A stretch of DNA of 64,000 bases from Tricharina praecox (taxonomy: Eukaryota), in the NCBI RefSeq assembly GCF_024521635.1, contig NW_026250416.1, positions 62,001 to 126,000 on the forward strand. Reading direction: 5' to 3'. The position numbers and the translations under genes are program-made. Numbering within the stretch: position 1 is the first letter of the stretch; each line of letters starts with the position of its first letter. The notes below the pieces were generated by a model. It saw only the letters and a list, made by a program, of their open reading frames with translations. It did not search any database and was not told where the DNA came from. This document shows, one piece after another, positions 1-64,000 of the stretch.

Positions 1-3000
1 GACGTGGGCTCGGCAGCGTCCGGAGCAAAAGTTGTCTGACACGGATTCGGCGGGACGTTTTATGGAGCTCTAGGTAGCTATGCCATGATGTTCACGGCGG
101 CAACCAGCGGCAATCAACGACAGACGACGACTGCACAGCTAAACAAAGTCAGCTCACTTCGCCACCTCAGCCCTTGGTAACAACCTACAGGTATTTGAAC
201 GCCTGCGCTTGCGGTGCCGACAACACCAGTGAGATATAGGTACCGGTGGGAGAAGGTCCGAAGGCGTGCTTTTGGAATTTCGGTATCGCGTGGTAAGTAC
301 AGACATAGTTGAATCGAGTTTGAGCAGTCTGTATTGACGATGAAATGCACGACAGAATTCCACGCTAGATCCCATAGGTATTTCAGTATGTAGAACCACT
401 GCTCTCAACGAACCAGTACCGTAACGTACAGTCGCACCGACGTGTCCCAGGTTAGATACTCGGAGATTTCTTTCCATTTCAAAGCCATCCAGAACGCCCG
501 AGCTCCGATGACATATGTGTGTACAGCTTTCCGTGCGCAATTGGAACAAGATCAAGTCCAGCAGACGGACGTCGGGGCTTTTCCGCTACGGTTACCGGAG
601 GGAGTGGGAAAGCTGTTCGATCGTGTGGGGGCGTGGGGGGCGTATGTAGAGGGCAACTAACCAACAGCGAGCGAGGAGCTGCACGCTTCAGGCTTACATA
701 CGGTACATTTGTACATTTGCATATTGGAGTGTTGATTGCCCCCGGAGGCTCGGAAGGCAGTTAATCGATAGATACTAAATGCCTGCTTGAGTCATTGCCG
801 CCGGTGAGGACGATCGCAAGAACAATCGCAATGAACGAGAGCAGACGAACCTGCCGCCATCAAAACTATCGAAACTATCGAAACTGGCTGCCGCGGGAGT
901 GGTAGAGTAAACGCGGCACTTTTGGCTGGGTATACTTGGGATGTAGGTATAGGCAAGTAAACATGTATCGTACTATGTGACGCCCGCGCAGATATTAATT
1001 GCCCCCGGTTGTACCTTCCGCACGAAAGCCGCCACTTTCCCTACTTGAGTACCCACTCCATCAATTTACACGCACGTATGTGGATACGACAGGCGCTATG
1101 GGCAAGGATTGTGACAGACACATGGGATATCACTCGGTAACTACCGGCATTCACTATTGCGATTCTCGTTGAAAAGTCACCGTCGTCACTCGTCCAAGAT
1201 ATTGCACATTTGTCATATTGGTCATATGCGCCTCGAGAATCCTGTTTATTCTGCTTCTGTCTGGTATGTCTAGCTGGTCATGCGCTCTGTTTTGCAAATG
1301 AATCAAGCAACTGAATATTATCACACTCATATTTTCAACATTCACCTGTCGAGTTATTAGGTCTTAGGTCTTGCAGCCGCGAGCCCATGCGAATCAAGAC
1401 TAGTTTCAGCCAAACAAGTTGCAATCAGGAATTATAAACGCCCGGGTTTTCGGAGAAACTGTTCACTGTTCGCGAGCCCAAGCTTCGGTGGGACGGGCAG
1501 TTGCAGGGGTAGGTTCTCATGTGTATGTGCGGCGTCCACGTTTGCACCGAGTATGTACCTGCCGTAGCAGCGTTCACACCTGTCGAATTCAACTCATACC
1601 TATCCTCAGTAGAGTATCTACATCTATTTGCAGTGTTTTGCTCCCGCGATTTCGGCCACCGTCTCACCACCTCGCCGCCTCACCACCTGTTACATGCAAC
1701 CCTACTAGGTACATAGTATCCACAACATCCGTCCGCCGACGGGTTTCTCGGCACTACCCGCACCGACTACCTACAGCCCCCGCATTCTTTCTGCGGAAAA
1801 ACGTTCCCCGGTTTTCTCGGCAAACAAATCGCAACGGTTTGCGACATAGCGGACGTAGAAGAAGCTAGACCAAGCCGGATGCTCGAGAAGAGCTGCCGGG
1901 GCCCGGGTGAGTTCCGGTCGCAACTGCTACAGTGCACACTGTGATAGGAAAGTATGTAGATGTACATACCAAGTCCCAAGGTACTCTAGACTCGAGGTAT
2001 TTTTGTATCTCTGGGTATGCTGTCTCTGTGCATGCTGTCTCTCTGCGTGCTTTTACCCGCCCGCGCTGTGGGCGGGTGTGAGCTGCTCCGGGGATGTCTC
2101 TCTGAAAGGGCAATAACAATCCTCCTGTTGGACGTTTCTTGCTGGAGTAGGACACAGGTGAATTTCGACTCAAAGAGGCCCGACTTCCACGGCTTGTCCG
2201 TGGCGCCAAACCATCCACGCGAGGCGTATGCGAGGTCAATGGTAGTTAGACGTGGAATAATAGTTATGTAGTGACAGAGTCGCCATCTCGTACTCGGCGT
2301 AAGTTGTAGTGCCGGGGATGCCCGCCGCGGGAAGCACACTGGCGCCGAAAACGGGTTCCGCTGAACTGGAGGTCACGACTCACAGCTACTAAAAAAACGT
2401 CCTCGCTTCGTGCCGGGTCTGTCGTCTGGCTTGCTGCCGCTCATCTCCGTCCCGAGCTACGGCTTCCTACGCTGCCTTCGGTACTCCAGCCTTCCCGTGC
2501 AACCCTATCAAGAACCCAAGTAAGTACTAGGTAAGCACGTACCATGATCGAACTGAACCCGTCAAGCCTACCTGGCCATAGCTACTCCGGATAACAACCC
2601 CATGCCGGATCTTGGCCCATGAAGACGGTCAGCCCACAGAAAGCACCGCGTCATAAAGTCACTCTAGGGGTTCTTCAGCGAGCTCACGACGCCAAGCATT
2701 CCAAACCATGACACATGGCGGGGGAGCGATAACTCGCGCGGCTAAGCTCTGCCGGAAGGGTCCCAGTCCCAGAAAGCGGTGTGTCAAGCGGGCTTGACTA
2801 GATGCATGATAGTTAGCCCTCGGAAAGGCTGCTCGGTAGCAAACGAGCTTGCAAGTGCACCAACGGTCACGGAAAACGCGGTGTGGAGCCGAGGGAAGAT
2901 CTGTCTTGCGGAGCAAAGAACGAAGCACAGGAGCGATAGTTATCGGCGGGGCGTCTGTCGGATTGGGGATGTGATATGGAGGGAAGGGAAGGAGCACCAG

Positions 3001-3884
3001 CAAATGTGTTCTGCTCGTGATCGGTTATCCGCTGTCCATTGATGTTGGTTCCCGCCCGAATCGCGCAGCTCTGCAGCAAGCCACTCTCGCCTTGGATGGG
3101 CTGGATGGCTGGCTTATGTAACCGACAGCACAATCCCCGCCCGCCCGCCCGCTCCGATTCGATCGCCGATCCGCCACAACTCCCCTCGTATGTATGAGGC
3201 CCTCCTTTCCACCACATCACGGCCAACCCGTTGACTGCCTTCATTGTATCGATCGTTTGCTGACTCAGGAGTTGCAGAGAGGGCAAGGTGGAGAGGGGAG
3301 ACACTGGCCTCCAACAATACGGTGGGTACATAGCTTTGTTTTGAGCACACGCTCTCTTGGTTGCTTCTCGAGATCTTCAGCCACAATGTCTCTACTACTA
3401 GTCGGACACTCGCTCACATCGCTCGCTCACATCGCTCTCCATGTACGTGGAGAGAAGTGGGAGACCTGCATGGAGAGCGACTTCCGATACATCATATCCA
3501 CTACTAGTACACCCTCTCTCGCCCCCCCGGTCTCTGCATTCCTGCAGGCGGCGCAACTATTCTTGAAGCTCGCATTGCTTTCGTCCACACGCTTCAATCA
3601 CCAACTCACTCACACACACACCACACTTGCTTTCTCCACACACACCACCGCCACTACTCCACTCCCAGATCGTCGGGGTACCGAGTCTCTCGCTTTCCCC
3701 CTCCCACCCCCTCCCCCCCTACCCAAATCGGCAGCAGAGGGGATTGATTGAGTGGCTACCAACATACTTGACTGCTCCTCCCCCTCTTCTTCCCCTACCG
3801 CTTCATCCTTCCTCCAGCCTACCTCTCCAGTCCAAACCAAAACTCCCCCATCACCTCAATTCACCCTTCCGGCAACCCTCCGCC

Positions 3885-5624
3885 ATGTTCGGTAGCTGGT
3901 CTTCATACCCCGTCGGCGACGGCTCCCGTTCCGCAGTTATCTGCCAAATCTTCAAATACAAGGGCCCGTTAACCTTCCCCGAATACTCGGCCTCGGCAGT
4001 CTCGCAAGAATCATCATCATCTTCATCGTCATCGTCAGAATCGACGTTTGCTGTCCCTGATGGCGAGAGGAACTTCTACACCTACTTTGCTAAGATCAAA
4101 CGGGCCACCGACGTGACGCCGCAACACCTAGACGTGCTTAACCTCAGCGTATCGTACGATGTCCCCGTAGAGGATTTGGTGGGCGGGAAGGAATGGCTCC
4201 CCAAAGACGAAGACGATGAGATCTGGGCCGAGCGCAAACGGGAACTCCTGATTGAGAACGACACGGCGTATCAGGTCATGGCTCGCATCCGTAGGGATAT
4301 AAAGCTGGGCCACATGTACAAGTTCTTCCAGGCGCTCGAGATGGTGACGCCATACTATGGAATGCCGGACGAATGTGCTGCCTATGATGCTGAGCAGGCC
4401 GGGGAAGTTGAGGAGGATCCGGAACAGCAGAAGTTGAAGCTGGAAAAGAGGGCGGAGGAAGCCGAGGCGGCGGCATCCATGATGGACATTGATTCACCCT
4501 CTCCCCCGAGCAACGACAACGGCAAGCGGCCCGCGTCTGAGGAAGCTGCCGGTACCGCAAAGAAAGATCGGGCTTCCCCTGAATCCGATCCGAGTCCCGA
4601 GGGGAAGAAGGAGGAAAAGTTTTCTATGCCAGAACGCTTCCGCGACGATCTGGTCAAGAATTTCGTTGAGCCCATATGCTGGGGTCACGGTGTTAGAGTT
4701 TAGTGAGTGTTCCCCCCCGCATTCCCTCTCCGTTCGTGTATCTAAGCTTCTCTTCCGAAACTCGCCGCTAATGCTCTTCTCAGCCCGCCCAGGGCCCCTC
4801 CAAAGCTCCATGTCCAGCACTCCAAGTTCTCGGTTCACTTGAACTACCACATCCACTGGACGCCGACGGACTCGCAAGAGGCCCGCAGTGGTCTTGTCGA
4901 CGGACCGGCCCTTGGAATGCAAATCCGCCACGAACATGCCTTCCGCGCCTTGAACGACCCGGCAGCAGCCATCAAGAAGCGCCGCAAGAAGCTTATGGCG
5001 GCAGCACTCGCCGCCAAAGTACCCCCGACCCCTGAAGAGGAGGAAGCGCGCGCAAGGAAGGAGGAAAAGGAAAAGGCACGCGCCGAACGCCGTGCCAAGC
5101 GGGCCGTATCTTCCTCCTCGGCGAAGAAGCCGGAGAAGGAGAAAGAGGAGACGCCGCTGGATGGCGAGATGAAGGAAGAAGTTGAAGACCTTGGCGATGA
5201 GGGGATCCTTGTTGTCGGCGATGATGGGGCTGCCCACGACGTGGTTGGCGTGACGAGGGAGATTGCAGCATTGCTATCGATAGCACAAATGAGGGCGAAA
5301 GAAGGTGCCACGGAGAAGAAGGTGCGCTTTCGTGCGATTGGGAAAGTCGAGGGAAGCTACTGGGACGACGTGTTCATGGTCAGCAGTCTGCACCACCACG
5401 TGTCGATCTCGCACCTACGCGTGAGCAAGCCGTACCTGAGATTCCTGAGGACGGGCAAAATGCCAAACCCGCACCATGCGTTCATCAAAGAGGGAGGCTG
5501 GGAGAAGCTGCATCTGAACAAGACGAAGTACTACAGTCTGATGGTGCCCGAAGACCGCGTTGAGGCGGCTAGGGCTCTCGTGACAGTTCTGAAGTATGTC
5601 ACAAGGAACGAGAAGAAGATGTAG
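3885..5624 (+). CDS. Conserved hypothetical fungal protein, 2 exons (3885-4702, 4784-5624)
   Basis: ATG in CGCCATG context. Intron 4703-4783 (GTGAGT...GCTAAT...CAG) joins ORFs 3627-4703 and 4839-5624 in frame (..GVRV-Y-PPRAPPKL..). Function not recognised. Confidence 0.8.
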
Positions 5625-8539
5625 CTATGAAGTTTTCCTTCCTCTTTCCTTCCTCTTTCCTTCTTCCGTCTCCTTCACTAGGCTATCGTTTTTTGCATGT
5701 GATACTTTTGACGATCAATCTTATCCTATTTCATTTTGCTCAGTGTTTTTTTTGCGGATGCTGGCTGGCGGGTGGAGTAAGGGCTGCGTGCGGAGAGAGG
5801 CGACGAAGTGCATCATAGATGTAGATGGGCGGCTTTAGCAAATTCATGATCGACATTGTGCGCGGGCGGTTTATCTCTACCCCACAGCCTTCATAACGAT
5901 TATTTATTGGATGCCCTCCTACCTACTCCACTGGTGTGCACTATTGTTTGACGTGTGGTCCCATCGGCCATGGTGACTGGAACGTGCGCTTTCATCCCAT
6001 AATTACAGGCCAATAGGCGGTTGACCGCAATGCAGCCTGCCTGCCTGCCGTTGGATAGTTTGGGGTATGTACTCTACATACATGTTGGGACGAAACTTGA
6101 GATGAACTGTTTTCTGCACTCCAGAGTCCATGTATCATACATAGAGTACTGGGGACTTCAACTGTAACCGGGAATACACAAAGTTAAAGCTGAAGTCGAA
6201 GCAACCACCGCTCCGACCCCCGACTCCCGACTCCCGAGGGGATCTATATCTATATCTATATCTACTGGTGATATTATAACACGGCCGCTGGTGCCGCCGG
6301 AAGGGATACGGTACTGTATTAACCCCAACATGACACGGCACGGCAGGGCAGGCCAGGTGGGATATGTATCTGCACTCTGCACTCTGCACTCTGCACAATG
6401 CGCTCTGCGCTCACAGTTGGGAATTGGGGAGAGGGCCGATCTGAGATCGCAAGTCCCATCGCTGTCGATAGTTAGCTGATTATATGTGGGCTCGGCGGGG
6501 TGTGTGTGTGGGGGGGGGGGCGGATATCATGTTTGGACTCTGGACTCTGGAGGGCCAACACGTTTTGATTAGGGACCGGAAAACGGCTGGTGTTTTTCAG
6601 CCCTGGAGTCTCTGCGTGAGACGTGAGGCGTGAGGCGTGAGACTCGGACTCGGGTGTGGCGGAGCAATGGGGGAGCTGGCGGCAAGTGGGAACTTGGAAC
6701 TTGGAACTTGGAAGTGAAGGAGGAGGACCGATCGGCGGGAGGAAGCGGATGTGGTTAGTACATGGCGGGCATGGCGGGGTAGACTACTGAGCGAGGAGGG
6801 GGTTTCTTCTTCTTCTTCTTCTTGTCGCTTGACCATCATCTACAGAATAGACGATCAACTACTATCTCCTCCTTCTCCTTGTGTGTTCTCCCGAGTCCTT
6901 CTCTCGACCCGCCGCTTTCCGGCCTGGAGAGGCATTGGCACCCTCGCAGAAGCGGTATCTTCGGTACCTACTTGTGGGATATCGCTGGGCATCGGTCTTT
7001 GGGCAATGGGGGCTCGCTTTCTGGTATGTATCATATCGTTTGCGGACATCTTCCGAGGGACCCGGACCGGCAACCAATACAAATCCTGGGTGATGGATGA
7101 GGTTGACGGATCCTCGAATCGGGCCCCGTGGGCTGGACCGCTGGACATCGGGAGGGACGGAAGTTTTCACAAACGACGAGCTCGCTGTCCAGAGGCGTCG
7201 TCGAACTGTGGAGTCCTGGAGCTTTGGGACATTTGGCACCGGGCAATGGAATCGAGGACCGCTAGAGTACTAGGTAAGTACCGGTACTCGCCTGATCGTT
7301 GCCGGATGTACCGTGCGAGCTTTGACATGTTTTTGATTAGGTCGAAAGTGAGGGTGAAGGTTTGTAAGTCGGAACCTCGGGCGTGCCGTCTAGTACTCCG
7401 ACCAGAGGAATGTGGACAAACATCAAGATTCCACTCCGGGCATTCAGACACCGGTCGATCCAGAGAGGAAGGATACATCATAGTACCCTAGAGTACATCT
7501 CGGCTCTAGACTCTTTTCAGAGCAACGGGCATCCTCGAGCTCCCAACACACCAGCTCGGCAAACAACCGAAACACAGGCACCAAGCAAGACATTCGGTTC
7601 AGCTCAGGATGCTCCGTCGAGCTGCATCAGCTATCAAAAGCAGCAGGATCGGCAACGATGCGAAATCAAAGCTGTCAATTGATCCCAAAAAGCAATTCTC
7701 TGTGGCTTGCCCGTACCCCGCACTGATATTGCGAGGTTGGTGTGGTACCTACATCTCCGCTCTGCACTCCAGCACGGGATAGATTAAATAGAGAGATACA
7801 CACCTTCCCTCGAGAAGGAGAAAGAAGATGAAGAAGAAGGAAAAGAAGGATTGGACTGCATTTTAACTCTTTGCCTCTTCTTTTGGCTGCCGATTACGGT
7901 ACCGGTCGGAGCAGAGTCATCGTTCGTTCCACGCTTCGTACACATCTTAAGCTTCCACCGCTCCCGATTCCCGACACCTAACATCTCGAAGCTCGACTTC
8001 AAAATCGACGTTCAGCCATCTTGCCGATTGCCTTCCAGATGCCCAGCAAGATTCTAAACCTCCAGAGATTTGTCTCCTAATGGCTCCGGACGACACAATC
8101 ATGGAATATCACTCATTCGGCACATTTTCGTGTTACACTACGTCACAGTTTTAGTGGGTAGGGTGTTGGGGTTCATGGCGACTCCACGCAGCAACGCATC
8201 AACAAACGAATCAGCTTAACGAGATGTGTATATAAAAAAATCGTACTCCCCCCCCCCCCACCCACAGATGCAATAGCTTTAAAGGTGGGAAGGGGAAGTG
8301 CAGCACACGTCCAGCTCCCCTTCAGCTTACCTAAACTTCAATAGCGTAGGCAGCTTCGACTGTTTTTTTTTACAGCTTTCGTCTCATAGATATCGAGCTA
8401 TCCAGCTATCCGCCAGCCTGCTCCGCCCTCCGTCCTTGCAGGACCATCGTCCTCGTCCTACTCCTTCGTCCTTACAAACGGCCCCCAGCCTGAACTCCGA
8501 TCCCATCCTCCCAAAGCCTTACCGCCCAATCTCCACACC

Positions 8540-10194
8540 ATGGCCGAGAAAGTGGGTACTTCTGTTTCTCATATTTCTCTTTGTCGCACTCTACGCAGAT
8601 CCCTAGATTCTATTGATGCCGCCTGTGCTGACTTGTGCCTTTCCGATAGCCGTTGGAACGCTTCTACAATGAGTGGCCTAAAGATTCTGCGGCGAGGTCA
8701 ACGTTTGGTGCTTGGGACAGATCTGCTACTCCCCCTACTCCCCCTATTCCTGCCCCCGCTCCTAATTCCGCTCCTGCTGGTGGCTCTACTCGTGCCAGTA
8801 CCGGTGCCCGTGCCCGCGCCCGCACCCGCACCCGCACCCGCACCCGCGCTGCTGCTCGTGCTTGTGCTCCTGCCGCCGCCCCTCCTGCTGCGGTTCCTGC
8901 CGCTACCCATACCACTGCCCCTCCGCAGATCGCTTCGGCCCAGGAAAGAGGGACGCCCGTCGAGAACAGATGTCCGGTCTTGGACAAGGCCAAATCCAGC
9001 ATGGGATTCAATCGGAAGGATTCGGCACGCCAGTGCTGGCAAGTAAACTCAGATGCCGTCGGTCTCCTGTAGGTGCTTCTCTGAATTCCCATCCCGGGAT
9101 GGATCTGTTCCCCCGACTTCTGCTTATAGGTCTTTAGGGAGCACTGTAGGGAAATCCACAAATTCATCTGCCCGATTTGCGAGCTCCGATTGGACCGGCA
9201 AGGCCCACAATCGGTAGCTCTGGGTAGCGTCTTTTTCGACGAAATCAATTACGCCAGGTATGAACCTACCACCCGCATCAAGAAAGCATGCTGATAATGA
9301 ACACTAGAGCGCACGTCCGCTGTATCCACCTAAAGCCCTGGTTCTGCGGCTGCGGTAAACGATTCGGCGCCGCCGCGAAGTTGAATCAGCATTTGAAGCA
9401 TTCGGGCTGCCCTATCAGACTAAACAAATTCTTTAGCTCGCAGATGGAACTGTTAAACAAGGATTTAAAGGATGCGAAGACTACTGAGGATTTACGTTCG
9501 ATTCTGTTGCCGAATGGCGAGCCAATCTACGATTATACCGGTGGCCCGGATGCAAGAGTTGATAGTCTGTCTGTCTCCGACAGCCTTGCTCGTGGATAAC
9601 TGACGTTTCCCAGTGCCACCGCCACCGCCGCCGCCGCCGGCGGCCTTGCTCTCGGCTTCATTTAAGCGGGCTGATGAGAATGCGCAGCCACAGCTGTCGG
9701 CCTTCCCCGAAGAGTTCCACTACCACTCCAAGCCTGGCGGTCCACATCTTTGCGCTCCTATTGCACCCAGTTACTCTACCTCACCGATCTCACAGAACCC
9801 TCCCTCGCAAGTCTCAGACAGTGCATACGTCACTGGCACTGCCAGTGCATCGATGAAACCGAGTCTGGACTGCGGTGTAGCGGAAACGCAGATGACGATG
9901 CAACTCGATGTCTCCACACATGACGACGATGAGATGGAGGATATGATGGTGCATGGTAAATTCACCCACCCACCCACCCAACAATTCTTTATGTATTGCT
10001 AACTGTGATGGCCTGCAGTGGATCCGAGCAAGTGTTCGTTCCCAGAGGACGATTGGCTCGAGATGGTGACGGACCGGTACGAGGCAGAGGATCAGAGTCC
10101 GTACCCGATGCCAGAGGGGATGATGCAAGCGGCGTGCAAGAACAATCTCTTTGCCAAAATTGGTGGGAAATTCGGCCGGTTAGATGGATCCTAG
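8540..10194 (+). CDS. Putative C2H2-type zinc-finger protein, 6 exons
   Basis: Hand-spliced introns 8552-8649, 9043-9129, ~9258-9307, ~9565-9613 and ~9956-10018 give one frame. It contains CPICE...HVRCIH and WFCGCGKRF...LNQHLKHSGC and ends at TAG 10192-10194. TATA-like TATATAAA at ~8229. Confidence 0.7.
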
Positions 10195-12177
10195 TTGAGG
10201 GGCCGCGATGAATGATCATCATGATGCTCCATGCAGATGACTGTAGTCGAGCGGGATGGTGCGCGTTTTTGCTTTGTTTTGCGAGTGGCTGTATTGACGG
10301 CGTTGCATGCAGTGGTGGGGCGTTTTATGTACCCACATTTTTTTTTTGAATCTGGCGCTTGATACATGTTTTCGATCTACATAATATTGTTTTATTTTTT
10401 ATACCTACACCGACCAAAGCCTTCACCATTTCTTTCTAGCCTAAGTAAGTACTTACTTGGGTAATCGGAAGTTCTTTTCCCATAGTACTCCTACATACTT
10501 CAACCTGTACCCCCTGCTTTCGATTTCCAAATACTATATTTCCCGGGCCCCCAATGTTTCTACTCTCCTCTTTTCTTCCGAATGTATCCTACGAAGCCGG
10601 CATATGGATAGATGTATTGTACGCATTCCCATCGAATCAAGCGCCATTGCCCATGATGCGATAATGGCATCCGTCATATCTCTGTTACTCGTCAATGACC
10701 ACCGTTATCACCCGGCGTGTTGGTGCTTGGACGTGAGATCGCACATTATGATCGGTGGCTGGTGGCTGGTGGCTGGTGGCTGGTGGTGGTGTTTTGGCGA
10801 TAAAATATAGAATTTAAACATCATCTTTATGAAGATCAATCCTAAAATTGAATCTAAAGTTTTGCTGGTGGTGGTGGTGGTGGTAAGCAGAATAGCTACT
10901 ACTAGTGGCGAGCACGGCCTTGCATTCCGAAGTACGAACATCACAGCAGAATGCCAGAATGCCAGAATGCCGAATGCAGCCTGTGTAAGCAACTCGCGTC
11001 CAAGCATGCAATAGCGCTGATTGCAGCTTGTCGCTTCGATTTTTATTGCACCTGTCTCTGTCTGTAGTGACTGCGGAGGTGACTACAGCGACCGAGTGAG
11101 AGAGTATGTACAGTGGCAAAAAGTGGGGTGCGATTGATGCCGGGGATCGCCAGTAGTGCTACTGCTGGGAGTTGAATCCAGCAATCTTGGAGAATACAGG
11201 TTTAATTTGGTATTTGTTTTTGTCCCCTATAGTCTCAATTCTACAGTATTGCAAAATTATACGTGGTGTTGTGAAAGGTACGCTTACTAAAAAGCCGGAA
11301 GAACTACCGCAGTTCTTCCAAATGCAACATGTTACGCACTGTCCGGAATATCAGAGAACCACCAGAGAACTATCCTATTCGCACAACGTACCTAGTGCAG
11401 AGAAAACGATGTCATGCGAATCGCGTAGTTCTAAACTGTAGTAAAACCACGACAAGAGTCCTAGGTATGAAATGCCGTGCTGAGCAGAATACTCCAGTCA
11501 CTGAATCCGGTATGCATACGGTAGAAACTCTTTGATTTCACAAATACGTACTGTGCGTAAGACGTGCTGTACGCAAGCAAGAATTTACAACATTCGTGTA
11601 GTGCAGGAAGTGCCATAGGCCTGCGGAATAAATACTGTAGAGGAGACTGTGCGGATTGAGCGGAATACACTGTACAGTGGAGCTGCTAAGTCCCTACGGA
11701 ATTGAGAAGTACATATCAGGCAGTGCTTACACTACGTAAATTTTACGCTGCTGTGGTTCTAATGTATGGAGTGTGGCAGAACCCATTGATTACTTACACA
11801 TACGCACCTGCGGATCTTCAATGGGTAAGGCAGATCCCACGAGAGTCGGCATTCCAACCGTCCCCTCTCCTACATACCGGTGTGTAGATGTAGCCCTTGC
11901 GTGCCGTCACTCGGGTCTGCTCCATTCCTCACGTATCACTCGCACTCGGCGATCGCTCGACTTGCGCGGAAGACGAACGAACGAACGCAACCAGGCAGGC
12001 AGGCAGGCACCAAGGGGGAGGTATGGGGCGGGGGATGGTCAACTCGTCCGCCACCCGCCATTCAACCTGCCCACCGGCGCTCCTAAACCCCCGAAAGCTT
12101 GCCGCGCCGCCGCGGCAATGGAGAATATTTAGAATAGAGTACTCCAGAACGCACCCCCTCCCGGGCCTGGCCTAAGA

Positions 12178-12675
12178 ATGCTACCACTATCCCCTCACCC
12201 CCTCCTCCTCCCCTTTCCCCTCCCCTCCCCCCCCCTTCTCCTCCTCCCCCTCGCCCACGCCCTCCCGGACCCCACCCACTTCCCCTCCGCGCTCCTCCCG
12301 TTCTTTACTGCCCCACAGCACCCCCTCGACTACCACCACCTCGACCACCTCGACCTCGAAAACACCACTACCATCTCCCTGCTGAACGCAACGACCAACA
12401 GCGGGGTGATGTACCGGCTCGACTGCTCGTGCGACAGCGATGCGGGCACGTGGGCTGGGCCTTTCGCCTATGGCGACGATGATGGGGTGGATGCGGAGGC
12501 GAGGATGGAAACGTTCCTTACTGTCGGGCTCATTGAGACGGAAAGGGAGAGGGAGGTTGTTAGTGTTAGTGTCAGTGATAGTGATGTGGATGTGGATGTG
12601 GATGAATTAGCTGAAGCGGTGGTGGATGACACGGAGGATGAAGACGGATATAATACAGAGCCGTGGGTTTGGTAG
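12178..12675 (+). CDS. Small hypothetical protein, hydrophobic/Pro-rich N-terminus and very acidic C-terminus (possibly secreted)
   Basis: 165-aa ATG ORF with a C-rich 5' half and G-rich 3' half, a skew also seen in clear genes here. No recognisable domain. Confidence 0.4.
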   Translation: MLPLSPHPLLLPFPLPSPPLLLLPLAHALPDPTHFPSALLPFFTAPQHPLDYHHLDHLDLENTTTISLLNATTNSGVMYRLDCSCDSDAGTWAGPFAYGDDDGVDAEARMETFLTVGLIETEREREVVSVSVSDSDVDVDVDELAEAVVDDTEDEDGYNTEPWVW

Positions 12676-13066
12676 GTACCTAGGGAAAGAGCAATATGCA
12701 ATGCTATGGATGGATGGCTGCCGGCGGCCATTAATCATGTTCATGTCACTCGCTGGTGCGGATATTCTTCCTCCAAAACGTCGCCGATATATTTTCGCCC
12801 CACACAATTTACGGCCTCACAATAAGCCATCACGAAGCCCTTCAGCCCGATTGCCATGGGCTGGTTTATATACATCGTAACCCAGCATAGAAAAGAAAAA
12901 AAACCCAGGGTATAAACAAAAGGAACCTCGATCCTATCCTCACAGCCAAAAAAACCCCTCTTGTCCCAAAAGGCTCCCGCTAGCTATTAGTACGAAAGAA
13001 GAGCGCAGAAGCAATAGTAGGTCATAAATTCACACCCCAAAAAATTAAAAACGCATCTCATCAAAC

Positions 13067-15605
13067 TCATGTCCCCCTCGAACCCCACTTTTCGTTCCAT
13101 TCCCCGCTCGGGATATCATCGTCACGAGGTACGATATTGACGCTTCCATCCTTTTCCACCGAGCTCGGGCTATCACTCCTCAGGGTCTCCTGCCCGGTGC
13201 TGACACTATCACCCTTAACGAGGCCCAGCCGCTCCTCTTCCGTCTTTGATCCACCCACTGGCAACTTCTGCTTCCAATTCAAGCCGTGCCTCCCACCGCC
13301 ATCCGACTCCACACTGCCCTGGCTCTCGCTCCGGCCGTGCGCGTTGCGATGTAAGAACTGGAAACTAAACTGTCTTCTCGCCGACTGCCGACTATCCGGT
13401 CGTAGCGAGTCCTTGTCCTTAGACTTGCCTCCCAGGATCGTGCTTGGTTCCGGTACGGCTAGTCTACCGCTTGGAACAGACTGGTATTCGCTTCCGTCTC
13501 TGCTGGTTGTTCGCTGATAGCCTGGTGCGGAGACGGGTGCGGCGGCGAAGTCGTACGTCTTCATCTCAGTCGCCACATCGCCAGCAAACGTGATATGATT
13601 GATGTGCGGGGACGACTGTGACGCCGCCGAGGACTGTATGTTGTCGGGTAATGTCGCGTCTGAGTAGACCCTCGGACGGGTACTAGACATGCCTACGATC
13701 GGGTTGGAGCCACTGATATCTCGGAGATCCCGATGCGGTACGATAGTAGCCAGATCGGTAGGCTCTCTCAAGCTTGCCTTGCTCCGCTTGGTGAGTAGCC
13801 CTCTGACCCTGCCCAAGAAACTCTCGGGATGGGGTTCTTCCCCCTCCGGTTCCTGCCCATACACGCGTTGTCTCATAGCTTCGTCGACCGACATACTACG
13901 TCTCCGGCCGGCAGGATGATCCTCTCGTGCCTCCTCCTCATCGGGAATCCTCGCCATGCCCAACGGCGGATGCTGCCCACTAAGCGTATTTCTTCGGCCG
14001 GGGCGGCCGTGCTCGCCTGTCCACGTCACTCGTCTCTTGACGCCATCCCATTCCACTGTCTCGCCTGCTGACAAAGGCGTGCGCATATCCCGCTGGCGAT
14101 CCTCGTGGATCTTCCTGGCCTCATCAACTTCGGCGGTACGCCTGGCCACCGAAATACGCCGGATTATGGCTGCCGTTCCGCGGATGGCATCGGCTTTAGG
14201 CTCGGACTCGGGTTCGGATTGCTCGGCGACAGTTCTGATCTGATCCAAATCTCCACGGAAGATCTCGGTATCCGGAACGTTCTTTGAGGATTTGGAAAGT
14301 TGCAGGAGGACGACGCCGGAACAAATCTGAAGGAAGCCCATAACTACAGTGGTTATCGATGCCGGAGTGCCCTTAAAGCCGCGGAAGAGGATAGCCGACG
14401 TTACGATCGTCGCCGATGTGAATATCACGTAGTATGTTGGAGTGACTAACGCGGCATTGAACAAATTCAAAGCTTTCTGTTCGCAGTTAGTCTACGCGCT
14501 CGCTGTATGCTAGAGATTGGGTCAATCCATACGTTGAGATAGATAATCTCGACTAGTAAAGTTACGATCACGAATACCAGTAATACGTAGAGAAACCACT
14601 GATTGAACTGCGGTGTTCCGCCAATCTGCGTAACTACCGCGGCACCTAAACCTTGCGTGGCCACGACACTGGAAAGCGAGACACATTAGCATGGGGTGCA
14701 TGTGCCGAGAAATGCTTTGGACTCACCTCAGACCTCCGGTCAGTGAACACACTGTCAGGTAGACCATCATGCTCTTATTCCCGTATTTAGGTGCCACCCA
14801 AATGATGATGCAGATGCAACCGATGATTATGATCCCGGCGTAGACGAGGAACCCGGGCGATATGATGAACTTTTGCATGTCTTGTATAGTCGTGACGGAG
14901 CTTTGCGCGGGGGCGTTGATGGCGATGACGATGGCCCCTATTATACACATGAAACAACCGATCTTTCCGACAAACGACAGTCGTTCTTTGAGGAATATCG
15001 ACGATAATATCGCCGTTATTACTACCGACTGCAGCACATGTCAGAACCAATCTTATCGGGACGTAATTTGCGCCGCGAGAGAGCATACCAGAGCTCCCAA
15101 AGGAGTAACCAAAAGTGCATCCACGAAAGCGTAAGCCGCAAAGTTGCAGATTTCTCCCAAAATCACTGTATAGAGTTTCCGTCAGCACTGTCCTCCTTCC
15201 TTCCTTTCTTCCTCCCTTCATTCCGGCCATCCCCCAACTCCTCTGTTGCCCGCCGAATGCGCCGAATCTTTTCTTCCCTCCTCCCCCGGGTTAAGAATTC
15301 ATACTCAAAATCATCCCAGTCCACCACCACGCATTCTTCAGGTAGCCATAACCCTCACCAGCCTCCTTTCCATCTTTGACGTTTGCTGCTAGCAGCCCTT
15401 TCTTCTTGAGGACGAACGAGATTCCGATGAAGACACCGGATGCGACCGCCAAGGAGACACCGACGGCTTTGAATCTGTATTTACCACCGGCGGTCTCTCG
15501 TCAGTTCTGTCGCGCAACCGGAGGTGCGCTTCGGTACGTAGCGCAGGCTCGGGGTGAAGCTCACATCGGAGGTCGCTCCTGCGTCGAACCGCTAATTCCC
15601 GTCAT
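13067..15605 (-). CDS. NIPA/DUF803 magnesium transporter family membrane protein, 6 exons
   Basis: Spliced frame MTGISGSTQERPPIFKAVGVSLAVASGVFIGISFVLKKKGLL...YLKNAWWWTGM...GEICNFAAYAF...LVTPLGAL...ALNLFNAALVTPTYYV carries typical NIPA motifs. Long cytosolic C-tail. Confidence 0.93.
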
Positions 15606-17742
15606 GATGAAGGGCGGTAGAGACGGAGGGCTGCAGAGCCCTCACGACGAGTAGTGCTGAAAAGAACGGGGTTCGAGGAGGTGGTCCGGGGCCGAGTTGG
15701 AACGAGACTTGCTGGTTGTTGGATGCGGTGGTGCCAGCCGGGGGAGGGGGCACGGCTTTTCGGAGGCAGGTCAAACGGCTCCAATCGCGTGCAGAAGCGA
15801 ACGTAGTGGGTGTGAGTGAAGCGGTAGGGGCGGAGGAAGCCGTGGAACTCGTGAGGCCGATGGGGTTGCGAGGCAGAGGGGGACGCGGCTCGAGGTTGTG
15901 GAGGGTTTCGGAGGTTCGAGGGCAGGTCATTAAACAGTTGTTGTTGTGGCCAGAGAGCAAACAGAGAGGCGGTGTTGCGACTGGTTATTACCCCCGGCGG
16001 ACCCGACGAAGGTAGATATGCAGATAAGATGATTGGGGAGGGGGGAGGGTTGAGTGCGCGCGGCAAAGCAGGGAATATCTACAAGGCCGGGAGTACAGGT
16101 GAGGTACTTGCGACAAATAGCGGTCGGTGCCAATAGTTACCGTACTCTATCAAAACGTCAACGAATTCACTGTCCGTGGAATTTGTTTTGCCTTGGTTTC
16201 GAGGGAGTTGTACAAGAGGCGCCTATCGGTGAACGAGGAGGGTGTGGTGGCTGGACGATCACTTTCCAACACTCTGTCTTCTCCTTCTTTCGTCCAGCTC
16301 CGTGTTTCTCGCTGGCCACGGTGTGTACTCAGTACTTGTTCTTCCCCTCGATGTTCTGTGGGCCGGGTCAGCCACCAATCCAGGCTTTGCCATGGCAACG
16401 AATCCAGTGACGCACTCCCTGCAGCCCGGTAACTGCAGTAGATACTAGACTCTAACAGTCCAACTACTACTTCTATTTCCGTACCACGGTGAGGAAAAAT
16501 GCTACAACCACACCTTGTTTACCTCGCCACCTCCAGGCTACTCTGTACTCTATGTCGCTGCTTCAGGCAACCAAGCAACTTCTGCATGAACAGGAGGGAG
16601 AGCACTCTACTTGACCCATGATATCCAGCACCTCGCCCCTATCAGGAAGCTCGAATGGTCGAGTGGTCGAATGCTCATGCGCGAATGCTCGATTACCTTT
16701 GAGTGGACGGGAGATATGTGGCCGCCACAGCTGCGGAGCTGAAGCATCGCGGTTGTTTGCGCCGGACTTGTGCGTCGAGTGGAGTGCAGGAGAATTGGCC
16801 ACCTTTTCGAGTGTTGCTGCCGCTATATAGGTAGTACTTCGACGCTACATCATCGAGTACGAGTCGCCGTCGGATTTCCGCACCACGGTGCCCACCAGCG
16901 ACCACTGGAGGGGGACCCAGACTACTTACGCAGAGGATCAGGCCATCTAAGGGTGTGGCTATTCAATGGGAGCGATGGTAGCGTAGGAACCCCGCGGAAG
17001 CCGATATCGCGCATCTGGAACGAAGAACCGAGGTTGCTGCTGTTCTGATGGCCATCGTCACGGAGGTTGGATGGGAGGAAGAAGCAAAAGAGAGGGGCGA
17101 GAAGAATGACGAGCTTTGGAAGAAGAAATATAAGCACATAGGCATATAGGAAGCTGATATCGCCCACGTCGGAAACGAAAACGCAGGAACGAAAAACCTT
17201 ACATAAGCCTAGGTCGCGAATCTCTGGCCCGCCGGTTGCCTTATGTAGCATGTGCGCGTCCTCTGATGTCTGGCGAATCTTGCGTGCCGAGACTCACACT
17301 GGTACCCCACTTGAATAAAGATCTCACACGGTAAAATAAAGTTCTTAGATTCGGACAGGGCAGTGGTGTCGATGGATGACAGCTAGGTGGAGGCTTGGAA
17401 TATCCCAAGAGAGATGGACATGATCATCCTCCCGAGTTCTTTGTCCGAGGATGCCTTGAAACCTTCGAAGCTCCCGTAGGTGTTGCACTATGATTTTCTT
17501 GACCTTTAAAAGCTTTCAACTTCATACTTTTCTTGATAGGTAGCGTAGAATGCGACACTAGTTGGTAATAAGTTAGCAGGGTAGATACACTTAGGCGGGC
17601 CGTTGCCCGGAACCCGTGTGGGGATATGTAGGAACTGAGACCCCATTAACTTCCCCACCTCAATCCTCCATTTGAGCACCTCCACAAACTCTCCAGCTCT
17701 CCCTCTATCCACCACTTCCATAGCCTCAATCAGCCACCCACG

Positions 17743-19359
17743 ATGTTGGCCAGAACTGTTCTTCGACAGCGTACCGCTTCGGTCCGCTCTAAGGCTGCCT
17801 TCTCAACCTCTCGCGTACGTCGTGCTGGCACTCTGCCAGCGGCCCATGACAAGGTGTGATTTGCCACCCAGCTCCTCCGCCTTCGGAGTTCTCTAGAGCG
17901 AAATTTAACTTCTTATAGCTCCTACGTGACCACCTTACCACCGCCGACCCAGAAGTCTCCAAGATCCTCGAAGCCGTACGTACACATACAAACCCTAGTA
18001 TTCTGCGGCCGTGACTCACAAGCCTTGCAGGAGAAAAAACGTCAGGTGGAATGCATCAACCTCATTGCATCTGAGAACTTCACATCACAATCTGTCCTCG
18101 ATGCTCTGGGCTCGCCGATGCAGAACAAGTACTCGGAAGGCTACCCCGGCGCACGATACTACGGCGGTAACCAGCAGATCGATGCTGTCGAGACTCTTTG
18201 TCAGAAGCGCGCCCTCGAGGCTTTCGATTTGAATCCGGCGGAATGGGGAGTCAACGTCCAGCCTCTTTCCGGATCTCCGGCGAACCTATATGCGTACTCG
18301 GCGGTGTGCGGACCCCACGACCGGATCATGGGACTCGATCTCCCGCATGGTGGCCATCTCTCGCACGGTTACCAGACACCCACCAAGAAGATTAGTATGA
18401 TCTCGAAGTACTACGAAACCTTGCCATACCGCCTGGACATCGAAACGGGATTGATCGACTACGACAACTTGGCCATGCTCGCCGACCTGTACCGCCCTAA
18501 AGTTATCGTTGCCGGCGCAACGGCGTACTCTCGCTTCATCGACTACTCCCTCATGAAGTCAATTGCCAAGAAGACCGGCGCCTACCTGATGGCGGATATC
18601 GCACATCTCTCCGGTATGATCGCCGCGGGCGTTATTCCATCCCCCTTCAAAGACGCCGACATCGTCACGACAACGACCCATAAATCGTTGCGTGGTCCCA
18701 GAGGAGCCATGATCTTCTTCCGTAAAGGAGTCCGCAGCGTGAAAAAGAACGGCGAAGAAGTCCCGTACGATCTCGAGGGCCCCATCAATGCCTCCGTTTT
18801 CCCCGGCCACCAGGGTGGTCCCCACAACCACACCATCACTGCTCTCGCTGTGGCCCTCGGTCAGGCAAAGACAGCCGAGTTTAAAGAGTATCAGTCGCAG
18901 GTCCTCAAGAACGCCAAGGCCCTTGTCAACAAGCTCCGAACCATGGAGGGTTACGACATTGTTTCCGGCGGCACAGACAACCATCTCGTCCTGCTCGATC
19001 TCCGACCCAAGAAGATCGACGGAGCACGCGTAGAGCGCATTCTGGAGCTGGCCAACATCGTCACCAACAAGAACACTGTGCCCGGCGACAAGAGCGCTCT
19101 CAAGCCCAGTGGATTGCGACTGGGAAGTCCCGCCATGACGACGCGGGGTCTGGACGAGGAGGATTTTGCACAGGTTGCGGAGTTCCTCGGCCGCGGTGTG
19201 GAGATCGCCCGCTCGCTAGATTCGAAGTTTGGTCCCAAGCAGACGTTGAAGGATTACCTCAAGAAGCTCGGCGATGGGACTGACTACCCCGAGATTGAGG
19301 AGTTAAGGAAGGAGGTTGCTGAGTGGACCCGAAAGTTCCCCGTGCCATGGCAGCAGTAA
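17743..19359 (+). CDS. SHM1: Serine hydroxymethyltransferase, mitochondrial-type, 3 exons
   Basis: [35 protein letters not shown] (PLP lysine) and GGTDNHL motifs. Arg/Ser-rich presequence [24 protein letters not shown] in exon 1. Introns end at 17918 and 18030. Confidence 0.96.
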
Positions 19360-19525
19360 GTGTAAGGGGTTGATTGAGAGCGGGGAGTTTTGCTTGCTTA
19401 TGTATATACCGTTCGTTTTTGCTTGACATAGCCGAAGACATTTGCTTGATCATGGTGGATAAGTTGAGTCATATATGCTACATCAGGAGCACTGAAAACC
19501 AGCCGGACGTGAACGACAGGTAATT

Positions 19526-20208
19526 TCACTTTTTGCCGAGACTACGAGTATGACAAGATTCTATAAGCGGTAGGATCCGGTCTTCGAACTCTTCGGGACT
19601 GAAACATAAAACCCAGCGGTCATCCGCTCCACAGAAGGGCTCTCGAGGCTTAATCAGCTGTCGCACGAACCCGCTGCGTTCAGCACTAGGACCAAGAATA
19701 TCTACACCGGCGGCGAATCTTGCTCTTTGAGATACTGCCTTAGCAGTCGATTCACACTGTTCTCTGTTCCTTTCGCCGGACGGCAACTCCTCCTCCAATA
19801 ACTGCGGTCTCGGACAACAGGACCTTCGCTCTACACAGCGCCATCGAAGAACCTGACCATATACTGTCCCAAAAACCCTACAGATTTCCTTGGCAATCTT
19901 GTGTAACATCACCATATGTATGACACTCCATCCATCGCCCCATGCATGACTGATTCAGGCAATAATCATCAACTGTCATTCGACACTTCTATCACAGCAT
20001 AAACTCATTCTTCCTCCATAGGGTTGACTCACAGCTCAGCTCAAATTGATTCGAAGGGCATCAGAATTTGTTTTGGCAGCTCACATTTTGATGTGCTTTC
20101 ATCCATTTCTACATTTTCGTGGAGTCCAAACATACACGCCGTCACTCATATTTTCATTTTTGGCCGTTCTTTCTCCCTCACAATGTCATCCAGAACCCAA
20201 CGGAATAC
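19526..20208 (-). pseudogene. Probable decayed ORF of unknown origin
   Basis: The minus frame from 20208 to 19921 reads as protein-like but has six in-frame stops, all TGA. Region is TpG/CpA rich. Confidence 0.35.
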
Positions 20209-20656
20209 CTATTAACCCGCAATGTAACGCATTGCGGCCGATGCTTCTGAGAACCAGGGGAAATCAATTTAACTCATCTTCAGAGCCGTCTGCCAAACTT
20301 GAAGGATTTGCGGTTAGATTTGGTGGAAATGCTCAGCGCCGCAGCAGCGTGGGAGCTCAACCCGTCGTGACGGCCTTTTGGTCATAGGTCAAGGGCCGTC
20401 CTGCACAAACGACCGCCAACCCTTACGGTCCACACAACGGTCCCCCCCTCCACCGGTTTCCGTCTCCTCACTCTCCTCTTCTCTCAACCACCACACCACT
20501 CACCTCTTCCTTGCCGAGTACTTCTGCGAGTACTTGGTATTCCCCATTCCTTTGACTGCCCCGTCCTCCATCTGTCTTTACTCCTCCCCTCTACAAATCC
20601 ATCCTTTCAGTACCTGCCTCCCCAATCTCTAATTACCCCCCCCCTTAATACAAAAC

Positions 20657-23447
20657 ATGGCGTCTCACTACGCTGCCTCTAAGAGACCCGAGAACGTCGA
20701 AGGCGAGGACGTTGTCGGAGAGAACGCTATCGGCGGGAACGGAGTCGGCGATTCGGAGTCGCTCTCTAGTTCTAACGACCAGAGCGTTGGTTCTTTTGAA
20801 TCCGAGGAAACGATTGTCAAGTCGGACGACACCAGCCAGCCGCAAGCTAGCCTCTCTGTTCGTCGCGGTCACGGCTCTCGACCTATATCCGTAAGTTGTC
20901 CTTCCTTCCTGTTTATCTTCCTGGTTATCCACCATGACAATCGATCGTATGATGGTGAACTCATTGATCATCTGTCCCCAACACATGAGACATGATGTAT
21001 CAATCGTTCCTTTTTGCTTTCGCTCATCTCCAACATTTAAAACATTTGCTGACTACTTGGACCTTACATTGAATGGGACCATGCGCTCCATCATGAGAGA
21101 CATGGCAGTGGCGGATGACATGTCTTCCGTTGTCGCTACTGGAAGAGCGTACTGACTGATCGTTTCTCCTTGACATCCACGATGATCTCGACCAGCTTGT
21201 CGTTCCTAAAGCATGCGGTTTGCATCCAATGCTATTAGCACATAGCTGGTCAGATACACATCAGTCAAGGTAGACTCATCGGTCAACAGCATTCCACTCG
21301 CTCAGTTTTCTAGCCAACGAGACATTAACATCGCTACTGCCTCTCTCTCGTGATGAGCGTGATAAATGTTCCATTCAATGGTTATGGTCCTTCTTGAACA
21401 GGAATATTTGAGTGGATTCAGCAAGGCTGCCATCAAAGACGGCGAAAACTGTGTCAACATTGGTGACTCTTCGGGATCCGGATATAACCGCTTCGAGCAA
21501 CAGAATGAGTACCGTCTTGATCTCCCCCAGCAGACGATGCAGTCTTTTGAAACTATTCTTCCGAGGCTAGATGAATGTAAGTTTTTCCTTTCTCCCCCTC
21601 GGTGGCTGTGGCTCGATCTAACATCTCCAACAGACTTCCATCTGCCCGCTGGTGAACATTTGTTCATCTTGCCAGACGGCGGTGCAATCCACTTTATCGC
21701 TGGAGACAGGCCTCAGGAGTTCTTCGGAAGTGAGGCTTGCGTTGTTCGCAACCACCGGTTCGAGGGCCTCTACTTCCTGAGGACCAACCTCATCATGAAG
21801 ATGGAGGTTCTTCGGCTGATTGCTGGCAACTTTGTTCGCAACGGCTCCGTTGAGAACCGCAACTTCATCTACCTATCGACGCAGGCGCATGTAGGAGAGC
21901 GTGTGGTTGGTATCAACTGCGGCTTGTATGTCGGAGATACCATGGATCCTCTGCCTATCTTCTTCTCGCCTCTGGGACTGGAGATGCACAGCAAGAGCAT
22001 GTTGATGTGCCACTCTCCTTGGGCCACGAACACTATGCGCGAAATAGGTGTCGAGCACAGGCGTCTCGCGGCTCCTCCAATGCTCGCGGCTCCTCCAATG
22101 CCTCAGGGCCCTCCAATGCTCCAGGGCCCTCCAATGCTCCAGGGCCCTCCAATGCTCCAGGGCCCTCCAATGCTCCAGGGCCCTCCAATGCTCCAGGGCC
22201 CTCCAATGCTCACTAGAACCACAAGCGCTGCTTCCGGTTCAAAGTAAGTTGCAGTCATCCGGATCATTCACGACTATTCTTAAGAGTCGAACTAATTCTG
22301 TTCTACAGTGGATTCAATGGAGCGGGTTATGCCAGTCAAGTTCAGATGATGAACAATGCTGGCGCTGCTTCTAGATCAAAGTATGTTGCAGCCGTCCAGA
22401 TCGTTCTCAACTATTCTTAAGAGTCGAACTAATTCTGTTCTATAGTGGAATCAATGGAGCGGGTTATGCCGGTCACGTTCAGGCTATGAACAATGCTGCT
22501 CACGCTCAGGCGATGCACAATGCTGCTCACGTTCAGGCGATGAACAATGCCAGTGCTGGTGCCTCCGAGCCCCATTCGGTGAGTCTCTTCACATACCTTA
22601 GTGGCTCTTCTGTGCCACGGAAACAATGTTGCTTGAGTTATTCCGATGGAATTCTAAATCCTTTCATCAACTTCAATTCTTTCTCGACTAACTGACTGCT
22701 CTCGTATAGATTCTCAAGAGGGAAAACGTATCTGCTCCGGCCACTCCGGCCACCCCTCGGCAGTCCTTCGCATTAGTTGCTCCCAGGACCCCTTCTTCCG
22801 GCAGGAGAGTTATGTTCGAACCGACTACGCCCACTACGCCCACGACCCCAAACACCCCTAGGACTCCGGTTAGGCCTTACACATCGGCTGCCGCGTTCCA
22901 TCCATCCGTTCCCGGTGGAAGTGGTCGCCAGAGTGTTCCTCTTACTCCTCGGCATGCCAATAAGAAGACCAACAATCTCTACAAGACTGAGATGTGCCGC
23001 AACTGGAGTGAGGTTGGAGAGTGCAAGTATGGAAAGTCTTGCCAGTTCGCTCACGGAGCCCAGGAGCTTCGTGTTGTCCAGCGCCATGGCCAGTGGAAAA
23101 CTAAGACTTGCCTGGCATGGGTGAATGGAGGATGCACGTACGGTTCCCGCTGCTGCTACGCTCGTAAGTCCTCGAGGTCTCTCCCCCCATAGTGGCTTAA
23201 ATTTCTAACACATCGATATTTAGATGAGTTCCTTCCCGAGCGGAGGGCTGATACTGCTGCTCAGTCCTACGGTGCCACGACTCGTTGGAGGGAGTCTGGG
23301 GCTTCTGGAGCTCTTGGATTCAGGACTTCCAGGCCTTTGGCCCCGCCGATCCGCAGGATTACCAACACTAACGCTGTTCCTCCCCGTGGTGTCTCTCGCT
23401 TCGCGGACCTTTTCTTGGGTCCCGAGAGTGGAGATGCCACTCGCTAA
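20657..23447 (+). CDS. Tandem CCCH zinc-finger RNA-binding protein (TIS11/tristetraprolin/Cth1-2/Zfs1 family) with unrecognised N-terminal domain, 7 exons
   Basis: LYKTEMC-X8-C-X5-C-X3-H, an 18-residue linker, then WKTKTC-X7-C-X5-C-X3-H (last His split by intron 23164-23223). Introns 20891-21401, 21577-21633, 22244-22308, 22381-22445 and 22579-22709 keep one frame. Stop TAA 23445-23447. Confidence 0.85.
21059..21390 (+). other. Long imperfect rod-like RNA hairpin inside intron 1 of the CCCH gene
   Basis: At least 8 nested complementary blocks with nearly constant coordinate sums. Examples: 21067-79/21368-80, 21089-100/21344-55, 21104-14/21331-41, 21168-74/21264-70, 21190-97/21244-51. Confidence 0.85.
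22071..22211 (+). repeat. Coding 18-bp minisatellite, ~8 units, encoding (A/G)PPML(Q/A)
   Basis: Tandem GGCCCTCCAATGCTCCAG with A-P-P-M-L-A variants at the 5' end. Confidence 0.95.
22225..22497 (+). repeat. 137-bp tandem duplication comprising an intron plus exon
   Basis: Introns 22244-22308 and 22381-22445 are both 65 nt and near-identical. Both are followed by TGGAWTCAATGGAGCGGGTTATGCC. Confidence 0.93.
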
Positions 23448-23840
23448 TCGCGGATCTATGGCGTGGGTGATTCAATTTCGTATCTTGAACTCTCTCTCGG
23501 GAGAGTATAAGCTGACGACGTTCTAATCACCTACCCCCCAAAAAAAGAGACGGGAATATACCTAATCCCATATATCCTAGTCTCAACTTTCCTTTCCTGC
23601 CCCCTTTCCCCTTTGCCCTTTTCCCTTCCCGTGCCCCTTCCCCCTTCCCCCTAAAATTCGATCTGTCCTTCTTGGCATTTCTTTTCCGATGCCCTCTACG
23701 ACATCTCCTTTCTGATTTCACATAGCTCTAGTAAACATTGGGGATTTTACATGTTTTCTGTTTTTTTTCTTCTCATTTGTCTGATGGTTTCCTCCCGAAG
23801 GACCATTGTTGTGATGTTTTGTTCTGTTTTTTTTTCTTTT

Positions 23841-24130
23841 CGTTCTTCATATGTCCGGATATCCGAGGCTCTTTCTGCCTCTATTGTGTCGGAGTGCTCG
23901 GCGGAGCTCTGCCGAAATATCGGTGGACTTCGAAGACTTCACCGACAGGATGTCTGGACATGGGAGGATGAGTATGGTGTTATGTTTTTTTTCTCTGTTT
24001 TTGTTTTCATGCTTCCTATGTCCGGATCTTGTAGGCTCTCAGCCTCTATTCTGTCGGAGCGGAGCTCTGACGAAATCTCGGTGGACTGGGGAGATTTCAC
24101 CGACAGGATGTCCGGATACGGGAAGATGAA
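23841..24130 (+). ncRNA. Two diverged copies (23841-23970, 24006-24130) of a structured RNA motif, probably in the CCCH gene 3' UTR
   Basis: Each copy has a ~23-bp closing stem enclosing three hairpins. Sequences differ but pairing is kept. Copies are flanked by U-rich linkers. Whether it is cis-acting or an independent RNA is unknown. Confidence 0.6.
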
Positions 24131-24724
24131 CTTTACGGTGTTATGTTTATTTGGGAGGATGGTCTGCAGCATTTTTACGGGGATATCATGGCTTGTTTGC
24201 GTTTGCGTTGATCTTGTTAGGTTACATATGCTGTTATGTCACTGAAATGTGACTTGGGGGATTGTCTGCTTGACATATGCTTTTTTCTTTTTTCTTTCTG
24301 TACTGGGATTTCTTTGCGTTGATGACTGACATACTGAGATGATGATGAATAACGGACAAATGGTGAATGGCGGATGAATGATGGGTTGGTAACCTCACTA
24401 TCCGGTACCAAACGTGAAGTGGTAGATATGGTGATGTAACCGTGATTTGGGGGCAGACTGGCCAGTGTTGCGTATACTGTTTAGCTGGCCAGTTTGGGAT
24501 TCGAAAATGCACAGCAATGAGTGTAGGTAAGTGCTATCTGTAGGTGTATGTGATACTGTGGACAGGTAAATTCCAACTCTGATGCAGTAACTCAGTATAG
24601 GTATCATAAGTACATAGACGACACTCCTCGGAATAAAACATTGGAGCTGTAGACACAACATCGCTCGACCGTCAAAGTTGCTCCATCAGTCCACCCAACC
24701 AACCAAATTCCCCACCAAATCTAT

Positions 24725-25893
24725 CTACCACAGTTCCTTATCGTCCCATGGATATCGATCATCTCCCAGCTCAGCACAGGTCAAATGCTGAAAATTCAAT
24801 CCCTTCCCAAGCACGAGATTGTTCTTGAGCAGCGGGGCAACGATGCCCTGCACCTTCTCCGGAATCCTCGCCAAAAACGCATGCAACCCGCCCGCCCTCT
24901 CAGGAAACCTGGCATCCATTCCTGCCTGTATCTCCTCCTCCTCCTCATTCATCACCCACGTCGTCGGGCTGCTGATTTGCCGGTACATCACTCCCTCTCT
25001 CGTGCTCCCGCTATTTCCCGGGTCAGTGAAGGATCTTCGGAGAATCCGGTGGATAACCGGATATGCCATCGAATACTCCTCCGAGCCCGCCGTGAGCCGG
25101 TCTATCTCACTGGAGGCAGCCGAAATCATCTCGCCGATGCGGTTGTACTCCTCTTCTGCCAGAACCGTGATGCTCTCCGGCAAGTCCAGATCCCGCACCT
25201 CTCTATAAACCTTCCACCTCCCCACAAGATGTATAAACGAGTCTTTAAACAACTTCTTGCTGCGGATCTTCGTCGCGAGATTCAAGAACTCCAGCGCTCT
25301 GTGCGCCAGCGCCTGCGCGATGTCCGGGGACGAAAGCAGCTTGTGCTCGATCTGCGCGGCAACGACGGAACGACTGCAGTACAGATCTGCGACTTCTAGC
25401 AGGCTCTCGCATTCGCTGTCGGTTTGGTAGCCGGTAATCGGCGCATGGTAGATTATCCGGAAGAGACTATCGTAGGACCGCGCCATCTCGGTTTCGGCGT
25501 CTACACGGTCGAGGTAGGCTTTCTCCTCATCGTTGGGCGGTGGCGGCATCCCCGGTGCTGAAGGGAGGACCTCGTTTAACACCACCTTGAGTGGTATCAG
25601 TCACTGGTGTTCCCGCGTCTTCCGTCTTCTGGAGAGCTTACATCCGGCCCCACCGGCACTAGCATCAAGTCGCCACTCTCATCTCGGCACAAGCCATACC
25701 GGTAACTTATCGACGTCGGCCCGGAGATTGTATTTTCGGGCTTCCACCAATTCTCGGACAGACTGCCGTCGAAGAACCCGGAGAACAAGCGCAGCACGGC
25801 GCTGTGGAGGTGGTACCGTTGGCCGAAGATTATGATCTCGACATCAGCCGGGAGATTGCTCTTGGATAGCAAGATCGTGGTTTTTGCGGACAT
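24725..25893 (-). CDS. BTB/POZ-domain protein, 2 exons
   Basis: ADVEIIIFGQRYHLHSAVLRLFSGFFDGSLS is a fungal BTB N-terminal motif; LLEVADLYCS and LATKIRSKKLFKDSFIHLVG follow. Intron ~25586-25641 (GTAAGC...CTGAT...AAG). Confidence 0.85.
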
Positions 25894-26781
25894 CCTGTAT
25901 AGCCAAGTATTTAGGAGATGTGAAAGACGAGAGGTGAGGCGGGGTGAAGGGTTATGATGGAGTGTGGGGCGCGTATGAAGGTCTCCGCAGCCAATGGGAT
26001 TTCAAGAAACGTAGCTGATGATCGGAGGGGGCTCTCTGCACGGTGACGTTATCCATAGTGAATCCGGTCACGCCCATGGCCACACGGGTATGAAGACCAC
26101 TGATCATGGCGAGTCACTTGCACGCGCAGCAAGTGACGAGGCTTCTCTTGGCCTTCTCAGGGCCCATTTTCGCTGGAGTTGCGTAGGGCCTAGATGCCTC
26201 GGTACTGTAGGGAAACGGGACCCTCTGAGGCTAGCTGTGTCGAGCTGAAGCGACGGTGATCGTGGCCTGCATGTCGGTTTACTCTAGATGCGAGTCAGAG
26301 ACTACATAGAACACAGTCGAACACGGACACCGGAAACGAAAGATACCCATTGCCGCCCTAAGCTTTGGTACCGCTGTAGGGATGGTGTACGAGTACGAAC
26401 AAAGCTGTGCTCTGCTTACTGTGAGTAACTAGAGTAGCTCTTCTCCAAACAGGGGCAAACGTCACCGAACAGATGGTGGCTTGGCTAGGATCCAGGGAAC
26501 TCCGCTTCCCGCCTGCGAACATTCCATCAACCAAAACATCCCCATCTTCAGAGGCCACGCAAGCAAGCCATCACACATCTTGACCCAGCCCCCAGCCCTT
26601 GTGGCGGTGATACGTAAGTGCTTAACTTCACTTCGGAACAATTCTATATATATGAGCTCGTTCCTGGAGCTCGCACCCTCTCTAACTATCGCTCAGATAT
26701 CTCAGACATACGTCGCACAAACAAACCCCTCATTCCACCCCTCCAAACAACCTTCACCGATACGATACAACAACGAAAACG

Positions 26782-28887
26782 ATGAACGTGATAAAGCTCG
26801 CCCGGAAGTATCCGCAGTTCGGACAGGACGGGATCTTTGCGCTCCAGGACACGTTCAAGCGCGTCGACGAGGAGGATAATGGATATCTCGATGAAGCGAC
26901 GGCCATCAAGGTGGTGCAGCAGCTGGAAAGGAAGTCGTACGACGAGGTCAGGGCTGCGCTCAAGCAGGTGGAGCTGGATAGCTCCAGGAGGGTTGAATTG
27001 GATGATTTCGTCGATGTCAGTTACCTCCTCCCTGAGAGAGTTGTGGTAGGGGGTGGATGAGAGCTAATGCGTGTTTCGAGGGACAGTTGATCTCGAAACT
27101 GAGAGTCTCCGAGTCAGCACCAACATCTGCGGCATCGAGGGCTGTACCAGCGGTTACTCATGCGAGAACTGGGAGTAAGGGAGGTGGTGTGATCAAGATG
27201 TCCGGAGCAACCGGAAGCAGTGCGCACACCATCAACGAGGACGAAAGGACCGAGTTCACTAGACACATCAATGCCGTCCTGGCTGGGGATTCCGATATCG
27301 GTGACCGGCTACCTTTCCCAACCGATACCTTCCAGATGTTCGACGAGTGCAAGGACGGTCTGGTGCTCGCTAAGCTCATCAACGACTCTGTGCCGGATAC
27401 CATCGATGAGCGTGTATTGAATAGAACCAGTACTCGCATGAAGAAGCTGAACCAGTTTCACATGACGGAGAACAACAACATTGTGATCAACTCGGCGAAG
27501 GCGATTGGTTGTTCGGTCGTGAACATTGGTTCTGGGGATATGATTGAGGTCAGGGAGCACTTGATCCTTGGGTTGATCTGGCAGATTATCCGCCGCGGTT
27601 TGCTCGGAAAGATCGATATCAAGCTTCACCCAGAGCTGTACCGGCTGCTGGACGAGGATGAGACATTGGAGCAGTTCTTGAGGCTGCCTCCGGAGCAGAT
27701 CCTTCTGCGGTGGTTCAACTACCATTTGAAAGCTGCGAAATGGCACAGAACGTAAGTGACTGCATGCCAATTGCGGGGGGCGAGCTCACCGGGCCTGACT
27801 GACCGTATTTTCTGCAGCGTGAACAACTTTAGCAAAGATGTTTCGGACGGTGAGAACTACACTGTTCTTTTGAACCAGCTCGCACCGGATCTGTGTTCTC
27901 GCGGCCCTCTAAACACCCCGGACCTTCACGACCGTGCCGAGCAAGTCCTCCAGAACGCCGACAAACTCGACTGCCGCAAGTTCCTTACCCCTAAGTCCAT
28001 CGTCGCTGGTAATCCCAAGCTTAACTTGGCTTTTGTTGCCAACCTCTTCAACACCCACCCTGGTCTTGATGCCCTGACCGAGGAGGAGAAAGTGGAAATC
28101 GACGATTTCGACGCGGAGGGCGAACGTGAGGCTCGTGTCTTCACCTTGTGGCTCAATTCTTTAGATGTCCAGCCTTCGGTGAACTCCTTGTTCGATGACC
28201 TGCGCGATGGAACCATCCTGCTTCAAGCCTACGACAAAGTCATTCCTGGCTCGGTCAACTGGCGGCATGTCAACAAGGCTCCTGCTCACGGAGGCGAGTT
28301 GATGCGGTTCAAGGCTGTCGAGAACACTAACTACGCTGTCGAGCTCGGAAAGCAGAACCGCTTCTCGCTTGTCGGTATCCAGGGTGCCGACATCACCGAT
28401 GGTCAGCGTACTCTCACCCTTGCCATCACCTGGCAATTGATGAGACGGGATATCACTCGCACTCTGCAAGGATTGGCGCAGAAGGTCGGAATGGCTGAGA
28501 TCACCGATTCCTACATGCTCAAGTGGGCAAACGAAATGGCGAAGCGCGGTGGCCGTGGAAGCAGTGTCAGAAGTTTCAAGGACCAGAGCTTGGGCACTGG
28601 AGTCTTCTTGCTGGATGTGCTGAACGGCATGAAGAGTGGCTATGTCGATTATGCATTGGTGAATGATGGCAGGACCGAGGAGGACGCCTACATGAACGCC
28701 AAACTGAGTATCAGTATTGCAAGGAAGATGGGTGCAACCATCTGGTATGTTCTCAATCTCCTCCGATTACAATTATTTTCCGACGCTAACTTGCGATAGG
28801 CTGGTTCCTGAGGATATCGTGTCTGTGAGAAGCAGACTCGTTGTCACCTTCTTGGGCAGTTTGATGGCCACTTACGAGCATATGTAG
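26782..28887 (+). CDS. SAC6: Fimbrin (EF-hand + 4 CH domains), 4 coding exons
   Basis: HTINEDERTEFTRHIN, DGLVLAKLINDSVPDTIDERVLN, LPPEQILLRWFNYHL, EGEREARVFTLWLNSL, SIARKMGATIW-LVPEDI. Stop TAG 28885-28887. Confidence 0.97.
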
Positions 28888-29466
28888 GCTTTGTTGTTGC
28901 GGATGTGGATGTGTCTAGCTAGGGGCACGCTTTTCATTTGCTTTTCTCTATCGTAGCACTGATGACGATAATGTATTGGTATCAAAAGCGGTGGTTTTAT
29001 TTTTTGTCTTGAAGAGACGGGATTGATACGTTGGAGGCATCCTAGAATCATTACAGTTGCTCGTATGTGCGTTTAGTTTTTTGGCAGTGAGCAAACAATT
29101 CATTAGTTGAATATTGGCCAGTCATGGTCTCGCACCCTCCACCAAAGAGCCGCATCGGAGCTCAAGATTTCCCTACGTCATTGGACAGTAGCTTGTTGGA
29201 CCATGAACCCCCGTGTAGTATCAATCGTCTAGCTGTAGTTGCTATAGTAATACCACGATAGCGTCAAGCAAGCTGTTCTTTCCTTTCAATTCCCAATTTC
29301 TAAGTTTCAGGAGCTCTGAACCTACATTTCATACGCGTACCGCCCCCCTGCCCTGAACGGCAAGACCCCTACCTCAGCTATCAAGCTGCTCCGCCTGCCC
29401 CTCATCGCTCGATATATTGCCCGGAAAGTCCACCGGCAGTTACCACAACGACTTGCGAAAGCAATA

Positions 29467-32400
29467 ATGGCGACCAGCAACACTTCCCCGTCACGGCTAC
29501 AGACACCTACGCCGGGACCACTGGGAGGAGGAGGAAGCTCCTCGATGTCGAGACCGACAACTCCGCTTCCTTCCAACCAGCCGACGAACGATCATGCCAC
29601 GTCCTCGCTGCATCGGCTATCGCAGAGAGAGTATCCGCCGGACTGTCCGCCGCTCAACGTCCGGTGGTATTACGCGGTGGATGTCAGTTTCTCTCCCCCA
29701 GCTACATACATACGTGACGCTGGCGTACATACGTGGAACACGAGCTAACTCATGCCCGTGCGGGGTGACAGGTCCCGAAGCGAAAGCCGTTCCAACCCCA
29801 GAATACTCCGCCGTCGAAACCTCCGTCGAAGTTCGTAGCGTTCTGCGCTCGCGATTCCCGCGCCATCGAGGCCGCCTTCCAAAAGCTTTCAGAAGAGGAG
29901 GAGCTCGCCGAGAGTACGAAGTACAAGCGTGCTTCCGCGATCGAGCTATTTACGGATGCGAGCGTGGGTACGGGGAGTTTTGGAGGGTTTGGGAAGCCAT
30001 CCCAGGAGAAGGAGGTGAAGGTCCCCGTCAATGAGGATTATCTCTTTGACGTGGACATCAAGAGGAGAGAGCTGGGACCGGTTTATTGGGAGGGGCCGGT
30101 GTATGAGGTTAAGCGCGGGACGTGGTTCTATCAAGGTATCTAGATCGAGAGGGTGTGTGCGGAAAGTACAGAAGCTAAAATAACGGACAGAGGGCAGGCC
30201 GTGCGACGAGAATTTGGCTACGCAAATCGAGGAGGGCTACCTTAACTTAAAGCCATTCCGGACGGTGGTGGCAGCGGCTACTAAGGAGCAGCCGGAGGCT
30301 AAGCCATCGAAGACGACGGAATCAAGCACTGATGGAGAAGCTCCTGCAAAGCCTGTAGCAACAACAACAACAAAAGATGGCGTTTCAACTTCATCCACCC
30401 AAGCCCAACAGCAAACGTGGAGACTGTTAGGTGCACACCTTAACTCATTCGTAGTTTTTGTCGATCCGAATACAGCATGGCTCTTTACAGATGACTTTTA
30501 CGGGAAACTCGCTGCCACCGTGTGGCAGCGCATGTCAGCCGGTACTCACATGGGAGGAATAAAGCTCGTCAGAGGATATTCCGAGCCGAAATCTACTGTA
30601 ACGGCTCCAGCAGCTCCAGCGGCTCCAGTAGCTGAAAATAAGTCCGCACCTTCTGTTGACGAGAAATATCAGCAACGAATGCCGCCGGCTGCATCGTCTA
30701 CTAGTTCTACTATAAGGCATCCGGACGACGCACCGGACCGACGCATGAGCGTCTCTTCTGGCCGACTGGCGTTGGAGCGTAAAATGTCTTCCTACGTGGA
30801 CCAGCAGGCCGAGGAGAAGATGATGGAGGCTGAGATCAAAGAGGACTACCGCGACGATGACGAAACTGATGACCCAGGAAGAGAAATTGAACATCTACTA
30901 TTGGTGACACATGGAATCGGGCAAAAGCTGTCGATGAAGATGGAGAGTGTGAATTTTGTGCGTTTTACCTGAGTAGTGAATCTATGAGTTTAGATCTGAC
31001 CAGGAGTGTAGGTGCATGATGTCAACGTCTTCCGAAAGTCGCTCAAGGGCGTCTACGCTGTCAGTCCGGATTTGCAGGTGCTCAACGGGGAAACTGCCGA
31101 GAGCAAGCGGAAGAATTGCCGAGTACAATGCCTACCAGTTTGTATGTGAAGCGTCTATGAAATTTATGTCTTCTCGTTGCTAATCCTACAAAAGGTTGGA
31201 GGCATCTACTTGACTTCCCCAAGCAGTCATTGAGGCAGAACCGTGGAGAGCAAGATCTTAGCAGCAAGGACTCGGGTTATGAGGAGGAGTATCCCTCCCT
31301 CGAGGATATTACCGTCGAAGGTGCTCCTTATGTTCGAAACCTCATGACGGACCTCGCACTGGACGTTTTACTATATCAAAGTGGGACATATCGTGAGCAT
31401 ATCATTCGAACAGTTCTTACAGAGTGCAATCGGATCTACGCGCTATTCAAGGAGCGCAATCCCGGATTCAAAGGCAAGATCAGCCTTGTGGGACATTCTT
31501 TGGGATCGGCAATTATCTTTGACATTCTCTGTCGGCAACCCGGTGATCCTGGGATTGTGCTGGCAAAGAATGAGCTACCGTCACTAGATTTCCCGTATGT
31601 TTCTCTTGGTTGAATACTGAAGGAACTGTACTAAACCTTGAAACGCAGTGTTGAAAATTTCTTTGCGTTGGGATCTCCGGTTGGACTCTTCCAGATGCTC
31701 AAAGGTCGAACCATCAGTGCACGTCCTAACCATGGAGGAGATCCCGTCACTTCTCCTCTGGACGAAAGTTATGGGCCCTTCGATCCTAAACCACATTCAT
31801 CCACGGCTGAGATTCCCTTCCTCGTTTCCTCGCCCAAATGTGCGCAACTGTTCAACGTTTTTCACCCTGCAGACCCAATATCATACCGCATGGAGGTGCG
31901 TCTGTTGCTATCTTTGACATCTGTGCGTCTTCAGAAAGCTGACACGACACGCAGCCCTTGGTATCGAAAGCAATGGCCCAACTCAAGCCCCAACCCCTCC
32001 CCTATACCAAGCGCGGCCTCTTCAGCTCCAACGGCCAAATCGTCGGCGGGATTTCTGGCATCGGCCAAAGTGTCACTCGCAGCGTCGCAACAATGTGGAG
32101 CTCTGTCTACTCAGGCATCGCGAGCTCGATTCTCAATCGCAGCTTAGGCATCACTGAGCCCATCACATCCATTAGCACTTCCGGCGGTGACAAGAAATCA
32201 GGAATACACCAGATGGAGGGGAAACACCCACCCACAATGCTCGATGCTGAGATCGAGACGTTGTTCGCCGGGTTCCAGAAGCAGCGGAAGAGTGGTGTCT
32301 TGTCAGATGGAGACGTGGATGAGTCTAGAGTCAGAAATGAGGAGGATAAAGTCCGCGCACTTAATTCGACTGGACGCATAGACTTTGCGATTCAGGAGGG

Positions 32401-32637
32401 TGTGTTTGACATCAGTGTCATCGCGAGCATTGCTAGTCACTTGAGTTATTGGGGTGACGAGGTATGTTGAATGGTGATAGTCCGGCTGGAGTGCTGATGC
32501 TAACGCGATTGCAGGATGTAAATCATTTCGTGGTCTCGCAGCTACTATCGAGATCTAGGGTTATGAAACGGAGCCATAAAGCAGGACTGGGTAAGGGTGA
32601 TTTGGGAGATGGGTGGAGCATTGGCGGGCTAGAGTAA
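29467..32637 (+). CDS. DDHD-domain phospholipase A1 (Ddl1/YOR022C-like), multi-exon
   Basis: LLLVTHGIGQ, lipase motif VGHSLGS, FFALGSPVGLF, NVFHPADPISYRME, GRIDFAIQEG, SHLSYWGDE-DV. Stop TAA 32635-32637. Confidence 0.93.
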
Positions 32638-32861
32638 GCTGGTGGGTATATGCATATGAGAGTGATGCACTTTCTGATTGTGGAGTATTGATGTATTATT
32701 GCATTGTATGGACCGATGCTATCGATAGAATGTACAACCAAGACCCGTGCCTTTCATCGGTGGCCTAGCTGCATACTAACTACCCGCTGTAACAGCTCAC
32801 CCTCCCAGCCGCCAACTTTGTTGGACAGCCTCCTTAGTTACCTACCAGCCCTGTGGACTAC

Positions 32862-34039
32862 TCAAAACTCTTCCTCTTCTTTTGGTGGCGGTTGTGCTGG
32901 TTTTGTTGGCCGTTTCTCCTCAATCATAGCCTTACTAACATTCTTCTTCAACGCGAGCGCGACAAAGTACAACTCCCGAGATTCCTGAATTTTCGTCAGT
33001 CGGATTGTTACGGGAGGACCTTGCGGCTTGGACAGACCTTTCTAGAGCTATCTGGCTTGTCGCGATGCACCTTCGTAAACAGTTTCTTTAGTTTCGCTTC
33101 CAGTATTGAATCCTCGGCTCCCTGATAGAACTTGCACACGAAGTGGCCGCCTGGCTTAAGGACATCCAGGCAGAACATTAGTGCCGCATTGCAGAGGTCC
33201 TATCTCCGCCCCAGTTGTCAGTCAACCAGTCGTCCTCATCGTTGAAAGTCCGGAGTGACAAACCATGCTGGCGGCATGATCCCTAAACCGGATCCCGCTG
33301 GTATTCATCAACCTAAAAGGTTCGGTCAGAGACCGCAGAAAGTTTTTTGGCGGCGGTTCCCAGGGTATCCACATATCGCTGAGGACCACATCAACTGTCT
33401 TTTCCGGATTTTCCACGTGGCTGCCGCTTGTCTCCTCGCGCTCGATGTCGATGTACGCTTTGTCCACTACTGATGCGCGCGCCCGTCCGCGCTCAGGATC
33501 AGAGAGGAAGTCGCGGAGCATCAACTGCACCGAAGGTGAGAGAAAGTCGCCTTGAAGGGTTGAAACACCCTTCGGCGGTTGCGCCGGGAGGATGTCGAGG
33601 CCTACTACCCGCCCGCCCGGTGATACACGGTCTATCGCCACCTAGTTCTTCCCGCAGAGGTTATGATGCTGCGCGGTCTGCTGAGGGGCTCGGGGGCGAA
33701 GACAAACCTCGCTCCATGAGCCTGGTGCGTAGCCCTGTTTGTGTCAGCTCGGGGGTGTCGGTAACAGACGGGAAGGAGAGAGGATACCAGGTCCACCACT
33801 GTCATCCGCGGTTTAAATAATCCGTAGTTTTCATTGATTTCGAGAAGCTTGAAAGCCGCACGAGACCGAAGACGTAGGACCTTTGCCTGTTTGTTGTAGT
33901 GGTCGTTGCTCTGCCTGTTGAGCCAGCGCGTCGATGACGCGGAGGAGCCGTGGCGGATGCATTGGTAGGATGGTCTGATAATGGGCACGACGGAGGCCCG
34001 AAAGGCGCAGGTACGGAAGAGAGACCTAGCTGTAGTCAT
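32862..34039 (-). CDS. MRM2: Mitochondrial 21S rRNA 2'-O-methyltransferase (FtsJ/RrmJ family), 5 exons
   Basis: SSTRWLNRQSNDHY, LRSRAAFKLLEI, VVDL-GYAPGSWS, VDVVLSDM, GGHFVCKFYQG, KPDSSRK-ESRELY. Presequence-like N-terminus. Confidence 0.92.
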
Positions 34040-34236
34040 GATGTCGGCATTGCGCGGCGGGAATACTACTCGTTTGGCCTGGCTCGTGAACCAGGTTTCT
34101 CGGAGGTGGTGGGGCAACAGGGTAACCATCGCTACTGTCACCCCACCACCGCCGCTGTCGCCGCCGCACCTCCGAAGAACCATTCAACCATCACCAGTGT
34201 CCACCGGATCAACCTTATCAGCCATTGACGTTCCCC

Positions 34237-36761
34237 ATGCGTCCCCGCAACCCCCTCCGTCAGCTCCCACGCCGGCCACTACTCGGTGACATCCTCCGCT
34301 GTCCGCACCGCCTCGCACCCACCACCTCCGCCCAGCTCCCCTCCTCCTCCTCCTCCTCTCTCCCACCACAGCACCAACAGCGCAGAGCCATCTACGTTCC
34401 GAAATTCCTCCAGGGCAGCGCAGAAGTAACGAAAGATGTGACAGGAATGCAGACGCTAGTTGCGCTGGTCAACCACCTGGACAAAAAACTGGGTGCGGCG
34501 CCCTCTCCCGAGGCGATCGCGGTAGCGTTCACGAGACTCGTCGAGAGCTACTATCCCCGCGTCATGCGCGATTCTTATGTTACACTTGCGGCGAGGGCAT
34601 ACGAGTACATACGCACGCACGGCCTGAGGTTCGAGCCGGCGGTGCTGAGGAAAGCGCTGGTGACCCTGCCGGGTCAGAGTCCGAAGCAGCTAGCACTGGC
34701 GAGGGAGGTGTGGAAGGATCTGGTGGGGAGCGAAGGCTTCGTTGCGACTGGGGATGATGTTTACTGCTATATTGTGGCACTCAATGCCGCGGGATTCCCG
34801 GAGGAGGCGGTGGAAGTTGCGAAGCAGTGGTCGGGAAGCTTGGAGGAGGGGGCTAGGCGAAAAATATGGGAGAGGACGTTAGAGGGGCTTGGGAAGGAGG
34901 GGAAGGAGCAGAAACTAATGGAGACGTTGGAGGACTTGCTTGCCAAGGAGACGGGAGCAGCGGCAGCACAACTCTACTATCATCCTGTGGTATACTACTG
35001 CAAGCGGGATGATCTGGAGAATGCGAAGCTGTGGTATGACAGGGCGGTTGCGGTACTCTCGGATGGAGGGACCAATACGATCCGCGTTTATCTCAGCTTA
35101 CTCAAAGCGTGTTTACGCAGCGGACAGTTTGAATGGGGGAAGGAGATATTAGGAACACTATTGACGAGACATGCGAAGGACCCTGCCATCAAGATGGGAT
35201 TGGGAGCTTGGGATACGGTGTTGGAATTCGCAGCCAGAACGTCGGAAGGCACTGAAGAGGTGAACCAGCTTCTCGACATCATGGCTTCTCGGGCTGGAAA
35301 AGGCGGTCAGCCACCATCCGCAGAAACAATCAACACCCTTCTCGAAACCGCCATATCATTGAACAACCACGAAATGGTTGATCAAATCTTTTCCATCTTC
35401 TCCGCGCGGGGCATAGAGCCCAATCGAACCTCACTCGAACTACAGCTCAAGAGTTTGACCTTGCGTGGCGACCACGACGGTGCAATGACGGTTTTTGAAA
35501 GCCTCAAATTCACCCATGATGTGCCCAAAAACTACACGGCCGATATCCCGCAGGACCTGTTGCGTGTGGTAGCAGAAAAATACCCCGACTGCAACCTCCC
35601 TCGACTAATAACCCTCTACAAAGACCTCATCGAGATGAAGATACATCTCAATTGCGCCACCCTCGTTGCAATGCTTAACGTTCACCTCGAAGAAGCCGCC
35701 TTCGCCGGCGCTAGAGACCTCCTTAAGCGAGAAGTCGGCTTCTTCTCAACCGCCGAGCGAGAAACCGTGATCCAAAAGATCATCGAATTCACTCACCGAG
35801 TGACTACACCAAACGAGGACGCATGGGAAGCCTACCTGCTACTAGTCCGCGTCTTCACTGAGACTTCTATCAAGGACCGTGGGCGGATGATGAACCTCTT
35901 CTTCGAGCTTGGTAAACCCGTCGCCGCCGTCCGAGTGCTCGAGCACATGACACGAACCGAAGACCGCAAACCCACTAAATATGAATACACGGCTGCCTTC
36001 ATCGGTATTGGCCAAACTCGATCTGTCGAGAATATCCACCCCGCCCATAGACTACTCAACATGGACCCGTATGTCGAGATTGATACCACCCTCCTCAATG
36101 CATTGATGTACGCCTACATCCGCTGCGGGATGACGGAGCGTGCCTTCTTCGTATACGAGGAGATTGCACGCAGTGTTGAAGGACCAGATAATACCACCAT
36201 CTCACATGTATTCAATGCCTGTGGACGGTCGGACAAGGGCCTCAAGAAGGCGCAGGGGCTGTGGGCACGGTATATTCGCCAGGGAGTGAAGATGACGCAG
36301 GAGAATGTGGCCGCCTACATCGAGGCTCTCGCTAAATTAGAGCGCTGGGATGAGGTATTGAAGGTTATTGCTAGCTTAGAGGCAACTTTAGGTTTTAAGC
36401 CTGGGCACAACGTGTTTGTTTCCCCCACACCTACCAACTTCTCTCCTTCGCTAACGTGAATAGCCTTTTAACCCTCCACTCAACCTTCGACCGCACCCGC
36501 CTCCTCAAACTTGAGGAGTGGTTAGAAAAGGACTTCCCGGAAACGTGGCCTAGCGTGAAGGAGGAGCTCAACGCCAATCTCCCGCCGCCAAATGAACTAG
36601 GCGAGTTCTTACCGCCAGACGAGCTTGCCTTCTTGGAACCAGAGATGCCGGAGGAACAACCAGTGTTTAAGTCCTCGCTAAATATTCGGGGGAGTGAGGG
36701 GTTCGATGCAGAAAGGGCGGGGAGGGATAGGGAGGCGTTCGAGAAGAGGGTGGGGAACTAG
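34237..36761 (+). CDS. Mitochondrial pentatricopeptide-repeat protein, resembles complex I assembly factor CIA84, 2 exons
   Basis: Arg-rich presequence and helical PPR-like repeats (DTTLLNALMYAYIRCGMTERAFFVYEEI, PDNTTISHVFNACG). Intron ~36414-36463. The CIA84 assignment is from memory of the family and is unverified. Confidence 0.8.
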
Positions 36762-37286
36762 GGGAGGCGGTCTTTCTTGTATTATATCTTTCACTTGGTT
36801 TAGCTGTACTTAGTTATTTGGCTGTTTTGGGCGGTGGAAGGAAGCGACGTGGACGGAGTGAGTGGTTAATCCATCCATTCGGATGATGCACTAGTGATGC
36901 CTGGCTTTACTTATGCTACATACTTCCCTTGGGCTCATTCATTCTGACATAGAAAATTTCATCTGCTCGGCTTAGGGGATTATTACCTCCTATCAGCCTT
37001 CGAACTGCCATTCATTTGGCTTCCTTCTTGCCAGTCACTCGCCGTTCAATTGAATATCGCCAATCATTAACGATCACTCACTCGTCCGATCACTTGGAAG
37101 TTGCGTATCACCCTTCAACTTCCCTTTGAGATGTGTACTATAATACAACCATGATCTACTTAGGTCACAAGCAATTATTAATTGAACCCAAAAAAAACTT
37201 CAATTTCCCCTGTAAACCATCCCTCATGAATCATCACTCATTAAACCCCCCCCCCCCCCCCCCCCCAAAAAAAAACGTCCTGGTAT

Positions 37287-40200
37287 CTACACATCCACCC
37301 ACTCCACAACCGTCTCCGCCCCAGCCCCCCTACTACTCTCCGCGACCCTGAGCGTATACCCGCCCCACCGTGCATCCTTATCGACCGGCAGCCTCCAGGA
37401 ATTTTCGTTCTCGTCCCAATAACTCAGATCTCTCCTGGTGAGATCGAACGTTGCCACTTCCGTGCCATTCACGCCGACCGCGACCTTCTCGAACCCTCGC
37501 AGCACACGCGGAGGAAACGTTTCGGCCGTGGCCGCATTGGCAGGGAAGCTGATGTATAGCTGGGCTACGGATTTTCCGGCGACGGAGCCGGTGTTCCGGA
37601 TTCGGGCAGTGACCCGCAGTAGGGGCTCGTAGAGCGTGCTTTGCGAGACCTTTGCGCGGGGGCGTGGCGTTGTCGAGTAGCTGGCTGGGTATGGGTACGG
37701 GCCGCTGCCGACGCTGGCAGAGGACAGCCACGGGTAGATGTACTTCTGGATTCGGCGGAGGCCCTGCGGGAATACTAGATCCTGGGGGTCCGGCAGGGTG
37801 GAGTTGAGCGTGATCCGGGTGGTGGTGTTGGCCGAGTCCGTCCGTTCCGCCGGGAACTCCCCCGGGCTCTCCACCAGCGTTTCCACGGTGACGTCGGAAA
37901 TGTTGAAGGTCGTGTACCCGAGCCCGAACCCGAACTCGAAGCGCGGGGTGATGTTGTATGCGTCGAAGTGCCGGTAGTCGGTATACACCCCGTCTGTAAA
38001 GTCCTGCTGCGGGATCCGGTGGTTGGGTGTGTACAGGACCTGCGCCGCCGGGCCATAGTCTTCGAGTGATTTCGCAATCGTGTAGGGCAGCCGACCGGAG
38101 GGGTTAACGTCGCCCCAAAGGACATCGACCAGCGAGCTCCCGGCTTCCTGCCCGGGGAGGTGCGCGAGAAGTACGGCGGTAACGTTCGGGTGCTCAATCC
38201 ACGCCTCCATGTCGACTGCGCCGACGGAGTGAATGATCACGATGGTGTCCTTGCACGCACTTGCCACTGAGCGAACGAGCTTGTCTCCGTTATGCCAGAG
38301 CTTGAGATCGTTGCGGTCGCCCTTGTGGCCCTCGACGGACAGGTAGCCTTCGCCGCTGTCAGAGCTGACGAAGACCATGCAAGTGCTGTTGGGGGTTTTT
38401 GAGGCCATGGGCAAGATCAGGTTGTAGTCGTCGTCTGATTGGACGTATTCGAGCATGGTGCGGTCCGACTCTGCACGGCTAGAGATGGCGGATAAGGGAC
38501 TGCTGAAGGTTGAGTAGTCGACGCTACCGGATCCCCAGCCCTGGCCTGAATCAACTCAATCAGCATCACATTCCCACCCCTCGTATCGAAAGTATAGCTT
38601 ACCAAGAGTGCCGATGTTGCACCCACGATCGCCGCACGAATTCATTCCCATTGGATTCCCAGCGGCCCCACTCCCAAAGACCACAATAGCCTTCCTCGCA
38701 TCCTTCCCAGTTCCAAACGGCAGCGTAGCATCACCATTCTTCAACAGCACCATCCCCTCTGCCGCAATCTCCCTGACGAGTTCATGATGCTCCTCTCTGA
38801 CATCAGCATACTGATTCCTCCCCTCTAGCTCCTTCTTCCCTTCATCATCAGTACCAAAATATCGTGGCCCCTGGGGGGTCCGGAACCAGCTCGAGAAGTT
38901 GGGAGCCGTGTAGTTGGTGTCCTGGCCCATCTGATACCAGGTTGCAACAATGCGGAGCGCCATGTCATCGAGGCGTTCTAGTGGGACACTGCCATTCAGA
39001 ACGGCACGGGTTAAAGAGGAGCCAAGAAAGGGTGCGCCGTCGGAGAAGGAGTCCCCGTCGCCCGGCATGGACATGTCGCTGAGTCCCGTCAGTACTAACA
39101 ATGATGGAGAGAGGGAAGGGAACCCACAGGCCGGCAAGAACACTGGCCACGCCGCTGCGTTGAGCGATCCAGTCGCTCACGACAAATCCCTGGAACTCGA
39201 ATTCTTCCTTCAAGACTCCATTGAGCAGATAGCTATTCTGGCAGCCATACGAGTTATTGATCTCGACCACGCAGTCAGCACCGCACGAATGACGCCCAAC
39301 CGACCGGAAGAACCCACCTGATTATACGAGCACATAACACTCCCCACACCCTCCCTTACCGCATCCTGAAACGGCCAAGCATAAATCTCCCTCAACGCCC
39401 TGCCGCCCACATTCGCACTCAACGCCTCGATCAACGGCCAGCCCTGGGCCCTGCCCTCCGCCGCCTGCCGAAAAGTCTCCTGTTCATTCGCCAAAAAATG
39501 TTTAACGCAAGCGACGACGCCCTCTCCCTGGACACCCCTAACGGTCCGTCCCACCGCCTGCCCCGCCAAATACGGATCACTCCCGAACCCCTCCCACCCC
39601 CTCCCCCCAGCCGGAAACTTCCCGCCGACCACACTCGGCCCAAGCATGACATTAACGCCCTTGGCGCGCATCTCCCTCCCCAGCGCCTTCCCCCGCCGCT
39701 GCATCAGTTCGCGATCCCACGTCCCCGCCACCGTGACCCCCGCCGGAAACACCGTGACCGCGTCCGCAAACCTCACACCCATCGGTCCGTCCTGCAAACA
39801 CAACGCGGGAAACCCCCCGGCCTGGCCGGTATTCCCCACACAAGCCCCCATCCGCCACCCCGTGCCGGTGGTGATATTAACCTTCTCTGCCAACGACATT
39901 CCGCCCACGAGCCTAGCAGCCTTCTGATACGCAGCGCTCCAGTTCCCCGCGCCGCTGCCGCGCGGCGCCGGGTACACGCGCGGCGAGGGTCGCGAGCGGG
40001 AGGGAGTACGTGCTCCGCCAGCCGGGCGGCCCGCTCGCTTCCGTGTGCTTTTTCAGTCCTAGGCCGAGCCCGAGCCCGAGCCCGAGGAGGACGAGGATGC
40101 AGAGCACTCCGCCGACGGCATAGCGCTTGCAGCTGCGGGCTGTACGCCAGAACCCGCCCCCGCCGCCGCCGGAGCCGCGGAGGGATGTGCCCGGCGAGGA

Positions 40201-40511
40201 GGTGTTCAGCCGCGACTTGGGCGTGGGGGAGGGGATGAGGACGTTCGTGGGGGTGTCGGTGTAGGAGGGGAGGAGGGCTGTTGACGCCACTGCGGCGGTT
40301 GATGGCTGTAATATGTTGATAGAAGTCGCGGTTTCACGGCATGAACGTAGCGTTGCGCGCAGGGTGACAGCTGTTGTGGTATGTATGAATTGTGTGAATT
40401 TCACGCGGTTGAGATATCTACCTGCCGTTGTTGTTGACGGTGACGCGCCGGGCGGACGAGTTCGCTGCGTTGCGGAGCAACGGTGTTACACAATGGCCCG
40501 TGTCTACACAT
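37287..40511 (-). CDS. GH3 beta-glucosidase with N-terminal membrane anchor (BglE-like); apparent +1 frameshift at 39987-39989; start uncertain
   Basis: LCLQDGPMGVRFAD, GRGWEGFGSDPYL, CVKHFLANEQE, VMCSYNQ, FVVSDW (nucleophile Asp), SDSGEGY, PSGRLPYTI, YTDYRHFD. The TM segment VGGVLCILVLLGLGLGLGLGL is out of frame with the catalytic domain by one base. Confidence 0.85.
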
Positions 40512-40965
40512 CAAGGTTCCTGGTTCCTCACAGCCAATCATCGTGCATCACCCGCAGCTGGATGCCTTACTCCTCATGAATCCTTTTGTTCTCTGGTACG
40601 AGGTATGTATCACAGTAACCCGCTCTCACCACCAAGACCCACAGCCTGTTTGCATACATAAAAGACAAGACAAGACGAGGGGAAGATCATAAAAAACGCG
40701 GCGCGGCGCAGTGGCTAGCAGACAGACGAAAGTTGAAACATCGGAAAGCAAAGCAAGAAACTACTCAACTAGGGGGTATACTACTACGTTAAACTGCACC
40801 CGCATCCTCAGATTACACCTTTGCAGAAACACAAAAAAAAAAATTCCCACCATAGAAAAGAAAACGCCAGGATAAAAAAGAGGCAAAGAAACACTAAGGA
40901 AGGTAGAAGAGAAGAAGGCCCATAGTTCGTGAGAAATACATCCATTTCCCGTCCAGCGTAGCATA

Positions 40966-42122
40966 TTATAATCGCTTGCCTGGAACAAATGTGTAGAGAC
41001 AAACCAGCGCCACGACTGCTTCAGTTAGCACGGGGAACAGATAGGATGCATGTGACGGGGTGACTCACCAATTCCAAGCGTCAGAATGAGAATCCAGATT
41101 GAGCGTTTGACCAACAGTCTGCGGACGTAGGGTTCCCGGACTGCAAAAAACTCCATGAAGGTGTACTCGCTGACTCCAATCAAGCCCATTATCGGGTCCA
41201 GCTCGTACTGATTCGCGATCAGACAGTACACACCGATGAGGAACGGCAGAATGAGCCAAAGCCGTGTCACTCTCGGCTGGATGTCGAGGAAGATGAGCGA
41301 GAACGCGGCCCAGAAACCTCCAAACATCGCTAGCAGTCCAATCACCAACCGCAACATCACACTGGTGGGCACCAGGTTCCCGAGCGCCTTCGATCTGAGA
41401 AAGCCGGGGAAAGCATCGCGTTCCATCGCTTGGAACACATAGTCCTTGGCGTCCATGAACAGATCCGGGTCATCCCTCAACTCGATTTCTATCGCGTGTT
41501 GTATCGACTGCAATATCGGCTCGGGGAGAACGATCTCGCGCTCTGCACCACGCAGCAGATAGGTGTAGAGAATCTTCTCGGCCGAGGCGCGCACATCGGC
41601 ACGATTGACGGTATGGGCGATCGACGACGAAGTCGTCGGGTCGTTACCCGAGGACGACATGAACGAGGGGCCGCCAGTGGGAGGAGTCTCGAGGTGGTCG
41701 CCCGTGGATCGTCGCTGCTGCGACATACTTGGGTCCGGGGTTGCCGATCTCAGGAACGCGGAGAGTCTCTGGTTGCTATCCTTATCGTCCTCGTCCGCGA
41801 AATCGTACTGGCCCGAGCTCACATCCCTCTCCTGTCCAAGCTCCGGCGTCGACACGAGGACACTACGACGGAGCTCACGCACGTAGTGGCGGCAGAGCGA
41901 CATGTGCTGTGCGACATCGAGCCTGCGAGCGAAAAATCAGCCAACCTGCCCAACAATGCGAACTGTTGCGGAGCAAGTCACGAACCAGAAATCGAGATAG
42001 TCCAGCGATCGCTGGTGGTCCCTCATGTAGATGAAGAACGAGAACAGGTCGACCGGGGGGAAGGTCCTCCTGCTCAGCACCTCGAACAGCGTCGGGAGTC
42101 GGTTCCTGGTAGTGGCCTCCAT
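40966..42122 (-). CDS. RAX1: RGS-domain transmembrane protein, Rax1/RgsB-like, 3 exons
   Basis: RLPTLFEVLSRRTFPPVDLFSFFIYMRD..DYLDFW-LDVAQHMSLC, AEKILYTYL..GAEREI, AKDYVFQAMERDAFPGFL, three C-terminal TM helices, ends VPGKRL. Confidence 0.88.
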
Positions 42123-43235
42123 TCCGTCGGTCGGTAGCGGGAGAAAGCTGAGAAACTGCGAGGCTTAGATCGGAGCGTTTGCGCGTGCTGGATGCGGAAT
42201 CGATTGGAGTGAACGAGCGCGAAATTTTCTGTCGCGAGAAACGGAGCGGAGTTCGGAGTTGGCGGGTATGGGGGTCGTGTATGTTGTGGTAGTGGTGTAG
42301 GAGTTTGGAAGCGGTGATGGTGGGTGGGTGTACACGTAAGTGTGCTGGCGGCCGTGTGCTCGGAGCGTAGTTAGGTGGTGGGACGAGCGAGCAAGCGCAG
42401 GATAGATATCGATCTGCGCCAGATTTGATTGCGAGCGTTGCAAAAGGAAAGAAAAAAGAAGGAATGAATGAATGAATGGATGGATGGATGAATGAATGGA
42501 CGGCAACAATAGGTAGCAACAACAACAACAGCCACCACGTTCAACGGGGGGGTTGTCAGACAGAAAATGGGTGAGCCGAGAAAATGAGAGATGCGCGCAG
42601 ATGAGAGAGTGTGGGTGGAAAGAAAGAAGACCAGCAAGATGCGCTCTATGTAGAGTACCTACTCTACTCTGATATGCCGCCGAATGAACTCTTCAGCTTC
42701 TGGATACTCTCTAGACCCCTTCCATCGTATCCACCGCTTCTTGCCCCTGATTTGACGCTGACCGGTGTCACGAAACATCCACTGCCTGGCGACAATCCCC
42801 CTTCCAGGGAATCCCGTGATGCGTACCTTGCTCGGAAATTGTGCGGGCAAGGGCTTCTCTCGGCAATCCATGCAGCATGATGTAGATAGATTAACTCGTG
42901 TCGAGTGATGTCGCCGCTGAATTTTGGGGCCTTCCAGAGCGGTGCCCCTCCTCAGCGTGGCTAACCCGCGCCGCCCTCTATCCACTTGCTGCTAGTAGTA
43001 ATGATGCATGCCCGCCGCTAGCACGACAAGCGGCTTCAGATTCTTGCACAGGGCAGTTTCAAAGAAGTGTGAAAATAACTATGTTTATCGCCGCCAGGAG
43101 GCATGTCAACACCGAGGTCGCACAGCAACAACTTCCATACAATGTACCCCAGAAATGCAAGGGAACCAATATATCCGCAAAACAAGAAGAAAAAGTCTAC
43201 ATAGCAGTCATAAATCCACAACTTCAACCAGCCGC

Positions 43236-45952
43236 TTATTTTTTGCTGTCAGCGTACTCGAGCCTGATCTCGACCGCACGTCTGTGGGCCTCCAGCTCCT
43301 CAACCTTCGCCAACTGCATCACGGCCGCACCCACATTCCTGAGGCCCTCCTCCGTCAGCTCCGACGATGTAACGTGCTTGATGTACGTTCCCAGGTTGAC
43401 ACCAGAGTATTGCCGGGCGTATCCGTAAGTAGCTATTGATCCCCTAATTAGCAATGCCCCACCAAAGACGAAGTACTACCAGGAAAACTTACGCAACGAG
43501 TGATTGACACCGGCACTGTAGTCACCAACACTTTCTGGAGTCCACGCGCCAACAAAGATACTTCCTGCGTGCTCAACCAAGTCGACAATCTTGCTGGCCT
43601 CGCGGACCTGCAGGATAAGATGCTCTGGCGCGTACACATTGCTCAACCGGATCGCCTCCTCGATTGTCTTTGCTTGCAGCGTAACAGAGTGGGCAATTGC
43701 GCCTCGGACGATATCCACGCGGGGCAGCTTCATCGCCTGATCGTGGACCTCGTCTTCGATCGCCTTCAGCTGTTCTTCGGTCAGATCCACAGCGATCAAG
43801 ATGACCTGCGAGTCGACTCCGTGCTCTGCCTGCGAGAGCAGGTCTGACGCGACAAACGCCGGTTTGGCATCCGAGTCTGCGACAACCAGAACTTCGGAAG
43901 GACCGGCGGGCATGTCGATGCTCACACCAGCACTGGTGTCGTTGCTAACAAACATCTTGCCGGCAGTGACGAATTGGTTTCCAGGACCGAGGATCTTGTC
44001 CACCTTGGGGACGCTCTCGGTTCCGTATGCCAGTGCAGCAACGGCCTGTGCGCCTCCTGCAAGCACGATTGCATCCGCACCAACTTTGTGGGCGACATAG
44101 ACAATCTCGGGAGTGCAAGTTCCGTCGGGCCGGGGTGGCGAGGCGAACACGATCTGCTTGCAGCCGGCGACGAGTGCTGGGACACCGAGCATCAACGCTG
44201 TGGAAGGGAGCACTGCAGTGCCACCCGGGATGTAACATCCAACACGCTCGATTGCTCTCACGAAGCGCGAGCATTTGACACCAGGCATGGTCTCGACGAC
44301 AAGGGGCTTATCCTCCTTCTGCCCCTCGTGGAACTTCCGGATGTTCTCAAAGGAAATGTCAATCGCCTTGATGGTTTCCTCGTCAAGTTGCATGAGCTCT
44401 GCTGGGTAAGGCGCCTTGATGACGGCCGACTTGAGACCTACTGCCCTGTCGAATTTGGCGGCATACTCAATCAAAGCAGCGTCTCCGCGTGTCCGGACCT
44501 CGTTGATAATAGGTGTGACTATTCCCATGATGTCCATGTTCTTCTGTGCAGGACGACGGAGGGTATCTTCGAGTTCTTTGGGAGTCGCAGTAGTTGCGTC
44601 AAAGCGCCTCATCTCAATTCTGCCATCGATCTTCACTGGCTCAGGTGCTTTCACAGGCTGAGATGGAGTTGCAGGCAGTCCCTCTTTCTCGGCCCACTTG
44701 CCTTTAGCGTCACCCTTCCGCCTCTTTACCTTCAGGCTCTTCGCGTCAAGACTGCGCTCGACATCCGTCAGTGACACGCCAGCGGCTATGCACTTTGCGA
44801 GAGCAAAGTAAATCAGGTCAGCCGCCTCAAAGGCAATATCCTGCTTTTCAGTGGCGTCGCAAAGTTCCTCTGCCTCCTCCATAATCTTTGCCCGAAGAAG
44901 CGCCGGATCCGAAAAGAGTCTGGCAGTGTAAGATCCCGCCGGCGCCGATTCCTTCCTGGCCTGCAGTATCTGCTGCAGCTTGGGAAGACCAGTGTACTGG
45001 CCGAAGCATGTAGCGGTTTCAAGGTGGCAGAAGCCTGTTGTTTTGTATAATCAGCCCTCCCTCCCTTTTCCGAGAGTGTTGCAGGGTGAGCAGTAGCCTC
45101 ACCAGCGCCCTTCTGCCTCACGAAGAATCTCAAGCAATCTTGGTCGCAGTCACTGTCGATTTTGACGAGCTCCTGAACTGCGCCGCTCGTAGCACCCTTG
45201 TACCAGAGGCCCCTCTTGCGGCTCTGGTACACTCCAGTTCCCGTCCGCAGACTTTCCTTGACGGATTCGACGGAAGAATAGACGAAGCCAAGAGCAACAC
45301 CTTGTTCATCCACAACCACCGTGGCGATGAGCTTATCCGGTCTGTCGGAAGTAACACCGGCCATGAAGATCTCTGCCACCGAGAGCAGCTCGGGGTTCTT
45401 CTCGGGATCGGTCGTCAAAGCCTCCTGCGGGATGATCGGTGTAGCGGCGAGTTTGCCTACTGCCACGGCGGTCTCGATGGTGACCGGAGCTCGGAACGAC
45501 ACGAAAACGGGGGGTCTGTCGCCCGTTCCGTACTCCCGCAGCCAGCCAGTAATGAAGTCAATGTCCTCGATCTGGTGCGCGTAGACTCCGACCGAGGTGT
45601 TGGCGATGGCGTCAATGATCTTCTCTTTGTTTTGAACATCGGGCTCGAGCAAGAGGACCAGGCGAGTGTCGTCAACGGAGCCCTGGATCGTCTCTAGCTG
45701 TCTGTGGGAAACGAAAACTCTCGCGGCACCGGCATCCAACAACGAGGTGACCTGCGCATTGTCGGGAAGAGTGGTGACGTTGACGGATATCGAGTATGAA
45801 CGGAAGTGCGAGAAGATGTAGGATATGGTATCGTCGACGTTCTCGGGAGTGGCATCGAGGTATACATTGCCTAGTCGCGAAAGGTCGTTGGCTGAGAGGC
45901 CAGTAGAGGGCTGCTGCGAGATGTCAATGCCGGCTAGAAGTGGGAGTGCCAT
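43236..45952 (-). CDS. HIS4: Trifunctional histidine biosynthesis protein (PR-AMP cyclohydrolase / PR-ATP pyrophosphatase / histidinol dehydrogenase), 3 exons
   Basis: YQSRKRGLWYKGATSG, DCDQDCL, MEEAEELC, EAADLIYF, GCYIPGGTAVLPST, DMPAGPSEV, DLLSQAEHG, YAPEHL, EELEAHRRAV. Confidence 0.97.
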
Positions 45953-46043
45953 GGTGAATGTGGTGTCAGGAAGAAGTTGCTCTAGTGGTCAATGACCGAG
46001 GAGGAGGAGGGAAATATGTCGAGAGAGAATGGAAGAGTCGGCC

Positions 46044-46049
46044 GAGTCA
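46044..46049 (-). promoter_or_regulatory. Possible Gcn4/CPC-1 (cross-pathway control) site upstream of HIS4
   Basis: TGACTC core ~95 bp upstream of the HIS4 ATG. HIS4/his-3 is an established cross-pathway target, but a single hexamer can occur by chance. Confidence 0.4.
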
Positions 46050-46528
46050 CTGCAAAAACGCTTCCAAGGATAGGTTTGCTTGATGATGGCGGGGTTCTAC
46101 TTTGCTTTAGTGGGGGTACCAGCACTAAGCAAGCCAAAGCCAAAATTACATTTCGATGCTAGTCAAGCTGTATGTAGGTCGAGCCTCCAGAATTGACCAT
46201 CGAGTTTGAAGGCGGGATATCCGCATGTGACAGCAGAATTTTCGGCATGCTGATAATCATTGGTCCTCCATAAACACGATGCGAATGCCGGGGTTCGGGA
46301 GATGTATGTGGGGTGGGGATGGAAGTGACTGGAAACGGCTTAGCGTCGATTTCAGCCTCCTAAATCTTCCCCACCAATTGGGAAGGCTTGGAGCTCTTCG
46401 AGTCGTGCAACCTTCACCAAAACGAACTCGCGAATCGCGCAACAGTCCAGCCCAAACATCCAACCTCCAACTTTCAAACCCACCACTGTCACTCACCATC
46501 GTCACCCCACCACCAAACCTCGCCCGCC

Positions 46529-47227
46529 ATGACTAATGGAAACGGCACCCCGGACGCTCCCGCTCCTCCCGCGCCAGCGCCAGCAGACCCCACGATAGCA
46601 GCCGCCGCAGCTCCCGCCGACACATCGAAACAGAACCCGTCGTCGCCTCCGAAACCACGCGATGCACGCCTGATCCACCTCGTGCTAGCGAGCATGAACG
46701 TCACCGCCTACCAAGAGCGCGTCCCGCTGATGCTGATGGACTTCGCGTACCGCTACACGTCCGGCGTACTACAGGACGCGCTCCTCTTCTCAGATGCAAT
46801 CAACGGCACGGCCAATACCGGCTCTCAGAACCCGCCTTCGATGATCAGCAACGACGATCTTAGGATGTCGATCGGCAGCAGAATCAATCATCAGTTCAAC
46901 ACGGCGTTACCTAAGGAGTTTCTGCTGGAGATTGCGCAGGAGCGGAATCGCGTGGCGTTGCCGACTGTTGGCCCGGAATTCGGCGTGCGGCTGCCGCCGG
47001 AGAAGTACTGTTTGACCGGCGTTAACTGGGACTTGAAGGCGGGCGGCGACGAGTGGATGGATGTCGAGGACGATGAGGATGAGGACGAACTGGGACAGAG
47101 CTTGGGAGGACCACCTATTGGAATGGGTGGAGGGAGTGTTGACACCAGGACGGAGGAGGGTGATGATCAGATGGATGTGGAGGACTTGTTTGGCGACGGA
47201 GGGGATAGCAATATGGTCGATGCATGA
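46529..47227 (+). CDS. TAF9: TFIID/SAGA subunit TAF9 (histone fold), single exon
   Basis: PRDARLIHLVLASM..YQERVPLMLMDFAYRYT, PKEFLLEIAQERNRVALP, GVRLPPEKYCLTG. Confidence 0.95.
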   Translation: MTNGNGTPDAPAPPAPAPADPTIAAAAAPADTSKQNPSSPPKPRDARLIHLVLASMNVTAYQERVPLMLMDFAYRYTSGVLQDALLFSDAINGTANTGSQNPPSMISNDDLRMSIGSRINHQFNTALPKEFLLEIAQERNRVALPTVGPEFGVRLPPEKYCLTGVNWDLKAGGDEWMDVEDDEDEDELGQSLGGPPIGMGGGSVDTRTEEGDDQMDVEDLFGDGGDSNMVDA

Positions 47228-47707
47228 GCTGTAGAACTAAAAGTGCATGGCTTCTTGTCCGCGCAGTTCGGTGTCGTGGGTATATCTCATTATAGTGTTC
47301 GTATTTTTTGTTTCAGCGCGAGTTATGTTTTCTGGGTTTCTTTCTTGGGTTGTACGGGGCACCTATCTCATCAAGTTCATGGAGTTATTGGGCGCTATGG
47401 TATTGGTTGTGTGTATCGATCTCTACTTGCTACGTGTGTAGAGAATTGCTTCAAGTCTTACTCTGATGTTGCTTGGCGTCCCCAGCTTTATATACAGTTT
47501 TAATGTACAGTTCCTCATACCTATTAAACACGTTGAAGACAACAAAGCGCATGAATTCCAGAATCAAACGCCATTTCTACCATACACCTCTCTTCGCAAG
47601 GCCGTCGTCCGTTTCTGTCCCTTATCCGGATGTGGGGAAAGGAAGTTTCCTTGAGATTGGAACTCGGATCCCATGGACAGCGTATAATCCAACGAAACAA
47701 CACCTCC

Positions 47708-48180
47708 TCACAGAGCGCGCTTCTCAGCCGAAATCGGCTCCTCCCTCGGACGACCCTTGACAACCTCTACAGCAATCTTCGCTTTATCCTGTTCCTGCCG
47801 TAACTTCTTCCTCTCCATCCTCTGTCGAAACCACTCCTCGCGGGCAGCGTCATTGTTCTCTTGTGTTGCGTGCGAGACCATGCACTTGTTCATGTTCCCG
47901 CGCTCGGTACGGCACGCCCATGTCGCTGTGACGGTTCGCCCGCGCGCGCATTCGGCAAAGACTGTTTTCCCCCAGCGTTAGTCTTTGCGGGACATCGCCG
48001 GAGTGGATGGGCCAAACGTCGGATTTCTTCCGCGCAGAACCCACGGACGCGGGCGTAGTAAAGGTCGCGGACCTGACCTTCCTGCGATGCTGAGAGGGGC
48101 ATTGGGTTTCGGGGTTGCAGGGGCGAAGCTGCTGCTGCCGCTGCTGCTGCTGGGGATGCTTTCTCGGCTGCCATGGTCAT
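47708..48180 (-). CDS. CMC1: Twin Cx9C mitochondrial COX assembly protein, Cmc1 family, 2 exons
   Basis: PMPLSASQEGQVRDLYYARVRGFC-AEEIRLFAE-C...WAC-RTERGNMNK-C after removing intron ~47963-48018. Confidence 0.85.
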
Positions 48181-48801
48181 TCCGTGTGTTCGTTCGTCCG
48201 TTCGTGGCTTGTGGTGATGGTGGGCTGTGGTTGTGGTGGGGAGTTGTGGAGGGGTGAATTGAGTGAGGTGAGGTGAGGTGGGGGGAATGTTGATGACGGA
48301 AGCGGCGGTGGTGAGATTGGCTGCATCATCCGAAGTTCAATGCACGGACGGGCGCCATCGATGGGAAATCCTTCACACACACGCAGCAAGCGCATACAGA
48401 CTGCCACGCAGGGAAGGCTCCTTGAACAAAGCGGCGGTAGATATCACGCAGATTCTCGTCATGTAGATCTTTAAAGACTACCTAGTTCTGAGAATATCAC
48501 GATGTGGCATGTACTTGGAGTGCTCTTGAACAAACTTAGTTGTGGCAGCCAAAGCAAACAGCCAAAGTGTGTCTTATAAACAATCAGACCATAAACTGAA
48601 GACCAGAGAGGAGGGCATGAAGTACTCTAGTTATCGACTTCTTCCCAAGACTCAAGCCCCAAGTTTGGTTATTCTAGCCGCAGACGTCACTAACGGCTCT
48701 CGCTACCCAAGCAACCTCCATCGCCCTTCGGCATTCAGCCCCCAACATACAAATACCTATATTGGCCAACAATCCAGCAATCACGAACTACAGACTGAAC
48801 A

Positions 48802-50695
48802 ATGCCTCCACCACCTCCTTCAATGGCACCGAAGAGGCGAGCCACAGTTCTAGTAAGTACAGCTATACTCTCCACCTCCTTTTTTCGCGGACGCACCATG
48901 CTTACCCGCGGCCGTCGTCTCCAGGTCACCGATTCTCGCGACCTGCCCACCAACTCTTCGGGTCGCCCCAACTCGCGCCGAGCATCATCGTCGGCCCTCT
49001 CCTCCAATGCTGGCGCACACGGAAACGCCCCTGGAATGGTTCGCTTCGTCTCGGTCGATTCTGTCCTCCGCGGGACCTCGGAGATCCCGTCCGGCCAGGT
49101 GCGCGGTGGAAACGCCCTCTCGTATCTGCATCGCTCTCGAACGCCCGTTTCCTCAGCATCGTCATATCGTGGGGCTCCGCCAGGCCCGGTTAATCCGCGC
49201 CGTGTGGTGAATCAGGGACAGACGCTGCCGTCGAGATCGTCGAAGGTCTCTGAGAAGCTGGTGTTGATTCCGGAGACTGAGGAGGATGAGCTCGGTAGAT
49301 GGGATTATCAGGAGGAGGATGAAGATGGGCCGTTGAGGGATGATGAAGATGATTCGAGACATAGTCCTGAGGAGGGCGATGAGACGGTCGGACGACTGCC
49401 GCCCCGGAAGAGTTATGCTGAGCGGTTACCTAAGAGTCGACGTGCCGAGAAATTCTCAAGGGTTACGGCATATTGCACAGCGGATGCTTATCGGCTTAAG
49501 AGTGCGTCGACGTTTTTGAGGGAGGCGCATCATGCTAGGACAAAGCTGTATGATGAGTGCCTTTACGTCGCGTATCATCTACCGCTATTGGCTGGTGGCG
49601 AAGGGTGTCGCCTTCGCAGCTCTCCGGCGCTGAAGAATCCTGGCGGGAAACCAGTGTTGGACGTTGAGATTGAGCGTTCGGAGCAACGGAACTACCATGA
49701 GGGCTACTTCGATGAGGAATACAGAGGGCGCAGGGATTCCGTGGAGGAGGACGATAGAGAACCTGGCAGTACGCCCAGGGATGAAAATGTCAATATTCAG
49801 GGAGAAAGTACGGACCCCGAACTGCACGAAAGACCACGAAGCCCGAAGGACTCGCATAATGCTATGGATATGAATGGTATCGCCGAAATGTTCATCTTCA
49901 GCTATGGCGTTGTCGTCTTCTGGAATTTCACCGAAAGGCAGGAGAAGGACATCCTCGCCGACCTGACATTTGCGCCGGGACATGATTCTCCTCTTATTTC
50001 CGGACCGATGCGAGAGGAGGATTTCGAGACCGAGGAGTTTCACTTTGAGTACTCCTCGAAAACCAGGTCTCCTCGGGTAAGCAAACCCATTCTAGTCTGA
50101 GACGAGTGACAAAGTTGATAACACTGCACAGATATACAACGACATGATCACCCTCCGATCCGGCGATATAATGATCAAGCTCGCGATCTCACATGCAATA
50201 GCGCAGTCCACCAAGCTGTGTCGCTTTGAAGAAAGCATGAACACCACCATGGCAGGCGTTGAGCACATTCCTAAGAAACTCGCCCTCACCGGAACACTAG
50301 GCATGAAGCGCGAAGAAGTTATCAAGATGACCGGTCGCCTCTTCCGTCTACGTGTCGAAGTCAATCTTTCTTCGAATGTCCTCGACGTGCCGGAATTCTT
50401 TTGGGCGGAGCCTACGCTTCATCCACTGTATATTGCGGTTAGAGAGTACCTTGAGATCCAACCACGTGTCATGGTGCTCAATAGCCGCTGCCGGGTGTTC
50501 TTGGACCTCGCGGATATCTTGACCGATTCCATTGCCGACACCAATATGAGCCGTATCACGTGGATCATCATCTGGCTGATTTTGCTGAGTATTTTGGTTA
50601 CGCTCTTCGAGGTGACGATTCGGTTCGGAATCTTGTCGGAACACAAGGGCAAAGGACTTGGCGGAGGGACGGTGTTGGCGATTGCGGATCTCTAG
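48802..50695 (+). CDS. DUF155 / RMD1-RMD8-Sif2 family protein, 2 exons
   Basis: RVTAYCTADAY, EMFIFSYGVVVFWNFTE, PR-IYNDMITL, KLAISHAIAQSTKL, REYLEIQPRV, C-terminal TM helix. Intron ~50077-50131. Confidence 0.92.
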
Positions 50696-51519
50696 ACCTG
50701 AATGGCTTGTGTGGTTAATGCATGTGGAAGAGTGAGATGAGTTTGATATTGATGGGATCAGATGGGTTGTGCTGCATTGCTGGTGTTCTTTATTGTGCTT
50801 TTTGTTCGTTCTTGGAATTCTTTGTAGTATAACTTCTGAAGACTTTGGTTAGCGGCTGGGTTCTACCCTGCGCTGAGGAATTGATATGTTAATGATGATG
50901 TTACTGATCATCACATTCTACATCCTTTACATCGTCTAGAATTCAGCCCACCTGGGCGCGAGTGGGGGAGAGGGGGAGTCACCAACAGAGCAACTAACAG
51001 AGCACTCGCCAGAATTAATTCACCATCAAGCTGAAGAAGGCTGGCTTGTGATACGGAGATCGCGGCGCAGCGGAGATGGGTGTTGCGGTGATGCCTAGGT
51101 GAAGTGGCGGCACTCAGCAAAACTTCTGTTCCGCCGCGCTCGCCACAGCACTCGCCAGCAGTCTGACCTCACCCCTACACACTGGCCTCGTCAGTCCTCC
51201 CACTCCCCGCTTCTGAGACCGTAACAGCGCCTGAAAACAATCAAAGGGATTACTTGATTTTGTGATCAGGCAAGACGGAATTTGGAGATGAGGAAATTCA
51301 AGTAAGCCGAATGTAGACTGTGTAGGATGGATGACATTCAAGGTGGTTGCACTAATTTACGTTCCATATATTGCCGCCGGCTATCTACACAGAATACCGC
51401 ATGCACCCTTGCTATTATCCCAGTTATATACCTATCGTCCTGATAACCGCCGAGCAATCCCACCGAGATACCTTTATCTTGCCATCACATTCAACATCGC
51501 CACCAATAGAACAATAACC

Positions 51520-52466
51520 ATGGCTCCAGGCACGTATCACCGCGCACCGCGACCCATAAGCTTCTCTGTTAACATCGTGCGCCTAGGCTACCTCCACACA
51601 GCGCATGCGGCAGGCACCGAAGAAGAGATCCACTCGCTTCCCACCTATGTCACGGCTGGCGAACCGAACCGCGGCATCATCGTCATAATCTCGGACATGT
51701 TCGGGTGGCAGCTGCCGAACACACGGTTGCTGGCGGATCGGATACGTCGGGAGACGGGCGCGACGGTTTATGTTCCCGATTTTCTGGCCGGTGAGTTCCA
51801 AGTGAGGAGCGTGGAATGACATGAGTGCGGGGTTGCTGACGCGGATGTCTACTAGGCGATTCCGTGCCGACGGAGCATCTCGAGCTGGTCGGTGAGCCCG
51901 AGGGCGAGCCCGGGTTTATGGAGAAAGCAAAATGGAATTTCCGTCGAGTGCAGGCGTTTGGTCCGTGGTTGGTGCGGCACCGCGATGCGGTCTCCTTGCC
52001 GATCGTCACTGCTTTTTTCGAGGCCCTGTACAAAGAGGATCGAACACGGACGGTGATGGTGGCGGGATACTCGTGGGGCGGACGCTACGCACTGCTGTTG
52101 ACGCACCGCAACCAGTGGATGATGAGCAATGGCGGGGGATACCGCGAGGGAGGATTCGTCAATGCCGCGTTCGTCGCGCATCCCACGTTGCTGTCAGTTC
52201 CGTCGGATATCACGGCGATTGCGAGGCCGACTAGTCTCGCGCTTGGAGACTGTGATGAGGTGATGGGGATTAAGACTGTTGAACAGATTCAGAAGCTGTT
52301 GGAAGGGAAGGCGGCGTCGCCGGAGGAGGTGCAGACTGAGGTCCACGTTTATGAGGGAGCGCTACATGGGTTTGCCGTTAGGGCGGATCTGGGGAAGGTC
52401 ATGGATAAGGAGCACTATGAGGGTGCTGCGAAGCAGGCAGTCGAGTGGTTCAAGAAGTTCCTCTGA
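51520..52466 (+). CDS. Dienelactone hydrolase family alpha/beta hydrolase
   Basis: IVIISDMFGW...NTRLLADR, VYVPDF, GYSWGG nucleophile elbow, AHPT, GDCDEV, YEGALHGFAVR. Intron 51791-51855, plus a possible GC-AG intron 51530-51586. Confidence 0.92.
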
Positions 52467-53059
52467 ACGGAATCTTGTTGTTTAGGGCCCGTTTGGATGG
52501 CCTCAGTTTTTCGAGAAACCGAGCAAATGGAACTGAGACCCCGTTTGAATGGCACAAAAACTTTTTAAAAATATGCGGCTCGAGCGAAGAAACTAGTACT
52601 GACCTCGAGAGGTCGTTTCTTTGCCGCCACTCAGTATCGCATTTTAACTTCAACCATGGACTCCCTTTACGGGGAAGAGAAAAAAGCGGGGCCACAATGT
52701 GTCCACTATTAGAGTTCTGGTGAAGCCCATTATTCAGACTTATGGCTGAGTAATCTGAGAACTGCCAAACACTCTGTTCACCTCACAGTTTTCCGGAAAC
52801 TGAAACTGGACAGTATTCGGTGTCCCGGCGGGAAACTGAATTTCACTCTAAAACTGGAACTGAAAACAACATTGGTACAAACGAGCCGGTTTACCTTTTG
52901 CGATGCTGGTCCGTCGCCTAAGCAGGACCTCGAGGCTCGGATGTCTGGATACGGGTTTCTCATTTTGTTGGTTGTACTATGCATACTTTCAACACATCTA
53001 GCCCTTCCATACTTCCACTCGTGAACAACCGAGACTCGCCAATCTGTCGCTACCAACTA

Positions 53060-53833
53060 ATCGTTAGGTACTAGTAAACATCCATGTGGCGACCACACGG
53101 TGTGTGGTCATTAGGACAGCGCCACTTAATGTAAAGTCATAAGTATATACGTTGCGGTCAGGGCGTATTTGTGGCAGACACGATGCAGTTGCCTTCATTG
53201 TATCGTACTCCAGGTCTCCAGAAAGCAAACGCAATGACGGAAAGTGATTGCCGGCAGGTTCTGCAATACGCGGTATCATCCCCAGAGTGAGTTGGAGCAG
53301 GTACAGTCAGTTCAATCGGTAGATCTAGCGGCATCGTAACTTCTGCGGCATCATTCGAAATACGATCTTGAAATAGAGACTGAGTATCTGTTTCCACGCC
53401 TTGTAGTGTTCTGACTCTTCGTCGTTGCCGTGGCAGTCGTTGAACTTCCATCTAAAGAACAGTATTAATGCCACACCACTGCCCTTTATAGGAATAGATA
53501 GTAGCCGCCACTCTAGCACATACATACTAGGGGTCCTCAAACCTATCTGGGTGCTGTTCTGGAGAGAAGCGTAGCGGGCCGCTTTCCTAATAGGTTTGAG
53601 GACCCCTACTGTCTTTTAACACCTCTCACACAGACGATCAGCAGCTGTGGGTGCTCAGCGTATTCTGACACACCATATATTACCTGGGAGATTGTAGACG
53701 TGGGAATCCAAGCAGCTTGGTCTAACCCTGCTTGATCCAGAAGTTCCGTGCATGTGATGTCACTCGCGCCATTGAGCGCTGAGCATCGATGATCGAACTG
53801 GCACAATTGAGAAGCTTCTCTACGTGTACACAA
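53060..53833 (-). pseudogene. Probable decayed spliced gene hit by the MITE
   Basis: Removing the MITE restores CA|GTATGT...TTAAT...TTTAG|A, joining ..IVCVRGVKR-Q-WKFNDCHGNDEESEHYKAWKQIL.. in frame. Downstream the frame breaks into fragments. Confidence 0.35.
53529..53607. mobile_element. 79-bp MITE with 18-bp perfect terminal inverted repeats
   Basis: AGGGGTCCTCAAACCTAT (53529-46) and ATAGGTTTGAGGACCCCT (53590-607), flanked by direct repeat ACT (53526-28, 53608-10). A TA target-site reading is also possible. Confidence 0.85.
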
Positions 53834-54281
53834 CTACATCGGTAGTAAAAATCCTACAAGTTCTTCACCGCTTTGGAAAGCAGCTATGAATTGCGACATT
53901 GCCAAAAATATATACCTATTAGATAAGTCCACGAGTCGGTCTGTTTGCATTGTGCTTTAACTAGGTAACTCCACCGCAGTTGCTGCAGGTCAGTTGTCTC
54001 ACACAGGAGTCTTGCTTCACCAATGGCGGTGGCCACGGGCGGTGCAGCGATGCTCTACATGCACGTGTGAGACTCCATCCTCCGCTCGCAACACGCATAA
54101 TCTGCTTTAATCGACGGTCTCCGCACCGTGGGGCTCATAAGTAGGTACATGAGTACTTCGTTGATGGCAACTATTGCAAGTCCAGCATTCAACCTCCACC
54201 TACCTAAGTAGCGGATCCGAGCGATTCTTCGAGTTCCAATACCCTCCACAACACACACCGACACACCGCGCATCGTCGAAT

Positions 54282-55891
54282 ATGAGCACTCTCCTCTTTG
54301 TTTCCCATGTCATCGGACTGGCCTGCGGCGCCCTCGGAGCTCCGATCGAAGATTTGCGACCGCCACTGGGCAACTCTTCAGCACTGCAAGAGGTGATAGC
54401 ACCGCCTTGGGTTTCCAGTCCTCGCACGCGGGGAACCTTCGAAATACTGTACAATTGCAGTTTCACGCTCGCCCTCTGCGTCTACACCGTCATCCATCTG
54501 AATGTGCTGCTGAAGGAGTCCCGGTCCTCGTTTTATCTACGGAAGGCCAAGTGGGTCTTGATTGCACTTTTTGGACCTGAAGTGGTACTATACGCAGCCT
54601 GGGAGCAGTGGTATGGAGCGAGACACTTTTGCCGGGAATTCAATGAGGTCCTCGAGTGGCGGTTCAAGCAGAGTGTCGAGGAGCAAGTCAACTCCGCAAG
54701 CAGCCCCCAGCCACCAGAGGTCAAATCAGTTATCCGGGTTTCGGGCAACGAGGATTCGGAAATCCGCTTAGCTGTATCTTCAGATGAGAATACTGTAGGT
54801 GCAGTATGCTCACAGCTCATATTACCACACAGGAGCAGGCTACCGCGAAAGAGACCCGGTCGCTCACCTTAGCGGACGGCTTCTACGCAGTAATGGGAGG
54901 TTATGTCATGGATACTCCGGTGCTCATGGGAAGTTATCCGGCTGGGAGATATACCCTCACGCCGGATCAGATCATTGATATAGTAGGGCTAGAAGGAGAC
55001 GCCCTCCCCATCGCCAGCGCAGAAACGATTGAGGACAAGAGTAAGGCAAACGTACTTGCCAAATTCCTTGTTTGCTTCCAGATTTAGTTTCTAGTCATCC
55101 AAGTAGGTGGAGTCTCAGCACCTCCCAGGTTCATTCTGCTAATATAGTATGTTGTCAATCGATTGCCAGAAAGGCCAACGGATATGCTTTGACGTTGCTG
55201 GAAGTTCACACGCTGGTCCATGTCATCTGCGCTTTAGCGATGTACGCGCTTTGGTTCAAAAAGCCTCTCGATATCCAAGACCCCACTGTGTTCAACGCTA
55301 CACAGCCTACCTTAAATCGGTTTTCTAAGGTGGGTTTGCGGTCTTCTGAGACTTCTTGGGTTGGTGGGATTTACTTGAAAAGACGAGCGATAAACGTCAG
55401 CACAGCAGACATATTAAATACCAATGGGTCGGCCATCCTTGGCATCCCTGGGTTTCTATGCGCGGTGTACGGGGGCATTCACTTGTCGGCCTGGGATCTC
55501 CACTTTCCGACCGAGGCGGAACATTACCTCTGGAAAGGTATTACGAGATCAACAGTGCCCTGCCCCTCTATCATTGACTAGACCCTGTGCTGAAATCGAT
55601 CATGGAGCTGTATGCATTACGGCGGTCTCTGGTTTTGCGGCCACTCCGGCGATCTTGATAATAGCGTTTGACAGCGAGGACAAGCAGAATGAAGGCAAAG
55701 GTAGGACAATATATCACGTCATTCGGAAGTATTCTAGAGAGTATCATCGGCGCTTCCAGCACGCTATTGATAGTTGGTTCGGTTTCAAGAGTTTTTGTTT
55801 CTATAATAGTATCGGATTTGGACTGATAATCGCACCACTCAAAACATTGTACATTCCGTGTTGGATTTACAGACGTGTTGCAAGTTTTTAA
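54282..55891 (+). pseudogene. Disrupted member of a widespread fungal multi-pass membrane family (W..P..RGT..IL..C / DKSKA motif)
   Basis: PPWVSSPRTRGTFEILYNCSFTLALCVYTVIHLN, GFYAVMGG, IEDKSKANVLAKFLVCFQ, LTLLEVHT, WFKKPLDI, YGGIHLSAW..HFPT. In-frame TAG at 55085-87, missing acceptor AG near 55158, and the expected C-terminus is absent. Confidence 0.7.
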
Positions 55892-56989
55892 CGGAGGGAG
55901 TGGATATACAGTTCACAGGCTTTTCCCGTGAAAATTGGAAGCCGTAGTACAAGTGACCCCGATTATAGAGAGTTAAATGGCCGGCAATTAGACACATTTA
56001 AAGAATTACTTCGAATTTTTTTTCAATATGTTGCAAATTTCTCCTATGTAGTTAAAATAAAGCGTTTAAGTGCATTAAAAAGTTACAGCATCGTTTTCTT
56101 GGCATTTTTGAACCATTTTTGAACTGTTGAAGCATGGGAGCAGGAGTGCAACGTGTGAAACTGGGCTCGGGTTTTCTCGCTTATGCAGCATTTTTCAATT
56201 GGTCTTGAAGCATTGAGCACCTAAATGGATTTCTATTCTATGTACTAGTACTACTTACGGGCCAGTGTCCAGTATCCAGTATCCAGTATCCAATATCCAG
56301 TGTCCAGTATCCACGGCAGCCAGACAAGCATTACTCTACTGCAAGGTGAGCTACCTATAAGAAACATGAGCTATTAGCGAGAGAAGCTATTAGGGAGATG
56401 AGGAGCTGCGGTGAGAGTAGTAATTGCGGCGAGGGGGCAATAGCAATTGCGGCGGGAGGGAGAGTGGTGGGAGAAGAAGAAGAAGAAAAAGAAGAGGAAG
56501 ATGGCTAAAAAAGCATACGACCCGCCATGCCCGCCATGCCCGCCAACGTTGGTGCCCTCTACTAACCACATTCATTTCCTCCCGCCAACAAGAGTCCTCC
56601 TTCACTTCCTCCTCTTGCTGGGACCTCCTCCCACAGCTCCTCCGCACCATCAGGAGATAGGATCGCTGAGTAGGAAGGTGTGAGTATCTGTATCGGCATT
56701 CAACTTCATCAAAACAGCCGGCTCGTGACGATAGCTGCATGTAAGGTGTATAGGTTCGCAAGGAGTATTTGCAGCGGAAGAGATGAGATGGCGAGGATGT
56801 AAAAGAGATGAAATTGCGATGCTCCGGCTCAGCAGTTAAGCTAGCTTTGCCTACAAATCAGGCTGTCTTCAATCTAAGTTTTTTCCAGTGGCACGGTTAC
56901 ATCCAAGCCAACTGCAGTACCGCTATTTCCCACCAGCCGTCTTACTGTAGTAAGATAAAACCCTATATTTTTGTTACTGTAAGTCATTC

Positions 56990-57137
56990 CCAGTGTCATC
57001 TTGTGAATTGACTCAGTAATTACTAGAGTCATCTCGCGGATTGACTCAATCATTCCTGTTCGATGACTAGAGTCATTTGACGAACTGATTAAGTCATTGT
57101 TAGAGTCACTTACCGGATTGACTCAGTCATTCCTGTT
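56990..57137. repeat. Degenerate ~33-44-bp tandem repeat, ~4 copies, rich in TGACTC/GAGTCA
   Basis: TAGAGTCATCTCGCGGATTGACTCAATCATTCCTGTT (57024-60) vs TAGAGTCACTTACCGGATTGACTCAGTCATTCCTGTT (57101-37), plus two weaker copies. Confidence 0.8.
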
Positions 57138-59817
57138 ATTACTCCCTCCCGTGGCAGCTCGCTCATCTCTCCCCACACCGGAAAACAGTAGAAAAATACC
57201 AAGACATTGTTTAAATTGTCGAAACGTGACGACAACGGTAGAAAAATGCCAAGAAAACGCTTAAGTGAGCACCAACGATATATCTCGAACTTGTGTTTTT
57301 ATATTTCCACCAGTTCCTGTTACTTAAGCGTTAGATCAACGTATGACAAATTCACACATTGTCTGGCTTTTTGCCGAGTTTACAATTTAAAATGGGTGTA
57401 CTATCTATCACTATTTTATTTCCGCATCGATTTACGTGGCTCACGTTATTCTAGATGCAATAGTTGCGGAATAGTTGCGCAATGCTGCGGGGCCGCTTGT
57501 GAAATCTAATGATCGCGCAACCATTTCCCAACCCACCGCTCACGTTTATAAGACCCCCCTTTTTTTACAAGGGTACATACATAGGTAGATATCCCTTCTT
57601 TCTCCCGTGGCATGCGCGAGCCTAGCCCGCAGACTGCAGACTGCAGACTCCTTCGCGCTCAATCCGACTTGATCACCATGACAGCCGCCGAAACAGGGGG
57701 GGATGGGACGGGGGACGGGGGACGGGGGACACCGCGGCTCTTCGCTCACTTTCCTGCACCGATCCACCCACTCACACACCCACCACGTTGTCCGCATCCG
57801 CGCGGTACATACGTCAAGTTTACGCATCCGCGCACTGTTCCCGCCCACCGCCCACAGCTCGCCGACTACCGCCCGTCGACTATCGATTGCCACCCACTGA
57901 CTACCGCCCAACGCACGCCAACTACCGCCTACCCCACCGACTACCGACTACGTGCGTCCGAAAGCTGAGTGGGTAGGTACACTCCGACGGTGCCCGTTCG
58001 ACTTGCGTCTCGAGAGGTATTTCGTGGTCCGGCGAGTGATCTGGCGGGTGTGCCGGGCGAGTGAATGGGCGAGTGAGTTCACTTTCGAGTTTCCGTGAAC
58101 CGTGGCTGCCGGAGTAGTCACCAGGGAAGTCTACACGGGGCCTCGGACACGGCTACTCCACAATGTAATGGAATAACAAGTCATTGAATACCAGTGACTA
58201 GAAGAGGAGGGGGAGGTGTTCACAGAGAGCATTTTTTGTATCGGCGAGGCGGCCACTGAATAGTACATGCGAGTGAGTGATGGGTTGTGAAGTGCCATGT
58301 CCCAGCCGCGGCGAGGCTTGGATCCCGTCATCTCGGTGTGCTTGTACTTGTACGTAAGTACTGGTATCCAAGCCGTATGTAGGTAACAGCCTTTTGTGCT
58401 AGGCATCAACCGGCCAGTCAGTCAGCCAGATAGCCAGACAGCTTATAACTCGGTGTCTTCTGCACACTACCTACGTTACCTAAATTACTCATCCATTGGA
58501 TTTGGCAGTTCCAACTTCCAACTCCCAACTTCTGCTTCAACTTCTAGTTCAATTTCTGCTTCAATTTCGCACATCAACCTATGTACTTCAATCTACATCA
58601 ATGTAGTTATGTACGAGTACCTAGAGTAGCCATAGGCAGCCATACCTCGACTACCCAAACAGTCAAACAGTTAAACAATTCGCACCCCATGTTCCACATT
58701 AGACCTCCGTCTGGTCCTCTCCGGCCCTTTCAGTGTTTCACCCACTAACCTCCCAAAACATTCCCGTCCGAACATCGAACATCGAACTTCGTCCACTGTC
58801 CCCACACCACAGGCTCACAGGCTATCCACAGCCAAGCACATCCCAACCCAACCGACACTCGACGATCCCTCCTGATCCTTGGACCACATGTCGCCACTAG
58901 TTCCATACTCTAGTTATAATAGTGTTCCCGCAGAGCCGCATAACTACATGCCGCGCTAACTAGCGTCGAATCACCCCCACAATCATATCTATCACACAAA
59001 ACCCGTGTGTGTGTGTGTGTGGATTTACATACGCAACCATAGTTGCTCTATCTAGCTGAAGGCTGAAGCGTTTGGTTGCGTACCATACTTACTCTATGTA
59101 TTTATGCATAGTAGATTGATCGATCGATGCTTTGTTATGTGTTATGGTTATGGTTATGATATGATATAGGTACCTAATCCAGCCGAGCTGATCCGAGCTG
59201 ATCCGATCTGGTTTGAGCCGAGCTGAACTGAGCTGAGTCTGTAGAAAAAGGAAAGATGAATCGAAAGGAAGGGGGGAAAAAAGGATATATGTATATCTAC
59301 AAGAAGCGAAAAGAAAAAAAGGGAACGCCGTGTTGCAAGTCCAAATTCCAATCATTTCGCTGCGAAAACACAAAAACACAAAAGCGAAAAATTCCAAAAA
59401 TTCCAAAAAGCGGAACAAAACAAGAATTTCTTTTTTTCAAAAAAAATTCCCCCAAAAAAATAAAAATAAAAAAGGTAAAACTCCAATGATGTGAATAAGA
59501 CTTGAAGAGTTGTACAAAAGTTGCTCGTGCGCAGTAATTGCGCCAGGGGAGCAGCAGAGAGGAAAAAAGGTGATGGAACATTCTCAAATCCGGAAATGAG
59601 AAAAATATAAAACAGGTTTGCAACGGAACCCATCCCCTACCCCCCCACCGAGCTGGCAGTTGGCTGCTGCGCCGTTGAGGGGCAGAATGAAGAACCATTA
59701 GATCTTTGAGAAAATTTAAGCGCCGTCACCGTCGTTTGGTGTGAGATGCATGCAACAAGGAAAGTAAACAAAAATGGACACCAATCAGTCATGAAATTGC
59801 GGCAAGTCGTGGTTAAA

Positions 59818-62193
59818 TCAATGCGACATTTGAAGGTTAGATATTCTGGCTTTTAATCGTTCCAGATCTCGATGCAGAGCGAGGACACGTTCGATCGTTT
59901 CCCTCTTTCTCACGGCATCCGTGACTGATTGCGCTTCGTGGTAGAGACGGGCGTACTTGGAGTAGTCTTCCTTGAATTTGCGCGCCAGCTTCATCGTCTG
60001 ACCGTCGGGAGGGTTCGCGAGCTGCCGTCTATTTGACGCGGTGCCGTTGGACGTTGCTTTGGTGCCGCTCCGAACTGGATCATCCCGTTGCGAAGCACTG
60101 CCGGCCTTTCGCTTCAGGGATGAAACAGCAGGAGGCATATAGCGCGGTTTCTGACTTCGCCCAGACAAAGAGTCCAACGGCGATTGGCTCGCGGTGGATG
60201 TTCCCGCGTTGGACATCATGAACGGGGACGAAGCAGTTGACCCCGTATCATCGGAGGCGTTTATCGGAGGCGATGAGCCAAGTGGGGATGGTTTCGGCGG
60301 GGAATTGCTGGAACTACTCCGGGAAAGTGTATCCCGAGACGATGCCATAGACTTAGCGGTGATGGTGGCGGACGATTGAGCTTTCGAGTAGCCATTTGAT
60401 TGGGATTGAAATTGCACGGGAGGATCTAGCGTGGCAGACGACGAAGCGGACGGAGTGGCTACGATGCGGGGCCTCTTCGCCGGCGACTTCGCAGCAGACG
60501 GCGCCGGTGTTCTCTTTCGGTTGGGATTCAGATAAACGCCATCCCCTTCGATATCCGAAGCGACACGTGAAGGAGGTTTAGGTGCCGATGCTTTAGGGCG
60601 TGGCTGCGGTGATCCTACCTTGCTCACTGGCGGCGGTTTAGGAGTAGACAGTTTGACGTCTTCCATATCAATATCGTCGTCCGAATCCACTACAACCTCA
60701 GCTGACTTGATCTTCGAATTTGTAGTTGCCACGGTTTGCCTCTGTGTAGCTGGCTTGCTCGCCCGCCCAGTCGCTGCTGAGGCATTTTTAGGTGGCCGTC
60801 CGACTGTTCCCTTCGGTTTGGCCGGTACTGTGGCCTTCTTTCTGCCCTTTCCACCGATGATACGAGATATGGCATCTGTTTTTGTAGGTTTCGTGACTTT
60901 TGCCGCGCCCCTGCCCGTTGCCGCCTTCGCCGCTGGTTTTTTGGACTCGAGTGACGGCGGCAACGGCGACCTGCCGCTTTCGCTTGCCGGTCTCGAACTC
61001 AATCGTACCGATGCAGGCTTGACCGGTTCCGGTTCAGGATTGAGGTCTGCCCTCTCGCGGTCTTCGGGCGAGAGCAACATCCGCCATTCTGCAGCTTGTT
61101 TTTGGAGTCGCAATCGGTTAAATGCTTCACCGCAGTTCCGAATCGCCTTTTCTCTGTCACTCGGCGTGATGTAAGGAAAGTCCCACACATCCAATTCTCT
61201 GTGGACATCATCCATGAGCGCCCAATGCCTTCCGGCATTCACCTTGTTGGCAACCTTGTGCAACACCTTCAAGACAAGATCCTCCGGTGCCCTCGTCTTG
61301 GAGGCCAATGAGTGTTCGGAAGCTGGACCCAATACGAGGAGATGTGTGAGAGGTATCCGCAATGCGTCCAGCTCGGCGCGCGCTTCCGCTGAAGTGGATG
61401 TCGAGGCCGAAGTAGGATTGAGTGGAGATCGCCCCGACCTCATTGACGGCGTGGGCGGGCCCGAACTGGGTGCGCTGAGGGATTTTTTGTTCTGTCGTTT
61501 CAAGTACGACGCCTTCTTTAACGCACCGCCCCACCGTGCGTTCCGAGCTTGCGGCAACTCCCCGTAATCTACTATCGCGGCTCTTGAATTACTGTGAGCA
61601 TCTTATGGCGCCACACGGCAGGCATGTCTGCTGCCTCGCGGGATAATAGCACTTACGTGGATGCCGCCTTCTCCTCGTTCAAGAGCTCGTAGTCTTTCTG
61701 AAGCTTGAGTTCGCTCTCGTTAGGTGAGTTCGAACCGCCATCCGCCTCGCGCACTTCCAGGCTATGGCTGAAGACCCCAACGAAGTCGAGGTTCTCCGGC
61801 AAGTCCTCCGATCGCTTGTAAAGTTCATGTCGGTGGGACTCCGCCTGCGACACAATTTCTATTGACTGATCGCCATAATCCAGCCTCTGGTAGCCGCAGA
61901 AACCCATCCCGTTAGCAAAAGATCTTCTACACCTTTTGAGCCTTCAAACCTCGATCTGGGGGTGTTCGAGGACAGTGACAGCGCATCAGAGCTTGTTTTG
62001 GAGTATCCCGTACCATAGACTTCCCGAAGGATATCTTCAGGTCGGATCCATGCTTGAGCACCTCCTCCAAAACTAAGCCGTCGGCGAATGCGATCCGCAT
62101 CGCCTGCAAGCCGTGAACGGCCGCCTTTCCGGTGCCCGAAGCCGGTATAGCGCCTAGAACGAGCCCGGATGACGGAACTTGTAGACCGGCCAT
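59818..62193 (-). CDS. Putative RNA polymerase II elongation factor ELL-like protein, 3 exons
   Basis: ORFs 61927-62196, 61653-61907 and 59818-61557 splice in frame. Motif LRIPLTHLLVLGP.SE..L...VLHKVA...WAL....RELDVWDFPY, a long low-complexity middle, and a C-terminal coiled helix (ARKFKEDYSKYARLY..LALHRDLERLK). Family call by recollection. Confidence 0.7.
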
Positions 62194-64000
62194 CACACTT
62201 CGAGCGTTGTTGTAGCAAAAATTTCGAATCGCGTGGAACGTTCGTAAGGCGGCGGCAACGAGGGCGGTGGCGGCAACGACTGCGGCGGGTTGCGGCGGTA
62301 GTGCTAACAGAAGTGGTGGTAGAAGCAGGTGAGGTCGAGACCGAGATCGATATCACTGGAGGGAGGGGGAGGGTGTGTCGCCTTTCGGGAGTATCCGCAC
62401 TCCTCCGCGAGAACCCGCAACCAACAGAGGAGTTGACACGATGGTGGCCAGGGTTTCCGGGTCGGCGATGGGGTGAATACAGGAGATGTTTTTGGGAGTG
62501 GTTGAAACTGGTATGTACGGGGAGGGTGAAGGCACTTGGAGGGTGGAGGTTGTGAGGTTGTAGGTTGAGCGAGAGAAACGGGTAGCTTGGAAGGGCGCGG
62601 TGGAGTAGGTAGATGTTTAATTCCGATAAAGTTACGAGACGGTCTTTTGAAAAGCAACTGCAAAGTTCAAGTTTAGAGTGGGAGCACAAGCTTCCAAGAA
62701 AGAAGCAAGGGAAAGAATGCAGGCAAGAAGGAAGGAAGGGGTAAATGGGCGGAGAGCGGGCAAGCGAATGAGAGAGAGTGTGTGTGGAGGGACGGAGGAG
62801 GTGAGGAGGTGAATGGGATAAGATGGTAGCGGATGGGAGGCGGAGGAGCAAGGTTTTGGGGGGTGGGAGGAGGAGAGAGAGCAATGGATGGGATGTGTGG
62901 AGGAGGGAACAAAAGACGGCGAGACGGCGAGCACATACCCAGCAACGAAGCCGCTGCCGCCCAGCACCAGCACCCGGCAACAAAACACTTCCCAACAACA
63001 CCCACCAGCAGCACCTACTTACTCAGCTACCTACCACCACCACCACCACCACCACCTCCTCCTCCTCCTCCACCACACCCTCTTGCACACCGCCTCATCC
63101 ATCGCGCAGGCACACACTACATCCTTACATTCCCTTCCGTTTCCCCCGGTCCCCGGGTCCCCACTCCCCTCGTTCCGCAAGCGGAACTGAGCAACGCACA
63201 TCAGGCACTCTTCCCTTCTATGTGCAGAGCACAAGTTGCGTATCCTACGCACCGTACTGGCTTGTTCTACACAGAGAACTCCACTTGCGCTCCACCTAAG
63301 GAAGTACCTAAGTAGGCGTGTTCTCCACCCCACAGGTTCAGATATTCAGCTACTGTTGATGCTTGGGGTGGCGGACACGTAAAACCAGCCCACTTCTTGA
63401 GCGTTCACGGTACATATGACCTGCCTAGTAAACCCTCGACGACTTGACAACCAATCAACACCACCACAACGATTAAATAAGACAAAAGAGCTCTACGGCC
63501 GGTAAGGTAAATAGGATATGAAACGACATGGAGCGCGGTTACTCACACGGGGTGTGGTTAAGACATAATTACGGGCAAAAGTAGAGCTTTTTTTCTTCTT
63601 CTTTTTGGGTAGAGCCGACCAACGGTGACCCATCACGCTAATTTTATAGGGTAATGCCAAGACCTGAGTGATGTAGCGTGACGGAGCCAAGTCCGCGGCG
63701 AGACTTCCTCCAGCTCTCTTCCTTGGCCAGGCCTTCCACCTTTCCACATCTCTAGAGCTCTCAAGGCTAGGAATGAGTCGTCGATGCCCAGAGTGGGGGA
63801 CATGCGTCATCACTCGGCTCCATTCGCGCGATCCAAGCAAACGCGTTATGCGCGGACCCCATCCCCCCGCACCAGCTCGGTTGATCGTGAGGCGGAATGC
63901 AAAAGCACCTCTGGAAGCTACCTTATTTTCCGGCATCGACAACCATTTTATGGGGACGTCAATGTGATCTTGATCTGTGCAGACTTTGCGTGTATACGTA

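Follow-up and report, generated by a model that had tools for sequence, protein, structure and literature searches.

The first intron of a CCCH zinc-finger gene in the 64,000-nt stretch of Tricharina praecox DNA analyzed here (the window; all features lie on the + strand) raises the question of how an acceptor could be reached from a branch site hundreds of nucleotides upstream. Intron 1 (20891–21401) extends for 511 nt from a GTAAGT donor at 20891 to a CAG acceptor (21399–21401), with a putative branch site, GCTGAC, at 21048–21053. These positions, and a length far above that of its neighbors, agree with the first-pass annotation, as the other introns checked in the gene are 57, 67, and 65 nt. 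In those introns, the branch A is 12–13 nt from the acceptor G; intron 2 (21577–21633; 57 nt, with a 54-nt counterpart in the orthologous locus L001) has a CTAAC branch 12 nt away. If GCTGAC is the branch site of intron 1, its branch A (21052) is 349 nt from the acceptor G, with a proximal alternative in another orthologous locus, L002.

Exon 1 (20657–20890) consists of 78 codons from an ATG at 20657 (sequence context CAAAACATGGC, open frame), ends in phase 0, and joins exon 2 (21402–21576) in frame at 21402. Retention of intron 1 would lead to an in-frame stop after 34, 17, and 16 codons in the window, L001, and L002, respectively. L001 keeps the peptide end of exon 1 (...RRGHGPHPIS), and exon 2 starts with EYLSGFSK in both. 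Substitutions between the window and L001 at codon positions 1, 2, and 3 number 3, 4, and 11 in the last 72 nt of exon 1 and 13, 9, and 25 in exon 2. This third-position excess identifies both exons as predicted coding sequence, with a coding signature in all three lineages compared, and the donor, branch motif, acceptor, and interrupted frame make intron 1 a predicted canonical spliceosomal intron.

The remainder of the gene gives some indication of its function. Exon 3 (21634–22241) encodes a conserved Pezizales domain (GDRPQEFFG...CLVRNHRF), for which we recovered 20 homologues, 6 with E<1e-30, and a search of Pfam gave no family. The domain is followed by a GPPMLQ tandem repeat (22074–22211), and a protein search with exons 2–3 returned low-complexity matches to this repeat and nothing else. 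With exon 1, 0 of 74 candidates scored and no annotated protein containing it was found; homologues of exons 1 and 2 were absent outside the loci compared here. Further downstream, the first of a tandem pair of CCCH zinc fingers (22980–23057; residues 91–116 of the ORF at 22710–23192) matches PF00642 (E 1.8e-12). The gene has the C-x8-C-x5-C-x3-H finger of Tristetraprolin-type tandem CCCH proteins, and a Pyronema homologue carries the source label "Similar to Tristetraprolin." The product probably regulates mRNAs, and the Pfam match and the homologue's label suggest that it may act in mRNA decay.

We examined how the interval between branch site and acceptor folds. RNAfold predicted a single rod for 21040–21401, with a minimum free energy (MFE) of −142.8 kcal/mol. 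Comparison with dinucleotide shuffles, a check that the first-pass annotation had proposed together with folding of the reverse strand, revealed that the real fold was far more stable (shuffles, −96.1±4.45 kcal/mol, n=100; z −10.5) and was matched by 0/100 shuffles, while the reverse strand was a weaker outlier (−135.9 kcal/mol, z −6.2). The rod proper (21059–21390; 332 nt) is a near-continuous imperfect duplex of about 122 bp, in which a 5′ arm (21059–21221) and a 3′ arm (21222–21390) meet at an apex at about 21222 and are closed by a basal helix of GGACC (21059–21063) and GGTCC (21386–21390). The MFE structure contains all eight nested helices described previously, to within one pair, and 7 of the 125 pairs in the 21040–21401 structure are G·U. 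The rod survives in the fold of the whole intron (z −7.1), which also contains a small local hairpin (~20961–21007) in the 5′ part, and is the top GC-corrected fold outlier among 531 segments of 360 nt (64 kb, + strand). A search of Rfam gave 0 matches at E≤1. A snoRNA identity was rejected, as visual inspection revealed no correctly ordered pair of C/D boxes.

The rod is present at the same intron position in all six sequences of our comparison set, which represents three independent lineages (the window; L001/L005; L002–L004), all Pyronemataceae. L001/L005 are near Tricharina and L002–L004 near Trichophaea; the serine hydroxymethyltransferase (SHMT) encoded upstream is 93% identical to that of Tricharina praecox in L001 and 95% identical to that of Trichophaea hybrida in L002, and both groups have the CCCH gene downstream. 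Intron 1 is 511, 491, and 513 nt in the window, L001, and L002, always in phase 0, and the rod is 332, 333, and 320 nt, with z scores of −5.5 for L001 and −7.1 for L002. The basal GGACC/GGTCC is invariant in all lineages. The 5′ part of the intron, from donor to branch site (20897–21047), is 75% identical between the window and L001 (gaps excluded), similar to other introns. Since identities in sectors of the rod (0.55–0.77) are not above those of ordinary introns (0.75–0.79), what is conserved is pairing and not sequence.

The positions of the splicing signals relative to the rod are also conserved. GCTGAC is the only CTRAY outside the rod and is GCTGAC, GCTGAC, and GCTGAT in the three lineages, within an invariant TTGCTGA. 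The branch A is 6, 6, and 7 nt from the stem in the window, L001, and L002, and the stem is 11 nt from the acceptor G in all three (21391–21401 in the window). Thus, with the rod looped out, the distance from branch A to acceptor G in the window is 6+11=17 nt, the value originally claimed, and the effective distances in the three lineages are 17, 17, and 18 nt. The reported lack of a good acceptor-proximal branch site also held: there is no CTRAY nearer to the acceptor than 242 nt in the window or 144 nt in L001, and the nearest YTRAY in the window is 73 nt away. In L002, GCTGAT occurs a second time within the basal 3′ arm, 22 nt from the acceptor, so that a proximal branch site could be usable there if the helix breathes. 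In silico, all 18, 12, and 15 AG dinucleotides between branch A and acceptor are inside the rod. As modeled, then, a stable stem-loop fills the interval and would normalize the distance (z −10.5, −5.5, and −7.1), and the intervening AGs would be sequestered, as in the distant-branch-point (dBP) introns of yeasts.

If the rod is maintained as a structure, its fold should be better than expected for the number of changes it has undergone. Between the window and L001 rods, there are 77 substitutions, and indels total about 49 nt. When the same changes were placed randomly, the folds fell to −102.6±6.8 or −92.6±6.3 kcal/mol, compared with −140.1 and −141.3 kcal/mol for the real rods, and 0/150 simulations each reached the real fold. 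Random placement of the changes towards L002 gave −92 to −96 kcal/mol, compared with −134.9 and −141.3 kcal/mol (0/80 each). When a structure derived from the window only was projected on L001, 11 pairs had changed on both sides, compared to 5.3±1.7 in shuffles (0/500) and 1–5 in slid controls; 27 of the 120 comparable pairs were unpaired. Three lineages are too few for R-scape-type statistics, and MAFFT with RNAalifold on the six sequences misaligned the L002 clade, making the consensus meaningless. Together, the orthologues and simulations back the proposal of an RNA structure between branch site and acceptor rather than a decaying DNA repeat, and a fold kept against random expectation may serve as an evolutionary proxy for structure-dependent splicing.

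Whether selection acts on the RNA strand in particular was clearest in L002. Its rod folds to −134.9 kcal/mol on the sense strand and −83.4 kcal/mol on the antisense strand, and comparison of its arms gave 15 G·U and 1 A·C (p 0.0005), although the flanking intron is T-rich (G+T 0.60), which could inflate G·U. This asymmetry and G·U excess indicate constraint at the level of RNA rather than DNA in the L002 lineage. In the window, the G·U:A·C ratio was 8:2 or 6:3 depending on the alignment, which is not significant, with 5–7 transversion mismatches and 48–50 gap columns; in L001, it was 6:8. As the two strands are also nearly equal in the window (−141.3/−134.2 kcal/mol) and L001 (−140.1/−142.7 kcal/mol), the strand-specific evidence comes from one lineage. 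Thus, the earlier argument that substitutions within the helices are sense-strand wobbles is strong for L002, falls short of significance in the window where it was made, and fails in L001.

The best reading of these data is that intron 1 belongs to the dBP class known from budding yeasts, in which the branch point is more than about 50–60 nt from the acceptor, here in a large form that is conserved across genera of filamentous ascomycetes. We consider it reasonably probable that intron 1 is a structured dBP intron in which the rod is looped out between branch site and acceptor, and we infer that these splice sites are used, with GCTGAC as the branch site, and that splicing depends on the rod. 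In this model, the conserved UGCUGAC at 21048 would be the pairing site for U2, and the 332 nt that follow would form a single long, imperfect duplex of about 122 bp during transcription. Looping out of the duplex would bring the acceptor CAG to an effective 17 nt from the branch A, compared to 349 nt in the linear sequence, and would hide the 18 other AG dinucleotides in between. A retained intron would introduce a stop after 34 codons, so that the gene would need the intron 1 splice; mutations that open the rod would be selected against, and fold, length, and linkers (6+11 nt) would be kept across genera through compensatory change while the sequence drifts.

The mechanism was established for yeast COF1 and UBC13 by mutation and compensation in a study of dBP introns in Saccharomycotina (Gahura et al., 2011, PMC3239191), for which the term "downstream stems" is also in use (Rangan et al., 2025, PMC12350175). 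According to the first of these papers, yeast tolerates an unstructured branch-acceptor interval of about 55–60 nt and splicing is abolished at ~120 nt, so that 349 nt is far beyond the unstructured range; the longest natural intervals given are 166 nt in Saccharomyces, 471 nt in C. glabrata, and 185 nt in K. lactis. In the intron described here, by contrast, a single, nearly uninterrupted duplex of ~122 bp fills the 349 nt, and the gene resides in a filamentous Pezizomycete, with introns of about 55–67 nt elsewhere. Also, outside Saccharomyces sensu stricto, conserved intron position did not imply conserved branch-acceptor length in the same study (PMC3239191), while here rod and linkers are conserved across genera and the dependence of splicing on structure is predicted. 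Another parallel is provided by the AC/GT-repeat introns of fish, where secondary structure is reported to replace linear proximity of splicing signals (Lin et al., 2016, PMC4691745); in those introns simple repeats bridge the intron ends, while here a rod of complex sequence bridges branch site and acceptor.

The proposal that the rod acts as a thermo-switch found no in silico support. In each of the three lineages, the basal helix is predicted to pair with a probability of at least 0.9 across 15–65°C, making an equilibrium thermo-switch unlikely; the melting within the physiological range that characterizes RNA thermosensors is absent from this equilibrium prediction.

The rod could instead be chiefly a Dicer/RNase III substrate or dsRNA-binding-protein site, with its placement between branch site and acceptor secondary, which we regard as unlikely. 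RNase III could act in two ways, by processing the rod as a small-RNA precursor or through cleavage that competes with splicing and thereby affects CCCH mRNA level. The near-continuous duplex of about 122 bp speaks for this explanation, and like hairpin-RNA, milRNA, and mirtron-type Dicer substrates, the rod is a long intronic hairpin with bulges. Typical fungal milRNA precursors are much shorter, and the rod has only one short invariant block, 19 nt at 21156–21174, which is shared by the window and L001 but was not recovered in L002. Sector identities not above those of ordinary introns and the lack of an Rfam match also count against this explanation, and the conserved linkers of 6–7 and 11 nt are predicted by splicing but unneeded for a Dicer substrate. 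Nevertheless, the constant length of the rod (320–333 nt across genera) hints at more than the need for a spacer, as the tip could shrink freely without harm. This constancy is what hints that the rod might be a nuclear dsRNA module setting the output of the tristetraprolin-like protein, a possibility that we hold only tentatively and consider doubtful. Cleavage by Dicer/RNase III or a dsRNA-binding protein would then compete with the second splicing step, with small RNAs perhaps a by-product.

It is also quite unlikely that branching really takes place within the rod or immediately 3′ of it, at a degenerate motif reached by unwinding or bypassing the rod. Degenerate branch motifs can occur in fungi, and the L002 GCTGAT 22 nt from the acceptor could be such a site, but that motif lies in a helix with a pairing probability of at least 0.9. 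In S. pombe, protein factors are reported to serve branchpoint-distant exons (PMC9508853). Opposing this explanation are the absence of any CTRAY within 242 nt (window) or 144 nt (L001) of the acceptor and the invariance of TTGCTGA and the linker in three lineages, when the remaining intron is 55–79% identical. An alternative branch point would leave the rod as a conserved intronic structure.

We consider it very improbable that the rod is a DNA-level object, such as a MITE or foldback relic or a local inverted duplication, perhaps with arm-to-arm gene conversion preserving the palindrome. Like MITEs and foldback transposons, it consists of an inverted repeat, a few hundred bases long, within noncoding sequence of a gene, and in the window and L001 it folds on both strands; unlike them, its fold is kept by compensatory change, far beyond the expectation for random changes, and at an orthologous site in three lineages. 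Watson-Crick complementarity between the L002 arms is just 72%, and the L002 antisense strand reaches only −83.4 kcal/mol, which arm-to-arm conversion would not yield. A multicopy foldback transposon had been named earlier as a finding that would overturn the RNA interpretation, and we found no second copy of the three rods in the 117,126 nt of DNA examined. Comparison of the flanks (...ACTT|GGACC and GGTCC|TTCT...) revealed no direct repeat above 2 nt, and neither an empty site nor a joint skipping the rod was present among low-depth contigs from four soil-metagenome DNA runs of one study; one contig (run X1) spans the rod and both flanks unbroken, which argues weakly in the same direction. 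Copies, target-site duplication, and empty sites, the features of a MITE or foldback transposon, were all lacking in the sequences examined.

Local duplication deserves separate mention, as a 13-nt exact match between the window 5′ arm and the L002 pre-branch segment hints at it. In 36 local-alignment comparisons, the L002 5′ part against the window 5′ arm stood out in both orientations (0/300 shuffles as good in each), and the window 5′ part against the L002 3′ arm was marginal (p=0.010). A possible origin of the rod through duplication of sequence from the 5′ part of the intron is a lead from these alignments.

Internally symmetrical stwintrons and sister introns of Hypoxylaceae (Fekete et al., 2021, PMC8469720), which also contain inverted repeats, have terminal repeats of 45–55 nt that span the whole intron; they enclose a nested internal intron and are found at new positions in many copies of similar sequence. 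The repeat described here occupies an old, orthologous site and is confined to the interval between branch site and acceptor. No internal GTNNGT donor is present in the window intron besides the 5′ splice site and none is conserved across lineages; with no nested intron donor and no sister copies (117,126 nt examined), we rejected this identity. Finally, an incorrect gene model, in which exon 1 is separate from the CCCH gene and the rod is part of a promoter or 5′ UTR, would fit the lack of outside homologues for exons 1 and 2 and an ATG at 21366 that opens the exon 2 frame, but is highly improbable given the conserved peptide ends on either side of the junction in L001, the third-position bias in both exons, and phase 0 with canonical donor and acceptor in three lineages.

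What is known of structure-assisted 3′ splice-site selection comes almost entirely from budding yeasts, and we found no description of it for filamentous ascomycetes in the literature searched. The locus is a very clean natural case, with one rod, invariant linkers, and three diverged orthologues showing compensatory evolution. It also carries a warning for annotation, as a 349-nt branch-acceptor gap with a long hairpin would normally be taken for a transposon or a mis-modeled intron. Should the rod additionally feed RNAi or undergo cleavage, splicing geometry would be linked to dsRNA surveillance.

Intron 1 of the CCCH gene lies at 20891-21401 in the layout described by the first-pass annotation, with a GTAAGT donor at 20891, a putative GCTGAC branch motif (21048-21053) between the donor and a long imperfect hairpin (the rod, 21059-21390), a CAG acceptor at 21399-21401, and an in-frame junction. 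Exon 1 opens with an ATG at 20657 (context CAAAACATGGC) and runs for 78 codons, ending exactly at the donor. The frame continues at 21402, where exon 2 begins (EYLSGFSK...), which makes the 511 nt in between an intron of phase 0. Substitutions between the window and L001, a metagenome-contig locus near Tricharina that carries the orthologous gene, were in excess at third codon positions (first/second/third: 3/4/11 in the last 72 nt of exon 1, 13/9/25 in exon 2, and 14/11/49 in exon 3), a coding signature in the flanking exons that argues for the splice. In the three lineages compared, a retained intron would bring an in-frame stop after 34, 17, and 16 codons. A protein search with exon 1 found no annotated protein carrying it.

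Exon 2 is followed by a 57-nt intron 2 and by exon 3, whose 21636-22067 part encodes a domain (GDRPQEFFG...CLVRNHRF...) without a Pfam family. Introns 3 and 4 are 67 and 65 nt long, and the CCCH zinc finger (PF00642, E 1.8e-12) lies 3′ of these small introns. A 137-nt unit comprising an exon end and a whole intron (introns 3 and 4, whose CTAAT branch regions are near-identical) occurs twice at 22225-22498 with 87% matches; on this sequence evidence it is a tandem exon-intron duplication within the gene. An 18-nt coding tandem repeat at 22074-22211 (7.7 copies, 93% matches, GPPMLQ units) gives spurious protein matches to fish LIM-domain proteins. The ORF with the CCCH fingers terminates in ...CCYARKSS and a stop (23170-23192); a further, predicted intron probably separates the last histidine of the second finger from this ORF, with ...GCAC and a GTAAGT-type donor expected from the codons by eye.

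Searched exhaustively with HMMER, the non-repetitive part of exons 2-3 had 20 homologues among 1.84 billion representatives, with every alignment starting close to the beginning of exon 3. The named homologues of the exon 3 domain are from Pezizales (Tuber, Pyronema). In at least Tuber brumale the domain is fused to a tandem CCCH finger, the architecture seen in the window, and a Pyronema member carries the source label 'Similar to Tristetraprolin'. In the window, the SHMT gene immediately upstream matches that of Tricharina praecox at 100% identity, which places the window in this species or a very close one. Scanning a six-row alignment against metagenome contigs yielded five loci. In four of these (L001, L002, L004, and L005), SHMT lies upstream and the CCCH gene downstream, while L003 has a shorter upstream flank and only the CCCH gene is visible. 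SHMT of L001 and L005 is 93% identical to that of Tricharina, and SHMT of L002 and L004 is 95% identical to that of Trichophaea hybrida. As the loci are near-identical within the L001/L005 pair and within the L002-L004 trio, our comparisons cover three independent lineages: the window, L001/L005, and L002-L004.

RNAfold of 21040-21401 gave a single unbranched rod of -142.8 kcal/mol, compared to -96.1±4.45 for dinucleotide shuffles (z -10.5; 0/100 as good). All eight helices listed in the first-pass annotation were present in the MFE structure. The reverse strand folded as well (-135.9, z -6.2), a property inherent to inverted repeats. In a scan of the 64 kb in 531 windows of 360 nt, the one containing the rod was the top GC-corrected outlier, and folds of the whole intron kept the rod (z -7.1 in the window, z -5.3 in L002). 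The next most structured low-GC windows in this sliding scan lie 3′ of the CCCH exon, in 23200-24200 (23800, z -2.4; 23200, z -2.1). In the whole-intron folds, the 5′ part of intron 1 also forms a smaller local hairpin (about 20961-21007 in the window, about 5313-5350 in L002), which may be a zipper-type stem; the donor-to-branch-site part, at 136-170 nt, is itself long for this gene.

Judged by sequence and predicted fold, the rod is orthologous across the three lineages, with fixed geometry. A single blastn alignment between the window (20819 to 22067) and L001 runs unbroken through intron 1, with the branch motif, the basal helix GGACC/GGTCC, and the acceptor context all conserved and the exon borders kept as peptides (...RRGHG.{2}PIS and EYLSGFSK...). 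For L002, blastn found no match to the window across intron 1. The order of elements there is donor, TTTGCTGAT, GGGACC, about 320 nt, GGTCC, 11 nt, and AG, and the rod with its flanks folds to -139.4 kcal/mol (z -7.1; L001 rod, z -5.5). In the window, L001, and L002, respectively, intron 1 is 511, 491, and 513 nt long, the rod spans 332, 333, and 320 nt, the putative branch A lies 6, 6, and 7 nt from the first paired base, and the last paired base lies 11 nt from the acceptor G in each. These linkers leave an effective branch-to-acceptor distance of 17-18 nt, little more than the 12-13 nt seen in ordinary introns of this gene and in line with the earlier proposal that looping out the rod restores a normal distance.

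GCTGAC at 21048-21053 is the putative branch site. Other CTRAY motifs in the window intron are confined to the rod, at 242-246 nt from the acceptor, which has no YTRAY closer than 73 nt. In L001, no CTRAY comes closer than 144 nt. Only L002 carries one nearby, a CTGAT in the basal 3′ arm at 22 nt from the acceptor. This second GCTGAT (L002 5755-5760), identical to the distal branch motif, is found only in the Trichophaea-like lineage; read with the GGTTTGGTCC that comes after it, it looks like a direct repeat of the distal GCTGATTGGTTGGGACC. Between the branch A and the acceptor lie 18, 12, and 15 AGs in the three lineages, all within the rod.

We asked whether the fold is maintained or has merely had too little time to decay. 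Identity between the window and L001, gaps excluded, was 75% in the rod, 75% in the 5′ intron part, 79% in intron 2, 73% in exon 2, and 83% in exon 3 (rod sectors: basal 0.655, middle 0.545, apical 0.772, tip 0.571). Since the rod resembles other introns in identity, its sequence is under no special constraint. Between the two rods there are 77 substitutions and about 49 nt of indels. Placing these changes randomly on either rod gave MFEs of -102.6±6.8 or -92.6±6.3, and the real values (-140.1 and -141.3) were reached by 0/150 simulations either way. Simulations towards L002 gave -92 to -96, compared to the real -134.9 and -141.3 (0/80 each). When the window-only structure was imposed on L001, 66 of 120 comparable pairs were unchanged, 27 were changed yet paired (11 of these at both positions), and 27 were unpaired (34.0±2.8 expected from a substitution-shuffle null). 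The 11 double changes, eight of them in the two basal helices, exceeded the 5.3±1.7 expected (0/500; slid partners, 1-5); resting on two sequences, these counts are modest, and the simulation is the stronger statement. None of three polymorphisms within rods opens a helix: 21089 C>T (at a bulge, or C-G to U.G) and 21243 T>A (internal loop) in the window, both from contigs at depth below 5, and A>G in L004 (A-U to G.U).

A DNA palindrome whose arms undergo gene conversion could likewise retain its fold. However, conversion would preserve Watson-Crick complementarity on both strands, whereas the L002 rod folds to -134.9 in the sense direction, with 18 G.U pairs, and to just -83.4 in antisense. 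Its arms are merely 72% complementary, with 15 G.U mismatches to 1 A.C (p 0.0005), a strand asymmetry that selection on the transcript would predict. Since the flanking L002 intron is T-rich (G+T 0.60), compositional bias may contribute to this excess. The first-pass annotation had argued from wobbles in the window for selection on RNA. The asymmetry of L002 is absent from the window (6:3) and L001 (6:8). The window MFE structure has 7 G.U among 125 pairs, and its arm-to-arm alignments lean toward G.U without significance (8 G.U, 2 A.C, 7 transversion-type mismatches, and 48 gap columns; or, with a slightly different apex, 6, 3, and 5 transversion-type).

Dicer or RNase III may act on the rod, as proposed earlier for Dicer. 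The sole hints of this are its constant length across lineages and a 19-nt block that is invariant between the window and L001; this block was not seen in L002. A thermo-switch, also proposed earlier, is unlikely at equilibrium, since in each of the three lineages the predicted pairing probability of the basal helix stays at or above 0.9 between 15 and 65 °C.

As for a mobile element, no second copy of the rod was found within the 64-kb window or in the 117 kb of DNA checked in all, no target-site duplication >2 nt is present at the flanks (...ACTT/GGACC...GGTCC/TTCT...), and Rfam gave no match at E<=1. The only public runs containing this DNA were four DNA runs from a single soil-metagenome study, in which no joints skipping the rod were found; one contig spans 20788-21900 without differences, rod included, which is weak evidence as the contigs are of low depth. 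A 13-nt exact match links the 5′ arm of the window rod (21129-21141) to the pre-branch region of L002 outside the rod (5407-5419; blastn-short E 0.003), and may be a trace of the rod's origin by local duplication. The L002 5′ intron part scored 30 against the window 5′ arm (null 15.6±2.1, 0/300); almost all of the other 34 arm/intron-part comparisons were not significant. A nested, stwintron-type intron is ruled out, as no GTNNGT donor inside intron 1 is common to the lineages.

In sequence and predicted fold, intron 1 has the same anatomy as the structured distant-branch-point introns known from budding yeasts. Stem disruption and restoration in COF1 and UBC13 showed that the stem shortens the branch-acceptor distance and masks AGs, while an unstructured interval of about 120 nt abolished ACT1 splicing; the longest natural distances are 166 nt in Saccharomyces, 471 nt in C. 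glabrata, and 185 nt in K. lactis (PMC3239191). Of 88 yeast introns probed in vivo, 21 had such 'downstream stems' (PMC12350175). Among fungal 'hairpin introns', the symmetrical stwintrons of Hypoxylaceae come closest; they are nested, occur in multiple copies, and carry terminal repeats of 45-55 nt (PMC8469720), features that do not fit intron 1. We therefore provisionally place intron 1 with the distant-branch-point class, on which we found no paper for filamentous fungi in the literature searched. Unlike the yeast cases, the rod keeps its length and linkers across genera, and it is large in a host with otherwise tiny introns. With its putative branch point, intron 1 would add a large Pezizomycete case, conserved across genera, to this known class.

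Follow-up and report, generated by a model that had tools for sequence, protein, structure and literature searches.

A duplicated, strand-specific RNA fold downstream of a tandem CCCH zinc-finger gene in Tricharina praecox

In a 64-kb stretch of Tricharina praecox DNA (the window, for which all coordinates are given), two adjacent copies of a strongly folding sequence lie behind a gene for a CCCH zinc-finger protein. The question that this locus raises is whether the copies form a structured RNA with a role in the upstream messenger or are a by-product of local duplication. A sequence-only reading had taken them for a duplicated four-way-junction motif, and every string that it quoted is in place. 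We find that related species retain only the long closing stem of the element, which makes it a candidate regulator of recent and local origin, not a widespread new class of RNA.

The CCCH gene and its downstream region

The upstream gene is a tandem CCCH gene of the TTP/Zfs1 type from an ascomycete-like fungus. Its zinc-finger exon (22899-23163 on the + strand, from the ORF list, in which the open frame spans 22710-23163; Pfam zf-CCCH, E 1.5e-12) encodes finger 1 (C-x8-C-x5-C-x3-H) and the greater part of finger 2, whose last His codon is interrupted between C and AT by a 60-nt GT..AG intron (23164-23223, +). In run X1 one contig passes directly from 23163 to 23224, and the last coding exon, as given by the sequence and the ORF list, occupies 23224-23447 (+) with its TAA at 23445-23447. 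(The zinc-finger exon was also the query with which 84 relatives were found in metagenome contigs.) The intergenic region is bounded on its far side by a convergent gene on the - strand (24571-25600, with an open frame at 24725-25600), where contigs of X1 and X2 start at 24571 and 24577 with depths of 301 and 932. No Pfam family was matched by this convergent gene; its look-alike clusters are mostly from Ascomycota (score 0.97).

Between these genes we infer the extent and continuity of a 3'UTR of ~0.88 kb (23448-24328, +), using contigs of X1 and X2 on 23449-23599 and 23786-24328. Directly after the stop codon lies a conserved block (23455-23547) with 77-78% identity to the related loci L001-L003, and in L002 and L003 a TAA stands immediately ahead of the same block; a CCCTTT-rich tract follows in the window at 23588-23652. 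Both units of the element are found 400-680 nt 3' of the stop codon, under apparently RNA-derived contigs of X1 and X2 (23786-24328 and 23861-24300). Note that these were the two of five listed runs that contain part of the 64-kb stretch (shares 0.43 and 0.34), that neither is recorded as RNA, and that their contigs carry no strand or end information. The breaks at 24300 and 24328 belong to the contigs and do not mark where a transcript stops. Contig cover is missing from 23463-23785 for X1, from the coding part for X2 and from 24329-24570 for both runs, and X3 and X4 gave no contigs. The position of the element after the CCCH stop codon and its presence in contigs of X1, a run that also contains the CCCH gene with the 60-nt intron removed, make it plausible that the element belongs to the 3'UTR of the CCCH mRNA. 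To this extent the proposal of a 3'UTR cis element stands, although the coding sequence and the element are joined by no contig of X1 or X2. (The contigs of both runs over the element contain no alternative letters, at a depth of only 2-5, and this uniformity is thus uninformative on RNA editing.)

Other tandem duplications of similar age are present in the same gene (a 137-nt segment in two copies at 88%, and an array of 18-nt repeats), so duplication at the CCCH gene needs no function.

Fold and divergence of the two copies

The intervals 23841-23970 and 24006-24130 (both +) are copies of a tandem unit of ~160 nt, spaced 158-167 nt from start to start, and in this respect the earlier description was accurate: mean column identity between the copies is 87-88% with the U-rich linkers included, and the segments CTATT and CGAAAT are unchanged. 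The linkers that had been said to separate the units are likewise present and fall into repeat families. The first, 5' of copy 1, lies at 23815-23840 (+; direct-repeat families D4, D6 and D7), the second, containing GGTGTTATGTTTTTTTT, at 23971-24005 (+), and a third, CTTTACGGTGTTATGTTTATTT, was found by repeat analysis at 24131-24152 (+). Tandem Repeats Finder returned only short-period rows, in which the ~160-nt duplication is not listed, and a repeat search gave 0 inverted-repeat pairs because the G-U-rich arms disrupt exact seeds. A protein-coding reading of the open frame at 23655-24245 (196 codons) was rejected, since 2-nt and 7-nt indels place the two copies in different phases of that frame.

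Each copy is closed by a long helix, P1. In copy 1, P1 (23841-23864 paired with 23948-23970) has 23 bp, arranged as 8 + 15 bp around a single bulged A; all of its non-Watson-Crick positions (6/23) are G-U on the + strand, and A-C juxtapositions number zero. In copy 2, P1 (24007-24032 with 24103-24129) has 24 bp in four segments of 4 + 6 + 8 + 6 bp. The inner helices of copy 2 are P2 (24033-24037 with 24041-24045), P3 (24053-24060 with 24064-24071) and P4 (24079-24085 with 24096-24102), and those of copy 1 under the four-way model are P2 (23865-23869 with 23877-23881), P3 (about 23885-23915) and P4 (23920-23927 with 23938-23945). The predicted loops are UCUUUCU or CUC for P2, GGCG or GGA for P3, and AAUA or CUUCGAAGAC-type for P4. 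As had been noted, many pairs are G-U on the + strand, accounting for 8/42 consensus pairs in copy 1 and 6/42 in copy 2.

The element is a real one, with a fold that is strand-specific and exceptionally stable. The + strand energy of copy 1 is -67.3 kcal/mol, compared with -40.4 +/- 3.5 for its shuffles (z -7.6), and that of copy 2 is -57.1 kcal/mol (z -4.45), with 0/200 shuffles as good in either case; the - strands of the copies reach only -44.7 and -43.9 kcal/mol (z -3.8). Copy 1 ranked second among the 3194 130-nt segments scanned on the + strand. (Two of the other extreme segments, when refolded, gave z -0.34 and -2.4, and their low energy is explained by a GC content of 64-72%.) The four-way junction itself, however, is the predicted optimum in copy 2 only, where pair probabilities are ~1.0 for P3 and ~0.9 for P4. 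In the optimum of copy 1 the 5' half of P3 is cross-paired with the 3' half of P4 (23887-23892 with 23942-23947, and 23908-23915 with 23920-23927, +); forming the four-way junction instead would cost 3.2 kcal/mol (-64.1 vs -67.3), and P3 and P4 have pair probabilities of at most 0.01.

The copies differ by 20 substitutions in addition to the two indels, and these substitutions preserve the fold. When the 20 substitutions were placed at random on copy 1 the mean energy was -42.6 +/- 4.9, compared with -57.1 for the real copy 2, and 3/600 placements were as low; in the reverse test the mean was -45.1 +/- 4.8, compared with a real value of -70.2, and 0/600 were as low. Restricting the test to P1, by re-placing its 11 substitutions within that helix, gave -45.0 +/- 4.1 vs -57.1 (10/800 as low), and the reverse P1-only test gave -52.3 +/- 3.8 vs -70.2 (0/800). 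Substituted columns number 0/44 in the P2-P4 stems and 14/41 among unpaired columns, a count with some circularity in it, as the stems were defined on a consensus drawn from both copies. The earlier claim that stems had diverged with pairing kept thus holds insofar as the substitutions are fold-preserving, but it concerns two paralogous copies only: 6/42 consensus pairs carry one-sided changes between G-U and Watson-Crick, whereas two-sided, compensatory changes are found in 0/42. Together, the fold looks selected in the source species, and we infer that selection acts on the RNA itself.

Counterparts in related species and comparison with known RNAs

Related loci were available from ~9 species represented in metagenomes, with L001/L002 and L003 forming a clade with the window and L004-L014 making up groups B-D. 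A counterpart was found in only two of these ~9 species, each with one weakly similar unit at the same site (L001/L002 and L003); nhmmer gave E 0.011 for the whole unit and E 8.8e-5 for the 3' part. A covariance model built from both copies, which the sequence-only reading had proposed as a search tool, gave weak matches in the relatives. With default filters only the window's own copies were matched, against 264,181 bases of related loci. Without filters the best match was in L001 (10.5 bits, E 0.11), and the best of the three listed for L003 was fifth of the 24 listed overall (6.4 bits, E 1.7). The counterparts do not fold significantly better than shuffled sequence (L003, z -1.21, 22/200 shuffles as good; L002, z -1.73, 13/200).

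What is kept is a P1-like stem. In L002 it retains UUCCU/GGGAA and a core, UGUUCAGAU/AUCUGAAUA, which differs from the UCCGGA/UCCGGA of the window by two two-sided changes (C-G to U-A and G-C to A-U), covariation that comprises two pairs in one species in an alignment judged by eye from the folds. P1 of L002 also has a matched insertion, GUUG/CGAC, and the stem as a whole, with segments of 5 + 4 + 9 + 2 bp separated by internal loops, lies at the limit for a duplex of 20 nt or more. In L003 the pairings UUUGGG/UCCGGA and UUCCCAU/AUGGGAG are possible, and the 5' arm is present in two tandem versions. The GTTANGTT core directly 3' of P1 is found again in L003 (GTTAGGTT) and in L002 (GTTAAGTT). 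An alignment of the four homologous sequences with MAFFT and RNAalifold gave a weak consensus of -9.1 kcal/mol in which P1 is supported by one-sided changes only and two-sided P1 changes number 0, the 3' arm of L002 being apparently misaligned.

L002 and L003 have nothing that corresponds to P2-P4, whose arms are deleted in the covariance-model alignment, and their own interiors are rod-like or three-way. The four-way junction is therefore not conserved among the relatives, P1-P4 are not kept with covariation in L002 and L003 as one conserved family would be, and the covariation among homologues on which the earlier claim had been staked is largely absent for the junction. In groups B-D (~6 species) no counterpart was detected by blastn, nhmmer, the covariance model or sliding-window energy. 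(The sole low-energy 3' segment there, found in L011 some 841-1010 nt beyond the protein match, owes its pairing to a G-run opposite C-rich sequence and is absent from L007 and L008.) We propose that species and copies share P1, a long bulged closing duplex of 20-24 bp rich in G-U pairs, together with the sequence directly 3' of it, and that the apex is free to vary.

Known families did not account for the element, in agreement with the earlier remark that it was not recognized as a tRNA, a snoRNA or a canonical hammerhead. No Rfam family was matched at gathering thresholds in the whole 64-kb window; in E-value mode 11 matches were obtained in 23400-24600, all below gathering; three of them overlap the element, with 13.5-17.4 bits where the gathering scores are 55-90 (E 3-10). 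A tRNA or tRNA-like (SINE) cloverleaf was discarded, ARAGORN reporting 0 genes in the window, and the sole C/D-like sub-threshold snoRNA matches lie outside the element at 24315-24398. As a MITE or foldback the element has terminal inverted repeats, namely the P1 arms of both copies. It occurs as two adjacent copies only in the 64 kb and not at all in the 264,181 bases of related loci, and the 26-base degenerate pattern CGAAANNYCGGYGGRN{6,20}YYCRCCGRCAGGRTRTC matches both window copies and nothing in the metagenome contigs; a MITE insertion missing from the orthologous site of relatives was rejected, given the homologous single unit in L001/L002 and L003. An AGNN tetraloop is a substrate feature of Rnt1; unlike such substrates the element has AGNN at none of its predicted loops, and it was rejected as an Rnt1 target of that kind. 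Duplex recognition that disregards the apex is known from the Staufen-binding site of ARF1 mRNA and from branched-loop hairpins that resemble pri-miRNAs, to which the element may be likened as a stem of ~19-24 bp closing a structured apex of ~100 nt in a 3'UTR or precursor.

One of the closest parallels is with Pac1/Rnt1-type (class 2 RNase III) stem-loop targets in protein-coding transcripts. Pac1 substrates are described as dsRNA stems that must reach 20 nt or more but may contain bulges and loops of varying kind (PMC8421224), and P1 is such a stem; the likeness extends to the freely variable apex, and Rnt1 also has mRNA targets (PMC13183374 and PMC4334505). In fission yeast the mfs2 hairpin, a plain stem-loop of 37 nt located where the ORF begins, keeps its structure in orthologues of close relatives while its sequence drifts (PMC8421224), as appears to be the case here. 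Unlike mfs2, the element is a branched module of 125-130 nt that is present twice, in a putative 3'UTR. Among fungal 3'UTR structures, the candidate motifs rps0 and rps20 (Li and Breaker 2017, PMC5640933) and a set of 17 conserved structural RNAs (Gao, Jones and Rivas 2021, PMC8216456) resemble the element in being structured 3'UTR RNAs with an RNA-binding gene product that were found by sequence analysis. They differ in having many representatives in 13-25 species with covariation, whereas the element is known from a pair of paralogous copies in one species and from a single weak counterpart in each of two others. The main texts of PMC5640933 and PMC8216456 make no mention of a CCCH- or zinc-finger-associated, four-way or tandem motif. 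The AU-rich elements of TTP/Zfs1/Cth2-family proteins (Zfs1, PMC6340701) are also 3'UTR cis elements tied to the protein family of the upstream gene, but these are short single-stranded UAUUUAU-type sites, of which 23448-24600 contains none (0 TATTTAT, TTATTTA or ATTTA, whereby an AU-rich element or other simple motif was rejected), and the element is a large folded module.

Origin, possible function and alternatives

Our tentative preference is for a 3'UTR module, restricted to this lineage, that acts in cis by means of its long duplex and could, for instance, be the target of an RNase III-type enzyme. It would have grown from one ancestral stem-loop at the site by nested tandem duplication. 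The apical hairpin would have been duplicated to give P3 and P4, a step suggested by the resemblance of these helices and their ability to cross-pair, and the whole ~160-nt unit would then have been duplicated together with a U-rich linker. In cis on the mRNA the module would serve as a double-stranded RNA platform whose likeliest reader may be a dsRNA-recognizing factor, such as a nuclear Pac1/Rnt1-type RNase III or Dicer; the reader would tune transcript level or 3'-end fate, and the two units would provide two sites.

The main competing explanation, which we regard as possible rather than probable, is that the fold arose neutrally, by duplication of a hairpin and of the tandem unit: in a slippage-prone, fast-evolving UTR an inner hairpin and then the unit would have been duplicated, leaving a fold that is a recent accident without a role. 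The absence of the four-way junction from the nearest relatives, whose counterparts fold no better than shuffles, speaks for such an origin, as do the lack of anything comparable in groups B-D, the similarly diverged duplications elsewhere in the gene, the two tandem 5'-arm versions of L003 and the duplicate-like, cross-pairing P3 and P4. Template switching can create and maintain hairpins, and complementarity may have been kept at the DNA level, for example by intra-strand template switching. Such a process, however, would not favor the exclusive G-U of the non-Watson-Crick positions of copy 1 P1 on the + strand; the + strand is also far stabler than the - strand relative to shuffles, and post-duplication substitutions keep the fold far better than random placement does, even within P1 alone. 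Also in contention, though unlikely, is a small-RNA precursor (a milRNA-like hairpin) or separately processed ncRNA that is not a working part of the mRNA, from which the ~125-nt unit would be excised or the 23-bp stem diced. At 23-24 bp P1 is about as long as what Dicer releases, the units form modules joined by conserved linkers, and very weak Rfam matches to plant and animal miRNA precursors extend from the 3' arm of copy 1 into the 5' arm of copy 2; these matches are, however, the ones far below threshold at E 3-10, no extended complementary target was found elsewhere in the window (the longest matches being 14-nt T-runs), and the unit has no promoter or terminator of its own that we could identify.

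Ribosomal proteins and TTP-family proteins, TTP and Cth2 among them, feed back on their own mRNAs, in the latter cases via their own 3'UTRs. By analogy the encoded zinc-finger protein, with its tandem CCCH RNA-binding domain, might bind its own 3'UTR at the U-rich linkers (GUUAUGUUU), the stems presenting the sites; the GUUANGUU core directly 3' of P1 in all three clade species would suit such an arrangement. We consider it very unlikely, given that TTP-family domains bind single-stranded AU-rich sites and not helices, that UAUUUAU, UUAUUUA and AUUUA are all absent from 23448-24600, and that UAUG is not clearly enriched there (11 in 1153 nt, compared with ~7 hand-estimated from base composition). 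A precedent is nonetheless offered by rps0, structured 3'UTR motifs beside genes for RNA-binding proteins having been proposed as fungal feedback sites (PMC5640933). A mobile or catalytic RNA, that is, a foldback or MITE in the UTR, a new self-cleaving ribozyme or a ligand-binding four-way junction, is hardly credible. The likeness that the terminal inverted repeat of P1 and the compact multi-helix junction lend it is superficial: dispersed copies are absent from the 64 kb and from 264 kb of related loci, the homologous unit at the same site in relatives argues against a recent insertion, and the junction and P2-P4 are not conserved there. The small ribozyme suggested earlier likewise finds no support, there being no Rfam ribozyme, riboswitch or tRNA-like match.

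If the fold is neutral it serves as a warning that z -7.6, G-U-rich pairing and two seemingly conserved copies can arise from a recent palindrome-like duplication, and that paralogous copies of one genome are no substitute for covariation between species. If instead the duplex is functional, as in the RNase III-type module that we favor, the element would be a dated, lineage-specific structured 3'UTR regulator derived from a simple stem-loop by tandem duplication, and one carried by the messenger of a protein that regulates mRNA decay. A more elaborate version, which we think improbable without dismissing it, is a young RNA device still under selection, with two dsRNA platforms whose interiors switch between the four-way junction and the cross-paired form (3.2 kcal/mol apart in copy 1), whose arms pair between units, and which would place a TTP-family mRNA under RNase III- or Dicer-type control. 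To our knowledge, few cis-acting RNA structures are known in filamentous fungi and such origins are rarely documented; were this version true, the locus would have caught in the act the origin of a structured cis-regulatory RNA by nested hairpin duplication.

The fold of the duplicated unit and its divergence

Both copies of the element, copy 1 at 23841-23970 and copy 2 at 24006-24130, sit in a tandem unit of approximately 160 nt in the order linker-element-linker-element-linker (spacing 158–167 nt, column identity 87–88%), and every string that the sequence-only reading quoted from them was found in the sequence. On the + strand, copy 1 folds at -67.3 kcal/mol (z -7.6) and copy 2 at -57.1 kcal/mol (z -4.45), with 0 of 200 shuffles as good in either case; the − strand values are -44.7 kcal/mol (z -3.8) and -43.9 kcal/mol (z -3.8), respectively. 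When the + strand of the entire 64 kb was scanned in 3194 segments of 130 nt, copy 1 came second by energy. The other extreme-energy segments cluster at 64–72% GC, and two of them, when refolded, were little better than their own shuffles (z -0.34 and -2.4). Because of the shuffle z-scores, the rank in the scan and the near-shuffle energies of these competing segments, we conclude that the stable structure of the element is real and well past chance. (Note that raw folding energy is lowest at 39500-40250, where GC content is 68–72%, and that this region folds no better than its shuffles, with z -0.34 at 39941-40070.)

The four-way junction, in which a long closing stem (P1) encloses three hairpins (P2, P3 and P4), can be formed in both copies and is the predicted optimum in copy 2 only, with predicted pair probabilities of ~1.0 for P3 and ~0.9 for P4. 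In the predicted optimum of copy 1, UGUCGG is paired to CCGACA and UCUGCCGA to UCGGUGGA; this fold beats the junction by 3.2 kcal/mol, and P3 and P4 have probabilities of at most 0.01. The likeness of P3 to P4 is what allows this cross-pairing, and the two together suggest that the element's interior may itself be the product of duplicating one hairpin.

Between the copies there are 20 substitutions (9 transitions) and two indels, one of 2 nt and one of 7 nt. When the same substitution spectrum was placed at random and folding energies were compared, going from copy 1 to copy 2 gave -42.6 ± 4.9 against the real -57.1 (3 of 600 as low), and the reverse gave -45.1 ± 4.8 against -70.2 (0 of 600). 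Re-placing the 11 P1 substitutions inside P1 gave -45.0 ± 4.1 against -57.1 (10 of 800 as low) and -52.3 ± 3.8 against -70.2 (0 of 800), respectively. One-sided changes between G-U and Watson-Crick pairing affect 6 of the 42 consensus pairs and two-sided changes none; the remaining P1 differences are taken up by register shifts; for example, where copy 1 bulges out an A, copy 2 has a C that is paired. Substituted columns make up 0 of 44 in the P2–P4 stems and 14 of 41 among unpaired positions; this count has some circularity, since pairs unavailable to one of the copies are left out of the consensus. P1 of copy 1 has six non-Watson-Crick positions; read on the + strand, each is a G-U, and A-C does not occur. 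Taken together, the randomisations, one-sided changes, register shifts, column count and G-U positions argue, at the level of sequence and predicted folding, that, from the duplication onwards, pairing in a + strand RNA has been maintained.

The CCCH gene and cover of its 3′ region

The window looks like a segment of an ascomycete-type fungal chromosome: it has a short spliced intron (described below), and the nearest look-alike clusters of a neighbouring gene's protein are mostly Ascomycota (score 0.97, a lead and not proof). The element lies 400–680 nt beyond the stop codon (TAA, 23445-23447) of a + strand tandem CCCH gene. Finger 1 of this gene is C-x8-C-x5-C-x3-H (Pfam zf-CCCH, E 1.5e-12) and finger 2 is C-x7-C-x5-C-x3-H, with its last His codon split by an intron. 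The lead-ins YKTEMC and WKTKTC we take to be of the TTP/Zfs1/Cth2 type (a family name that is our own reading, with no tool result behind it). The segments 22047-22226 and 22225-22498, within the 5′ part of the CCCH gene region or immediately before it, together hold two further tandem duplications: an 18-nt array of ~7–9 copies, one frame of which encodes PPMLQG repeats, and a 137-nt unit in two copies with 88% identity, a divergence similar to that of the 3′UTR duplication.

A 60-nt intron (23164-23223, GT..AG) is spliced out in one contig of sequencing run X1, and X1 therefore contains processed RNA of the CCCH gene. Contigs of X1 cover the coding part at a depth of 4.9–7.0 and 23786-23936, 23961-24180 and 24167-24328 at 2.3–3.5; those of a second run, X2, cover 23449-23599, 23861-24078 and 24055-24300 at 2.4–3.3. 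The convergent neighbour gene on the − strand, whose X1 and X2 contigs start at 24571 and 24577, has a depth of 301 in X1 and 932 in X2. This cover fits a long 3′UTR of ~0.88 kb. That the element belongs to the CCCH-gene mRNA we infer only, since none of the X1 and X2 contigs bridges coding sequence and element, these contigs carry neither strand nor ends, and neither run is recorded as RNA.

The best-conserved part of the 3′UTR is 23455-23547, directly after the stop (77–78% identity to the related metagenome loci L001, L002 and L003); it holds a small hairpin, CUCUC-UCGG-GAGAG, that differs in sequence in L002 and L003 and, read by eye, is still pairable. Between stop and element, contigs of both runs break in a low-complexity, pyrimidine-only tract of CCCTTT type (23588-23652). 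A 285-nt X2 contig (record 8) matches only two U-rich linker pieces of 23–24 nt (23754-23777 and 23983-24005), has unrelated loose ends and probably derives from a different transcript that carries a comparable run of T. At 24279 the window has G and the sole covering X1 contig (depth 3.5) has A, most likely a strain difference.

Counterparts in related species

A search of metagenome contigs with the zinc-finger exon yielded 84 relatives, 80 of them retained. Downstream DNA sorts the 14 close loci (73–98% identity) into about nine species and four groups: A, the window with L001/L002 (one species) and L003 (another); B, L004–L006; C, L007, L008 and L009/L010/L011/L014; and D, L012 and L013. 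Across these loci, 3′UTR sequence in common with the window was found in group A only, and no counterpart of the element was found in groups B–D; a degenerate pattern for its 3′ half found nothing in the metagenome contigs. By alignment, a single unit occupies the position of the window's element in L001/L002, and likewise in L003; nhmmer matches it across nearly its whole length in L001/L002 (E 0.011) and across its 3′ part in L003 (E 8.8e-5). At 985-1030 of L003 the counterpart's 5′ arm is doubled in tandem (ATTTCCCATGTG... and ACTTTTATGTG...), a further sign of local slippage at the site.

A covariance model of the two copies (R1), as proposed in the sequence-only reading, found the window's own copies only when run with default filters over 264,181 bases. 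With filters off over L001 and L003 (14,257 bases; 24 matches with E up to 10), the counterpart was the best match in L001 (10.5 bits, E 0.11) and, in L003, the best of three listed and fifth overall (6.4 bits, E 1.7), but scores were weak and the P2 and P4 arms were deleted from both alignments.

Neither counterpart folds better than its shuffles (z -1.21 in L003 and -1.73 in L002), and their interiors are a rod-like hairpin in L002 and one short plus one long hairpin in L003. In the predicted folds, the closing stem is the part that recurs in both. In L002 it comprises UUCCU/GGGAA, a matched insertion GUUG/CGAC and the helix UGUUCAGAU/AUCUGAAUA, two pairs of which are changed on both sides relative to the window core UCCGGA/UCCGGA; in L003 it comprises UUCCCAU/AUGGGAG, and a fold less favourable by 2.8 kcal/mol can add UUUGGG/UCCGGA, three of whose pairs are G-U. 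The best-conserved element sequence is the 3′ arm plus the GUUANGUU core just after it, and MAFFT with RNAalifold on the four homologous sequences keeps 13 P1 pairs with one-sided changes only. The four-way junction is limited to one species, and the element does not represent an RNA family of wide occurrence. The interpretation in the sequence-only reading is borne out in part: a structured 3′UTR element is plausible, but a conserved four-way junction, absent from the L002 and L003 interiors, is not.

Possible function and known RNA families

The long bulged duplex kept in three species, the fold-preserving divergence of the copies and the + strand G-U bias suggest that the duplex may be the part of the element that matters. 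In fission yeast, Pac1 is reported to need a stem 20 nt long or more, with bulges and any apical loop tolerated, and Pac1 hairpins in mRNAs to keep structure as sequence drifts (PMC8421224); the element's long bulged stem with its variable apex would answer to the same requirement. The duplex evidence and this likeness to Pac1 substrates lead us to favour, tentatively, a dsRNA platform that acts in cis and has as its reader an RNase III-type enzyme or some other dsRNA-binding factor. The most economical history would be that an ancestral stem-loop in this 3′UTR grew through nested tandem duplication. On this reading the element would be a new, narrowly distributed case among known long-stem cis elements in mRNAs.

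Somewhat less likely is that the element is simply a neutral product of duplication; the CCCH gene, with its 137-nt duplication and 18-nt array, offers a context for it. A small-RNA precursor is unlikely, and autoregulatory binding at the U-rich linkers is decidedly improbable, an ARE being absent from the 3′UTR. Least probable is a mobile element or a ribozyme: dispersed copies were not found in the window, the related loci or the metagenome contigs, and the earlier suggestion of a ribozyme found no support. Coding constraint was also considered, and none acts on the element.

The Rfam check that the sequence-only reading called for left the element without a match at gathering thresholds, as it did all 64 kb. 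In E-value mode, 23400-24600 gave 11 matches, all sub-threshold; three touch the element (miRNA-precursor models, 13.5–17.4 bits against gathering thresholds of 55–90) and bridge the copies, from the 3′ arm of the first into the 5′ arm of the second, because arms of adjacent units can also pair. ARAGORN found no gene. A CCCH-linked, four-way or tandem motif is not mentioned in the main text of two surveys of fungal structured RNAs (PMC5640933, PMC8216456). Just past the last contig cover of the 3′UTR, 24315-24398 gives sub-threshold matches to C/D-box snoRNAs (snoZ188, 24.4 bits against a gathering threshold of 50, E 0.03; sR14, E 0.016), with boxes UGAUGA and CUGA-like.
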